A DNA stretch of 64,000 nucleotides, taken from the NCBI GenBank assembly GCA_937625935.1, contig OW569349.1:310001-374000 (forward strand), read 5' to 3'. The position numbers were made by a program, and so were the translations under genes. The notes below the pieces were generated by a model, which was not told the DNA's origin, did not search any database, and saw only the letters and a list, made by a program, of their open reading frames with translations. Shown here piece after piece: positions 1 to 64,000 of this stretch; position 1 is the stretch's first letter; each line of letters opens with the position of its first letter. The stretch is from Tetramitus jugosus (Eukaryota; Protista; Heterolobosea).

Positions 1-244
1 ACAGCTGGTGCAAACCGTCAAATTTTATTTTTTTGAGCGAAGCAGCAATGGCCCGCCTGTGTCGCACAACGAAGTCGTTGGTTAGTTCAAGTATAATTCA
101 AGAGTTGTGGGGAGATGATGGCTCTGAAGTTTCTCCCCTGACACAGGTTGTCAATGAACGACATGATATTCCGAAACTCCCCGAACAAATTCGACTCTTC
201 TGTAGATGTCGGAAGTTTGACAAAAAGTTCAGCCAAAATCACTC

Positions 245-1249
245 TTGGAGCTCCAAATTCTTGATCAAGTTAAACAACATCAACAAGCAAAAAAATCTTT
301 GCTCACCAACAACAACAATAACCACAATAACAAACAACAAATGCAACGATTCACCAGATTAATAGTTTCAACAATCAACCGTTCTCATCACATACGGCGA
401 AACGCTACTCGTGCTCTACCACAACAAGAGATGTCAACAACACATCGTTGTTTCTCAAGATCACCATCACTACAATTCCGACAAAATGCAACAACAACAT
501 CGAAACTGAATAACAATAATAATAATACGATCATCAACCATTCACCTTCCAATTGTACTCTATCCAATCATCAATGTGTCACTTTTCACACGAGATTCAC
601 AAACAACAACAATAACAGTAGTGATCAAAATCATCAACAACAAAAAATGAATAGTTCTATTCTGTATGAGAGCAACTCATCTTCACCCATACTCGTTGCA
701 CAACAAGCCTACGTTCGACACCGAAACATTATTTGGCTCGTTGGTGCCAATGCTGCACTCCTCTATCTACCCATTGTAGCTCCAGCACTCAAAATCATTA
801 CAGTGTTGAGCAGTATAGTGTTTGGTTATTTTTCAAAGCAAAACAATCGAAATCATGTGCCTACGATATTGAAATCCATATCGATTGACTCTAGTGATGA
901 CAGTCGATTCTTGTTGGAGCGATTTGATGGAAGAAAGACAAGTGTTCCCATCAGAGATGTCATTATGGATCATGAGCCATTGTTTAAGGTGTATATGCCG
1001 TTTGGATCATTCTTTTGGAGGTCTTTCCTGTTGAATAAGAGTGATATGAGGAGTGCGAACGAGTTGCGATTCATGGTTGTAAAGTTGGGTGATAGCATGA
1101 GAGAGGACACGAGAAATTTGTCGTTTAATCGCGAGGGTGAAGTAGTGCGAACAGTGTACACTGTGAGGGCAGATGATGAAACGTTGGATGGGTTGAGGGA
1201 GCGATTGGAACAAGTGAGATCTCATCATGATCCACCATCGCAGTTTTAA
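245..1249 (+). CDS. Uncharacterised membrane protein, possibly mitochondrial (true start may be ~341, MQRFTR)
   Basis: 334-aa ORF with R/S/T-rich, Asn-rich N-terminus resembling a transit peptide, followed by hydrophobic segments (IIWLVGANAALLYLPIV...). Confidence 0.45.
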   Translation: MELQILDQVKQHQQAKKSLLTNNNNNHNNKQQMQRFTRLIVSTINRSHHIRRNATRALPQQEMSTTHRCFSRSPSLQFRQNATTTSKLNNNNNNTIINHSPSNCTLSNHQCVTFHTRFTNNNNNSSDQNHQQQKMNSSILYESNSSSPILVAQQAYVRHRNIIWLVGANAALLYLPIVAPALKIITVLSSIVFGYFSKQNNRNHVPTILKSISIDSSDDSRFLLERFDGRKTSVPIRDVIMDHEPLFKVYMPFGSFFWRSFLLNKSDMRSANELRFMVVKLGDSMREDTRNLSFNREGEVVRTVYTVRADDETLDGLRERLEQVRSHHDPPSQF

Positions 1250-1342
1250 TAATGGATGGAGATGAGGGGTGAATAAAATTACAAATGTAAACAAGAATGA
1301 ATTTCAATTGTATATTTTCCTTTTTCCTTGAACAACTTTCAA

Positions 1343-2864
1343 TTAATTGAATTTGCTCTTGGTGTTGATCGATGAGAAGGATGCAGCTCTGGGGAACATC
1401 ATTTCCTTGATGTTGCTCAGAATGCCCTTGTCGTAAATGTTTGGCAACGATCTGAATCCTTTCTTGACATTTTCGCTCACGGTAATCAATTGTTTCAGTC
1501 TCCATTCCTTGTCGACTGGTATTGGAGCACGTTGTTTGATCACGGGTGCGTTATTATTGGACGATGTGGAGGATTTTCTCTGTGCAGATTTCTTATTCTT
1601 CTTGTTGTTCGATTCAGTTTCATTCACAGTTGCTTGTTGCTTCTGCTGTTGTTGATCTACTTCATCGTCGTCATCATAGATTCGATGATACAGTTCCTTC
1701 ATGTCATCCGGATTCTTTGTTGTTGGATTGTTGCGATACAGATACACGATTCGGTGCAACTTGCCAATATCGTCCCACTTGAACGTTTCATTAGTCGTTC
1801 TATTTTTCATGGTCAAATACATGTGATATCCCCAGAATCCAAACAACATCATTCCAATCGCAATCAAGAAGAACCACTGTGCAATCACAATCAAATACAT
1901 GGACAGCATGTACTGCACAATAATGATTGGAGTGGCTTGAATCTGTTGACCACTTGGTGTCATAAACACTGACTCCATCAAATTTTCCTGTTCGACAATA
2001 CCGTACAGCACAGCACCATACAGATAGGCACCATAGAAGCACGCCACATAATTCATCACCAAAAACAAGTGAAACCATCGATAGTTCAATTCACCGACAT
2101 CGTTATTCAACCAACCACAAAAGTGATCAAATCTAGCAATGCATTTACCAGTGATGGCACAGTGCTTGGATCTCGGAACTCTCTCCGTGCCGCACGTACG
2201 ACATTTTCTGTCGGGGAAATAGAGCGCAGAGTCGTAGTCGAAACTGGCGAGAAATTGATCTTGATTTTCGGTTGTGATGATACCAGGATTGGCGAAACAA
2301 GCTTTCCAATAGCTAATGTAAGCCAATGACAATGCTAATACACTGGCCACTCTGTCATGCATCAAAAAAGCACATGAGTAGAAAAAACAAACAAGATGAG
2401 AGAATTGTGTGGGTGAGTCAAAAATTCAGCAATCATAAATCCACAAAAAGACAACTTGTACTACTGCTACTACTACTATTCAAAAATAACTTTAAGCTTG
2501 TTAAACTAGAGTCTGAACACACGTACTTGTGATAAATGGGAACTGCAACGTTCGGTATCAGTGGAAACAGGTACATGAAGAACAAGAAGGCATTGACACC
2601 CATCAATGTCAAGTACACAATCTGAAGAATGGGATTCTTTTGATAACACATGTACTTTTCCCATGATTTACAAGTGTTGATGCCTTTTTGACCACAGAGT
2701 GATTGAATGAGTGAGTGAGACCACTTTTTTGGTGCCGTAGTAATCAACATGTGAATTCTACCAATGGTTCCATCTCTGTGATACTGTGTTTGACCCATCA
2801 ACAGTACATAGAGTATGAAAACTGTGATCAGAGTGTAAAGGTAGAGTAGAGTGAAGAGAAACAT
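1343..2864 (-). CDS. DHHC-family S-palmitoyltransferase (Swf1/ZDHHC4-like), 2 exons, intron ~2526-2352
   Basis: Cys-rich domain CRTC..RVPRSKHC..CIARFDHFCGWLNNDVG, TTNE motif and TM helices. ORFs 2433-2987 and 1343-2365 join in frame across a GTACGT...CAG intron. Confidence 0.9.
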
Positions 2865-3067
2865 GTTGTTGTTGTTGGTACTATTGTTGTTGGTGTTCTT
2901 GTTCTCTCTGCTTTTTCTTTTTTGTTTGAGGGAGATCGTTTTTGTTTTCGCTTTTGTCCGCTGCAGGGTCAGCGGAATACAACACAAGAAATGGTATGGG
3001 ATTGAACTATTTATTTTAGTTTTCTCCTTTGAAGCTTGAATAAGTTGAATGAACAGAGATTGGGTTG

Positions 3068-4312
3068 TTATTGAGTGGGGGTATACGATGGAGGAACATA
3101 GCCCAAGTTGGGATAAGGTACACCCATTTGTTGTTCGTCTGGAACTCTCTCTGGTTGATAGTTGGAAGGAAAAACCATCTCATTCTCGTTCTCCATCTTG
3201 ACGTAGTCTGATACAGTGAGAACTCCATGTTTGTCCAACCCGATCTTACTTCCTCGCTTGACCAGTCTAAGCAAAACGAAGCAACCACCAAAACACAGGA
3301 GTGAGTTCACTATCACAGGTACAATGATACTAATCGCCATCAATCTTCGATTGCTTTTGATAACATGAGGAGGGATTGGCCCAACAGGGTTTGGAGGTAC
3401 AGGACCAACTGGATCAGTTTTGTTCTTTTTCCAAAGCATGGGTTCATAAGCCAAATGGAGAGTTCTTTCCTGGGTGGTCTTGTATCCAATATTAACAACA
3501 TAGGAGACACTATTGTTGTATTTGCTGAAGTTGTACGTTGTTGGTATCACAAAGTCAGTGGTTTTAGAAATGAATCGCAGACCACAATCAGTGCCAATGT
3601 TGTACATCCCAGACTTGGCTTCTTCCAACAGAATCCAATAGATGGAATAAGAAACGATACCCTTGAGCTCTGAGCTCAAGACACATTTACCCTGGTTGTC
3701 CGCAGAGGTGCATCGCTTGGCTGCATGAAAAGAGACTGTGTTTGTCTTTGGATTCGATCCATCGACCGTTAACGAGTTGAGATAATTGTAAAACATTCCC
3801 TTTTCGTTGGCTAAGAATCGAAAGAATGAAATAGAAATGCTGATCCTATTATCATAAGAATGTGATGGTTTTCTCGGAGTGATACCAAAGTAATGATAAG
3901 TGGATGCAACAGCAGGAACCTTTTCAAATATGACTGGTCTCTGGGCATAATCACCAAACATGGTCGATTCATAATTGATGGCACTAAAGTTCTGAGAATT
4001 GCTCGGAAACCATTGTAAGCTGCCGTCATCACATGTTGAATCAGTGAGCTTGGAGCAAGATGTATAAAATACATCAATCGTTCCATCACATGCCTCAACT
4101 GCCAATGTAAAATATGCCATCGACCATGCCATGTACTTGTCCATATCAAACCTATAGAATATGACATTATCCTGGGCAATTCTCCTTCCTTGTGATCGAT
4201 CATTGTAATCGAACTCGGTCTCATAATAAGGCGCACAGTCAACCACTTGGTGTTGCTTCAGCAAAAAAGAGAACAGACAAAGGATAAACAGTGAAGATAA
4301 GATGGAGTTCAT
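3068..4312 (-). CDS. Type I single-pass membrane/surface protein of unknown function
   Basis: N-terminal signal peptide, Cys-containing ectodomain, Pro-rich stalk (PVGPVPPNPVGPIPP), TM helix and a cytoplasmic tail with PPSY. Confidence 0.7.
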   Translation of the reverse strand: MNSILSSLFILCLFSFLLKQHQVVDCAPYYETEFDYNDRSQGRRIAQDNVIFYRFDMDKYMAWSMAYFTLAVEACDGTIDVFYTSCSKLTDSTCDDGSLQWFPSNSQNFSAINYESTMFGDYAQRPVIFEKVPAVASTYHYFGITPRKPSHSYDNRISISISFFRFLANEKGMFYNYLNSLTVDGSNPKTNTVSFHAAKRCTSADNQGKCVLSSELKGIVSYSIYWILLEEAKSGMYNIGTDCGLRFISKTTDFVIPTTYNFSKYNNSVSYVVNIGYKTTQERTLHLAYEPMLWKKNKTDPVGPVPPNPVGPIPPHVIKSNRRLMAISIIVPVIVNSLLCFGGCFVLLRLVKRGSKIGLDKHGVLTVSDYVKMENENEMVFPSNYQPERVPDEQQMGVPYPNLGYVPPSYTPTQ

Positions 4313-4617
4313 ATGTGACTAGAAAAATCGCGCTTTTGTGACACCCCGGATGGCCAGCCAGCAAAAACCTTTGTTTGTGTTTATGGTGTTGAAAGTTCGC
4401 GCTCGTTTGAGTTCGGGTTAATCTTCGTTTCTCAGGGGATTCTTCCGGTGGATAGTTTCCATCATGCAACTGGAGGAACACCTGATGGGATTGGGTTGAG
4501 TGGAACAAAGGTCAGGGATAAGATGAAGTTCAGTGACTTGAGAGCTCGCGCTTTTGTGAAACCTCGGTTTCATGTGTTGGGAAAGTTCAATCTCCGTGAA
4601 ATTCTTCCGTCGTCGGA

Positions 4618-5457
4618 ATGGGCAAGTGGTGTCCAAGCAAAAACAACATCATGCACCTCAGAGGAAACACCTACCAACGATTGACTCACTTGATTTCTCA
4701 CTTGCATCCTTCATCCAAACAACAACAACAACATCAATTCATCACAATGACCACAACAACAGCAACGAGAAGTGCTTCTACGTCCCTCAGTAGTATCTAC
4801 CAAAAATTAGAGGTCATTCCACCAGTCGGAACGCACAAGTCCACTCTCATTTGGATGCACGGACTAGGAGATTCCAGTGCGGGATTTCAGTCCATGTTTG
4901 AGATGATGGCGCCAAAAAACACAAAAATTATTTTGCCGAACGCGCCAATGAGACCCATTACGGTGAATGACGGGTATGTGATGAGGGGTTGGTATGATAT
5001 TGTGAGCTTGAATGATCGATTAGAGGAACATGAAGACAAGCAGGGCATATACGAGAGCTGTGAAATGGTTCATCAGCTATTGGACAATGAGTTTGCAGAG
5101 ACGGATCGAGTTGTTTGTGGTGGGTTCAGTCAAGGAGCGGCCATGACATTGGCTAGTGTGCTTTCCTATGAGAAGCACAAGCTAGAGGCCATGATCATTG
5201 GGAGTGGATATGCACTGCTAGGCAAGAGTCTCCTGGGCAGTCGCTACCAGAGTATTCAAGACAATGTTCCCATCTATATTTTCCATGGAAAGATGGATCA
5301 AGTAGTGTCGTACCAGTATGCTATGAAGAGCTTTAATGAACTATTGGAGAAGAGAGGTGAGACGACTGAGGTGTTTATAGAGAAATATCAGGGTCATGAG
5401 ATTTCAGATGACGAGTACGCAAAGATTACTGAGCTGATTGAGAAGCATTGCTCTTGA
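4618..5457 (+). CDS. Acyl-protein thioesterase / phospholipase-carboxylesterase (APT1/LYPLA-like), copy 1; start may be ~4747
   Basis: WMHGLGDS, PNAP, WYDI, GFSQG nucleophile elbow, HG..D..V and GH catalytic motifs. Confidence 0.9.
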   Translation: MGKWCPSKNNIMHLRGNTYQRLTHLISHLHPSSKQQQQHQFITMTTTTATRSASTSLSSIYQKLEVIPPVGTHKSTLIWMHGLGDSSAGFQSMFEMMAPKNTKIILPNAPMRPITVNDGYVMRGWYDIVSLNDRLEEHEDKQGIYESCEMVHQLLDNEFAETDRVVCGGFSQGAAMTLASVLSYEKHKLEAMIIGSGYALLGKSLLGSRYQSIQDNVPIYIFHGKMDQVVSYQYAMKSFNELLEKRGETTEVFIEKYQGHEISDDEYAKITELIEKHCS

Positions 5458-5696
5458 AGCGCTTATAAGTCTTTTGTCAGCAAATAAACACTTGCTCATG
5501 GACTTTGTGGCTTGTAAACTGTTGTAGAATCTTTCCGAAGCGTCGAAGACATTCTCGGACATTTTACTCCAATGGGCAATTCTTCTTCGAGTTGATATGT
5601 CCTTGACTAATTCAACAGGCACCCCACAAAATAAAGCAACAGACATAACAAGATCACTCAAATCAAACCTTTGAAATTATCCAAGAAACCAAAAGA

Positions 5697-6386
5697 ATGG
5701 CATCTAGTTCTGACATCTATGAACAACTTCAAGTCGAAGTGATTGAACCAATCGGTACCCACAAGTCCACACTCGTTTGGATGCACGGACTAGGAGATTC
5801 AAGCAAAGGCTTCCTATCCATGTTCCGCAACATGGCTCCAAAGAATACAAAGATTGTCTTGCCGAACGCTCCAAAAAGATCCATTACGGTAAGTAATGGT
5901 CGTGTCATGCGTGCATGGTATGACATTAAGAGCTTCACTGACAGATCTGAGGAGAAACAAGACCAAGAGGGCATTCACCAAAGTGCTTCACTCCTTCATC
6001 AACTACTGGACAGAGAGTTCTCCTACACGGACAAGGTAGTATGTGGAGGTTTCAGTCAAGGTGGTTCCATGACACTTGCAGGCTGTCTCTCCTATGAGAC
6101 TCACAAGTTAGAGGCATTGATCATTGCAAGTGGAATCGCACTGTTGGGTAAGAGTCTTCTGGGAAGTCGGTACAAGAACATGCAAGACAATGTTCCCATT
6201 TACATCTTCCACGGTGAAGTCGATCGTGTGATTCAGTATCAGCACGCCATGAAGAGCTTTGCAGAGTTAGTTGAGAGAAGAGGCGATAAAGTACAGATCT
6301 TTACGGAGCCCAATCAAGGTCACGAAATTACTGACAGCGAGTATTTGAAGCTCGTCGAACTTATCACAAAGCATTGTGCCAACTAA
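5697..6386 (+). CDS. Acyl-protein thioesterase / phospholipase-carboxylesterase, tandem copy 2
   Basis: Same motifs as copy 1 and a clear paralog of it. Confidence 0.9.
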   Translation: MASSSDIYEQLQVEVIEPIGTHKSTLVWMHGLGDSSKGFLSMFRNMAPKNTKIVLPNAPKRSITVSNGRVMRAWYDIKSFTDRSEEKQDQEGIHQSASLLHQLLDREFSYTDKVVCGGFSQGGSMTLAGCLSYETHKLEALIIASGIALLGKSLLGSRYKNMQDNVPIYIFHGEVDRVIQYQHAMKSFAELVERRGDKVQIFTEPNQGHEITDSEYLKLVELITKHCAN

Positions 6387-6412
6387 ACAACAAAAAAAAG
6401 AATCAAATAAAG

Positions 6413-7954
6413 ATGAGAACTTCCGGCGGTGATAACTATTGTTCTGTCCTTGAAGATTTGTACTTTGGTGATGTACAGTGTCATTTGGCTCATGTGGATG
6501 GGCATAGCTTTTCTGTCATGGCTGGTCAAACCATCAAACCGGGTCAATTCTCGGATATGGTTGATGAGGAAAGTGGAATAACTGTCGGGAATATCAAAAA
6601 CAGTGTGAACCAATATTTGGAGCCTTGCGTATTCCTGGGCAAAGAATATGAAAATCTGATTATGCCTGCTGTTCCTGGACTGCCGATGCAAGTGTCCAAT
6701 GATACCCAAGAGATGAAACACACTCTATTCCATAAACCATTGATCAAGGATGAGCATGGCTCGATTGTTGGAGTGCAGAGTGGTGTTAGATCTGCATTGG
6801 TCAAAGATATTAGTCAAACAGCGAAGAGTGATAACTGGATGCGATTGAAGGGCTGCGGCAACAATTATCATCGTTTTCCTCTGCATAATGTGAATCATAA
6901 GGCACAATATGCACATTGTGTCAATATTAGAGGATGTTCATTTGAAACAACTTGTTTCAGAGAGTTATACTTTTCTGAGAAGATTAATCAATTGTTGCAT
7001 CAGATGAATCGGCCTCTTGGGAATGAACCGATTGGTTGGTTTGAGTATCAGGAAGATTCCGATTGTCTGCCCGTCGTTAAACGATTATGTTCTATATTTG
7101 AGACACCAGGTGATAAAAGACTTAATGATCATCTGTTAGTAGGATTAGAGACGCTTCTCCAATTTGTTTCGTTTGACAGCAGTGACTTAGCTTTGCTGGT
7201 GTCACCTGCTCGTCGTAGCGATGATCAAGACAATTACATCGAGAGTACATGGTGGACAGTTCTGAAGAATGAGTCGGTTGGTGTATCATTTACAGACTTT
7301 ATAGATACCTATCGCTTGAAAATTGATCTAGGCTCATCCCAACCCGAATTGAATCACATGATTCCCTCAAAATATTCACAACTGTGGTATCGATGCCTCC
7401 AGCAATTGGACAATACGAAACTAATCTCTGACTTGGACTCACCTGGGAATTTGTTCTCATACTTATACTGGAGATTGGGAAGAGAAGTAGGCGAGATTCA
7501 GAAGCTTCTGCTAGATAATGAGATCAGTTGGGGTACTTATAGTGATCAGTTGGGAGACCATTGCAATGCTCATCCTAACAACTTTGTTATTCTACCTCCT
7601 AGTGACAACAACCACAATTGTTTCTTGGCTCCAGTAGATTTCGATATGGCCTATAGCAAGCAAGAGTTCACGAGAGAAGAGAATCTGTGGAAGCAGTGGC
7701 GAGATCAGGAAAAACAAGCACTTCTCATGGAGCTGGCGGGAGCTATGTTGTCTACGGGATTGAAAGAACTTGTACAGTATGAAAATGTTAGCACTGACAA
7801 CTTACGATGGTCATTGAGAGATACGATGGTTTTGGCCTACCTCGATGCTCTTCATGGAGTGAAAGATAAACATCCTGTGAAACCAGAGCTAGATGATGGA
7901 GTGCATGCACTGATACAGATGGCGTTGATTCTGACATCAAGTAATATTGCTTAA
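6413..7954 (+). CDS. Uncharacterised protein with atypical kinase / SelO-like motifs
   Basis: Long ORF (ATG at 6413) with motifs SGVRSA, RLKGCG, RG....CFRELYFSE and NAHPNNFVI...PVDFD. Confidence 0.5.
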   Translation: MRTSGGDNYCSVLEDLYFGDVQCHLAHVDGHSFSVMAGQTIKPGQFSDMVDEESGITVGNIKNSVNQYLEPCVFLGKEYENLIMPAVPGLPMQVSNDTQEMKHTLFHKPLIKDEHGSIVGVQSGVRSALVKDISQTAKSDNWMRLKGCGNNYHRFPLHNVNHKAQYAHCVNIRGCSFETTCFRELYFSEKINQLLHQMNRPLGNEPIGWFEYQEDSDCLPVVKRLCSIFETPGDKRLNDHLLVGLETLLQFVSFDSSDLALLVSPARRSDDQDNYIESTWWTVLKNESVGVSFTDFIDTYRLKIDLGSSQPELNHMIPSKYSQLWYRCLQQLDNTKLISDLDSPGNLFSYLYWRLGREVGEIQKLLLDNEISWGTYSDQLGDHCNAHPNNFVILPPSDNNHNCFLAPVDFDMAYSKQEFTREENLWKQWRDQEKQALLMELAGAMLSTGLKELVQYENVSTDNLRWSLRDTMVLAYLDALHGVKDKHPVKPELDDGVHALIQMALILTSSNIA

Positions 7955-8020
7955 GATTATAATATTAACCTTCATTATTTATAATATATACACTTGTCCC
8001 AATCCTATTTCTTTTCTTTT

Positions 8021-9547
8021 CTAAAATCTGGAAATATCCCTACCAAAGAAGAATGTGATCATCCAATTGAATGGCACTAAGACCTTGTTCTTGAATGAAA
8101 CCAATTTTGTCAAATAAGCTGATCGCCAGAAAATCCAAGCCAGATAGCCGCCAAACTTGTGCTTGTGTTGTTTTTCACCCAGTTCAGTCACAGCTCGATA
8201 ATCACCAATATAGGCCATCAATCCCTGATGATGATAGATGAATTGCTTGTCATACTTGTCATCGTTCAGCAACTTTGACAGATACTTGCCTTGTTGTTGA
8301 GCAACTTGTGCCGTAGCGGCCAATGGTCTCGATTCAATCATGGAACAATCACCCATTGCATACACGTTATCAAATCCTTTCACTTTCAACGAATCATCCA
8401 CCAACAACTTTCTTGATCTGGGATCAATCGGCAATGTTTCATGACCCTTCATGAGCAATTCTCTTGCTTGAATACCTGCACTCCAAATAATCATGCCGCA
8501 CTCAACCTTTGATCCATCATCCAACAACAATGTATTCTTGTCCAACACTTGTTGAACCTTCTTGTGCAAACGAACCTTGATTCCATCTCTCATAAACACT
8601 TTCATGGTCTGTTTCTGCAACGTCGAGTCAAACGCACCCAACAGTGTTTCCGATGCCTCCAAGATGGTCATTCGAACATCGACAATAGTCTCTGGAGGGA
8701 AATAACGACGCAAATCTTGAGTAATCAAGTCATGAATCTCAGCACTCAGTTCCACGCCAGTTGGTCCTGCACCCACAACAACAATGTGCAACAATTGTTC
8801 CTTGAGGTGAACAGGTGTGTTCGGATTTGATGCTCTCTCAAAATTTTCAATCAACTTGGAGCGAACTCTTCGAGCATCTCCCAGTTCTTTCATAAAGTAG
8901 CTGTGTTCCTTGACGCCCGGTATGTTGAACGTGTTTACATCACATCCCACAGCAACCACAAGCTTGTCATACTTGAGTGTAAAGTGAGGATCACCCTTGT
9001 TCAACGGACTGCAGTCGACCGTTTGATTCGCAGTATCAATCTCCTCACAACTCGCCTCAAAAAAGTGATAATCAGGATGGACCCTCGCTCTTCTCAATGG
9101 TTCGATAATACTCCGAAATTCTACATTGTACTTGTTGAGATCGATGCCCTTAAGCAGACGGAAACCGCCCCAACCACCACCCAAAATGACTAGATTTTGT
9201 TTCTTGTCGTCAGAGCTCTGCACAGAGAAGAGAGTGCCCAATGTTCGCTTGGCACTTTGCGAGAACGATGATGACGATGAACTTGACTTGTTGTCGGCAG
9301 CGGTCGGCTCAGATGATGCTGTTGCTGCGGTTGCCATCAATGGTTGTTTACTGCTTGTGGTCGTGTTAAACATGGAGAATAGAGCGATCGATGATGATTT
9401 GTTATTGTTGTTCAATGTGGCAGAGAACAGTACATTGGAACTGTGATGTTGGTGCTTGTTGAGAAACAAGGAGGATGCATGTCTGATCCATCTGCCCTTC
9501 CACGCAGAAGCAGGTGTGAAAGTCAGGAGGAGTCGATGCTGATGGGA
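8021..9547 (-). CDS. Type II (alternative) NADH:ubiquinone oxidoreductase, NDI1/NDE-like; start within 9547-9568 uncertain
   Basis: LVILGGGWGG and VVVGAGPTGVE Rossmann motifs, YDKLVVAVG, ATAQVAQQQG, WRSAY and GRDISRF C-terminus; transit-peptide-like N-terminus. Confidence 0.92.
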   Translation of the reverse strand, partial: SHQHRLLLTFTPASAWKGRWIRHASSLFLNKHQHHSSNVLFSATLNNNNKSSSIALFSMFNTTTSSKQPLMATAATASSEPTAADNKSSSSSSSFSQSAKRTLGTLFSVQSSDDKKQNLVILGGGWGGFRLLKGIDLNKYNVEFRSIIEPLRRARVHPDYHFFEASCEEIDTANQTVDCSPLNKGDPHFTLKYDKLVVAVGCDVNTFNIPGVKEHSYFMKELGDARRVRSKLIENFERASNPNTPVHLKEQLLHIVVVGAGPTGVELSAEIHDLITQDLRRYFPPETIVDVRMTILEASETLLGAFDSTLQKQTMKVFMRDGIKVRLHKKVQQVLDKNTLLLDDGSKVECGMIIWSAGIQARELLMKGHETLPIDPRSRKLLVDDSLKVKGFDNVYAMGDCSMIESRPLAATAQVAQQQGKYLSKLLNDDKYDKQFIYHHQGLMAYIGDYRAVTELGEKQHKHKFGGYLAWIFWRSAYLTKLVSFKNKVLVPFNWMITFFFGRDISRF

Positions 9548-10739
9548 CAAGATTGGTGCGATCATCATCTTGATTCGAAAAGTATGATGAGTGATGATAG
9601 TACGAGAAGTCAGTGTGAACGCTAAAATGGATCGGTATCAGTTATGAGTTCTTTGTTTCTCTTCGGAGATCGGTCTTGACTTTTCAATGAAAATTCCAAA
9701 GTTCTTCCGAATATGTTTAGGCTACTTTTAGTGTGAAAACAGTTCGTAATTTTTTTCCGAACTACAAAAGAGCGATTAACTTTACCCACCGAGTTGAATC
9801 GAATGGATGTCGTTGTGCTCTTCGTTGATTTCACTCCAAACTACTTCACCAGGTGGAGGATTGAAGCCTCGGGTTGTTCATCCGCCAAATACCGATATCA
9901 TCCTATGAGACCCGGCATTTCAACAGACCGATAGGCGGGTTACTTCGATTCGTTGATCAACACTATGACAAAATTACAGGTCTTGATTCGCAAATTGTTT
10001 ATTTGTTGAAAGTGCCTAAAAGCATTGTACAAAATCTTTATTGACTTGATCGTGAAAAGACATAAACCTCCAGAAATTCTCTTCTTACTCTAGCAAACAC
10101 TAGAGAAGTGGCATTCACTTACTCTAGGATTTGCCGGTTCTCCGCACTGACAGAGGTGTGGTACAATCCTTTGTCCTTCTACCCCCACTAACTCAGGAGT
10201 AGTCTCCATACTAGCAGTGGATTGGGCAACTCCTTATTCCGATATGGGAATAGATTTGTTGCCCACTTGACTTTTCCAATTCCTTGGTGAGTTCTGTGAC
10301 CTATCTAGGCGGTCCGTCAATCACCATCAACAACACCTCGTACATCTTGGTATTGTTGACAGCCTTGAGAGAATCATATAATCTCTTGACGTATCTAGTG
10401 ATCTCATTCCATCCCCTGAGCACTGCTCATGCATAGGTTTCATAACCACGAAAACAGTGATATGCTTTTTGAGCACACTGGCTACCTTCACAGGTCCCAG
10501 CAGCATATTGAAATGCAACTGAAAACTTGTAGTAGTTTAATGGGTAGCTTGACTGACCTTTTCTCTTGATGACTCTCCGTTGCTCTAGTCAACATCTTTC
10601 TTGTCAATGTTAATTGAGAGACCATTACCGTTACCATTAATGGAAGAAAGAGCGTTATCTCCTCCATTTCTTCTTAATTCTAATATAAGTGATGAAGAGT
10701 TTCGACCCACCTCCTTTTTACCTTGTTCACAAATGTTCT

Positions 10740-12361
10740 GGCTCTTTTCAGCAATAACTTTCTTGTTTCCGTTCTGGTTGCACTGTCAGCTGACCGCCTT
10801 TCCAACTTACAGTGCCAAACCGTAGATCTACCTGGTGTTTTGGATGGACTCCTAGACCACTCAGGCCATCACCTACCGACATAGCTTGAAAATTACAGAG
10901 AAGACAACATTGATACTTGGCCTTCTTGCTTTTTTTTAAATACAACAAATGGTGCTCACGCACCACGTTGCGGAACTTTTATTTTTCTTTTGCGTGAGAG
11001 CAGGCTTGCCTGCTCTCAATTGTCTAACATGATGTGGTGTTTGCTCAGTGGAGTGGCAGGCCTACGCAACAGGATTCATTCTCTTCTTGGAATGTTGTTT
11101 TGATCCCTTCTTCAGGGATTCGTTGCGAGGGCCTCCACTACCATCTGGAGCACCACTGGTGAGGTCAGATGGCTCCGTAGTCCTAGCCAACAGTGTCACC
11201 GACTCCAACATTGATGCTTGTTTTTTTTTAAATACAACCAATGGTTGCGCTGTTTATTCGTTGTTGTTTCTCTTCTACATGATGTAGCTGTTTATGACGG
11301 CAGAATGCCGTCACTGTTGCATTGTTTGTTGCTGGTGCTCGTAGAGCATCAGCAACCAGCCATCTCTTTGGAGCTTGTGAAGAGGCGAAGCATCACCTCA
11401 ATACATCTCCTCTTAGTTCATATCTTGAAATGTTCAACTTAACCTTTTGGTTGTTGTTTGACTTGCGGTTGTGGAACTATAGGCCAAACATGTGATTTCT
11501 GTTGGGTTTCAGTTGGGTTTCGCATATCTGGTGGCCCGTAAACGGCCTCATATGACACCTTTTTTACTATGGCCCGTACGAAAAGTCTTTCACCTAGAAG
11601 TGAAACACTGTAGACTGCTACTATGGCCCGTTCACGGGCCACCTATTTATCAACTTTTCTCTAGCCCGTTCACGGGCGGCCGAGAGTTGTTTTTTTATGG
11701 CCTAACAGTTGATTACTATGGCCCGTTCACCGGCGCTGTTTTTTTTCCGTGACTTCAAAGTTATCCCTGTACATTAGTACCGGCGGAGCTGCGACCCTGT
11801 TCTCGTGCTTTTCATTGCACTGAAGCATTTCTAGATCCAAGAGGATGTTCCTATAACGCAAAGCACTGATTCCGAAGTTGCCGTGAACTTTAACTAGCAC
11901 ACTGTGCTTAATCCACTTACCTTCTCTTGTCAGCTGTTTCCTCAGACTGATACCCATCTTGAAGAACTTCTTGGCCACATCATTTGGTTGAGACAAAGAG
12001 AGATTGCAACCAAGACAATCGACTTCATCACATCATATGAGATTGTTAAACAGTTACTGTGCATCCGCTCCGCACACCATCTGAGATATGTGTGCTTGAC
12101 CAACTCCAACCTATTGTTGGACTGAAAGACATTCTCCTTTTGGAATGTTTGCTGAAACTTGATCTCCTCAAGCGAGTCCAACATAAGTTTGTGAGCTTCG
12201 GTGTCACTCTTACATCTCACCATATCCTTGATGAACCAGGCGGTTCTCACAAGGATTGACTGCTCGATTTTGCGCAGACCAAATCCACCATTTTCACTTG
12301 AGACCTGCAACAAATCAGACGGGTACCGCCTCATAGCAACGGAGCCTTGTTTGATGCCAAG
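10740..12361 (-). mobile_element. Stack of at least 3 truncated/degenerate non-LTR retrotransposon copies upstream of tRNA-Gly
   Basis: ORFs 11942-12334 and 11727-11996 are homologous to the post-RT part of ORF 29221-32106. 10748-10900 is homologous to the C-terminal part of ORF 27819-29159. 11089-11189 is nearly identical to ~28477-28577. Poly(T) tracts at 10930 and 11221; target repeats at 10909, 11210 and 12362. Confidence 0.85.
11477..11734. repeat. Cluster of 5-7 degenerate palindromic repeats, consensus (ACTAT)GGCCCGTTCACGGGC
   Basis: Copies at ~11532, 11566, 11620, 11664 and 11715, with partial copies at 11477 and 11698. Confidence 0.75.
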
Positions 12362-12413
12362 ATTGATGCTTGGCCTTCTTGCATCTATTTTCAGACAAAA
12401 ACATTGATATCCA

Positions 12414-12484
12414 GCATCTGTAGTGTAGGGGTATCATGCAGCGTTGCCATCGCTGCGACCCGGGTTCGAATCCCGGCAGATGCA
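12414..12484 (+). tRNA. tRNA-Gly(GCC)
   Basis: Acceptor stem GCATCTG/CAGATGC+A, anticodon arm CAGCG-TTGCCAT-CGCTG, T arm CCGGG-TTCGAAT-CCCGG. Confidence 0.97.
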
Positions 12485-15442
12485 TTTCCGATTGGATTTT
12501 TGAAAGTTCTTTACAAAAACGCAGACTGTATCACCATGACCCAGCAACTAGCCGATGGAAATGGTGGTAGCACTGTGGTTAATGTCCTTTTCGAAGACTT
12601 TTTTCACCTAAACATACCTGCAACAAACATGCCGACAACCGTTGTCAACAAGGGTCCCATTTTCATGTCAATGCTGTCCATTAATGCTCCTGAAGTTTTT
12701 AAAAAATTCACATATTCCACCCACGTTGCTCTGATTTGATGACTTCGAAGAACAGCTGATGTTTATGTGATACCACCACATTAGATTTCAAACCGGCAAC
12801 AGTATAGTCGACATTCTGAAATCCAGGATATTGACGTAAACAGTTCTTGCGAGCACATAATTCGTCGAAAATGCAACGATATTTGAATCAAAATCAATCA
12901 ACAGCATCGTCTGAATAAAATGGCATTTTTGTCTGATCTATAGTACTTTCGTTGCTTGGCCGCTGGCTTATCAATTGGATGAATTGTACCATCAATTACG
13001 AAGAGGGAACTTGAACTCGAAGATGATGAGATATCACTGACTTGTTTGTTCGGAATCTGAGAGGAGAAGTCTTAGATCAGGGAGGGAACCGTTTCACAGT
13101 ACAAACTCTGATGAGAGTTGTGAGTACCGAGGATACTGGATCACCCAATAGAGAGTCATAATGACGCGAGTCTTAAAAGATGCACATAGTTTTTGTGCTT
13201 GTGAAGGGGAGCTTGATAAGCCTTCAAGTTGTTGACCAATTCAATTAGCTCATGATTGTTGATCCTGAAAAGCTGAATAGTCGTCCGGATGAACACAATC
13301 ATTTTTCGTACATTGAATGTTCGAAATTCAAAGATATAATCGAAGTGGATGGAGTTGGGGTGAGTTAGAGACAAAATCAAAAAAGCAGTGATGGCATCGT
13401 GCATGAACTACAAAAAGAATGAATCACTTGAGCAGCGTGTGATCTCCCTTGAATCAATTTCAATCAAATCAAGGATTCTTTAACCGAAGTGAAGGAGCAC
13501 CTGTGCTCTTTGATCGATCAAAATCATTAATAGCTGGCAACCTTCCATTTCAATTATCGTTTCATTCCACGAATAATTTGTTGCTCGCAACACAGCAAAA
13601 GCACCTTCTGAGAAAAGGCGTGAATAAAAGCTCTAGTGGGCGCTTTAGCGTTTTCTAAACTACTGAAGGTAGTCGTTGATAGTCCATTTCTATTTCATTG
13701 CGCGGTTTTTTCAATGCAGTATTTTTCAAATAGTTCTTCGCCTATAGGAATGTTTTGCTCAGAAGAAGTAAGATTTGAGTGACATGATGAAGACGAAATT
13801 CTTGAAGACAAGAGGATCAAGAATCGCCCTGATGAAGGATATGAATGATCGATTCATCACAATACCTTGAAAGTTGAATCGTTCAATGATCATCAATCTA
13901 TTTCATATCAATTACAACATGGTGTGTCCAAAGATCAAAAAACAATTGCTTGTATGATGTACAACATAGATAGTATGGTGACTATTTAGAATTAAGAAAA
14001 CAAAACTTTGTTGAAAATCAGATGGATGTATTCTCGGAGAAAAAAATTCTATCAACTTTGAAATTTCCATTTTTTGGACTTGATCCGACCAATTATTTCT
14101 CCGAGAATACCGGAAAAACACATGTTTGTCGATACAAAATCGAGAGACGGCATGGACTGGACGCTGCAGAGATTCATTCTCATTAAAGAGAGTACTCAGT
14201 TCGATTCGCAGGGCAGCAAAATAAGGGACTCAAAAAACTTGAAAAGGATCTCCCCATACAAACCAGTCGTTGCTAGCTTGGTGGCCCTTAATAAAAGGTC
14301 CATGGTTTTCTACAGGCGAAGTTTTAATTCTTGATTTTGGTCATCAGGATCGAAACAACAAAAACGCGAAAGTTATCGGAAGTGGATAAAGTTTGGAGAG
14401 TCTGTGCGATCGAGTATTCGCTATTTTTTTCGAACATATTCTGGTTGTATCCTGAATGTGCCGATCGTTTTCATCATAAATTATTGGATTTAAGACACAT
14501 TAGTCAACAAACTACCTTTGATAAAATTTCTGTTTATGAATAAATGATTGTATTCGATTAGTAGTTGTTCATCGCTACTCTTTTGATCGGTCAAGCTGTA
14601 AAAACATATTGTCGCGAATTTTATTTTAATTTGGTTGTGGACATCTATGCCAATTGTTAGTACCATTCTGAGTCAAAAAATTGGCATGAAGTCGTAAGGG
14701 ATATCATTATTATTGTTCAATGTCGTATTAAGACAGAAGAATATAATACCAACATACATGAATATCCTGGATCAACTCGTATGTAAGTATGTGAATTGAA
14801 GCTAGTGAAGAACATTAAGTACATTTTCCGTTCTTCCACATCTTGAATCTTGCGTGTGTCCTCACAAGAAGAAGGGGGAGAAACTTAGATGACTGTTCAA
14901 TTACTCCACAGGAGTGTGTTTGTGTAATTGTTGAACAGACCATATGCGGGGATCACCCTTTGTCTCCAATTGATCAGTGGAGATGCTAGAATGGTCAAAT
15001 TTGCCAATTAACCACAAACAATATTGCTTGTGTCTCCATCAACTCTGAAAACTTTCTTGAGAATGTGGAATGTCTTGACCATAATTAGTTGTTCGACGGA
15101 CTTCGTCAACAAATCACAGGGTTCACCAACGAACTGAAGAACGAGGAATAAGAGGGCAACAAAGTAGTACATGTATCGGAACAAGACATTGTATCAGCGG
15201 TCTTAAGATGTATTCACTTCCCGGAATTTCACTCTTGGAAACAACCTATTCAAGTTGATGTTACTGAAGGATGTACCTTCCCAGATCATTCTCATGGACG
15301 GAACCATTGAGATCACAACTGTTCTTTTTTAAGTCTTCGCATGTGGGATCCCTTTTCACAACAACCGCAAATAACAAGTGTTCCAAATGAGCATCTTCCA
15401 CCAATTCAGGTGTAGGAAAGATGATTTGAATTGCCTCACAAC

Positions 15443-17653
15443 TTATTGTGTCCTAAATGACTCCTTGAAAAGCATGTTGGAAGCTCCTGTTGTTGAACTA
15501 ACTGCTCGGTCTGACAGAACAAAAATTTTAGTGAGTAGTTTCTCTAAGCGTGAAGGAAGAGTTGGGTAGTGTGTTTTGAAAGGCGGACTACTATACACAG
15601 TATTCGCAATATCAATCAGCGCTTTTTCAAATGACTCATATGTCAAAGTATCTTCCTTCTTGGGAAAGAATTTGGATTCATCTTGGGCTAGAGCTCTGGA
15701 GGAGTAGATAGCTGCTAGGTCTTTTTTAGTTATAAATCTTAAGATGCCATTCTCTTGACAAAGTTCCATCAAACTCTTCATGGACATTCCACAGTCAGAT
15801 GTACTAAATCCTGAATTGTTAGTTTTTAGGTTGATCGAGTTTTTCAACACTCGACCTCTCTTAATCGTTGCAAACTTTCTAAACAGTACTTGCAATTCCT
15901 TCTTAAATTTTCTCAATATCCGGTCTACCATTCCCTTCATATCATCATCGGAAAATTCTGCATTGGTGTTGGAGGAAATGATTGCCCCTCCTTTAGTTAA
16001 TTGATTTGACTCTTCTTGTAATTGGGCAGTTTCAAGTAGTGGAGTTAAGTTAGGTACTACATGAGATAGGAGGAATGATTCTACTTTTTGAGCCTCTGAG
16101 TATGAAGGAGACTTTTTGTATACCCTATTGGCGATTAGAACGATAGCCCTCTCGAAGTGTTTTTCAGCAAGTTCTTTTCCGTTCGCTTCGCTGGCGTGGT
16201 TGGATTTTACAAGATCGCACTCCCTTAAGATCTTAGTCCACATGAGTTCATAGGAAGTTTCCTTTAACGCGACTGACAGACCACAATCCCTGTAAAATTT
16301 CATGAATTGAGTCTTGTTGAGTGAAGCCCTCCCTTTAGTGTAACCTCCGTAAATCTTGCAATAAAAGTTGTAGATGTCGAGGAGAATTGGTCTGTAAGTC
16401 TCAATCACATAAAAAGGATCTCTAGACATTCTCTTAGGATCAATGGGAGGGGTCTTTGGAATAAGAGAGAACTTCCTTTCTCCCTCCACTTCCAAATGAA
16501 AATTCTCTATCTTCTCCTCTTCTTGCGATTGCGATACCAATTCCTTTTCTCTCTCTAACTCGGAATTCAAGAGATTGTCCTCTGTCTTACTAGTCTTGTC
16601 CTTATTCTCAGCTTTTCGTTCCGTGAGATGTCTCTTTCTGATTTGTTCAATCCTCGAGTTGGATTTTGGTGATTCACTACCATCGCCGGATTCAGAGAAG
16701 ATACTCAATTTTCCACTTGACTGAGGTTGAGATGAATTCTCATGTGTATTGAGAGTGGGAACTTCGATTTGCCTCTTTTGTAACTGACCTAATGATATTG
16801 TACACCGAGGAGGCTCATTTGTGTCTATCATAAGAGCCTGTGGCTCGTCGGTATTGATAATTTCCTCTACTTGGGAATCTGATGAAGACATTGCAGGGAT
16901 ACTCGATGTGTTTCTGGGAGTCTTAAAAGGGTTAATCGGTGTTGTTACTTGATTCTTGTACCCCAACTTTGGACCCATGGTTGCTTCTTGAGTAAATAAT
17001 CGAGATGTACTATTCTGCCTAATCGTCCCGATGGGAGAAAAAATTCTCTTATCTTCTAGATATCGTTCGTTGCTTTGTTGGATAAAGTTGTCCAACTTCT
17101 TTTCAAGAAACGAAACTCGATTTAGGAAATAATTTTCCTGGTTTTGAAACTCTGACCTCGTGACCTTATCTGAGATCAACCAATCGTTAGAAAATTTGTG
17201 AAATTCATTGTGAAGTAAGGAAACCAAACCTAATTGAATCTTACTTTGTTCTTCAGTTGTTTTCTTGATGTCAGAAACCTGGGCCGATATCAACTTCTTC
17301 ATAATCTTCATTTGATTGTTCAAATGTCCACATACATCCTCTAAGATACGAATCCTTAAGAATGCTTCATTTAGGGTCGTCCCTCCCTCTAATTCATCCT
17401 CCTGTATCTCGTTATGGATTCTTTCCCGACGAATAGGATGTATCTTTTGCCCATGAGGTTCAGTAGAGCTCTCGAAATCTCCCTTACTTTCACTAGTCAT
17501 TGACTCCTCCATTAATTGCTTGTAGCAGATGTATGGTGTGTATTCTCCCTCGTCTCCATTCGGGTCGTCTTGTTTAGTAATCGATTGCTCAGTGTTACCT
17601 CCACCCTCTTGTGAAGAGTAACTTGGTTTTTGAGTATAAATGATTCTACCCAT
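15443..17653 (-). CDS. Uncharacterised 736-aa protein: coiled-coil N-terminus, C-terminal EF-hand/p25-alpha-like helical repeats
   Basis: Long ORF with two similar helical modules (IYNFYC...LNKTQFMKFYRDCG; LFRKFA...MSMKSLMELCQENG...LTYESFEKAL). Confidence 0.55.
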   Translation of the reverse strand: MGRIIYTQKPSYSSQEGGGNTEQSITKQDDPNGDEGEYTPYICYKQLMEESMTSESKGDFESSTEPHGQKIHPIRRERIHNEIQEDELEGGTTLNEAFLRIRILEDVCGHLNNQMKIMKKLISAQVSDIKKTTEEQSKIQLGLVSLLHNEFHKFSNDWLISDKVTRSEFQNQENYFLNRVSFLEKKLDNFIQQSNERYLEDKRIFSPIGTIRQNSTSRLFTQEATMGPKLGYKNQVTTPINPFKTPRNTSSIPAMSSSDSQVEEIINTDEPQALMIDTNEPPRCTISLGQLQKRQIEVPTLNTHENSSQPQSSGKLSIFSESGDGSESPKSNSRIEQIRKRHLTERKAENKDKTSKTEDNLLNSELEREKELVSQSQEEEKIENFHLEVEGERKFSLIPKTPPIDPKRMSRDPFYVIETYRPILLDIYNFYCKIYGGYTKGRASLNKTQFMKFYRDCGLSVALKETSYELMWTKILRECDLVKSNHASEANGKELAEKHFERAIVLIANRVYKKSPSYSEAQKVESFLLSHVVPNLTPLLETAQLQEESNQLTKGGAIISSNTNAEFSDDDMKGMVDRILRKFKKELQVLFRKFATIKRGRVLKNSINLKTNNSGFSTSDCGMSMKSLMELCQENGILRFITKKDLAAIYSSRALAQDESKFFPKKEDTLTYESFEKALIDIANTVYSSPPFKTHYPTLPSRLEKLLTKIFVLSDRAVSSTTGASNMLFKESFRTQ

Positions 17654-17755
17654 GTCAGAGGTGAGGTTAGCTTTTGTCCTTTTTCAACGTGGCGCCAAAT
17701 CTCGTTTACAAGCAACAATTTGATCAAAAATTTGGCCACAGCACACTTGTGAAGA

Positions 17756-18985
17756 ATGCCCTCCACAGTAAATAGCTCCACAGGAGATATAAAGAACAAT
17801 ATCGAGAAACTCAAATCTCAATTAAAATCAATTCATTACTCTGGAGTGTTTGACTTGGATGGGTATGCTTTCTTAACTGTATTTACTCCCAACTTTCTGA
17901 CTTAAACTTCTTGCTTCCATACTAGACTAATAGCTGGAAGAACGGAAACATATCTTCCATTGCTCAGCTACACTCTTGCTCACTTTAGTCGGTACTTATC
18001 AACCTTCTATGTGGAGAGAGGGTATGAATTCCGCCACAAGTCAGATTTAAAATTTGTTCAAACGGTGTACAAATTATTGTTGAATGAATTTCAATTCCGG
18101 CCTTCGATATCAACTACTATGTTCCTTTCGACAGGGTATGCAGAGAGGAAATTAATAATGCTTTGTCAAGTCATTCATCTCTGTAAGAAGAAACACAATG
18201 AGTTGTGCAGAGAAGCCAAAGAAAACTCGCCCAAGGTAATGTCATCTGAGACATCAGCTCGTTTATCACAAATTCCAGACAGGTATAGAACAACAGATGG
18301 CAACGAAGAAATGAGGTTATCTAGAACAAAATCACCAGGGAAGAAGAGCACGAGAAGGTCAACACCTAACAAAGAGGAATTATCAGATAGAGAGGAGGTT
18401 TTGGTACCAGATGTCTCAGATGAAGATAGGAAGAATGTTCGAGTGATGAAAGCCACTCCGTTGGAGAATGAAAACTCCAGCCAGGAGATGATTCATGAAA
18501 GAGGTAGCGAACACAGTGTCCACGATGAAGAACGAACCGAATTAATAGAATGTATATTTGAACAAATGAGATCTCAATTTCAATTATTTGAGAAGAAGAT
18601 CGATGGTAGGTTATTAAATATTGAAGAGAGTATTCATAAACTTCGAATGAAAGTCGAAAACATGGAATCGAGTCAATCACCTGAAGTTAACAATCATACC
18701 GAAGCCAAGTACAATGAGAAGAGGGAAGAAGATGATAAAAAGAGCAACAATACGGACGAACGACTGCTTGAGAGAAGAACTATCAGAGAAACGAACAGTC
18801 AAAGTTCTGAAGAGCCACCTGTCGATCGAACGATGCCAATGCGATATGTGACAGCATATAAGCCGCCACCTCAGAACAATGACACTCGGGCGTTCATTCA
18901 AGCGATAACTGAGAGAACAAGACAAACCAACAATTTCCTTGAAGAGATTCGAAATAAATACCAACAGGGCAACCTGACAAGCTAA
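17756..18985 (+). CDS. CEP44: Centrosomal protein CEP44, intron ~17863-17925
   Basis: Exon 1 encodes STGDIKNNIEKL; exon 2 LPLLSYTL...KSDLKFVQTVYKLL..EF.FRP......FL..GYAERK matches the CEP44 N-terminal domain. Confidence 0.8.
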
Positions 18986-19250
18986 ACGTTGTTCCGAGCA
19001 AGACTACCCACTCCGAAAAATATATCCCAGGCACAATCTGTTCCATCACCACAGAAGCATTCTCTCCAATCATCATGTTCATATACCTCACACAACAAGT
19101 CCAATGGTCTTCAAAATATTGTACTCGTCCTAGGATTGTATCATATTACTTTATTTTCAATCTTGTTTTCACCGGAGAATTGTAATTCTCTCGAGTTCAT
19201 GAGAGGTGGAAAAATGGAGCAGAGTGAACATATAACAAAATAATGTTGTA

Positions 19251-19574
19251 TTATTGAACATTGCATCCTCCATGCTCGCTACTACGTTGAGGTGTTTCCA
19301 ACAAGTTCATTTGAGAAATAAAGACCATAATCCACCTGTGAAAAAAAACGAAAGCGTTGTTAGCAAACATCAACTCAAATTGAATGACCATCAAAAAAGG
19401 GTCATAATCTTTAACTTACATTGACCAAGTGCAAACAGCGGTTGTGAGAGTCATCATTCGGATGAGAGGTCCTTGCTTTCCACATAGAACAGTAAATGGA
19501 AGAATGACAATAGCCAATCCCCAGAAAATACAAGTTCCGATAATCAATGTCCTAGCGTCTGTGCTCAATGCCAT
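19251..19574 (-). CDS. V-type ATPase subunit e (Vma9/ATP6V0E-like), intron ~19419-19336
   Basis: Spliced product MALSTDAR...LTTAVCTWSMWIMVFISQMNLL..P has two TM helices and the typical C.W.MW.....SQ.N motif. Confidence 0.8.
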
Positions 19575-20087
19575 TGTTCGTTTGTGCGTTTCTTGTGTGT
19601 GTTTTTTTTGTAAGGAAGATTTTTGCGAGCCTTCCAATCGGTGAAAATTCTGTTTCTCCTCCAGAAGATACTTTATTATTCCGCCCAAAATGGAGCTTAC
19701 AAAACAGACTGGTTTGTGATCTACACAGCCAGCACATGTTCTATTTCTGAACGAGGAAGAAGATCGACTTCATGGTTTCTCCAGCATACAGAGTACATTT
19801 CGTTAGACCAAAGATTTAAAGGTGATTGTCTCTTCCTTACAATTTCTTTCTGCACGCTCAAAAAACATCAGCACAATTACCACAAGAGAACTCTCACCAG
19901 AGAACAATTGGTGGAACTTGATCCAACAACAAAAAAAGCCGTCCTCAAAAGTTTTTTCCACCAAAAAAAAGATTATTCAACAACACACTCACATATCAAT
20001 CAGCGTTTTTTTGTTTTCAATTGTTGTTCACAACGCCAGTCACTCGACACACTTAACAAGTTTATAGCAAGCAAAACAAAGAAAAAC

Positions 20088-23000
20088 ATGGCTCAAAGAG
20101 ACCAACCAATGCCTGGTGATAATGTCGTTGGTGATGACGAGCATCTTCACAGCAACAACAACAATAATGATGAGGCAATTATTCAACAACATCCACAATC
20201 TCTGCAGAATACTACATTTGATAACCAAATGGACAATGATGACGAGGCATTGTATGATAACGATGATCAATTGCCTATTCGAACTGTTCAACCAGCACAG
20301 CAACCTCAGTACTATCACAATGACAATCCATCATTGTCTGAAGGTGACGACGACGATGATGACGATGATGATGAAGACTCGTATTATCCAGCTCAATACA
20401 ATCAACAGAGACAGCAACAATACAATGTTCAGAATACGAACAGAACCAATCAACAAGCAATGGCACAGTTGCAAGAACAGCAGAAGCAGAGAGAAGAAGA
20501 GGAAGAAGCCAGAAAATATTATGGTAGGTTTGCAATCCTTTTTTAGACATTGTCTGATAACGAACAGTAGAACAACGCCAACTCACTCTGTCCATCTTTT
20601 TTTGTTGTGTTTCTGATTCAATTTTTTTTTTCGCATATCAAAGAACCTATCGAGGAGGATAATGGTGAAGATTGCGTCTATTTCGTAAAGACCATGGATG
20701 AAAACACGGAGAAACTGAGATGGCGTGTTAGAAATTTGAGTCACATCAAACAAAAGCTCTACAGTCCAGAATTTGAGGCCTGTGGTGGTAGATGGAGAAT
20801 TCTCTTGTTCCCCAATGGAAACAATGTCAATTCAGTGAGCATTTATTTGGATGTGGCTGATGCGAAAACAATGGAGAATGGATGGACACGTTATGCACGA
20901 TTCCAATTGTCTATGCTGAACCAATTTGATATTGCTAAGACTCATGGACAAGGTTAGTTTTTTTTCTATTGTTTTTGTGTATGTTGCAAGGAAGGAATTT
21001 TTACTGACAGGTCTGTCAAACCATTTTAATAGATGCTGAGAAGCGATTCAATGCACAGGAGACTGACTGGGGCTTCAGAGAGTTTGTTCCTCTGTCAAAG
21101 TTCAGAAATCCATCATTGGGATTTATTGTTGATGATTCATGCGTGATTGAAGCTGTTATCCACGTGTCTCATGACCCTTATCTCTCTAATCCTCACAATT
21201 ACAATTCAAAGAGAGAAACTGGATTTATTGGATTTAAGAATCAGGGTGCTACTTGCTACATGAATTCATTGTTGCAAACATTGTATCATATTGCTTATTT
21301 CAGAAAAGCTGTGTATCAAATGCCAACAGAGGAGGAGAAACCAGCTTCCTCTATTCCTTTGGCACTGCAGAGAGTCTTCCACAAATTACAATATGATTCT
21401 ATTGCAGTGGACACCAAGGAGTTGACTCGATCATTCGGATGGGACACTATCGATTCATTTTTGCAGCATGACGTGCAAGAGTTGGCCAGAGTTTTGATGG
21501 ATAACTTGGAGAAGAAGATGGAGAACACTCCATCCAAAGGTACCATGAAGGACCTGTTTGAAGGTGTCTGCAAAAACTATATCAAGTGTATCAATGTTGA
21601 GTATGAGTCATCTCGTAAGGAAACATATTTAGATCTTCAATTGAATGTCAAAGGATGCAAGGATGTAATGCAATCGTTTGAACAGTATATCGAAGTTGAA
21701 ACATTGGAGGGCGAGAATCAATACCAGGCTGAGGGTCATGGCCTCCAAGATGCAAAGAAGGGAAGCATTTTCTTGTCGTTCCCTCCAGTTTTGATGCTTC
21801 ATCTGAAGAGATTCGAGTATGACATTCAACGTGATGTAATGTACAAGATTAATGATCGATATGAGTTCCCATTGGAAATGGATCTCACGAGGTTTTTAGA
21901 TCCTAGCAGCGATAGTATTCACGAGGATAACACATACTGTTTGTTCAGTATTCTTGTTCATAGTGGTGATGTAAGCGGAGGTCATTATTATGCCTACATT
22001 AAGCCATATCACGACACTGACAATTGGTTCAAGTTTGATGACGAGAAGGTTTATGGTGTAAGAAAGCACGACGCTATCGATGAGTCATTCGGAGGTGGAG
22101 AAGAGAAGAAGACAAAGTACTTTTGGCTCAACTCCTCCGGCAACAGTATTTACAAGAGATTTACTAATGCTTATATGTTAGTCTACATCCATAAGTCGAG
22201 AATACATGAGATTTTGAAAAGAGTTGAGCTTCAGGATGTACCACCTCATTTGACCACTCGTTTTGAAGAAGAGAAGGAACAAAAAGAAAAGGACAAGCGT
22301 GACAAAGCAGAAGCATGGAAGTTCTGTAGTGTTAAAATTTCAACTGACGAAGATTTGCGTAACTACCAAGGAGTGGATTTGTTGAAGTTAAGTTCATTGG
22401 AGTCCATAAGAATTCTTAAAGATGCACCTGTTTCAGAATTGAAGAAGATTGTACAAGAAAAGTACGGCGTTGTTCCAGAGAAACAAAGATTTTGGAGATG
22501 GGAGAGAAGACAAAACAAAACAAACAGACCTGATCATCCGTTTGATCTGACACGCGAGCACCAAATTCCAGTCGAAAAATTGTTTACTCATAATTCTTCT
22601 GAAGTTGTCTTGCATCTCGAAGTATCAAAAGCACCAGAAGATGAGCCTTCATTCAAGCAAATCACCAAAAGGGATCTGCTTCTCTTTGTCAAATTCTATG
22701 ATCCAGAGGCTCGCAAAATTTCTTATGTCGGATCCATGATATTCCAAAAAGAAATGACTGTGCCTGATGTCATGAAAGATATGAAACAGTTAGCAGGACT
22801 GCCTGAAGATGAATCTATCGTCCTTTACGAAGAAATCAGACCTGATATGATCGAACCTATTCCTGACGATTCCACTCTGAAGAAGGCAGAGTTAATACAC
22901 GGTGATATTGTGATTATCCAGAAACAATTAACTCCTGCTGATGAAGGCAAGTACGAATATCCAACACCAGTAGCCTACTTTGAATACTTGAACCAGCGTG

Positions 23001-23935
23001 TCGATATTGAAGTGAGCAAGTTGGAAGAGCCAGATAAGGTTCAATTTAATGTAGAACTGCTCAAAACATATTCGTTCGAGAAAGTGGCGACTGAATTGGC
23101 CAAGCACTTGAATACTGAACCCCAATTCATTCGCTTAACCGGTAATAATCCATATGGAAGCCATCCAGTTCGTCCATCTCCTTTCAGAAGCACTGAGGTG
23201 AGAACTTTGAAGGATATGCTTGTTTCTCAACAACAAATAACATCCAAGCTGTATTATGAGATTCTGGATGTTCCTCTGACCGAAGTTGAAAACAAGAAGG
23301 AAGTCTTTGTATCATGGTTCAATAACAAGGTGGAAATTGTGGAACGATTCAAGATTTTGCTTCCAAAAGACTCCACAGTTTCTGACTTAAAGAAAGCACT
23401 TGTCGATAAGATTGGTGACAGAACTGATTACCCGATCGAGCAGTTGTCATCCATCCGTATCTCTACTGTTCACAATAACAAATACAGTCGAATCTGGCCT
23501 GATCAGGAACCGATTGACAAAATGAATTCGATTATGACACCAGAGCTCAGAGCTGAGTTGGTAGATCCGATGGAATTGACAGCTTCTCACATTGTGCAAG
23601 TGCAACACTTTTGTAAGGATGGTATGGGAATTCGTACATTTGGTCATCCATTCCTGTTGGTCATCAACGAGGAGGAAACTGTTGGCCAGGTTAAGAGTCG
23701 CATCCAAGCCAAATTACAAATCAAGGACGAAGATTACAAAAAGTACAAATTTGCTCCTTTGAGTGGAATTCATCAACACTCTCACTTGGTTGACGATGAT
23801 GTAAAGTTTGTGGAGGCACTGCAGAACAAGCAAACGATTCAAGGAATGGAAACAACACTTGGTCTCGAGCACAAGGATCCAACACCGCGCAACCATTCAC
23901 GATATTATGACAAGGCAATTGTCATCAAGAACTAA
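20088..23935 (+). CDS. USP7: Ubiquitin C-terminal hydrolase USP7/UBP12-13-like (MATH + USP + UBL repeats), 2 introns
   Basis: MATH domain (WRILLFPNGN, DWGFREF), Cys box GFKNQGATCYMNS, His box VHSGDVSGGHYY, QHDVQE. Confidence 0.93.
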
Positions 23936-24158
23936 ACACTCTTTGTAATTTTGATTGTAAAGAAAAACTATCCATACAACCAAGAACCACAACAACCTCT
24001 TCAAGACAAATCCTTGCTCTACTCAAATTTCAAAAAAGTTTTTGAAGCAAAGTTCCCGCCTTTTTTTCGAATCATGAAGAATGAGGTTCTCTGTTGATTG
24101 AAGCGACCACCAAAAAAAAAACCAAAACACAACACACACCAACAACAACAATAAAAAC

Positions 24159-24689
24159 ATGTCTGAAGAAACTGCCACCGTCACCACCACTACCCCAATC
24201 GAAAACGAAGCAACTACCATCACCACCAGTGAAGAAAATGTTGAAGAAGAGTGCAATGCTACTTTTACTCCACTTGTTGATTTGAACCAATTGCCAGAGG
24301 TTGAAGTCAAGTCTCACGAAGAAAACGAGAATGTTCTTGGCAAATTCAAGACCAAGATGTTCAGATATGACAATGACTCCAAGGAATGGAAGGAACGTGG
24401 TTTTGGTGACCTAAAGTTCCTCCAAAGCAAGGAAGACAGCACCAAGATTAGAGTTTTGATGAGAAGAGACAAGACTTTGAAGATTTGTGCTAACCATTAC
24501 ATTCTACCAGAGATGGAATTGAAGGAAAATGTGGGAAGCGACAGATCATGGGTGTACACCACTCCTGCTGACTTTTCTGAAGAGGAGACAAAGTCTGAAT
24601 TGTTGGCCATTCGTTTCCAAACTGCTGATGTCGCAAAGCAATTCAAGGAAAAGTTTGAGGAAGCTCAAGCTCTTGTCGACAAGGAATAA
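24159..24689 (+). CDS. RANBP1: Ran-binding protein 1
   Basis: EWKERG.GD, VLMRRDKTLKICANH and GSDRSWVY motifs. Confidence 0.95.
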   Translation: MSEETATVTTTTPIENEATTITTSEENVEEECNATFTPLVDLNQLPEVEVKSHEENENVLGKFKTKMFRYDNDSKEWKERGFGDLKFLQSKEDSTKIRVLMRRDKTLKICANHYILPEMELKENVGSDRSWVYTTPADFSEEETKSELLAIRFQTADVAKQFKEKFEEAQALVDKE

Positions 24690-24948
24690 ATTTCAGCAAA
24701 TTTGTCATTTTTTTTTGAATCCTACTTTGTGCTTGTCGTTGTTGTTTGTATTCACTTGGTGCTGTTGATCGATGGAATGAGCAATTAGATAAGCTTGTGA
24801 TCGAGTGATGATCCGTGTGAAAATTTAATCGGACCAAATTTCAGAGACAGATCATGGAGGCGACTTTCACACAGAGCATTCCTATCCGATCTGCGTCCAC
24901 TGTTAACAAACAACAAAAGCCACCGAACCATAAAAACAAACAACAATC

Positions 24949-26313
24949 ATGATTCACATCAAAAATGCGACACTGATCAACGAGGGTCAACTGATCCCAT
25001 CCACTGATATTTTCATCAATTCCACAACAGGTAAAATTGACTCGATTACGAGCAGTAGCAACAACAATGACCACCACGCGAACGTCACAAGAACAATTGA
25101 TGCCACTGGAAAATACATCATGCCAGGTGTGATTGACACCCATGTTCATTTCCGCGAACCCGGTCTCACACAAAAAGCCGACATGCGAACAGAGTCCATG
25201 GCGGCTGTTTACGGCGGGACAACTACCGTGTTTGATATGCCCAACACGGTTCCTCAAGCTCTCGATCAGCAAACATTGCAAAACAAGTATGACTTGGCAG
25301 AGACCAAATGTCTTGCCAATTATTCATTCTATATGGGATTGTCTGATACGAATTTGGACAGTGAAGTGATGAAAACGGATGAAAAGGCTGTTTGTGCACT
25401 CAAGGTGTTCATGTGTCACTCTACAGGCAACATGAAAGTGGATGAGAACTTGTTGGATAGCTTGTTTTCAAAGTACAAGGGCATGATTTGCACTCATTGT
25501 GAAGATGAGTGCGTTGTCAATCAAAATGCACAAGTTGTCAAACAAAAGTACTCTGATCCAGCTCAAATTCCATGGAGTTGTCATGCAGAGATTCGGAGTG
25601 AGGAAGCATGTGTGAAGTCGACAGAATTGGCGATTCGGATGGCCAAGAAACACAATGCTAGATTGCACGTTGTTCATTTGACAAGTGCTGGTGAGTTGGA
25701 GTTGTTTGATGATGAGAATGTACCGCTCACTAACAAGAGAATTACTTGTGAAGTGGCACCTCATCATCTTTGGTTTGACAAGTCTGATTATGAAAAGTAT
25801 GGTAGCTTGATCAAGTGTAATCCATCCATCAAGGAAGCAAGACACAAGGGAGCTCTATTGGATGCCCTGTTGCATGACAAGATTGACATGATTGCTACGG
25901 ATCATGCACCTCATTTGCTGTCTGAGAAGAATGATAATTATTGGAATGCACCTTCAGGAATCCCTACCATTCAACATTCACTCTATATGATGCTTCAATT
26001 TTATAAGCAGGGAAAGATTAGTTTGGAAAAGCTCGTAGAGAAGATGTGTCACAGTCCTGCATTGTGCTTCCAAGTGAGCAAGAGAGGATTTGTTCGTGAG
26101 GGCTACTGGGCAGACTTGGTATTGTTGGATCTCGATGCAAAGACAACTGTAACCAAGGAGAGCATACTGTACAAGTGTGGTTGGTCACCATTTGAAGGAT
26201 ACACATTCGATTCCAACATTACTCACACATTTGTCAATGGACAAATAGCATGCGAGAATGGAGTTGTGAACGAGAATGTTCGCGGACAACGAGTCTTATT
26301 CGACAGATCATAA
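24949..26313 (+). CDS. pyrC: Dihydroorotase (stand-alone, bacterial-type)
   Basis: PGVIDTHVHFREPG, DMPNT, KCNP, IATDHAPH, APSG and KCGWSPFEG motifs. Confidence 0.92.
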   Translation: MIHIKNATLINEGQLIPSTDIFINSTTGKIDSITSSSNNNDHHANVTRTIDATGKYIMPGVIDTHVHFREPGLTQKADMRTESMAAVYGGTTTVFDMPNTVPQALDQQTLQNKYDLAETKCLANYSFYMGLSDTNLDSEVMKTDEKAVCALKVFMCHSTGNMKVDENLLDSLFSKYKGMICTHCEDECVVNQNAQVVKQKYSDPAQIPWSCHAEIRSEEACVKSTELAIRMAKKHNARLHVVHLTSAGELELFDDENVPLTNKRITCEVAPHHLWFDKSDYEKYGSLIKCNPSIKEARHKGALLDALLHDKIDMIATDHAPHLLSEKNDNYWNAPSGIPTIQHSLYMMLQFYKQGKISLEKLVEKMCHSPALCFQVSKRGFVREGYWADLVLLDLDAKTTVTKESILYKCGWSPFEGYTFDSNITHTFVNGQIACENGVVNENVRGQRVLFDRS

Positions 26314-26543
26314 ACAACACACAGCTCTTATGAAGAGCATGCATTTTGTTCATGTATTCCACAGCCATCCTGCTTGCCCCATTGGTTGTATTCCTCGTGA
26401 AATTTAATCCGTCCAACACCGATCTCCCCGACAAGAATCTGACCTGGCTTCTTTTCTAGAGAGCGACGAGTGAATATTCACACCGACCGACTCAACAACA
26501 ACCACCATAAAGAAACAAACAACAACAACAACAATACAGAAGA

Positions 26544-27527
26544 ATGACCAAGGGAGAATCAACAGAGCGATCCATCATCCGTCACATTTACACATCAGAC
26601 AACTACTCTAGAGAAGACATCATCTCCCTGTGTCAGCAAGCATCTCAATACAGAGAGACATGCTCCACAATGGACGGCAGAAAACGGATGCTCAAAGTAC
26701 TCAAGGGTCGTGTCATTTCTCTCCTCTTTTATGAACCATCGACACGTACTTGTTGTAGCTTCCACAGTGCTGCACTTCAATTGGGTGCTTCGGTCATTCC
26801 TGTTGATGTTGGTCATTCTAGTGTAGTCAAGGGAGAGACACTTCAGGACACATTGCGCACACTGGAGCAATACAGTGACGCCATTGTAATGAGGCATCCC
26901 GAGAGCGGAGTTTTTCAGAGAATGATTCCGTTTGTGAAAGTTCCACTCATTTCTGGAGGCGATGGAAGTGGAGAACATCCGACACAGGCGTTGCTCGACA
27001 TGTTTACCATTTATTCACACAGGAACAATGTGTTGGATGGGTTGACTGTGACGATGGTGGGTGATTTAAAGTATGGAAGAACAGTTCATTCACTGAGCAG
27101 ATTATTGAGCAGATTTAGCGGCATTACGATTCATTATGTCTCACCAGACGAGCTCAAGATGCCACAAGAGTGCATGCAATGGGTTCGTCAGCAATCAGAG
27201 ACGCGAGGAACAGGAGATTTACAACAATTTGAACACTCTGAGCTAAGTGCTGAGCTCATTGCCAAAACAGATGTGTTGTATGTGACACGAATGCAAAAGG
27301 AGCGTTTCTTGAATGTGGAGGACTTTGAGGCAGTCAAGGACACATTTGTCATCAATGCAAAAACATTGTCACATGCCAAGAAGGATATGATTGTCATGCA
27401 TCCATTGCCTCGAGTGAATGAACTGGCTGAAGAGATTGACAATGATGAGAGATGCGTGTATTTTGATCAGATGAAGTGTGGCGTGTATATGCGCATGGCT
27501 TTACTGGCCAATACACTTTCAGAATAA
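26544..27527 (+). CDS. pyrB: Aspartate carbamoyltransferase
   Basis: FYEPSTRT, KGETLQDT, HPTQALLD, GDLKYGRTVHSL and HPLPR motifs. Confidence 0.95.
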   Translation: MTKGESTERSIIRHIYTSDNYSREDIISLCQQASQYRETCSTMDGRKRMLKVLKGRVISLLFYEPSTRTCCSFHSAALQLGASVIPVDVGHSSVVKGETLQDTLRTLEQYSDAIVMRHPESGVFQRMIPFVKVPLISGGDGSGEHPTQALLDMFTIYSHRNNVLDGLTVTMVGDLKYGRTVHSLSRLLSRFSGITIHYVSPDELKMPQECMQWVRQQSETRGTGDLQQFEHSELSAELIAKTDVLYVTRMQKERFLNVEDFEAVKDTFVINAKTLSHAKKDMIVMHPLPRVNELAEEIDNDERCVYFDQMKCGVYMRMALLANTLSE

Positions 27528-27593
27528 AATTTGATCCCAAAGGTGATCCACCTGCAGTGGCATCTGTTTCAAGACCCGTAGATGAGCGTTGGC

Positions 27594-29121
27594 TTTTTTT
27601 AACAATACAACCGATGGTTGCGAATGCCATCACTAATTTTTTGTTGCGAGCATCAGCAACCAACCATCTCCTTGGAGCTTGTGAAGAGCCTTTATCCTAG
27701 AGTACCTTGCGGGACCTACTCCTTTCAGCTTGAACTCTTCTTGGCCTCATCCAATTTGATGACCAATATTCCTCATCGAACGGTTGTGAGTTTTTCGTGA
27801 TTCCGTAGAGCGTCATTGTTATGTGTCTTCCTTGTGGGAGATGAATAGGCAATGGAGGGTGTGGACGCACCTCCTCTTCACCCTGTTCACGAATGATTTT
27901 GCTTTCTTTTCCGCCATGACCTTCTTCACACCTACCAAAAGAGCGTTGGCCCTGGTTATCTGTACATTATTTCCCAATGAGGCTCGTAGAGCCTCATTGC
28001 TTCTGTTTCTCCTTGGTTGACGTGAACAGTTGATGGAGGTCGTGAGACATCTCCGCTTCACACTGTTCACGAACGTTTTTGCTTTTTTTGCGGCTTGTGA
28101 CTTCGTCATCCCGTTGAGCACCAATCCATCTGTTACCTGCTCGTTGGCATCTACCTCGATGCCCATCATTCCTTGAAGGTATTCTTTGCTAGTTTTCCTT
28201 ATAGGTCTTCGCGACAACTTGCCTTCCATCAGTCGCAAGTTGTCAAACCATATGTCTATATAACTCTGTCGTGACACTCCTAACTCCACTAACTCGTCTC
28301 CTACTGTCATTGCAAGTAATCTTCGGCATTTCACTGCTCTGGGGCATCGAATCAGACAGTGAAGGACACTTTCAGCTTCAATCTGACACCACACACTTTT
28401 TGGACTTCCCAGATGTGTTGTAAAGGTAATGTACCACTTCTTCTGTGTGTAATGTGCCACTTCGGACCTGTACTTGGAATGTTGTTTTGATCCCTTCTTC
28501 AGGGATTCGTTGCGAGAGCCTCCACTACCATCTGGAGCACCACTGGTGAGGTCAGATGGCTCCGTAGTCCTAGCCAGTTGGTAGGACCTACGGAGAGCAC
28601 CTGACTTGATACTGGCCAACCTGGCCGGAATCTTGTTGGCAGCAGTGTCACCAACGGTGACACGTGCTGATCGCTTCTTGTGTTCGTTGAGTTGGGGACT
28701 CTGTAACTCACAGTCGGGGTTACTGAGATCCAACTCAACTGGATCTTCTTCGGTGGCTGTGCTTCTTGCACGGTCCACCATGATTGCTCGGGCAGCAATC
28801 TCTTTCTTGACTTTCTTGAACACCTCGGAGGTGTTCAATACTAGCTCGAGGATTGCTCTGTTACGAGCATCCTCATCATTGGTGTTGTTGGTTGGCTCTT
28901 GGGTGACCGTAGTTGGAGTGGCGGGATGGGACTCCGGCATGATCGACTCCCAGTCATCGGTCGTAGACGGAGTCGAAGGTTCGAATTCGGAGATTCGCTC
29001 CGGCGTCCTTGGAGACGGGGATGCGAGGGGAATCCGGTTGACGGAAGCCATATCTTTTAACACACTGACTTGGTGGCGCAGGTCGTCCACCACAGCCAGG
29101 AGCTCTTGAATACCAAGGGTG
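27594..29121 (-). mobile_element. Internally deleted non-LTR retrotransposon derivative (ORF1-like part fused to the C-terminal Zn-knuckle region of ORF2)
   Basis: Poly(T) at 27594 plus the family 3' hairpin. The ORF carries CQIEAESVLHCLIRC...WFD...LQGMMG...KRRC, paralogous to the C-terminus of the neighbouring RT ORF, but lacks the RT core. Confidence 0.75.
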
Positions 29122-29136
29122 AGAGTATAAGCTTGG

Positions 29137-32123
29137 TTTTTTTTTTTTTTTTTTTCCATACAACATTTGTTGCCACTTTATTCTATACACCACAGTGAGA
29201 CATGATTCCGCTCAGCACCGTTAGGTGATGAGCAGTGTTTCATCTCTCTTCACAACAGAATTGATATACACCTTGTATAGTGCCTTGATGCAGGCACGTT
29301 TGGTTGAGTCGACGACTCCCTTAATCCTTTTCTCTGCCTCCCTCTCCTTGCGTCCTTTAAGCTTCAGTTCCTCCAGAAGTTCCCCCCTAAAGTCTTCCTC
29401 TTTACCCATCAGACCTTCCAGAAGTCCCTCGGCAGATCTTTTGACGTTTCGTGGTTGGATCTCCCCTCCCACAAACAGTGCATCGTCGAACCATAGAACC
29501 AACTTGGCAGTGTCTGGTGGTTTCATCCTTTTCAACTTGTCTTTTAGTTCCTCTGCCACTTTACTTCTTGCTGCTTTGGCATAATCACACTCAACCAGCA
29601 GATGAATGATGGTCTCGGGGCTTTTGCCGCAAAGAGAACATGTAACATCACCTATGGCATTGTACAACTTCTGCATGACCACTTTCGTATGCAAGGTACC
29701 ACTCCTGACCTGGTGGTAGAACCACAGCTCCTTCCTATCCAGTCCAAAAGGACATTTCAAGAAATAGTTCCACTCCACTGACTTCTGTAACTCCGAATCA
29801 AGCCACCATCCTCCATTCAATCCAATAAATTCTGTCCTCTGTTTTACAAATGATTCCACTACTCCTTCTCGAATGTTGGGATTCTCGTTGACCACACCAT
29901 TAGCTAGCACTTTGATTTCCGTCTTACTAGTTCTTCTAGCAAGCAGCGACTCATTGCACGGTTTTCCAAGCAGTTCCAGGTAGGCTTGCACTATTCTGTA
30001 CTTTGCCGGACCAATCCCTTTCATATGGTATCTTTTCTTTGCCTCCATGTAAGGTATGACCATAACTCCGTCCCCATCGAAGAGTTGGGAGTTTCTCGAG
30101 ATGCCAGACCGCAAGAGTATTCTTGACACATGAGTTGGGAGGCACCAAGCAATGCTACACTTCTCACACTCGTGAGCATTGTCAGTATTGATGATAATTC
30201 GCGACGAGTGGAGGAGTTTGGCACACCAGGCGAGGTATGTATGCTTAACTTCACGAAGGCGAGTGCTGGATTTGAATAGGCTCGATCTAACGAGCGTTTG
30301 GCATTGCTTGACATCATCAAGCGTATCCAGCAGTAGTGTTCGTGCTTCAGTGTCCTTCTTTCCAGACAACATACTGGCGACAAATGCGGCGGTCCTTGCA
30401 ATTAAACTTTCCTTGAAGTCATTGAGTCCAACGCCACCCTTGTCCCTATCAACCGAGAGTAGAACCGAGGGGAACCTCTTGAGGGAACCTGACCCGTGCT
30501 TCACTGCTTTGCGTCCGATTCCTTCCACCTCATTAAGCCACTTCTTGGGCCAATGGGTGAACTCGGAAGCAAAAAGGAACACGGGATGAACACAGGTGTT
30601 GATAATCCTAGCTGTTTGACTTGGACTCAACTTCATAAACCTCAGTCTGTTCAATATCCGCAACACCTTAGCCTTAGCTTGTTTCTTTTGGACTTCCGTG
30701 TCCCCACTCAGATTAGTGAAAAGCCCCAGTGCACGGAACCCCGTGTATCTGTCTTTTGCCGCAATTTCTTTGTTGGCCACTCTGATCACTGGTTTGTTCT
30801 CGCTCTTACGTGCAAAGAACTCCAGCTTATCAGGATGCATACTAAGACCCAGCCAACCAAGAGCTCTGTGCATCTCATTGGCCGTTCTTTCAATATCCCC
30901 AAGGTCATCACTGAATAGATTGCAATCATCAACGTATGCCACATTCCAAATTCGTTGTGACATAGCACGATATCCGGAGGACTTCATCCGAGCATAGAGC
31001 AGCACCAGTTGATGCACGATGACGTACGTTGTCGGCGATAACGAGTCACCTTGTCTTGTTCCGCGGTCGATGAAGATCCTACGCGACCGACACTGTGTTC
31101 CAATCGTAGCCACATTTGACTCCAACATATTTTGTATGAGAGATACGATGTGCTCAGGGTAGTTAAAGAACCGGTAGGCCGCTGTGATAGCATTGTGAGG
31201 GACGCTATCAAATGCCTTGGAGATATCAGTTAACAGCACATACAACTGTCCATCCTTCCTGTTAGCATGGTCGATTACACCACGTATGATAGAGAGCTTT
31301 TCTCTAATGTCTCTCATCTTTCTCCCCCCTCCTTGCGTATTGGTGAAGACTCCTGCCTTCTCAGCCGCATCAGAAATTCTCTGGTTTAGCAATCTGGTGA
31401 AAACCTTTGATAGACCACTGAGTAGGCAAATGGGGCGGAAATTGGATATAGTCATAGGACACCCCTTCTTATACGCTGGTACAATAATACATTGCTTCCA
31501 CTTGCTTGGGAAAATTCCTGTCTGAACTATCCTATTGAATAGCGTTGTCAGCACCTCCGCGAATTCATGACTGTAGTCTCTCTTCTTAGTAGAGCTCAGC
31601 TTCAGCATTTCATTGCATACTCTATCAATTCCCGGGGCCTTGCCGTTCCGCAGCCATTTCAAGGACTGCTTCACTTCTGCCACTTTGAATTGGGAGAAAG
31701 ACTGCTCCATGTCTTTTCCATTGCGTGGCAATTCGTTGAGGAAAGATATATCAGCTATATCATACTCAAACACTTCTTCGAAGTACCTAGCGGCATGTTC
31801 AGCCACTTTACTCGGGTCGGTTACAATGCACTCTCCCTCTTTATAGCTCTTAAACCTCAGCCTCTGTGACCTCTTACCCGTTGCTGCATTGAAGAAAAAT
31901 CTCGGGTCGATGAACTCAGTTGTTCTGGCTTTGTACAGCCATTTGGCAAACTTTTTGTTCGCTCTACGAGCCCTTTCCTCTTGTATTAACAACTCTATCT
32001 TCGCCAGGGTTAACAAGATCCCCTCCTGAGAGTGCACCTCACCATAGGCCTTACACACTCGCTCCGCCCCTGGTGAACCTAACCAGTCAGAGGACAATCG
32101 CTCCACAAGACTCTTTCTATCTC
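29137..32123 (-). mobile_element. 5'-truncated non-LTR (L1/Tx1-like) retrotransposon with poly(A) tail and 15-16 bp TSD
   Basis: Poly(T) at 29137-29155; AGAGTATAAGCTTGG(T) at 29122-29137 and 32124-32139. Confidence 0.93.
29221..32106 (-). CDS. Reverse transcriptase ORF2, endonuclease domain lost by 5' truncation
   Basis: KAPGID, FRPICLL, DISKAFDSV, GTRQGDSLSP, YVDD and a C-terminal CSLC....ETIIHLLVEC knuckle; the frame is open up to the junction. Confidence 0.95.
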   Translation of the reverse strand: MERLSSDWLGSPGAERVCKAYGEVHSQEGILLTLAKIELLIQEERARRANKKFAKWLYKARTTEFIDPRFFFNAATGKRSQRLRFKSYKEGECIVTDPSKVAEHAARYFEEVFEYDIADISFLNELPRNGKDMEQSFSQFKVAEVKQSLKWLRNGKAPGIDRVCNEMLKLSSTKKRDYSHEFAEVLTTLFNRIVQTGIFPSKWKQCIIVPAYKKGCPMTISNFRPICLLSGLSKVFTRLLNQRISDAAEKAGVFTNTQGGGRKMRDIREKLSIIRGVIDHANRKDGQLYVLLTDISKAFDSVPHNAITAAYRFFNYPEHIVSLIQNMLESNVATIGTQCRSRRIFIDRGTRQGDSLSPTTYVIVHQLVLLYARMKSSGYRAMSQRIWNVAYVDDCNLFSDDLGDIERTANEMHRALGWLGLSMHPDKLEFFARKSENKPVIRVANKEIAAKDRYTGFRALGLFTNLSGDTEVQKKQAKAKVLRILNRLRFMKLSPSQTARIINTCVHPVFLFASEFTHWPKKWLNEVEGIGRKAVKHGSGSLKRFPSVLLSVDRDKGGVGLNDFKESLIARTAAFVASMLSGKKDTEARTLLLDTLDDVKQCQTLVRSSLFKSSTRLREVKHTYLAWCAKLLHSSRIIINTDNAHECEKCSIAWCLPTHVSRILLRSGISRNSQLFDGDGVMVIPYMEAKKRYHMKGIGPAKYRIVQAYLELLGKPCNESLLARRTSKTEIKVLANGVVNENPNIREGVVESFVKQRTEFIGLNGGWWLDSELQKSVEWNYFLKCPFGLDRKELWFYHQVRSGTLHTKVVMQKLYNAIGDVTCSLCGKSPETIIHLLVECDYAKAARSKVAEELKDKLKRMKPPDTAKLVLWFDDALFVGGEIQPRNVKRSAEGLLEGLMGKEEDFRGELLEELKLKGRKEREAEKRIKGVVDSTKRACIKALYKVYINSVVKRDETLLIT

Positions 32124-32166
32124 AGAGTATAAGCTTGGTGTAATTTTAGGATTTGCAATTACATCA

Positions 32167-32237
32167 GCTGCTTTAGTATAGTGGTAGTACACGGGATTGT
32201 GGCTCCCGCAACACCGGTTCGATTCCGGTAGGCGGCA
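32167..32237 (+). tRNA. tRNA-His(GTG)
   Basis: Acceptor stem GCTGCTT/AGGCGGC+A, anticodon arm CGGGA-TTGTGGC-TCCCG, T arm ACCGG-TTCGATT-CCGGT, followed by a T4 run. Confidence 0.96.
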
Positions 32238-32296
32238 ACTTTTGCTCGTGAGCACAAACCATTTCTTGGCCAAAAAACCAGCAAACAATTCCACGC

Positions 32297-33238
32297 TTGA
32301 TCATGTTACTTCTTCTCGTTTCAATCCTTTGGGTATTATTGCCTCTATATGTTTGGTACGACCGTTTCTATCGTTATAGTCGAACCCTCGCCCAGACTCA
32401 CTCATCTGGCTACTACAAGGACAAGCATGTGTTGATCACTGGTGCCACATCTGGAATTGGAGAAGGCCTCGTCTACAGGTATGCCAAGGGAGGAGCCAAG
32501 ATTGTGATTACTGCCCGAAGAGAAAACGAACTGCAGAGGGTCAAGGACACATGCCAAACAAAGTATGGCAACAATCAAGTGAACATTGCTGTTTGTGATT
32601 TGGCAAAGGAAGAGGACTGTGAGAGACTGATCAGAGAGAGCTTGCAATTCTTGGAGCAGAGGATTGATGTCATTGTATTGAATGCTGGTCTGGGATCGTT
32701 GCTTCGATTCCGTGATATCAAAGATCTGAGTGGTCATCATCAAGTGATGGATGTGAATTTTTGGGGCTGTGTGAACACAACGTTCTATGCACTGCCTCAT
32801 CTGAAGAAACAGGAGAAGGGAGCAAAGATTGTTGTAGTCTCAAGTGTTTTAGGAAAGACGGGAACTGTGTTCAGAACGGCTTATGCAGCCAGTAAGCACG
32901 CTCTGCATGGATTCTATGATAGCTTGCGCGTGGAATTCGTGAATGAAAAAGTTCCTATTCAAGTTCAAATCCTTTGTCCTGGCTTCGTGAAGACAAACAT
33001 TCATGTGGCAGCACTCGGAAGCACAAAGCAAAATTTGAAGAGAGATCTTAGTCGATTCATGTCCGTGGAGGAGTGTGTCGATAGAATGCTCGTTGCAATG
33101 GAAGGAAACCAATTTGAAGTGTTCTTGGACACTTTGGGTCTGATGGCAGCCTATGTGACTCCATTTATGCCTCAATTCCTCTCAGATCGCATCCGTATTC
33201 GTGCTGCATTAAAAGCAGTGAGCACCGACACAAACTAG
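32297..33238 (+). CDS. Short-chain dehydrogenase/reductase (DHRS7-like); start codon uncertain
   Basis: N-terminal TM, TGATSGIG, NAG and YAASK motifs. Confidence 0.9.
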   Translation: MIMLLLLVSILWVLLPLYVWYDRFYRYSRTLAQTHSSGYYKDKHVLITGATSGIGEGLVYRYAKGGAKIVITARRENELQRVKDTCQTKYGNNQVNIAVCDLAKEEDCERLIRESLQFLEQRIDVIVLNAGLGSLLRFRDIKDLSGHHQVMDVNFWGCVNTTFYALPHLKKQEKGAKIVVVSSVLGKTGTVFRTAYAASKHALHGFYDSLRVEFVNEKVPIQVQILCPGFVKTNIHVAALGSTKQNLKRDLSRFMSVEECVDRMLVAMEGNQFEVFLDTLGLMAAYVTPFMPQFLSDRIRIRAALKAVSTDTN

Positions 33239-33282
33239 TTGCTAAAAAGCAAAAACATATTAAATAAATTATTATATTTTCA

Positions 33283-34662
33283 CTAATCAATTACAATGAC
33301 TTCTGATCTAGTGACCTCTGCTTTACTCGCAGACTCCTCTCCTTCCTTCAGCACTGCTTTCTTATAAATCTTCACATTGACAAAGGCATCCTTGCACGCA
33401 TACTGCACTTGTTGCTGTGTTAGATGTACGCGGGACCACCTCTCTATTCTGACACCTTCTGCATCATCCTTCAACGAATGACTCAAGTACTGTTTACATA
33501 TCGAATTGACACCTCCTCGACCTAATTTGCTCAAATCAAACGATCCTTCTCTCAACGCTCGTATCACCGGTTCTACGACTTGAGCTCCCCAATGAGCAGT
33601 CATCCAATGAGACAATTTCGGAATATCGTTCGAATAATCGTACCACACTTTTGTGATGCGAGTGTCCTTGATCAATCGAATAAACAGGGAACTCGGTTCA
33701 ATGTTGCCCTCAAACACCTTGTACAACAAGCATGATTTTTCCGTAGAGACTGTAATGACATCGGGCATACGAACGGATGGAATTACTTGACCATCGTGCA
33801 ACACTCGAAACGAGTCCCATTCACAGTCAATGCCCACTGCAAACTTGCCTGAAACATCACTCTTTAATGAGCCATCATCACCATCAGTGTCATCACGTGT
33901 TGAGTCACTCGTATCATTGCCTGAATGCTTTCTGTTTCTTTGTTGCGATCCATCGTGTTTCTTCTCATCCGAATTGACATGTTGTTCAACGTCTTTCGTG
34001 CGTTTACTACTCGTCGCACTTTTACTACTACTAGTGCTGCTGCTCGTATCTTTCTTTTGATGACTCACAGAGAAGACATACTGTTCAAACCATTGATTCA
34101 CTTCATGTGACTCACTTGCAATCACCAATTGAAAATCAGTTGGAAGTTGCAAAATTGGTAAATTCTCATCAGCGCCATCATCTTCATCATTGTGATTGTT
34201 ATTGTACTCTCTTTCTTCTTGCTTCTTTTGTTGTCTTCGAAGCAAACTTCGTTGAATGATGCGATGCAAATAACACTTGTAAAACAATTGTTCTCGTTGC
34301 TTGTCTTGACTCGTGTAGTGCGTCAATAGATCGGCATGATTCTTAAATTTTTGAATCGCTTCCAACGAAGATTGTTCCTCACCATGATCATCACTTTGCT
34401 TATTCTTCTTGTTCTTCTGCTTCTTCTTGTTGTTGTTGTACTGGTTGTTGTTGTGTCTCTGCGCATAATGGGTCTGCTGATGATGATTTGGTTTGAATCG
34501 TTTGTTGCGATTGTACTTTGATTGTTGGAAGGATGACGAAGAAGAGGAGGAGTGTGTGCCATAGCAGTTGTTGTCATTGTTGTTGTGTGACTCTGAGGGA
34601 GTCCGTTGTCTCTTTCCAGTGTATTGACTCGTTCGTGCTTTATTATGGTTGTTGTTGGTCAT
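33283..34662 (-). CDS. DEDDy 3'-5' exonuclease (WRN/EXD-like) with low-complexity N-terminus
   Basis: VGIDCEW and W....LTQQQVQYACKDA motifs; likely start MTNNN at 34662. Confidence 0.8.
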   Translation of the reverse strand: MTNNNHNKARTSQYTGKRQRTPSESHNNNDNNCYGTHSSSSSSSFQQSKYNRNKRFKPNHHQQTHYAQRHNNNQYNNNKKKQKNKKNKQSDDHGEEQSSLEAIQKFKNHADLLTHYTSQDKQREQLFYKCYLHRIIQRSLLRRQQKKQEEREYNNNHNDEDDGADENLPILQLPTDFQLVIASESHEVNQWFEQYVFSVSHQKKDTSSSTSSSKSATSSKRTKDVEQHVNSDEKKHDGSQQRNRKHSGNDTSDSTRDDTDGDDGSLKSDVSGKFAVGIDCEWDSFRVLHDGQVIPSVRMPDVITVSTEKSCLLYKVFEGNIEPSSLFIRLIKDTRITKVWYDYSNDIPKLSHWMTAHWGAQVVEPVIRALREGSFDLSKLGRGGVNSICKQYLSHSLKDDAEGVRIERWSRVHLTQQQVQYACKDAFVNVKIYKKAVLKEGEESASKAEVTRSEVIVID

Positions 34663-34759
34663 TTTTGTGTCTGATGATATCGTTGCTGTCTGATTTGTTT
34701 GACATGGAAAAATCTGAAGTGATTTTGTCACATGCAATTTTGAGCGACTGCCCAACTTT

Positions 34760-36456
34760 CTATTCTTCTTCGTCTTCCAAGAGCTCCTCTGCTGCCAATG
34801 TCTGAAACTCATGGTAGGAGCCGACAATTTCTTCGTACATTAATCTCTTTGCATTTCCACTCATCAAGTTCTCATCGTACCACATGTGCAATCTGTCACA
34901 TGACGGCTCTTCACCGTCGTAGCAAGCCTTCAGGAATGGGTGCTTCAATGCTTCATCCACCGAAATTCTCTTGTGTGGATTGAACTGAAGCATTCCTTCC
35001 AATAGATTGATCGCATCAGCACTCGCATGTGGCAGCAGTGTTCGCAGACTCTTCTTGGGTGTGTTTGAGTATCTTCTCTTGACAAAGTCAACACCTTTGC
35101 GGCAACCGACCAAATCTTCGTCTTTCTGTGAGCCTACGAGTTGCATCGTGAGCTCTAATTGATGCAAGTAGTCTCTGCCCTTAAGTAATGGAACTCTTTG
35201 ACCCTTTGGCATGAGCATCTCAGCAAATATACATCCAACAGACCAAACATCGACCTCAAAGGATGACTTTTCGTACATGAGAAGAAGTTCAGGGGCTCTG
35301 TACCACCTGGATACCACATACATGGTTCGTTTTTCATCATCGGCTTCGTCTTCAAATTGAATGACACGAGCTAGACCAAAATCACAAATCTTAATATCCA
35401 TATCAGAATTTAACAAAATGTTGCTTGGCTTAATCTGGATATCAGTGCATGAAAGAAATTGTTGTTGTCAGTGTCACTTGCGTTTCCCTAAAACAAAACA
35501 GCAAACAGTTAGAAAATACGCACATCTCTATGCACAATACCAGCTGTGTGGATATATTTCAATCCTCTCAGAATCTGATAAATAAAATATTGAACATTCT
35601 CTTCTGTAAACTCCTGATCACTCCGTATCAAATTATTCAAATTCCATCCCATTAGCTCCAACACAATATACACATCCTGAAACTCTTTCATTGAGACAGG
35701 TGGTGGCAAATCCTTCAAATGAACAATATTGTCATGCCCTCTCAAATGTTTTGTTATAATCACCTCTCTCAATATTCTCTTCTGGTATTCCAAGTCTTTC
35801 TCAAAAAGAGCGGGAATTTTCTTTACGGCCACATGCTTGTTCAAAACAGTGTCAAATGCTTTCACAACAGTTCCATAGGAGCCCTCTCCCAAACTCTTCT
35901 CCACTCTGTATCGATCAGGCAACACATAGGTCGTTCCTGCACACATTGCACTTGTGCGATTGATCACGGCTGGCACTGGCGTCGGTTTCTTCAACAACAA
36001 TTGATAAATTTCTTCTTGGTAAGAGTTACGGTTCTTGCTCTTTTCGAAATGTCGGTCATAATGATGCGAGTAGATGAGGTCATGATGTGGTGGATGACGA
36101 CTGCCACTGCTGCTACGACGTCGTTGATGATGAGTATCTGTTGATTCCTTGCTACTATTGTTGTTGTTGTCGTTGTTTCCAGTGTTGGCTGCTTGAGAGG
36201 ATGACACTGGTTTCTCTTCATGGAAAATCTCTGCACGATTACGCTTCAAGTACTCCTTGCCGGCAATGGTCTTGAGATTGGATGGATGCCTATGAATGAA
36301 CTCCTCGAGTGCAGTGTTGCTTGCCTTGAGCACTTGTTCCTGAGATGGATGCTCAGGCAGTCTTTCATCCTCCTGCACTGGATCATGTGACTTTGGTGAA
36401 GGTTGTTTACTGGATTTTGGAATCGATTTCAAAAGATTTCTCAGAAAATTGGTCAT
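34760..36456 (-). CDS. MAP kinase family protein, intron ~35521-35436
   Basis: GEGSYG, VAVKK, HRD spliced to KPSNILL, DFGLAR, TMYVVSRWYRAPE. Confidence 0.9.
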
Positions 36457-36629
36457 TTTGTTCACACTGTCCTCTTGTTTGTTTGTTGTTTGTAGGGGTA
36501 ATTTCGGGAAGTGTCAACGCTTTTTCTTCTGTTGTGAATCTTTCAGTTATTCTGTTTGTTGTTTTGGGCTCAGTTTTTGTAATCGCGAAATTATCTGTTT
36601 ATGGTACACGAGTCTGTTCCAAGCGAGTC

Positions 36630-37649
36630 TTATTGGTTTGGAGCTGACCTAGTTCTTACGATTGAAGTTGTTCGGGTTCGGGAGGTGAGTGTTGCGGCAG
36701 CTCTTGGAGGTGGCCTTGCTCTCGTAGCTGCTGGTCGGGATGCCTTCATTGCTGGAATCTCCTTATTGTTAGGGCGAGGAATGGATTTTGAGGTTGTCGA
36801 CAATCTGGGCATAGGTGGTTGGTACTTTGGCTGATTAGGGATATTTGAGATATTTGACAAGATAGGTTTTGTCTTTGGTGTTGTGTTGTTGCTCTTTTGA
36901 ACCGATGGTCTCTTCATAGGACCAATGAACTTCGCAGAAGCGTTGGAGGAATTCTCTGTAGTTTCTATTGGATTGGATACCTCAATGATCTCAACCTCAA
37001 CTTTAGGAGTCGTAGTTTCAATGGTCTCAACCTTAGGTTGATCGGTCGTTTGTTCGATCGGTTGTTCGATCGGTTGTTCTGCTGGTGGTGATACAACTTC
37101 AAACACTTCTACCTTCTCTTGAATGGCTGGCGGGAACACAAGAGGGGTTGGCTCTTGGACAGTGATCCCCTTTGCTAGACTGACAGGAGGTTTGCGCTTG
37201 CCAAGAACGAAAGCAACTGGGGATGTCAAATTCTTGGAAGATGGCTTCAGTTTGAATGGGACACTCTTTGGTGCAGGTCGAGCCTTAAACTTTGGTGCGT
37301 TTTGCAGCTTTTCCAGAGCAATTTCTTCAGAGGACAAAAGCTGCTTTGATCTAGGAGCGGTATGGAGCCTAAACTCTTGTGGAACAGTGCGAGTAAGTTG
37401 CTGAGGGGAAATTTTGGGCTCATTTGCATCTTGTACTTTCACTGTGGTTGTTGGCTTGGGGTTTGGCTTTGTCCTCGAGATTGGAGGAACTGAGGTGCTC
37501 TTTCTGGTGGTGGATTTTCTGACATCTGTTTTGAGACCAAAGCCCTGTAGTGCAGTCAGTCTTTTAGTGCCAACCTTCTGTCGTTTGGCAGATGGACCGT
37601 TGTCCGTATCGTTGAAAGATAACTTTCTCTTGCAAGTAGCAGTATTCAT
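36630..37649 (-). CDS. TPX2-like microtubule-associated protein
   Basis: Basic, Pro-rich protein with TVPQEFRLHT..R, FKARP and T.P..F repeats. Confidence 0.55.
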   Translation of the reverse strand: MNTATCKRKLSFNDTDNGPSAKRQKVGTKRLTALQGFGLKTDVRKSTTRKSTSVPPISRTKPNPKPTTTVKVQDANEPKISPQQLTRTVPQEFRLHTAPRSKQLLSSEEIALEKLQNAPKFKARPAPKSVPFKLKPSSKNLTSPVAFVLGKRKPPVSLAKGITVQEPTPLVFPPAIQEKVEVFEVVSPPAEQPIEQPIEQTTDQPKVETIETTTPKVEVEIIEVSNPIETTENSSNASAKFIGPMKRPSVQKSNNTTPKTKPILSNISNIPNQPKYQPPMPRLSTTSKSIPRPNNKEIPAMKASRPAATRARPPPRAAATLTSRTRTTSIVRTRSAPNQ

Positions 37650-37903
37650 TGATAATAGGTGTTGATCTGTTGGTGTGAGAGTTTTTTTTTCTCTTTTCTG
37701 TTTGAGCACAACAAAATATGTAACGTCCAGGCTTGGCGCGAAACCCATCATTACATTACAACCGGTTTCATGTTGAGTAGCACTGTTGTTTCGATGTCAG
37801 AAGCAAATTCCATATCCTTGACGTAGTTTGGATGGGAACTCTGAAATCCATCACTATTCTTTCTTGGACCAAGATCAAATAAAAATAAGAAAAACAAACG
37901 ATA

Positions 37904-38338
37904 ATGTTCTTATTCCACAGAAGAAAGAAGGAGATTGATACCAAAGAAGTTGACGACTTGATTGGGAGACTTCGACGCATTCAGGAAGATATTGGGAGGT
38001 ATGACGATGAAAGAGAAGCTCAAGGCATTAGCAGAGTGTATGAAAGACCAGATAGCAGTGTCATCGGGGAGAATGCAACTCAATTGTTGGATGACTTGGA
38101 ACAGCGATCTGGACAGCACAACCTGGAGGAATCAGGACCTGTGATCAGTCAAGAACTGGAAGAGATGACCACCAATACAAACAACCAGAGTTCTTCTACG
38201 ATAAGAGCCATGAGAGACGAGTCTCCCATTCCCATTGAAATAGAGGACGACTGGAGGCTTAACTTTATGTCGAATGAAGAAGTGGAAAGACAAAGTCTAC
38301 TGAACCAGTTTTCATCCAATAAAAGGAATGATTCATAG
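37904..38338 (+). CDS. Hypothetical protein (may have upstream exons)
   Basis: 144-aa acidic ORF; no recognisable motif. Confidence 0.4.
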   Translation: MFLFHRRKKEIDTKEVDDLIGRLRRIQEDIGRYDDEREAQGISRVYERPDSSVIGENATQLLDDLEQRSGQHNLEESGPVISQELEEMTTNTNNQSSSTIRAMRDESPIPIEIEDDWRLNFMSNEEVERQSLLNQFSSNKRNDS

Positions 38339-38344
38339 CCATGT

Positions 38345-38959
38345 TTATTGATTTGGTTCAGGTTCGACCATTTCTGAGGTAACATTTTGGTCTGTGGTCT
38401 TGTTTGAGACTTGATCTTCATCGAGAAGCTTCACATACCTGTGTCGAATACCGAACACACAGTACACTGTGAGGTACATGAGACTAAAGAAAATTGCAAA
38501 GCACGTCCATACGATATCAGCAGCATACTTCCTCTTCCAAAGAACTCCAAATAAAACTGTGAATGTTATAGCCACCACGCAAAATGCAATAGCTATGAGC
38601 AAGCGAGTAATCAGAGATATCTTTTGAATCAATGTTAGGTGAAACAAATGATATGATCTCGATGCGGGGTTCCTCCAGTAAACCCAGTAGTCGATAACAA
38701 AGAGCACACAAACGATGCCACTATAGAGGGAACTAAATGCTGACACATATCTTGGAGCAATTTTCCCTCCACTCTTTGGTACTAACATGTAAACAAAGAA
38801 TGACACGATGGTGAGAATGAACCACCCTCTGTAAGTGGAAAAAACAAGTATGAGTGGGCTCCCTTTCGAATGAACATGAAAAATTTTCAATTGTGCCATA
38901 CATTGGAATAGCTGTGACAACGAGAGCAATCCAGGGGAATCTCTTAATTCTATCGACAA
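38345..38959 (-). CDS. Multi-pass membrane protein (likely extends upstream toward ~39280)
   Basis: At least four hydrophobic helices. Confidence 0.55.
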   Translation of the reverse strand: MSIELRDSPGLLSLSQLFQCMAQLKIFHVHSKGSPLILVFSTYRGWFILTIVSFFVYMLVPKSGGKIAPRYVSAFSSLYSGIVCVLFVIDYWVYWRNPASRSYHLFHLTLIQKISLITRLLIAIAFCVVAITFTVLFGVLWKRKYAADIVWTCFAIFFSLMYLTVYCVFGIRHRYVKLLDEDQVSNKTTDQNVTSEMVEPEPNQ

Positions 38960-39421
38960 ATGGACTCATCTTTTAGCTTTAGGTAATTCTTTGGTATTTC
39001 TGGAGTACTTTGTTAGGTTTGTTGATTATTGTTGCCAAAGAACAACAACTTTCTGCATGCCAACCTTTAACGAAACGTGTCGACATTGGCATCACGTGGG
39101 ATTTGGAAGATTGAGCTGCCCTCCTGGCAGTAATTCCCTCAGTCGGTATAAGGTCCAAAGAACCATAATAAGAACAACAACAGTTTTTCCACCACGGAGT
39201 TTCCGAGTTGTCACACTCAACAGCTGTGTTTATCCATAGATATTGCGTGCTGCAGCGATTGCATTGTAGGGTTCACCGCACAAGGTTCATTCTCACACAC
39301 TGAGCTTCTATAGTCAGGCAGCTCGAATCGTTCGAAAGCCAATTGTAATAACTCCTTTTACTAAATTTGATCCCATTTTGGTTGCGCCGCTTGGAAAACT
39401 CAAGAAAAACATCAAACAACA

Positions 39422-42400
39422 ATGTTCCAAAAATTGAAGAATGCTCTGAAGGGAGGTACCAATTCCAACAGCACCAAATCAGGATCTACTCCAGAGGTTC
39501 CACTTGCTGCATTTGACAAGAAATGGGGAATTGCTCGTGTAGCTCTTCACTCTGTTCCTTCACAGATCCAGAGTGTAGCTTACGATTGTGTCCAGGTTCG
39601 TTATGGTCTCATTTCCTCTGCTTGCTGTTTCTTGCTGCAAAAACTCTAACCATTTTTTTGGTTTCATGTGATATGGTTGATCATGTTATATCTATATTTA
39701 CAGGGTGTTGTAGCTCTCGGTTCCAACAATGGAATGCTTTACTTGTATGGGAGATATGGTATTGATTATGTGTATTTTATGCCACCGAGTGTTTCGATCC
39801 AACAGTTGGAATTTGCTGTGAATCAAGGTTGGTTGATTGGTGTTTGTGTCAAGGTCACTCAAGCGCAACAACATTCAACAATCATTGAAGGATACTCTCT
39901 ATGTATGTGGAATATGAAAACATGTGCACTTCAGTTTCAAATCGAGATGCCCAAAGTGGGACGGTAAGTTTTTACACGTTTGAAATGAATTTGTTGTTGT
40001 TATGTATGATTGTTGTCTGTAACACTTTCTTTCGTTTTAGAATCACCTGCATTCATTGTCCGATTGGATCTTCGTACTGTTACATGGGATTACAAATGTT
40101 GGACGGATCTTGTGCTATTCGTGCAGTCAATGTTTCGAACGGAGAACTTTCAAAGACTGTTTGTTTAGTGAAACCAACGTTCGATCAAGCGAATACACTA
40201 CAGCCTGTGACACATGTTGACTGTGTGACTAGTATCGAGACTCATCCTCTATTTGATCAATATTTACTCGTGGGATATGAGAGTGGTGACGTTGCAGTGT
40301 TCAATCTTGCACAGCATTTTATTCAAAAGAGCGCTCTCGTGTTTCGAACTTCATCCACACTCGGTGCTGTCAGAGTAACATCAGTGAGTTGGCATCCAAA
40401 GGGAACATTCTTCATTGCAGCAACAACAAGCAATCACCTACTTATCTATAATTTCGATCAGATCAGAGAGAAACAACTAAATTCGAATTCGAGCATGATT
40501 TATGTACAACCTGACATTCAGATCACTAGTTTTGATGCGAAGGCTATCATTACATCTGTTTCTTGTTTACATCAGAATGCATATGTCTCGGTGCAACATC
40601 TAGATGATGAGACTCAGTCAATGGATGGTATTTATAATTTAGTGTTTCCACCGACATGGCTTGAGGCTTCCAGTATTAAGGTGTTGCACGGTACAATGAA
40701 TCAATTTATCTTAATGCCTTCCCTGATGCCACACAAATGCGATTTTCCAAATTCCATTTCATTCGGTGGTGTAATTACGGCCAGTGGCTCCTTCCAAATA
40801 GTGAATCTACAGCGAGAGAGCGAACATAATAGTGGATTTACTATTGGTAATTTTTTAAATGAGGATGCAACTGATAGTACTGCTTCCAATCAGCCGACAT
40901 CGATGACGATTATAAAAAATGTTGAGTTTGTGGACAAAATATTTAAGCAGAGAAGAGGAGCCAATACATCATTTCCGCTATTCGGAGGGGATATTGATTT
41001 TAAGAATTCTTGGTCAACTTCTCATTTGATTGCTGTAAAGTATAATGATGGATCAGCGAATGTTTGGGCTGTGAAAAGTGATATGGGCGCCTTAGCAAAG
41101 GTATTTGGAGTGAAGTGCACTGGAAAGCGCGTCTTATTTATTGATTCATGGTCAAACGAAGCTTTTATATTTGCATTCAGTGATGGTTCAGTACAATTCT
41201 TGAGTACAAGAACTTTAAAGTGGTTTCCTGTCGAGTTTGAGAAAGTTCCCCAGTATTTAGATGAGAATTTGACGGTACCTGTTGAGCCTATAGCTCCGCC
41301 ATTATATGACAACTCAGGAAATAGTGAATCGAGCCTCGAAAATGTTAATAGTGGTAATGTAACCTTTGTTACTCCCGTACAGTTTTTGAATAGAATGATC
41401 ATTGCATACGATTGTGGGAGACTTGATATCGTTGATCTCACGGGTGATATCCACCGTGTATTATTTAGTTACTCCCCCTGTATTGATAACGAGGAGATAA
41501 TGTGTGCTGAGGTAGTATTTGCGCCTTCAAAAGATAGCACGGATACGAGTTGGTACGCTTATGTTGGTTTATCTTCTGGACGTATCGTATGTGTGGATAT
41601 TGAAAAGCATAATCAATCATCTACTTCGTTCTCAAAGTTTGTCAACAACGGTACCCCTCCAGCACCCATAAGGTCTGGATATGAGTGTGTCTCCATAGAT
41701 TCTTTAGATGAAGCCCTGGATATTTTTCCATGTATTGAACCGTGTACAACTGATTTGCCCTATTATATACAGGAGCAACTGCAAAGCGGTGGAGCCAAAC
41801 AATCAATATTTGGAATCAATAATTATGCAAAGGTCAACAAACAATCATTTGTGCCTTCAGATGTCAAATTATTCAATATTGATCAGAAAGGATTTGTTTG
41901 TCCATTGACAATACAAATTTCCTTGAATCCACACAGTGGTTTAAGACTAATGAATGGTGAAGTTGACATACGATTAGTTGGTGAGGATGGCAGTATTTTG
42001 TTTTGGGCAGAAGTTCATCCACTGAAGGTTCTCGTTGGTCATTTGCCTCAAAATGCTACTTCGACTGCTGATCTAATTGAGGTTGAATTCGACTATGACT
42101 TGCAAAATATAATCCTTGATGGTGCCAAAACTGTTTCGATTATTCACGACGTAGCTCAAAAGAAGTACCGAATATACAATGACACTAATTTGGCTGGAGT
42201 GCAATCATATGAAGAAGATCCTCCAAAGAACAGTTCCTTGAAAGATGTAAAGGTGTCTGTCAAGGGAACTGCTCCTTCTAATATGGATTATGACTCTCAT
42301 GATGAATATGTACAGGATTATGTGAGATCGATTGCTCTGAATTTCAAGTCAGTTGTTGCTGTACAGGACATTAATAGTTCTTCGGCAGACGTGATGTGCG

Positions 42401-43461
42401 TGTGGCAAGAGGATATTATCACAGAGGCAACATATTTGGTGTGTTTGAGAGAACAACATCTTCAACTGATTCGAATTAAGAGTAACAAAGAGCTAAAGAG
42501 ATTACACTCGATTGAATTACCTTCAAAGGTTGTAAGTGGTGGTATTATATCTGTGAATTACAAGTTGTACTATAGTGTATTATGTCAGGATGGACATGTA
42601 CGTATTTTTACTCTTCCTCAACTGCAATTATGTATGTCAAAGTCGATTGATCAATCACACCTGTGCAGAGATTCTTCTCCAACAGTCATGTGCATAGCAG
42701 AGCAGGACCAACTTTTGTTCGCTTCTGAGGGAGTTTTGCTTCAGGCAAGTATTGTGCCCGAAACTCCATCTAGCACCAGTGTAGTCATAGAACCAACGTT
42801 CTATGCGCAGCATCAAATGCCCGTGAAGTCATCCAAGGTTCAAGCAACGCCTCAAGTGGTTAATCAGGTTCTAGGTGGCTTACAACAGTTGGGCGGGTTC
42901 CTGTTTGGAACTAATCAGCCAGCACAGACCACCCAAGTCATAGATAGATCATTTGATATAAGACTACAAGATTTCTTTGAGCGCTTACCCGAAAGATATG
43001 CTTCCACTCATCAGCACACTCTTATCCAGAAGGATTACGATATATCTGAGTATGAGAAGCAATATGCAAGTGGCAACAAGCGCCGTCTGTTTGGTCACGA
43101 AGAGCCTTTAAGGATCAAGCAAATTCAACCCCAATTTCCATCACAATCACCACCACAGTCTTCGAACCAGGCAAATGTCGAACCGAAATCACAAGACGAG
43201 AAATTAACCAAACTTCTTGCTGGTCCTCGCAGCGGTGGTCGGAATGAGGAGCGATCTTCTGAATCTAAGTCGGCTTCTTTGCAGCAGCGTACCAACGAAG
43301 CGCGCAATGCAATGCAAGAGAGTTTGCAAAAGTTAGATGAACGTGGAGAAAGATTACGAAATGTAGAACAAAGAAGCAGTGATCTAGCTCTAGCTGCTCA
43401 GAATTTTGCTGCTAATGCTGCAAAATTGAAGAAACAGAACAACACATTTGGATTCTTTTAG
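39422..43461 (+). CDS. Tomosyn/Lgl/Sro7-like WD40 protein with C-terminal R-SNARE motif; introns ~39596-39703 and ~39963-40040
   Basis: VAYDCVQ/GVVALG...LYG N-terminus, WD40-like repeats (WHPKG) and C-terminal LDERGERLRNVEQRSSDL...AQNF. Confidence 0.85.
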
Positions 43462-43492
43462 TAAATATTTATCAATTTCAGGGGTTACAAAC

Positions 43493-45055
43493 TTAGTTCG
43501 AGGATCTTTTTAGTTTGTTTAATAATCCTCCAATCACGGAGTGACGCCTTGCGACAGTAGCATTTTCCACGTTGTAGATGAACGATTTGGTCATCAAGAT
43601 ATCCTGAGATTTGCTGTTGGGGTCTGTACTTCCATGGAGAGTTAGTTCAACCCGAGTCAATGAAACTTTGGAATACTTGACATTCTTTGGAGGAATAAGA
43701 ATGGTGTGAGCCCTCTGTTTAGAGAGGGTGTTCAATTTTCCTATTTGTGTCGTGAAGACACATGTTCTAAAAGCTGTCTCGACTCGTTCCACAAGTACAC
43801 AATTGTAAATTGGTTGACTAACGAAAAATTTCACAACAATACTGTAAGAGGCATCCTTTGATGGCATCATAATTGTAGGTTCTAACTGTTCCGTTATGTC
43901 CACTTGTCTTTCGGTATGAACTTGTTCAACGACTGCATCAGAAGGGGAAAATGGTGAATCACTGTGGGCAGAACTATGTCTTCTCTTCAATTGCGATCTT
44001 TGCATCAGAGTAGATTGTTCTTGTTCAGATACTGTCACTTCCTTCACATTCAGAAACACAGACTCTATTGTTATTAAACTATCTGCCTTATCTATTTGCT
44101 TGTTGAGAATAAATTGCATGGATCCCTTACTCAACGTCGAAAAATCGATCAAGCAGTCAGTACCAACTTCGAGACACTTGCGCGAAGAGGTCATTTGCTC
44201 AGTGTACTCCATCTGACCAAAAGAGACATCCACATCCTTCCACTTGAATTCACAATCAATCACCTGTACCAGAGGATGTGTATCAATGTCGGATCCAATG
44301 ATGGGTGCTTGCTTCAATGCATGAATGAACTCTGTTTTCTTATCTGTATGAACTACAATCGAGTTTTGATGAGATTCATCGTCGTTTGTCAAATGAAGCA
44401 CCAAGAAATTGTCTCTAAATCGACTCACTGCAACAGTCTTGATACTTGTTAATGGGACTGATTCATAGCTCTTGAATCGAGCAATATTCATATCAATGTG
44501 GGAATTTGATACTGATCCATAGCTTGTAGTCTTTCTTTTCAGTCCTTGATTGCTACCATCCCCTCGCGTTTCTGCAATACCAAAATTCTTAGAATCACCA
44601 GTAATGAGATAGAGATTCAAATCTGACAACAAAAGCAAAACCCTTTCTTTCGATAGTGTCTCCTTGTCCGAACTCATGGTAATTTGGGTGACTTGGGCAT
44701 TAAAAAACAAATCCTGGTCCCCATTCACCTTAAATAGACTTTGCACAGGTTCACTATCTAACTGATACATGTAATTGTGGACTAATATAGCAGAAGGTGA
44801 GAGAGCGTTGGGAGATGTGCAATCAGGAGCCAACTTGGAATTTCGCAGTCTTTCGGCCCTTACAAGAGACAACCTTCTCCTTTCTTTTTCTCCAGAGTAA
44901 GGATCTAGCATCAACTGGAAATTGGGATCTACAGTTTTTGTGTCGCACTGTGTTTGAAAGTCATTGCGAGCGTACTCTCCCTCATACATGACTGGCGACG
45001 CCACATTGTTCATAGAGATTTGTTCACTGCCGATATGATATGTACTTGTGTTCAT
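43493..45055 (-). CDS. Protein with a myosin-I tail (TH1)-like domain and a possible RhoGDI-like C-terminus
   Basis: ERVLLLLSD.NLYLI, IKTVAVSRFRDNFLVLH and KKTEFI resemble TH1; no motor domain is present. Confidence 0.5.
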   Translation of the reverse strand: MNTSTYHIGSEQISMNNVASPVMYEGEYARNDFQTQCDTKTVDPNFQLMLDPYSGEKERRRLSLVRAERLRNSKLAPDCTSPNALSPSAILVHNYMYQLDSEPVQSLFKVNGDQDLFFNAQVTQITMSSDKETLSKERVLLLLSDLNLYLITGDSKNFGIAETRGDGSNQGLKRKTTSYGSVSNSHIDMNIARFKSYESVPLTSIKTVAVSRFRDNFLVLHLTNDDESHQNSIVVHTDKKTEFIHALKQAPIIGSDIDTHPLVQVIDCEFKWKDVDVSFGQMEYTEQMTSSRKCLEVGTDCLIDFSTLSKGSMQFILNKQIDKADSLITIESVFLNVKEVTVSEQEQSTLMQRSQLKRRHSSAHSDSPFSPSDAVVEQVHTERQVDITEQLEPTIMMPSKDASYSIVVKFFVSQPIYNCVLVERVETAFRTCVFTTQIGKLNTLSKQRAHTILIPPKNVKYSKVSLTRVELTLHGSTDPNSKSQDILMTKSFIYNVENATVARRHSVIGGLLNKLKRSSN

Positions 45056-45215
45056 TTTCGTGGGTTGTTGTTCAGGTTATCCACACAATCTAGCTTGGGT
45101 GGGCCACTTTATTGACCTAATCTTTTCTAAAGTTAGGCCAACCTGAGAAAAAGTAAATTTAGCCACTGTGTCTCAATGTTGACATAATTGGCCAGTCATC
45201 AAGGGAACTACGCAA

Positions 45216-47972
45216 CTAATCCTGCCCTCTGGTTTTTGCCTTCCATTTAGCGACAAAATGACTGTCGATGGGTGGTAGTTTTTTGGCCCCACCACTATTG
45301 GACACTGAAAACGATCCCTTTTGCCGAACCGAATTGTTGGATGGTTGCTTTCTTGGCACGAGGGGTGGGATATGGTCAAGAGGCATTAAAGTTTCGAGGC
45401 CAAGTGCGAAAGATCCTGAATTCTCAGCTCTTAGTTCTGCTGTAATGCTCTTCCTGCGATGATTCTTCTTGAGCTGTGAGAGAAACAAGGATTTCTTGGT
45501 GCTCTTTTTGTCCTTTTGATCAGGGAAAGCATTTCCAGTCATCCATTCGTGAGAACTTGAACCGTAAACCGTAGAGACCACAATAGCTCGTTTTTTAAAT
45601 GATTCCAATCTTTGATTCCTTATTCTAGCACCTTTCCTTTGTTGTGTATCGAGTTGGGACGAACTTGCGGAATATCTTGGGCTTTCATGAATAACACTTT
45701 CAGTAGTTGGATGAGTATTTGATGAGTGATAACCCTCTGACAGAGGACGATGCCCCTCAATGTGCTTCATCATCTCAGTACTCGAGTTCTCAGAGATTCT
45801 TGGCTGCAAAGACTTGTACAGCAATATTTGAGGTTCGCTATTCACCCTCTTTACTCGCTGAAAGGAACCATAAACTGTTACATGACCTACCTCGGCGTCC
45901 CCATTGGGTTGAGAAGTGTTATCGTCACTGATTGATACGAAGTTGTTCATTGAACTCGATTGTAAGTATTGAACAGTATCAAATGCAGGAAGGTCATTCT
46001 TTTTCTCGTCAGTTTGGTAAAAATCAATCGCTTCGATAGGGTAGCTCTTTACAGAACTCGTTTCACTATCAGTGTCATCGAAGTATTCATAAGCGGGTGG
46101 TACCGTATTTTCCGAAGGAAGAGTCCCCGGATAGGAAGTGTTGATTAGATCATGGTCTTGTACACTATGAGTTGAATCAGCTCTCCTGATACGAGAAACG
46201 GCTGCTTGATTCTTTCTTTGCGGCAACCACTTGGACTTGTCTCCAGTTACTTCATTCTTGCCCTCGTCTTCCTCATACATAAAATCAACGTCATAATTCC
46301 CTTCATTTCCTCGAGCACTTAATTGTTCTTCCCTATCATCAACCTGATCAGTAATCTGACTCGTAGAATCAGAAGATGATTCAATAGATGAGACATTTCC
46401 AATTTTATCCACAGTAACCGAACCATTTTGAAATACTTGGGCTGTAACATCGCTCTCAAAAACAACCTTTTTCTTCCATGACCAAAAGATACTTCTCTTA
46501 GTCACAAGGGAAATTTGATGTTGGGCTCTGACTACCTTCTTCTGGAATAATAATCGTTTCTTCAGCTCTTCCAAGAATATCATCTTGATCAGATTGTTTT
46601 CCCTCTTCATCTTCCTCTTTTCAAAATAATCTCTTTTAAGAGCGATGAATCCTTTGTTGAGAAGTGAAACATTCTTTCTTTCAGAAAATAATTGGTGTCT
46701 CGTTTTAAGAAACTTGTTTTGCAGAGCATACTGACGAAGTTCCGTGAATATCTTACCCATCCAATATCCTTTCTCGACGGCCTGAATTTTCTTCATGCAT
46801 CTCACCCGATTTTCAAACTTTTGAACAAATAAGTCATATCCCTCGAGAGAAGAAAATTTCGGTGGAGGTTCATTATTTCGATATGCTGTCACATATCTCG
46901 TGTATCGATACCAGAATTGCAAACAAAATAATTGAAGTCTCTTGATATACACTGATCGTATCATAATGGCATGTCGTTGCCTGCATACGAACATATAATA
47001 TACGAATTTGACCCAGTTTGTGAATGCAGATCTCTGAATACGGAACTTGCTGTATCTTCGGGCTTTAGCATTCCGCAGCCAAGCTTTAAACAGTTCTCGA
47101 AGTTTAAAACGATTGATGCACGTTTTGACCCGGGGCATAACAATTGAACATATTTGATATCTTCTCCAATGTTTCTGAATTACTATAGCTGCCTTATCTC
47201 TTTCGCTCATCTCTGCTTGCTCTCTTCGATCCCAGATCAACTTTTGCATTAGTCTCATGCCCTCCCTCCGCTGCTTCGCTGTCATATGTGTTGATTGGTA
47301 TTGAGATAGCAGAACATTAGTCATTATTTGAAGAGTCTTATCATCTAGAACCTCGAAATCGATATTCTCTTCCGTGTCCTTGAAAGACTTGAGTTCTATA
47401 GGAGAAGTATGATATCCTTGTTGAGATTCGAATTCTTCCTGTCTCTGATTTAACTTCTGAAGATGAAATCGCTTCCCTAATGATTTCAAGCTCTTTGATA
47501 AAATGGAAGTTCTTAACCGATTCTGATAGAGTTCTTCATTAGGTGTTTGCTTAATGTTGGAGGAACTCGGTAGAACGATTGATTTAGCCTTCTTATTCTT
47601 TCTCTCTTGTTGATACTTTCTATACTGATCCATGAATAAGTTGTACTGGAGTGCCCAAGCATCACTCGAAGAACCTTGAATGTAAGAATCCAGGTTATTG
47701 AAATCAATGGCCTTAGAGTTCACATTCACATGTCTCTGTCTCAACGGAGATGGATTTACCAGATGACTCCTATCTAAGAAATCGCTGGCAACGCAACTCG
47801 TTGTAATCGAATGCAACAGAATCAAGTGTTGATTCATCATTGCATGTTGCATAGCAGCCAAATCGATTTGCTTTGGTTGTGCCGTGTTCGACGGAGTTTG
47901 ATTTTCATGAAAATCTCTGACTATATTGAAACTTTGTTGATCCACTGCTGTGTTGTCATCTACATGATCCAT
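45216..47972 (-). CDS. IQ-motif / Sfi1-like repeat protein
   Basis: AAIVIQKHWRRY IQ motif and repeated F..W motifs (LFKAW, AFTNW, IFWSW). Confidence 0.55.
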   Translation of the reverse strand: MDHVDDNTAVDQQSFNIVRDFHENQTPSNTAQPKQIDLAAMQHAMMNQHLILLHSITTSCVASDFLDRSHLVNPSPLRQRHVNVNSKAIDFNNLDSYIQGSSSDAWALQYNLFMDQYRKYQQERKNKKAKSIVLPSSSNIKQTPNEELYQNRLRTSILSKSLKSLGKRFHLQKLNQRQEEFESQQGYHTSPIELKSFKDTEENIDFEVLDDKTLQIMTNVLLSQYQSTHMTAKQRREGMRLMQKLIWDRREQAEMSERDKAAIVIQKHWRRYQICSIVMPRVKTCINRFKLRELFKAWLRNAKARRYSKFRIQRSAFTNWVKFVYYMFVCRQRHAIMIRSVYIKRLQLFCLQFWYRYTRYVTAYRNNEPPPKFSSLEGYDLFVQKFENRVRCMKKIQAVEKGYWMGKIFTELRQYALQNKFLKTRHQLFSERKNVSLLNKGFIALKRDYFEKRKMKRENNLIKMIFLEELKKRLLFQKKVVRAQHQISLVTKRSIFWSWKKKVVFESDVTAQVFQNGSVTVDKIGNVSSIESSSDSTSQITDQVDDREEQLSARGNEGNYDVDFMYEEDEGKNEVTGDKSKWLPQRKNQAAVSRIRRADSTHSVQDHDLINTSYPGTLPSENTVPPAYEYFDDTDSETSSVKSYPIEAIDFYQTDEKKNDLPAFDTVQYLQSSSMNNFVSISDDNTSQPNGDAEVGHVTVYGSFQRVKRVNSEPQILLYKSLQPRISENSSTEMMKHIEGHRPLSEGYHSSNTHPTTESVIHESPRYSASSSQLDTQQRKGARIRNQRLESFKKRAIVVSTVYGSSSHEWMTGNAFPDQKDKKSTKKSLFLSQLKKNHRRKSITAELRAENSGSFALGLETLMPLDHIPPLVPRKQPSNNSVRQKGSFSVSNSGGAKKLPPIDSHFVAKWKAKTRGQD

Positions 47973-48238
47973 TTGTCATATGTGTGACTCCTTCCTCCCT
48001 CTGACAACAACCGGCGCAGATCATCCACTTTCGTACTGTGATTTTTGGCGCTCAAAAACCAAAAACGCCCGACTTTTTTTGCGAGCTTCAACAAACACCG
48101 ACTTCTTCTTGAAGAAGCCATTCTATTTCTCCCTGATCGCTCTGTTTCCCCACACACAAAAACAAAACGACAACAAACCATCCCTAAGAGCTTCACGAAG
48201 TACACGACAACAAGTCATCGAAAACACAAAGCAAAAAA

Positions 48239-49582
48239 ATGAACTATCCTAGCAACAGCAATTTAACACTGGACGCAACTAGACATCTCTCCTCCTACAC
48301 TCCCACACACTTTCAACAACAACAACAATACAATAGCAACAACACGATGCTGCAACGCCCTCAAACACCACTCTACTCTGCTGCCGCAGCATCTACAATG
48401 GACATTCGCTCGACTCTCTCTCCCTCCACAGGCTACTATCTATCACCATCAGCAGCAGCATTAGCCAACAATCAACAACAACAACAACAATTACCTACCA
48501 CATCATGGGGTGTCTCATCATTATCACCTTCACCCTTTTCACGAAATTCAATGACAAATCGCATCCCAGGATTAACAACAACAGCAATGGCAGCCTCTGC
48601 GACTTCGCTCTCTCCTACCACTCATCATCAATTGATGAAACCCTTGGCTACTACTACTACTGCCACGAGTCCAATGATGGGTTTCATGGTAGGACCAATC
48701 TCTCCATCAGCAACAGCTACCATTGCACCAACAGCAGTTGCACCAGACTCTGCTTTCAAGCTCTCGAAATTCTTGCAACGCAGTGCATCCAAGCAATCAC
48801 CTTCGATGACAACAATGATGCCACAACAACAACAACAACAATTGCAGTCACAAGCTCAACAACAACAACAACAGTATTCCTTTAGCTTCTCTTCACCTGC
48901 ACCAACAATGACTACGGCTGCTGCTACTACTGCGACTACGACTGCTGCAGAGACAAAAGACACACCTCCACCAACAGAGAGTATCACTGATTTGTTGACA
49001 CTGAACGCACCAATTACATTGGACAGTGGCAGTAGCTCAAAACCATCATCTGCTGCTGCTGCTGTATCAAAGCAGTATTGGGTCAGAATATTCGGATTTC
49101 CATCCTCCAAAATATCGATTGTGCTATCTGATTTCTCCGCACTCTGTGGTGGAAGAATATTGAATCATGTGTCCAGTGAAGGCAACTGGGTAGATGTCGC
49201 ATTCGATAGTGAGAGTGCTCGTATGAAAGCACTGGAGAGAAACGGACAAATGTTGGACAGTTTGAAGCACTTTGTGATTGGTGTGTTGAAATTGAGTGAT
49301 GATGTTCACGGCAGTAGTGCCCATGTGGACAATAGCAGCAGCAGTGATGAGCGAGCAGTGCCAAAGAGACTGTACATGATTAAGCGACCAAATGATATTG
49401 TGATGAGTGATGAACGAGGTGAGCAAACCCTAAAGAGAAAGAGAAGCATGTACGATGACGAACCGACAACAGAGATAACTGCATCATCGTCCTCACTATT
49501 AACAACAATGGCAGACGAAAGACCATTGAAACGACAAAGATCATTCTTTTATCAAATGTTGGAAAACATTTTCAAGTTTTGA
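48239..49582 (+). CDS. NUP35: Nucleoporin Nup35/Nup53-like
   Basis: PPPTESI motif, RRM WVRIFGFP...GNWVDVAF...ALERNG and a C-terminal amphipathic helix. Confidence 0.75.
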   Translation: MNYPSNSNLTLDATRHLSSYTPTHFQQQQQYNSNNTMLQRPQTPLYSAAAASTMDIRSTLSPSTGYYLSPSAAALANNQQQQQQLPTTSWGVSSLSPSPFSRNSMTNRIPGLTTTAMAASATSLSPTTHHQLMKPLATTTTATSPMMGFMVGPISPSATATIAPTAVAPDSAFKLSKFLQRSASKQSPSMTTMMPQQQQQQLQSQAQQQQQQYSFSFSSPAPTMTTAAATTATTTAAETKDTPPPTESITDLLTLNAPITLDSGSSSKPSSAAAAVSKQYWVRIFGFPSSKISIVLSDFSALCGGRILNHVSSEGNWVDVAFDSESARMKALERNGQMLDSLKHFVIGVLKLSDDVHGSSAHVDNSSSSDERAVPKRLYMIKRPNDIVMSDERGEQTLKRKRSMYDDEPTTEITASSSSLLTTMADERPLKRQRSFFYQMLENIFKF

Positions 49583-49587
49583 GTAAA

Positions 49588-49680
49588 TTAAGGTGGCGGT
49601 CCACTGTCGATCAAACCATAATAAAAAAATTATGATTTCCCGACACCTTAACGCTCCTACATAATCGGGATTTACATAGC
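49588..49680 (-). ncRNA. Predicted Fanzor omegaRNA scaffold; guide would continue into 49587 and below
   Basis: Lies between the Fanzor stop and the element end. Stem TCCCGA/TCGGGA has a loop 8-mer (TTAAGGTG) complementary to the terminal CACCTTAA, predicting a pseudoknot. Confidence 0.65.
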
Positions 49681-51558
49681 AGCTTGATGGAGTGAGCCTT
49701 GGAGGTGTTCCACCATTTTGATTAATTCTTTTGCGACCTTTTTCTTCCTCTTGAAGGCATCGGGACGTGACTGTCCATCCATTTCTGTTCTCAGTAGATG
49801 GAGCATGTTCTTGGCCGCATTGATGTCTCTGTTGTGAGTCACTAAACATTTAGTGGTTGCACACTGTTTAACTCCTCGGACGACAGAGACATTCAACGTT
49901 CCATTCTTGTCTATTCTCTTATGCTTGACTGGCTTGAGTTGACAATGACAGCCATTGCAAATCTGAGAAGTCTTATACTCATCCACCATATGGACTTGGA
50001 AATGTTCAGTCATTCTCTTCAACAATTTGACTTTAGGACTAACCATGTTACCCTTATAACTATTCTTGAATCCACCATTGCCCATCCCAATCAACATACT
50101 TCTTCCTTTCGACTTCTTTTTCAAATCATTCATCACACCAGAAAGAGTCTTGTCTCTCATCATGTAACTGTCCCAATTCAGTTTCTTCACCTTTGAAGAA
50201 CAATAAAAGTCCAACAAATCTTCCTCGACTTCCAAAACCGAATCAATATGTTCTAGGTACAAGTCATTAGACGAGACATTAGAAGTCTTGATCGAGTTGT
50301 GGAGTTGATCAACATTCTTCCCACTCTTCTCATTCCACTGCTTTTGGAATTTCAATAATCGTTTCTTGTTCTTGGAATGGTGAGAGAGGTGATGGTACGT
50401 CTTGTTACTCAACTCCCATTTGTTACCATCATTATCAACACAAGACAATAAGGTAACAATACCGGGATCAATACCCACCAAGTATTCGGATTGAGGGATT
50501 GGAGGTTTTGGATCAACCTTTTTCTTCTTGGGTGCCTTTTCCTCTGACTTCTTCTTTTTCACCTTGTGGTTCACATGGTTATCAATCAATTGATGTCTAA
50601 CAACCACAGAGGCCTGTATACCATCTGTTCTCACAGAGTCAATCTGCAACTTTCTTGAACCGACATTCAAACAATCAAGGTTGTATGAAAATACTGGGCC
50701 TTTTTGGATCTTGTCTAACAATTTTTGAAATTCTTTGGTTCCAATTTCGATACATCTACACCTAAAATGACACTGTGGTAACAAAGTAAATGATTTCCTG
50801 TCTTTAGAGATCAAATATTTTTGAATGTGCCAGTAAAGTTTGAGAATTTGATTAGGATTCTTTTCGATGTAATCTTCACTCATTGGTTCTTTTGTGCCAA
50901 CAACGTCATTCACTTCTTTGATCAATTGAGGGATTAAATAAATCAATTCTTGAGGAGGCAGTTTTTGAAAGTCATACACCTCAGCCGTAAAGATTAATTT
51001 TCTAATGATGAAATCAATCACTCTTCTTTGTTCACTTTTTGGAATCTTTAAAGATGGATCAATCAATTCTTCCATTCTCAGTCTCAAATAGCGCTTCAAT
51101 CTTTGCTCCAAAGTGAATTGAAACATATTGGAGATATTAGTGGCCAATGATTTGGCAACATAATTGAATGAATCTGAATAGCCATTGTATATTTTTCGCA
51201 ACTTTTCGATTTCATCATTCATGTTGATGGTGGCATTGATTCTTTCAACATTCTTGGTTCTATCAACAGAGTTTCTTCCAAAAAGGACAGAACAAATTCT
51301 TTGAATGAAGCCTTGATTCACCTCAGGAATATTCACTCGTGATTCCAAGCACTTCAAAACAAAGGAACTGAGGAGCCTAGAGATTCTAATAGCTGCTCTA
51401 GTAATTCCTTTTGCTCTTTCTTCAATCACTGGAACTAAAGAAGGATGATTCTTCAATAGAGATTTCAAACCAACCTTGATGACATAATGAGAAGAATAGT
51501 TTTCCTTATTGACTCTTGTTCTCTTCCTCTTCCCACTCTTGGGTACTCCTCGAGGCAT
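49672..51558 (-). CDS. Fanzor (eukaryotic TnpB-family RNA-guided endonuclease), Fanzor1-like, 628 aa
   Basis: RuvC-I GIDPG, RuvC-II VDEYKTS, Zn finger CNGC...CATTKC, RuvC-III NRDINAAKN; basic NLS-like stretches; no stops or frameshifts. Confidence 0.92.
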   Translation of the reverse strand: MPRGVPKSGKRKRTRVNKENYSSHYVIKVGLKSLLKNHPSLVPVIEERAKGITRAAIRISRLLSSFVLKCLESRVNIPEVNQGFIQRICSVLFGRNSVDRTKNVERINATINMNDEIEKLRKIYNGYSDSFNYVAKSLATNISNMFQFTLEQRLKRYLRLRMEELIDPSLKIPKSEQRRVIDFIIRKLIFTAEVYDFQKLPPQELIYLIPQLIKEVNDVVGTKEPMSEDYIEKNPNQILKLYWHIQKYLISKDRKSFTLLPQCHFRCRCIEIGTKEFQKLLDKIQKGPVFSYNLDCLNVGSRKLQIDSVRTDGIQASVVVRHQLIDNHVNHKVKKKKSEEKAPKKKKVDPKPPIPQSEYLVGIDPGIVTLLSCVDNDGNKWELSNKTYHHLSHHSKNKKRLLKFQKQWNEKSGKNVDQLHNSIKTSNVSSNDLYLEHIDSVLEVEEDLLDFYCSSKVKKLNWDSYMMRDKTLSGVMNDLKKKSKGRSMLIGMGNGGFKNSYKGNMVSPKVKLLKRMTEHFQVHMVDEYKTSQICNGCHCQLKPVKHKRIDKNGTLNVSVVRGVKQCATTKCLVTHNRDINAAKNMLHLLRTEMDGQSRPDAFKRKKKVAKELIKMVEHLQGSLHQAAM

Positions 51559-51958
51559 ACTAATGGTTGTTTGGTTTGATAAAAATGAGATATGATTGTT
51601 ATTGTATTTGTTGTATGGTGTATTTGTTGTGTGTTGTATTTGTTGTGTGAGATGAATCAAACAGCGAAAAAGACAGCGCTTTTTAAACCGAGGTAGATGG
51701 CCGTTGCCGTTGTAAAGACAGTCTCAACGGAAATTTTTACAACTGCACCAATTCCGCAGCTTAGAGGAAACTGATACAACATTTATTGTATTTTTTTATA
51801 ATATATCCACCTATCTATCCAATCTTGAACCAACGAAAAACTTTCTCTCTGACACGACAACAACAACAACGAAAAACACAAGTCGCACAACGAACATCAA
51901 CAACAACAACAACAACAACCAAATCAATCAAAAAAGATGGAGAGTCGACAAGAGGTGT

Positions 51959-52606
51959 CTATTCGCAGTGTGCATTGTAGATTCTCTGAGCAAGTTTCAA
52001 GTAGGAGAATACAAGCGGTACCAATGTGTATTGAATTCTCTTGACACCACCCTGACCAAAGTGCTTTCTGGCTGCGGCCAAAACTTTAAACAATTGATCA
52101 GTATCGCTATTATCAAACAAATGAACCAATCTGGCAATCAAGTTCTGTTCTTCTTCGAAATCTTCGAGCAATGTTGCAGCTATAGGTGAGTCGTCAGAAG
52201 GTGAGAATGTTGTCTGGTCTTCCTCATCCTTCAACAGTGGACGAATCAAATCAAACAGTTTGTTCACTTGTTCAAATGTTGAAATCTTGTGTCCATTGTC
52301 AAGTGCGCATCTCACAATGCTCAGTACAATAAACTTTCTCTGTTCATATCCAAGAGAATGAATAATATCACCATACTTCTCCAACTTCAAAACTGTTAGC
52401 ACATTGTTGTATGACTCGAGTGGCACCAACAACAATCGCTTCAACATGTCTACAATTTCATCTGAAGCAAGTGCAGTGCTATTCAATTGACTAGCAATGT
52501 TATTAATAATCTTGTTGACATAGTCAGTGTTATCAGGATATGTTTGAAGAGCAAGTGTCATCAATGAGATCTGAATACTCAAGTTATCGGACAATTCAAC
52601 ACCTCT
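51959..52606 (-). pseudogene. VPS35: Captured internal fragment of the retromer subunit VPS35
   Basis: YPD..DYV, LL..PL..YNNVLTVLKL, DFEEEQNLIARLVH and ARKHFGQGG.KRI.YTL.PLVF match the middle of VPS35; N- and C-terminal parts are absent. Confidence 0.88.
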
Positions 52607-52849
52607 CTAATGGTATCAATAGTAGGACAGAATTTGACAAACGTCAGAAAACTCATACTCATCATCAGGTCACTCGCATTCACGATGTCCTTCAGAGTGT
52701 TTGTTTTCTGTTTTTTGCAAGTTTTTTTTGATGAAAAAAATCAATGATGGGTAAATTTATACGATTTCTCCTATTAAAACGATTTCTTCAGTGGACGGCC
52801 ACCTTAAACAACATTTATTTTTGAGAGCAATATCCATGATACACTCTTT

Positions 52850-55800
52850 CTATTGCATCAGCTTACCTGATCTTCTTTCCTTGCTCTCCTTGGCCTTCTT
52901 GACTGGTTGATTCATGTCTTCTCTCTTGTCACCATACTGTTTGTCTCCTCTTGTTGCCTTGGGTCCGTACACGTCGAGATCGCTCGATTCAACAGCCAAA
53001 TTCTTGAGGAATCTCTTCTTTCTTCTCGTTTCATAGCCATAGAATCGCTTAGAGAATTCAGTGCTCAAGTCACGAATGGCCAAAAGAAGAATATCGTCCT
53101 CTGGTATATTCATGCTGTCCAAAGAGTTTCTCAAATTACGCAAATCATTGTTCACTTGATTCAAGTGAGTTTTGGCAACGTTAGCAGAATGGAAGGAATT
53201 ATCTCGGCAGAGTCTCTGAATGTGACCATGTGAGAAGAAATCAACAGCATATGAGTTGAGCATTTCAGATTCGAGAGACACGTGAGGAATGATTGATGAG
53301 TCGATCACCATAGTGTGCTTCACAGTAGCCAACAATTTCTCAACAGTTGAGTATTGGTCATTGTTACCAGACAAGGCAGCAAATGAGGAAGTTGAGTGGT
53401 TTTGATGTCTTTGTTCCTTCAATCTTCGAACAATCTCTCCTTCATCAACCTCTGGCTCCTCTTCTTCCTTCGTTGCTGGTTCTTCTTGAACAACTTCGAC
53501 TGGCTCTGGAATCTCCTCCTTCTCTTCTTCTTCTTCGTCTTCATCCCACATCAAGTCTTCGTCATTGATCTCTTCCTCTGCAGGCTCTTGTGGCTCTTCC
53601 GGCTCCTCTTCCAATGTACCACCTGCAATCGTTTCACCTGGTACATACTTAAATTGAATCTTACTCAATGGGAGCTCTGTATCAATATTTTCTTGAGGAT
53701 GAGCACAGGAATAGCTTCTGACAAACTCTGAATAAATTTGCTTCACAAGAGTCGAGTAACCATGGTAGGCATCAGAGATACCACTTGGTAATGGAGCAAC
53801 AGTTCTACACATGACATCCTTCTTGAAAATCTTGATTCTGCCAAAGAAATAGGCAAGTACTGCCAGCAATCCCTCCAATCTCTTCTCATACGCAATTTCC
53901 TCATCCTTCAACAAGTTGTGCAGCATGTCGTTTCTAGCAAAGAAGGTCATCATGAAGTTATATGGCTCGTGATAGTGCATACGAGAAATGAAGCTTGCAA
54001 AATTGAGAGGAGTTCCATTGGGATCAACATAACCATTTCGAAGCAAAAATTCTGTAGAATATCTAAAGTAGTGCTTGACCTGATGCAAAGATTGAGGCAT
54101 AATCTTACCCAACACGAACAAAGGTTGCTGAAGAACTCTCAGATAGTCCGTACGAACATTTTCTTCCTTCTCTGGACTATGCTTCAAAGTTTCATAGTAT
54201 GAGATGAGCATTCTCAAGAGGAAACTTGGCTTTAAACCCATGGATCCCATAATATTTGGAGGAGCAGACGTCATATATCTGTTAATGGTTGCTTGATCGA
54301 TACCGTAGAGGCAAACTCTTCCCAAACTGTCAAACCCTCTTCTACCCGCTCTACCAGCACATTGGTAAAATAGAGTTGTATCCAAGTATTTAGATTTTCC
54401 AACAATAACAACAGTTCTCGCAGGCATGTGAATACCAAGAGCAAGAGTACTGGTGGCAATTACAACAGGCAATGCTCTTTGTCTGAATAAGCGCTCAACT
54501 GCTTTTTGATAGTTTTCGTGAATAGCGGTGTAATGCACCGAGATACCATACTTCAAACCTTCAATAAACATTTCATCAACTAGTCCAGTTAACTCATCAC
54601 AAACAGATGCAATTTGCAACAATGCTTGAGATCTGTCTTTGTCAGTCTCCCAGAGATTGATTCTATTTGCTTTCACATAAATTAATAGAGTCTCGAGCAA
54701 CTTATCGATAAAGTATCTAGAGAAGTAGAAACAGATTGCAGGCAATTGTCGTTGTTGTCTCAAGGACATAATCAACTGGCAGAAGTGTTGTTTGAGGAAG
54801 TGCTGACTTTCAAAAACACGCTTGCTGTAATGACTGTTCATCAATGAGAACGATGAATCCAAGTCTTTTCTGATATCTGCGAAAATACTCAACATTAACT
54901 CTTGATGTGCTTGAGATCTAGCATACTTTTGAACTGTACTTGTCACAAGCTTGCGGTATTGGAGTAACTTGTTTCTATCTATCAATCCAAAGTCCTGTGA
55001 TAATTTAGATGGATCACACTCTTCAAAAATGTTCTCAACACCCATCATAGCACACACTCTGTTGGCAGAATCAAAGAATTGAAGACATTCAGCAGCTGAG
55101 AATGTTTGCAGTCTGTCAATCTCCTGATCAACAATTCTATATGCATTCAATACAGAGAGTGGATGAATGGAATGTAGCTTGCTAGGTTGATCTTCAAGAG
55201 CTGGTTGGAACACCTGGAATTCTAGAGGTTGTGGTCTATCCTTGTGTTCGACGAGTTGCACATCAGATTTGTTTAGACTTAACCATTGAGTGAACTCCTT
55301 AGGATTTCCAATTGTAGCAGATAAGGCCAAAAATGGGCACTTAACCATCAACAAAATATGTTCCCAAACATCTCCTCCATCTGAACTCATACAGTGAACC
55401 TCATCAAGAATAATATATCTAAGTCTTTCTCTCCACTCAATATGCTCCTTTGTATGAGAGAACAACATAATCTCCAAACACTGAGGAATGGTAATCAGAA
55501 TTTGAGATGTTGTTACATTGATACGGTCGGACGATGTAAACATGCCCAACATTTGTCTAGACTCAGGATGAGCATACTTCTTCGCATATTTACTGTATAA
55601 CTCAGCAAATACTTGATTCGTCAGTGCTTTTGTTGGCAAACAAAATACAACCACAGAATCATCATTCTCTCTCAATATCTTCTCGATCACGTAAAATGCA
55701 ATAAAAGTCTTACCAGAGGAAGTAGGAGCAGAAACAAGAATAGATCGATCTCTATCAACATGTTCTATTAGCTCGTTTTGCCACGGATCTGGTCTGAATC

Positions 55801-58441
55801 CAAGATCAACCATTTTCTCTTTAATTGCTCTCTGTTTGGTACCCAAGTCCTCCATATGCACAACAGGGGCTGGTTCATCAGGGAAAAATTGGTTGATGGA
55901 TCTAAAGTTATAATTGTACTTCAGCTGCAATACATTCGGATCCCAAATATCTTCATCTCCATCAATCTTGATTGAAGAGCGCAAGTTAGGATGTTCGTCC
56001 AACATGTGCTCAGCCATCTTTCTAAATCCTACCTGATTTAAACTGCTAATTAACAGCTTATAGTGAGCATCAAAGGAGGTATCCCTCGTCTGTGACAATC
56101 TCTCTAAATACTCATAGATAAGGTTCACCACCTCTGTAACCTTATAGTAATCAAATTCTGATTTTGTCTGTGCAGCAACTGACACACAAACTTGAAGTTC
56201 ATATGAGAACAATTCGATGAGCGTATCTTCTAAACGTCGAACCAACTTCTCAATCGCTTGAGCTTCTGGGTTTGGTTTAGGAGCCTTCTTTCCCTTAACT
56301 GGTGCACTATTTGACTCCGCCACAAGAGCTTCAATCTTCCATGAGGAGCGTAGTAGGGCAGCTACTCCCTTCACATAGTCCTCTAAACTTCTTAATAGTC
56401 CGGGACTATTATCAGGAGAAATTTTGGAGACTGAAAGTGTCTTATACTGCTTTAAGATTGACTCCAACTCATCACTGTTCTTCTTAATGCTATTCTTAAG
56501 AATAATCGCCTCTGCACCCTTGGATGTCTTTGGCTTCTTTGGCTCTTTTTTCTTTGGTGCTGGTCTGCCACCCTTCTTACCGTTTGTATCCTCTTCTTCA
56601 ACAGGAATATCCTCAGTTTTATCAGTTTCGATAGCTCTCTTCTCATTGACCTTACCTAAACTCTCAGCATAATCATGAAGTCTCTTCAGAGAATAGTCTT
56701 GTGCCTCCTTTCTTCTCTTGAGAGCTCTCTGACTCAACTTAACATCTACTTCCTGCTTTGCTTTCCAGCTTTCGATCGCATAACCAGTGTGCTGGTCTTC
56801 TTCCTCAATAACAACACTACTCTTTAACTCTGAAAATTTTTCATCCTTCAGATAGTCATCGATCAATAAATTATGAATTGGGAGAAGCTTTGGTAAGCTA
56901 TTACCCACAGTCGACGATTGATCTTCAACCTCACAGTTCTCTTTTCTTGACAACAGATTCCAAACTGACTCAGGAATCTGACCGTCAATAGCAGCCTTCG
57001 ATGCCACAAATTGTTTCAGATGTTGTTGGCAGAGAGAGAATGCTCCGCTCAATGATGGCGGCAAATCCAAGTGTATGAATGTAGGTGTGCTATCTGGCTT
57101 TCCAACACCCTGCATTCTTTCATTCTGAATATGGAATAAAGTGTGAATTAATCTTCCATCATATCCGTCATAAAAATCAGGGAAAACTTCGGACTCTTGA
57201 ACTACGCGCAAGAGCTCTCCACTGAACTCATTCAGGAAAGAGTTAATCTCTGGATAAATATAATCGATCTTCTGAGATCTGTAAGCAAGAGGGATATTTG
57301 TTTGGAGCAACATGGAAGCCAATAACAGTTGGGAAAGATACAATCTAGAATAAAGTTCATCTGTCGTATTTGTCAATAGCTTACAACAAGCTACCAGCGC
57401 TGTTGCAATTCTAGCTCCATCAACTGAAAACAACTCGTCTTGTTTGGTCAATGTTTCCACTTCACCTTTTGTTTGTGTATCTGGAGTTGTCACAGCAATA
57501 TTTGAGGCATGAATAGCGCCAAAGCTCTGTATCGCATCAGGAACCATACCCATAACAACAGATGGAATATCAGTGTATAATTCAGTTGAAAACCCATATG
57601 CTCCCAATCCTTTGAAAGTCACATCACAAACAACTGGCACATTGTTCAATAGGAACGAATGATACATGAACAACAAGTTGTCATTCTCTCCAACAACGAA
57701 AGCTGGTCTAGATTGGAACAAGAATTGCTTCCAATCATCGTTTAGCCAATGGTCAAAAATATGACACTTCACATTCAACTTTGTCTTCAAATGGTTAAGC
57801 ATTGCTGAACGGGCAAGCAAGTATCGGTTGTTCATCTTCTCTGATCTAACTGTTACATTGTATCTCTTGAAACTGGTGAAATCAGGTCGAGATTGTATCT
57901 CTGCTGTCACATCGCATGGCGCTCTACCGGCCTTTTCAAAACAAACAATGTCAAATCGAATGGATCGATCCAACAAACTTTGAACAAAAGTTTCCAATCG
58001 ATATGTCAAGTGCAAAAATTGACCACCATGTTCGTCCCAATCAATAAAGTGAGACTTGGAGAGCAACTCTTGAAGAATTGCATCAATATCAACCAGAATA
58101 AAATCTCTGGCACCAGACTGACTCGGTAAATTATAGTATTCCATTCTCACATTTTTGTAGCATATATGAAGAATAAATTGATTCTTTAGCTCCGGTTCCA
58201 CATTCTCAAAATCCTTTAGATCCACGCCCTCTTCCTGCTTTAGCATGAGAGCTTCTGCTTCTTCTTCATCCCTCTCATCTTCTGAATTCTTGTCTTCACC
58301 TTCAAAATTTCTCTCGGCAGCCTCCACTTCTTCTGCGTCCACGTCTTCATCGGGCTCCTCGGCAACACTCCGAACGGGTTTGGTAGATGATTGAACTTGC
58401 GATGAACGTTCATCATCGTCATAACTATCTTCAAAATCCAT
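52850..58441 (-). CDS. Ski2-like DExH RNA helicase, DDX60-like
   Basis: APTSSGKT, PTKAL, DEVH, LSAT, TLALGIHMP and QCAGRAGRRGFD motifs; long N-terminal domain; 1863 aa. Confidence 0.88.
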   Translation of the reverse strand: MDFEDSYDDDERSSQVQSSTKPVRSVAEEPDEDVDAEEVEAAERNFEGEDKNSEDERDEEEAEALMLKQEEGVDLKDFENVEPELKNQFILHICYKNVRMEYYNLPSQSGARDFILVDIDAILQELLSKSHFIDWDEHGGQFLHLTYRLETFVQSLLDRSIRFDIVCFEKAGRAPCDVTAEIQSRPDFTSFKRYNVTVRSEKMNNRYLLARSAMLNHLKTKLNVKCHIFDHWLNDDWKQFLFQSRPAFVVGENDNLLFMYHSFLLNNVPVVCDVTFKGLGAYGFSTELYTDIPSVVMGMVPDAIQSFGAIHASNIAVTTPDTQTKGEVETLTKQDELFSVDGARIATALVACCKLLTNTTDELYSRLYLSQLLLASMLLQTNIPLAYRSQKIDYIYPEINSFLNEFSGELLRVVQESEVFPDFYDGYDGRLIHTLFHIQNERMQGVGKPDSTPTFIHLDLPPSLSGAFSLCQQHLKQFVASKAAIDGQIPESVWNLLSRKENCEVEDQSSTVGNSLPKLLPIHNLLIDDYLKDEKFSELKSSVVIEEEDQHTGYAIESWKAKQEVDVKLSQRALKRRKEAQDYSLKRLHDYAESLGKVNEKRAIETDKTEDIPVEEEDTNGKKGGRPAPKKKEPKKPKTSKGAEAIILKNSIKKNSDELESILKQYKTLSVSKISPDNSPGLLRSLEDYVKGVAALLRSSWKIEALVAESNSAPVKGKKAPKPNPEAQAIEKLVRRLEDTLIELFSYELQVCVSVAAQTKSEFDYYKVTEVVNLIYEYLERLSQTRDTSFDAHYKLLISSLNQVGFRKMAEHMLDEHPNLRSSIKIDGDEDIWDPNVLQLKYNYNFRSINQFFPDEPAPVVHMEDLGTKQRAIKEKMVDLGFRPDPWQNELIEHVDRDRSILVSAPTSSGKTFIAFYVIEKILRENDDSVVVFCLPTKALTNQVFAELYSKYAKKYAHPESRQMLGMFTSSDRINVTTSQILITIPQCLEIMLFSHTKEHIEWRERLRYIILDEVHCMSSDGGDVWEHILLMVKCPFLALSATIGNPKEFTQWLSLNKSDVQLVEHKDRPQPLEFQVFQPALEDQPSKLHSIHPLSVLNAYRIVDQEIDRLQTFSAAECLQFFDSANRVCAMMGVENIFEECDPSKLSQDFGLIDRNKLLQYRKLVTSTVQKYARSQAHQELMLSIFADIRKDLDSSFSLMNSHYSKRVFESQHFLKQHFCQLIMSLRQQRQLPAICFYFSRYFIDKLLETLLIYVKANRINLWETDKDRSQALLQIASVCDELTGLVDEMFIEGLKYGISVHYTAIHENYQKAVERLFRQRALPVVIATSTLALGIHMPARTVVIVGKSKYLDTTLFYQCAGRAGRRGFDSLGRVCLYGIDQATINRYMTSAPPNIMGSMGLKPSFLLRMLISYYETLKHSPEKEENVRTDYLRVLQQPLFVLGKIMPQSLHQVKHYFRYSTEFLLRNGYVDPNGTPLNFASFISRMHYHEPYNFMMTFFARNDMLHNLLKDEEIAYEKRLEGLLAVLAYFFGRIKIFKKDVMCRTVAPLPSGISDAYHGYSTLVKQIYSEFVRSYSCAHPQENIDTELPLSKIQFKYVPGETIAGGTLEEEPEEPQEPAEEEINDEDLMWDEDEEEEEKEEIPEPVEVVQEEPATKEEEEPEVDEGEIVRRLKEQRHQNHSTSSFAALSGNNDQYSTVEKLLATVKHTMVIDSSIIPHVSLESEMLNSYAVDFFSHGHIQRLCRDNSFHSANVAKTHLNQVNNDLRNLRNSLDSMNIPEDDILLLAIRDLSTEFSKRFYGYETRRKKRFLKNLAVESSDLDVYGPKATRGDKQYGDKREDMNQPVKKAKESKERRSGKLMQ

Positions 58442-58998
58442 ATTTGTTTGATATTGTTTGAGACTGAAGAAGTTTTTTTATGCAAAACAATTTTTAAATA
58501 CTGGGTGATTGAAGGAGGTTCACACCGAGATTGATCTCGCAACGTCTGACTCGAAGCTCGTCACATGCTCGTTCCTCCTTGCTCGAACTTCTCGGCCACC
58601 AAAGTCGAAGGCTCATCTTGAGCAATGGAAAGCTGTGATGTTGGTCGAGCATGCCTGGGGTGATCATGTGAAGACGGCAGAAAACTCACCATGTGAAAAC
58701 AAAGAGCGAAACTTCACCTCGCGGATTTTCTTGTCATGAACTTTCAATGACTTCAATGAACAAGGTCAACCACGCAAAAAGTCAACTTGCACAAAATTTG
58801 TTCACCAAAGAAACACAAAAACAAACTTTTCAAACAAACAATCACATTCGTCATAACAAGGTAAGTTCATGTCAAAATGCGTGGGTGATATTTGAATGAA
58901 CTTTGCGAAAAACAGCAAGATCTATTCAGAATAATCCATTTCACATTGAATAAAATCGTAGAGCGTCACACTAATATTATTATTTTTCTATAGAAACA

Positions 58999-59772
58999 AT
59001 GGGTAAAGTCATTAGAGCACAGAGAAAGGGTGGTAGTACCGTCTTCCAAGTCAGAAACAAGAGCGCTATTGGAAAGCCACAACACAGACACTTGGACTTC
59101 TCCGAAAGAAATGGATACATGAAGGGAGTTGTCAGAGAGATTCTCCATGACCCTGGCCGTGGTGCACCAGTTGCAAAGGTTGTCTTCAAGCACCCATATA
59201 AGACTAGAAGAACCACCCAATTGATGCTTGCTACCGAAGGTATGTACTCTGGCCAATTCGTCTATGCCGGAAGAAAGGCAAAGTTGACCATTGGTAACAT
59301 CATGCCTGTTGGTTTGATGCCTGAGGGTACCGTTATCTCCAACTGTGAAGCCAAGGCTGGTGACCGTGGTAAGCTCGCAAGATCTTCTGGTGAATCCGCC
59401 GTTATCATTTCCCACAACGAAGATGAGGCTAGAACCAGAATAAAGCTTCCATCTGGTATGAAGAAGGTCATCGACTCCAAGTGCAGAGCTCAAGTTGGTG
59501 TTATTGCTGGTGGTGGTAGAACTGAAAAGCCATTGTTGAAGGCTGGTGCTAACTACTTCAGATACAAGGCAAAGGGTAAGAAGGTCTGGCCACACGTTAG
59601 AGGTGTTGCTATGAATCCTGTTGAGCATCCTCATGGTGGTGGTAACCATCAACATATTGGTAAGCCATCTACTGTCGGCAGACACACTCCTGCAGGTAGA
59701 AAGGTTGGTCTCATTGCCGCCAGAAGAACCGGTAGAATTCGTGGTGGTAAGGGAGAAAGCTCCAATGAGTAA
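58999..59772 (+). CDS. RPL8: 60S ribosomal protein L8 (uL2), with a 5'UTR intron 58861-58993
   Basis: [19 protein letters not shown] and [20 protein letters not shown] motifs. Confidence 0.98.
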
Positions 59773-59927
59773 ATTCTCTATCAAAAATAAAACATCCTAT
59801 TGTTTATTAACTTGTAAATCGTTGTTTCAACACCCAATTTTCGACACGGGATGTCTCATTGCATTGACATCCATTAAAAAATTGTTGGCAAGTTGCTCGA
59901 CAATGAAAGTTCCAACGCAACGAAAAT

Positions 59928-62900
59928 TTATTGGGAGTCTGTTGATGCAGACAATCCAAGTTCAGATGACATTGTCCTAAACATATCGAGCAAAACAGTC
60001 TTCATATTGTTGTCGGACGTTGTCACAAACTCACAAAGGATTGGGAAAAGTCTAACAATCATGCCCTTTGGTCCAGATATGATTGCATCAGTCAGGCGTG
60101 TCTGCGCCGTTTCAGATTGAGCTGAACACTTGGAAAACAACGAGTGATGCACTTTCGAACTGCGAAGTTCCTGAAGTACGTTCAACACCTCCTCACGTCT
60201 ATATCTAGGAAGTGGCATTAATCCTGTGCGTTGATCCTCTCGTAAGAAGTTTCTCAATATTTCTGAGCAGCGATCTAACAACATTGGGATCACGTATTGA
60301 CCAATCTCAACCAGATGATCTGATTCTTCACCGCTGACTGAACAATGCTCAGAGGCTTCCTGACTCAACCTGAAAAGGCATTTCAGTGATTCAGCAGCAA
60401 TGGGCTTTGGTGATGTTCTTGTGGCTCTCTCAAGAATAGATAATATTCTTCTTTTGACTTGACCTGAGGCTGCCCGACAATGTGGCAGTGCATGCTTCTC
60501 GATCAGGTGAACGAGTTGAATTTCTTCATCCTCTCCCAGTTCGTCATCCGACTCGTCCGAGTCGTCATCAGAATTTGCGTTCTTGTGATTTTCCAATTCA
60601 CTCGCGTCGCCTGTGGCAGATGGGAACAGGAATGTTTCAATGGCTTGACAAAAATCAAACCACATTTGATTCACTGTTTCTTCGTCACTCTCCTTGTCGA
60701 AATGCTTTGATGAGTTCGAGATTACGGATTCAAACAACTTGATTGTTGATTTCCAAAGTGGATAAAAGAATGGAGGTGATGCGTTTCTCATGCTCTTCGA
60801 GCTAGGATCCACTCTTCTAAATATAATGTACTTTGTGAGCATCATGGTACCGAGGACACCAACGAGGCGATGGTAGAGCTTCTTTTGTACGTTGTCAGGT
60901 GCATTTACGATGCATTCTACTAACTCCTTTTGTACAGCAATAGCTAGTTTGACAGGTGGATGCAGAGACTTGGGAGGAGGCAAATTTTTTGCGTATTTCT
61001 CTCGCTCCTGCACCTCCAGTTGTTCATCGATATCAGATCGAGATGGAAGCAAGGATGATAACTCTTCAAACACGTGATCATATGTCTCTTCGGAATATGA
61101 GCTAATTGTTGATATGAGTACTAAACAAGCCTTTTGAATTGATGAGGGATGCATAATTACATCCATAGCAGTAGGACATCTGAGTAGCTTGTGAGTCAAT
61201 TCTATCATCTGTATAACGTCACTTTGACTGAATATGTTTTGTCTATTCTTATACAGTTCAGTTAGTCCTTCAACAAGCATCATAATCGTGTTATTGTCTG
61301 TGAGTGTAGCAGTGTGGGCGCCATCAGCTATCGTTCTCCAGACACCCCAAGATCCATCCCAAATGATTGTTAGGGCAGGTTCCTCACAAGTATTAAGCAT
61401 CTCTAGAAGATAACGAACTGAACTCTTGCAAATTTCGGCTGTTCTTGTTTGAACTGAGTGATAAACAAATTTCATGAATTTGGAGCACAACTCTTCAAAG
61501 GTTTGAACGTCTTTCAATGTTTTGCTTCCGTGCTCTTTGATAACACGAGAAACACTCTCAATTGTCAAACTACGAGTTTCACTCCATTGTTTTGCTGCGG
61601 TATTTCTGCTATGATGAACCATGATCTGTACCTGCTTTCTGCTTGATACATCAGTTTGACTCGTTTCAGTTACGGCATTAGGCTCTGATTCGGCTTTTCC
61701 TGCTTGATTGTCAATGTTTTGAAGAGCAGGGAGTAAAACTTGATTAATCAGAGCACTCCATGAGTCAATATCAAACTTCTCTCCACAGGAGGTCATGCAA
61801 AAGGTTAATGTACGTAGGGATGCATGCCTAACTTCGGGTCTTCCATCTGTTATCGTATTAACAAGTCGAGAGAACAATTTGATCCACAGTTCAGTTTGAT
61901 TTCTTTCGACAGCCAAGTAATCCGCAATGCTCATGAAAATACCAACAGCAACCAAATTAATGTTGACATCTGTGGCTCTCGATTGAGTAGCATATGCGCC
62001 CACGGTGTCAATATATTGGATCAAATAGTCTGTAGAAAGACTTGAAAGGAACTCGTTACCAATCTGTTGCACTCCCTTGAAGGCAATAGCGAGATACTTT
62101 GGATCCAGAGGAATCTTGTTTGAGTCAGGTGATGGCTCCTCGCAGCATGAGGACAATATTGGCAAAATAATAGGCCATGAGCCAGAGAGTACTTGACCAC
62201 ACTTATGAATTAGATTATTGATCGCATGTAAAACTTTTTCTCTGACATCTTTGTGCTCAGAGTCAAACATGAGTGCTAGAACCGAGAAAACATTTTGTTC
62301 TAATGCAGAGTCAATTGACTTTGGTTTTTCATCTGTTTCAGACACAAATTTGTTATACTCGGGTCTTACTATAGCAAGAATTACACTGGTAACACTATCC
62401 ACACCAAACTTTCGAACATTTTCTTCTGGATGATCCACCAAGAACAAAATATGCGCAGAGAAATAGCTCCAAATTAAATCGACTCGACTTGCATTAATCT
62501 GAACAGTTTCAACCAGTTTTTGAGCTCCAAATAAGCGGGGCATTTCGTTTGGTGGTGTATTTTTCATTGTATCCTTCGAAAGACTACATAGAGCCTTAAG
62601 GACAATGATCAAAGATTCTGAATCTAAATGTTCTGTGCTCTTGAATAGATTGTTGAGAGCTGCGTTCAAAATTTTCAAGTCCTCTTCCAATTCTCCCTTA
62701 AAGTTATCGCGTGTCATTATAGATTCGAACAGTTGAAAATTCTTGAGTAGTAAATACCAGGACGATCCAAGCAAGCCTCCCAAGCAATGAGCAAAGTTGA
62801 ATAAAATCTTGATCACTTGAACATTTTTTCTTGTAATTGGTGATAGTAGTTGATTGTTCGCGATATGAGGAGTAAACTTGCAGAGAGAAGTAAGGAAGGC

Positions 62901-64000
62901 ATCACGTGGTGTCGCAAGGGCAGTCACTCCACAGGTATGAGTAAATAATAAATAGGTTCTCAAAATTAATTGTATCGTTTCCTCTTCTTCGCATCGTTCC
63001 AGCATTTGAGACAAAGCTGCCAGAACAGGGCACCATACATGTTCGATCATAATTTCACAAATCTATTGATTGTTTTGGTTAGATTGAAGTGCTCGATGAT
63101 CATAGGGTAGCATAAATTCACTAATTTCACGTTTATACATACTTCTCTGTTATGTTTAATCTTCTTTGCTGCTTCTTCTGACACTTCTTCATCAAGATCC
63201 AATTTGTGAATATCAGCCAGAATGCTCATTGATGTAGCTGTTACAGATATTGTTTCTAGAGCTAAAGCGAGGCATTCTTCCAGACTTGACATTGGAGCAC
63301 TTCGTTCAAGTAGCGTGTCCAATCGACTTTCTCGTCTTAAGTATTGCTGAAGGGAGAGCACAGAGGTTTGACTTTCTCTGATCATTCGCTGCACAAAATT
63401 ACAAATTGCGTTCACTAAATCGACAATAATGTATCCCTCATTGCTTGAGGATGATGTTTCAGAATTCTGTGGTATTTCCTCATATAATTGTTTAAAGACT
63501 GTTTGTTTCTGGACAATGGCTTTGATCACTTCAAAAGCTAATAGCTTGTACCACAACACACACTCAATATTTACCAAATTATAAATCCGCTGAAGCAATT
63601 CTTTACATTGCACTTTCTAATAATCAATTAAAATTCGAGTCAACAATCACATTTTGCTTTCAACAACAACAACAAAACACAAACATATGCAATATCACCG
63701 TACCATCACTCCATAATAGTATTGTACGATTGAAGATGCAATTCGATAGCATCTTACAATAAAAGTAAAGTCATTGATCGTTGCTGATGGATTATAAATG
63801 TTGCTCGAGATCAATGGACACACTTTTTCCTCAATGATCTGAACGAGTTGAGGATATTGAATAAGAAGTGTTGAATGAGTACTCAATATCGAATCCAACA
63901 ATTCCAATGCAAATAACTGAGACACTCCAGTGACATTGAGCCACATGGATGTATTTCCCTCCACAAACAAACAATAGTCGCGTAATAATAAATACAGGTT
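59928..64000 (-). CDS. MON2: MON2-like endosome/Golgi trafficking protein (multi-exon; 5' end lies outside the window)
   Basis: PRDAFLTSLCK, AHCLGGLLGSSW, RPEVRH and HHSRNTAAKQWSET motifs in HEAT-like repeats. Confidence 0.85.

Follow-up and report, generated by a model that had tools for sequence, protein, structure and literature searches.

A non-autonomous Fanzor1 element with captured VPS35 DNA in Tetramitus jugosus and the one-ended copies of its family

Fanzors are proven nucleases in vitro. Their role in nature is a question that the compact genome of the heterolobosean Tetramitus jugosus makes testable by a sequence census together with a cleavage assay: about 37 copies of one Fanzor element family each carry a readable predicted guide and target-adjacent motif (TAM), and some bear a countable scar that would predict the cut position. 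One of these copies lies in a 64,000-nucleotide stretch of contig OW569349.1, hereafter the window. An earlier note, made from the letters alone, had proposed an intact Fanzor1 inside a transposase-less element with host-gene cargo, recently inserted, probably active, mobilised in trans, and possibly both homing via Fanzor and moving host DNA.

Anatomy of the element, its protein and its cargo

The element comprises 3,212 bp (49592-52803) with TTAA at either side. It sits between the converging 3' ends of two host genes assigned by Pfam, a Nup35/Nup53-like gene on the plus strand (48239..49582), whose stop codon falls 5 nt short of the element, and a DDX60-like helicase gene on the minus strand (52850..58441), in a genome of 26.35 Mb and 56 contigs. 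The terminal inverted repeats (TIRs) of 15 bp with one mismatch, flanked by TTAA on both sides, agree with an inverted-repeat check, in which positions 49588-49606 and 52789-52807 pair over 19 nt including TTAA with 95% complementarity. At the Fanzor 3' end, the TTAA target-site duplication (TSD; 49588..49591), a predicted component of the omegaRNA closing stem, adjoins a type A TIR with a GG terminus (49592..49606); we refer to this side as the omegaRNA end. The far end (52748..52803) consists of subterminal TATACG-type repeats and the second TIR (52789-52803) with a CC terminus, and the TTAA on the Fanzor 5' side (52804..52807) would be the TAM in an empty allele. The alternative boundary once considered, a TA duplication with AGGTGG termini, stands beside the TTAA/GG reading, because both give identical filled and empty sequences and sequence alone cannot separate them.

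The Fanzor1 open reading frame (ORF; 49672..51558, minus strand) runs uninterrupted for 628 residues from its ATG. The three RuvC acidic motifs and the zinc finger noticed earlier are all present, with the triad D364 (50467-50469), E527 (49978-49980) and D578 (49825-49827) intact and the four zinc cysteines at C534, C537, C566 and C571. Fanzors place the catalytic glutamate six residues ahead of the C4 zinc finger (PMC13565253), and E527 precedes the first zinc cysteine C534 by exactly this distance here. The ORF scores above the cut-off of the Pfam model Cas12f1-like_TNB. Its assignment to Fanzor1 is corroborated by SpuFz1 of Spizellomyces punctatus, the sole significant sequence match among solved structures (E 1e-16), and by an AlphaFold model (pLDDT 91.7), which Foldseek places closest to SpuFz1 (TM 0.69), followed by PpFz1 (0.63) and GtFz1 (0.59), as compared with 0.21 for Fanzor2 and 0.25 for TnpB. 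Of the three groups compared, Fanzor1 is thus the nearest in modelled fold, and nuclease activity is predicted for a protein with this fold and an intact triad. Searched against viral contigs, the protein gave no match.

Upstream of the Fanzor lies a non-coding region (51597..51968), near-identical across subfamilies and presumably containing the promoter and 5' UTR. It is followed by a VPS35 fragment (51969..52646, minus strand), which covers positions 330-526 of 726 in Pfam Vps35 (E 6e-44) and consists of about 40 nt from the 3' end of an intron (52607-52646) and the start of the last exon. The intact source gene resides on another contig (C22), and the fragment is 99% identical to it, differing over 681 nt by 6 substitutions and gaps that total 3 nt. 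The fragment begins some 40–43 nt inside the intron, which we recognised from GT..AG borders and reading frames, and the intron remnant implies that VPS35 was taken at the DNA level. The cargo is present in many copies of the family, and the rest of the last VPS35 exon is found in other copies; therefore, a single capture was followed by amplification and deletion. The idea that the element moves host DNA accordingly holds for a captured cargo amplified in many copies and fails for capture copy by copy. We saw no evidence for a function of the fragment. Apparent frames of ~960 residues hinted at a VPS35-Fanzor fusion, which we rejected when direct translation of three long copies returned separate ORFs. 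None of the other ORFs of at least 80 residues inside the element, examined by ORF list and Pfam, resembles a transposase, in line with the transposase-less description. We conclude that the locus is almost certainly a non-autonomous Fanzor1 TIR element carrying captured host DNA.

A family of mosaic copies and its age

Searching the genome with both TIRs, as the earlier note had advised, revealed siblings that share these ends. The family counts approximately 20 two-ended and 17 one-ended copies and uses two TIR types, with 12 of the two-ended copies bearing type A (GGTGGC...) and 8 bearing type B (GGATGTAG...) around the same internal cassette. All sibling termini that were read abut TTAA with unrelated flanks, apart from one exception with CCAA. 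These dispersed siblings confirm a non-autonomous TIR element, of which the window copy on its own is an ordinary family member. A third end type was found at the far end of one copy, and no family was found for it.

Compared with type A siblings of 4.3–4.6 kb, the window copy is internally deleted by ~1.2–1.4 kb, an observation overlooked in the earlier note. The joint of the deletion, marked by a short direct repeat, lies within 52647..52747, a remnant of the region upstream of an additional small ORF retained in the longer type A copies. This ORF gave weak F-box, CCCH and chromo matches, all below the cut-off, and its homologues are near-identical only.

A genome search with the Fanzor protein gave about 20 matches over its full length, three of them at 99–100% identity and the others at ~65%. 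The two closest copies differ in 14 and 12 of the 628 codons, and one of them contains a stop. The Fanzor core of the window copy (49900..51590, minus strand) is recombinant, having 55–77% nucleotide identity to most siblings, whereas the surrounding frame, made up of the cargo, the region upstream of the Fanzor and the terminal 300–400 nt, is 96–100% identical to siblings. One copy with the window-type core bears a type B end, and end types do not track the protein tree, which was built by a quick method from family members and unnamed homologues only. The mosaic of core and frame, together with end types that depart from the protein tree, demonstrates that copies exchange parts.

For two sibling loci, the flanks of the orthologues in other isolates diverge by ~0.7%. 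Other isolates also carry family ends at flanks absent from the loci surveyed here, and one site carries the end of a different subfamily in another isolate. The family is hence young relative to the divergence of the strains. For the window locus itself, contigs from a groundwater metagenome continue from both flanks 21–24 nt into the TIRs, an overlap shorter than our bridging threshold of 31 nt yet far above chance, which suggests that the insertion is common to the groundwater population. An empty allele with a single TTAA was found neither in the contigs of four runs, which held no joint skipping the element, nor in look-ups via the flanking gene. With no empty allele found, an insertion apparently shared with the groundwater population and a private deletion in its predicted omegaRNA (see below), the window copy does not bear out its description as recently inserted and probably active.

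Predicted guide RNA and the asymmetry of one-ended copies

A conserved region follows the Fanzor stop codon, and folding predicts that it forms an omegaRNA scaffold (49588..49686, minus strand), in which the terminal CCTTAA, made up of the TIR end and the TSD, is paired with a TTAAGG further inside. The same closing stem is predicted for both TIR types and also for relatives at 57% (flank included) and 55% protein identity. It agrees with published Fanzor1 scaffolds, which incorporate the TIR and TSD (PMC10711439). A pseudoknot seems unnecessary for the conserved 3' region, as the nested closing stem accounts for the conservation, and Rfam gave no match for the omegaRNA region. Since the closing stem ends in TTAA, the guide is predicted to start directly after TTAA, and TTAA is the predicted TAM. 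For the window copy, the closing stem and the published scaffolds (PMC10711439) predict a 15-nt guide in the host flank over the Nup35-like stop codon (49573..49587, minus strand). A deletion of 5 nt near 49641, private to this copy, lies in its predicted omegaRNA and had escaped the earlier note. The closing stem is still predicted, with pair probabilities mostly of 0.8–0.97; as the deletion removes the middle helix, the guide RNA of the window copy may be impaired.

The one-ended copies are asymmetric, although their number is small. We took the census of type A with a single pattern that reads both ends equally. It returned 38 exact matches, corresponding to 12 pairs and 14 unpaired ends, all 14 of which are from the omegaRNA side. 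When the copy with the third end type is removed, the bias is 13:0 toward the omegaRNA end (p=2.4e-4); for types A and B together it amounts to 15:2 (p=0.002) and, in the worst case, to 15:4 (p=0.02).

We read 12 truncation junctions; the one-ended copies C2:615330, C27, C39 and C43 fall outside this set, as does the majority of far ends in the 2.7-kb subfamily. At five of the 12, TTAA and the start of the copy's own predicted guide are repeated at the truncation point. Three of these duplications are exact over 9 nt (C48), 11 nt (C52) and 12 nt (C3) of guide, and two are longer, ~20 nt with two substitutions (C24) and 21 nt with a one-base deletion (C25); both long ones are altered within the first 15 guide positions (n=2). 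The remaining seven junctions have no duplication, three showing only TTAA or TAA and four neither. A 9-nt flank match in C10, mostly microhomology, was left uncounted. Among ~200,000 random windows, none matched TTAA and a further 8 nt by chance, and the two copies keeping only the far end have no mirror duplication. Published cuts fall after nt 16–17 and 20–21 for SpuFz1 and after nt 14–17 for GtFz1, which uses a TTAA TAM. The longest scar of 21 nt thus equals the upper published Fanzor1 cut distance (14–21 nt from the TAM).

The explanation that we consider best, at a probability of roughly 0.6, combines a TTAA transposon mobilised in trans with homing of the Fanzor onto the element's own empty site. 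A transposase supplied in trans would move the element by cut-and-paste into TTAA. The omegaRNA would run through the TIR and TTAA into the flank, and each copy would target its own empty site, with TTAA as the TAM and the flank as the protospacer. Once the element has been excised, or where a homologue is empty, the Fanzor would cut within the flank at a depth of ~14–21 nt. The TAM-distal end of the break, which matches the occupied allele as far as the cut, would invade, whereas the TAM-side end would possess a non-matching tail; copying would therefore begin at the omegaRNA end and proceed through the flank, TTAA and the element in this order. Complete copying would restore the element. Aborted copying, followed by joining to the TAM-side end, would leave a one-ended copy bracketed by TTAA and at most ~21 nt of flank. 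The guide-matching piece left behind could be no longer than the distance to the cut, and only a mutated target would survive at full length, so that long duplications are expected to be mutated and short ones exact, because full targets would be recut. Template switching to a sibling during copying could give rise to mosaics, to the exchange of ends, to deletions within copies and to the single capture of VPS35.

Two other origins of the one-ended copies deserve consideration. The Fanzor might be a passenger, and the one-ended copies might have formed when repair of the gap left by transposase excision was aborted and nearby flank was inserted at the joint as a templated piece. Such an excision break fits the joints of three one-ended copies and of one copy that retains the opposite end, where nothing but TTAA (or TAA) stands, as well as the short filler and microhomology at several joints. 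However, excision leaves two equivalent TTAA ends and therefore predicts symmetry; neither the 13:0 bias nor the confinement of duplications to the guide side follows from it, and the upper limit near 21 nt would be left without a reason; we regard this origin as unlikely. Reverse transcription offers another route. Retro-copies are classically truncated at 5', keep their 3' end intact and bear duplications that vary, and the one-ended copies match this signature of truncation. They could be 5'-truncated retro-copies that a host non-LTR reverse transcriptase made from a transcript of the element and that bear ordinary target duplications of 12–25 bp, and a reverse transcriptase ORF is indeed present in the window. 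Yet the copies have neither poly(A) nor transduced donor flank, their 3' junction is invariably TIR then TTAA, and the C3 copy spans 4 kb across an oppositely oriented ORF upstream of the Fanzor, which makes this origin still more doubtful than a passenger Fanzor. Homing by the Fanzor, raised in the earlier note for the window copy, thus gains indirect support at the level of the family from the end bias and the guide-side duplications, and the scars probably represent aborted repair after a Fanzor cut.

The putative mobiliser and comparison with known systems

Kolobok transposons, reported from Naegleria, have a TTAA TSD and are distinguished from piggyBac by RR..YY termini (Kojima and Bao 2022, PMC9587614). 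All three end types of the family have GG...CC termini, corresponding to 5'-RR ... YY-3', next to a TTAA TSD, and do not show the YY..RR (CC..GG) arrangement of piggyBac. A Kolobok-type transposase is therefore the likely mobiliser, judging from these termini. Neither a Kolobok transposase nor KolX was seen in the family copies that were read. The Mutator-like Pfam model PF20700 had no match in the genome, a result that is uninformative because the controls also stayed blank. This blank could be taken to favour piggyBac, as could twelve piggyBac-type matches in the genome, several in long open frames, and the fact that piggyBac likewise duplicates TTAA. It nevertheless seems improbable that piggyBac is the mobiliser, or that the family has lost its true transposase to extinction and persists by homing alone: the GG...CC ends obey the very rule that separates Kolobok from piggyBac, and the shared ends are absent at three piggyBac loci within at most 1.5 kb of the match. 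The search for an autonomous partner thus tied no transposase to these ends by PF20700, the three piggyBac loci or the third end type. Whereas the TTAA TSD and RR..YY termini of the Kolobok superfamily (PMC9587614) recur in the window family, its transposase and KolX were not found here. Kolobok is not among the Fanzor hosts in a 2026 review (PMC13565253), nor is it named in two primary papers, among them PMC10711439. The family adds a Fanzor1 group that is divergent, has TTAA as its predicted TAM and probably belongs to a new host superfamily.

Non-autonomous TIR elements containing genomic host-gene fragments, including intron sequence, are typical of Pack-MULE-type capture. The VPS35 fragment, captured as genomic DNA while its source gene stays intact elsewhere, has the same character. 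The window family differs in that one donor gene was amplified later, in its superfamily, and in having an RNA-guided nuclease aboard.

Among characterised Fanzors, SpuFz1 (PDB 8gkh, 9ceu-9cez; PMC10432273) is the best match to the window protein in both sequence and fold. As far as the element is covered in the relevant parts of PMC10432273, it is likewise a transposase-less TIR element with the omegaRNA in the interval from stop codon to end and with short derivatives; those parts describe no host-gene cargo and no one-ended scars. The two proteins share only ~18% identity, and SpuFz1 uses a CATA TAM as opposed to the predicted TTAA here. GtFz1 of Guillardia theta (PDB 9cer) has a TTAA TAM and, like the window protein, the Fanzor1 fold (TM 0.59), but its third catalytic residue is N instead of D578 and the identity is 15%. 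The Fanzor1 elements of insect viruses (SfAV-1 and relatives) resemble the window family in being non-autonomous, with TIR and TSD within the scaffold. In the portions of PMC3627910 and PMC10711439 devoted to them, they have 13-bp TIRs, a 4-bp TTAN TSD and no assigned superfamily, and no cargo is described.

The predicted logic of homing is the same as that of the restorative homing of TnpB in IS605/IS607, with the guide from the 3' flank, the TAM from the 5' flank and a cut at the empty site. For restorative homing, the 2026 review lists tests of TnpB and IscB only, all in bacteria, and none for Fanzor (PMC13565253). An earlier statement of the homing reading for such scars may exist beyond the open-access literature that we searched.

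The closest parallel to the scars comes from the Fanzor1-Helitrons CRe-1/2/3 of Chlamydomonas, whose 5'-truncated, 3'-intact copies have duplications of 7–19 bp adjacent to their target motif (Bao and Jurka 2013, PMC3627910). Relatives without a Fanzor almost entirely lack them; Bao and Jurka invoked one-ended rolling-circle replication and left open Fanzor as the cause (PMC3627910). The chances are about even that the present family documents Fanzor homing as it occurs naturally in a eukaryotic chromosome, that homing also explains the Chlamydomonas duplications reported in 2013, and that Kolobok is a new host superfamily of Fanzors. CRe-1/2/3 are hosted by Helitrons, whereas the window family is hosted by a TIR element with a 4-bp TSD; the same pattern in two such different hosts therefore points to Fanzor as the shared factor.

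Insertion site of the element, and occupancy of another site between isolates

The Fanzor1 element (49592-52803) lies where two convergent genes, for a Nup35/Nup53-like protein and a DDX60-like helicase, are separated by 51 nt (49583-49591 and 52808-52849 of the window). Since the RNA contigs of both neighbouring genes end at or beside the TTAA copies flanking the element, its insertion probably spares both genes.

Occupancy of a single TTAA site differed between isolates at another locus. In the other isolate, the site corresponding to position 158630 of T. jugosus contig C26 (G000:C26:158630) is occupied by the end of a different subfamily (L091), with a flank identity of 99.3% and five diagnostic differences. 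The two loci also differ by a 2-nt indel within the guide region, the host flank next to the predicted omegaRNA end. Either an in-place replacement or a repeat insertion could account for the difference.

Cargo, minimal forms and mismatched flanks

The 3' part of VPS35 is present in the T. jugosus copies on contigs C27, C34, C50, and C16, where it ends just past the stop codon; the last exon was therefore captured in full at the outset. Longer siblings additionally contain a 161-aa ORF (L016:871-1353, minus strand) with weak matches to F-box, CCCH, and chromodomain profiles, for which a homologue search found no distant homologue. Shared element sequence at L011 (G000:C2, beyond 619300) leads into a reading frame of low complexity that is still open where the analysed DNA ends; this locus may represent an ancestral form of the element that was longer.

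At the other extreme of size, a minimal Fanzor-only element of 2.17 kb with type A-like TIRs (L071:395-2568) is flanked by TCAA and TTAA, and the copy at C24:244718 has CCAA at one side. Such mismatched flanks may help to pin down the strand-transfer chemistry. A 319-bp mini-element (L047, G000:C8:461447-461765) retains an intact-looking omegaRNA end and has a unique far end of a third type, with a GG terminus and TATACG repeats, making it a candidate guide-only ghost locus.

Other mobile genes and distant Fanzors

Several piggyBac-type transposase genes with long open frames, including two pairs of equal score, were found at L074, L075, and on other contigs, and could serve as Fanzor-less controls. 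The window also contains an ORF of 961 aa (29221-32237) that matches a reverse transcriptase domain (E 2e-27) and is directly followed downstream by a tRNA-His; it looks like a tRNA-targeting non-LTR element.

Two distant Fanzors (L069 and L070) show 55% identity to the window protein, lack TIRs, and differ from the window element at their 3' end. Their contigs are gene-dense and intron-less, and look as though they may be giant-virus DNA.
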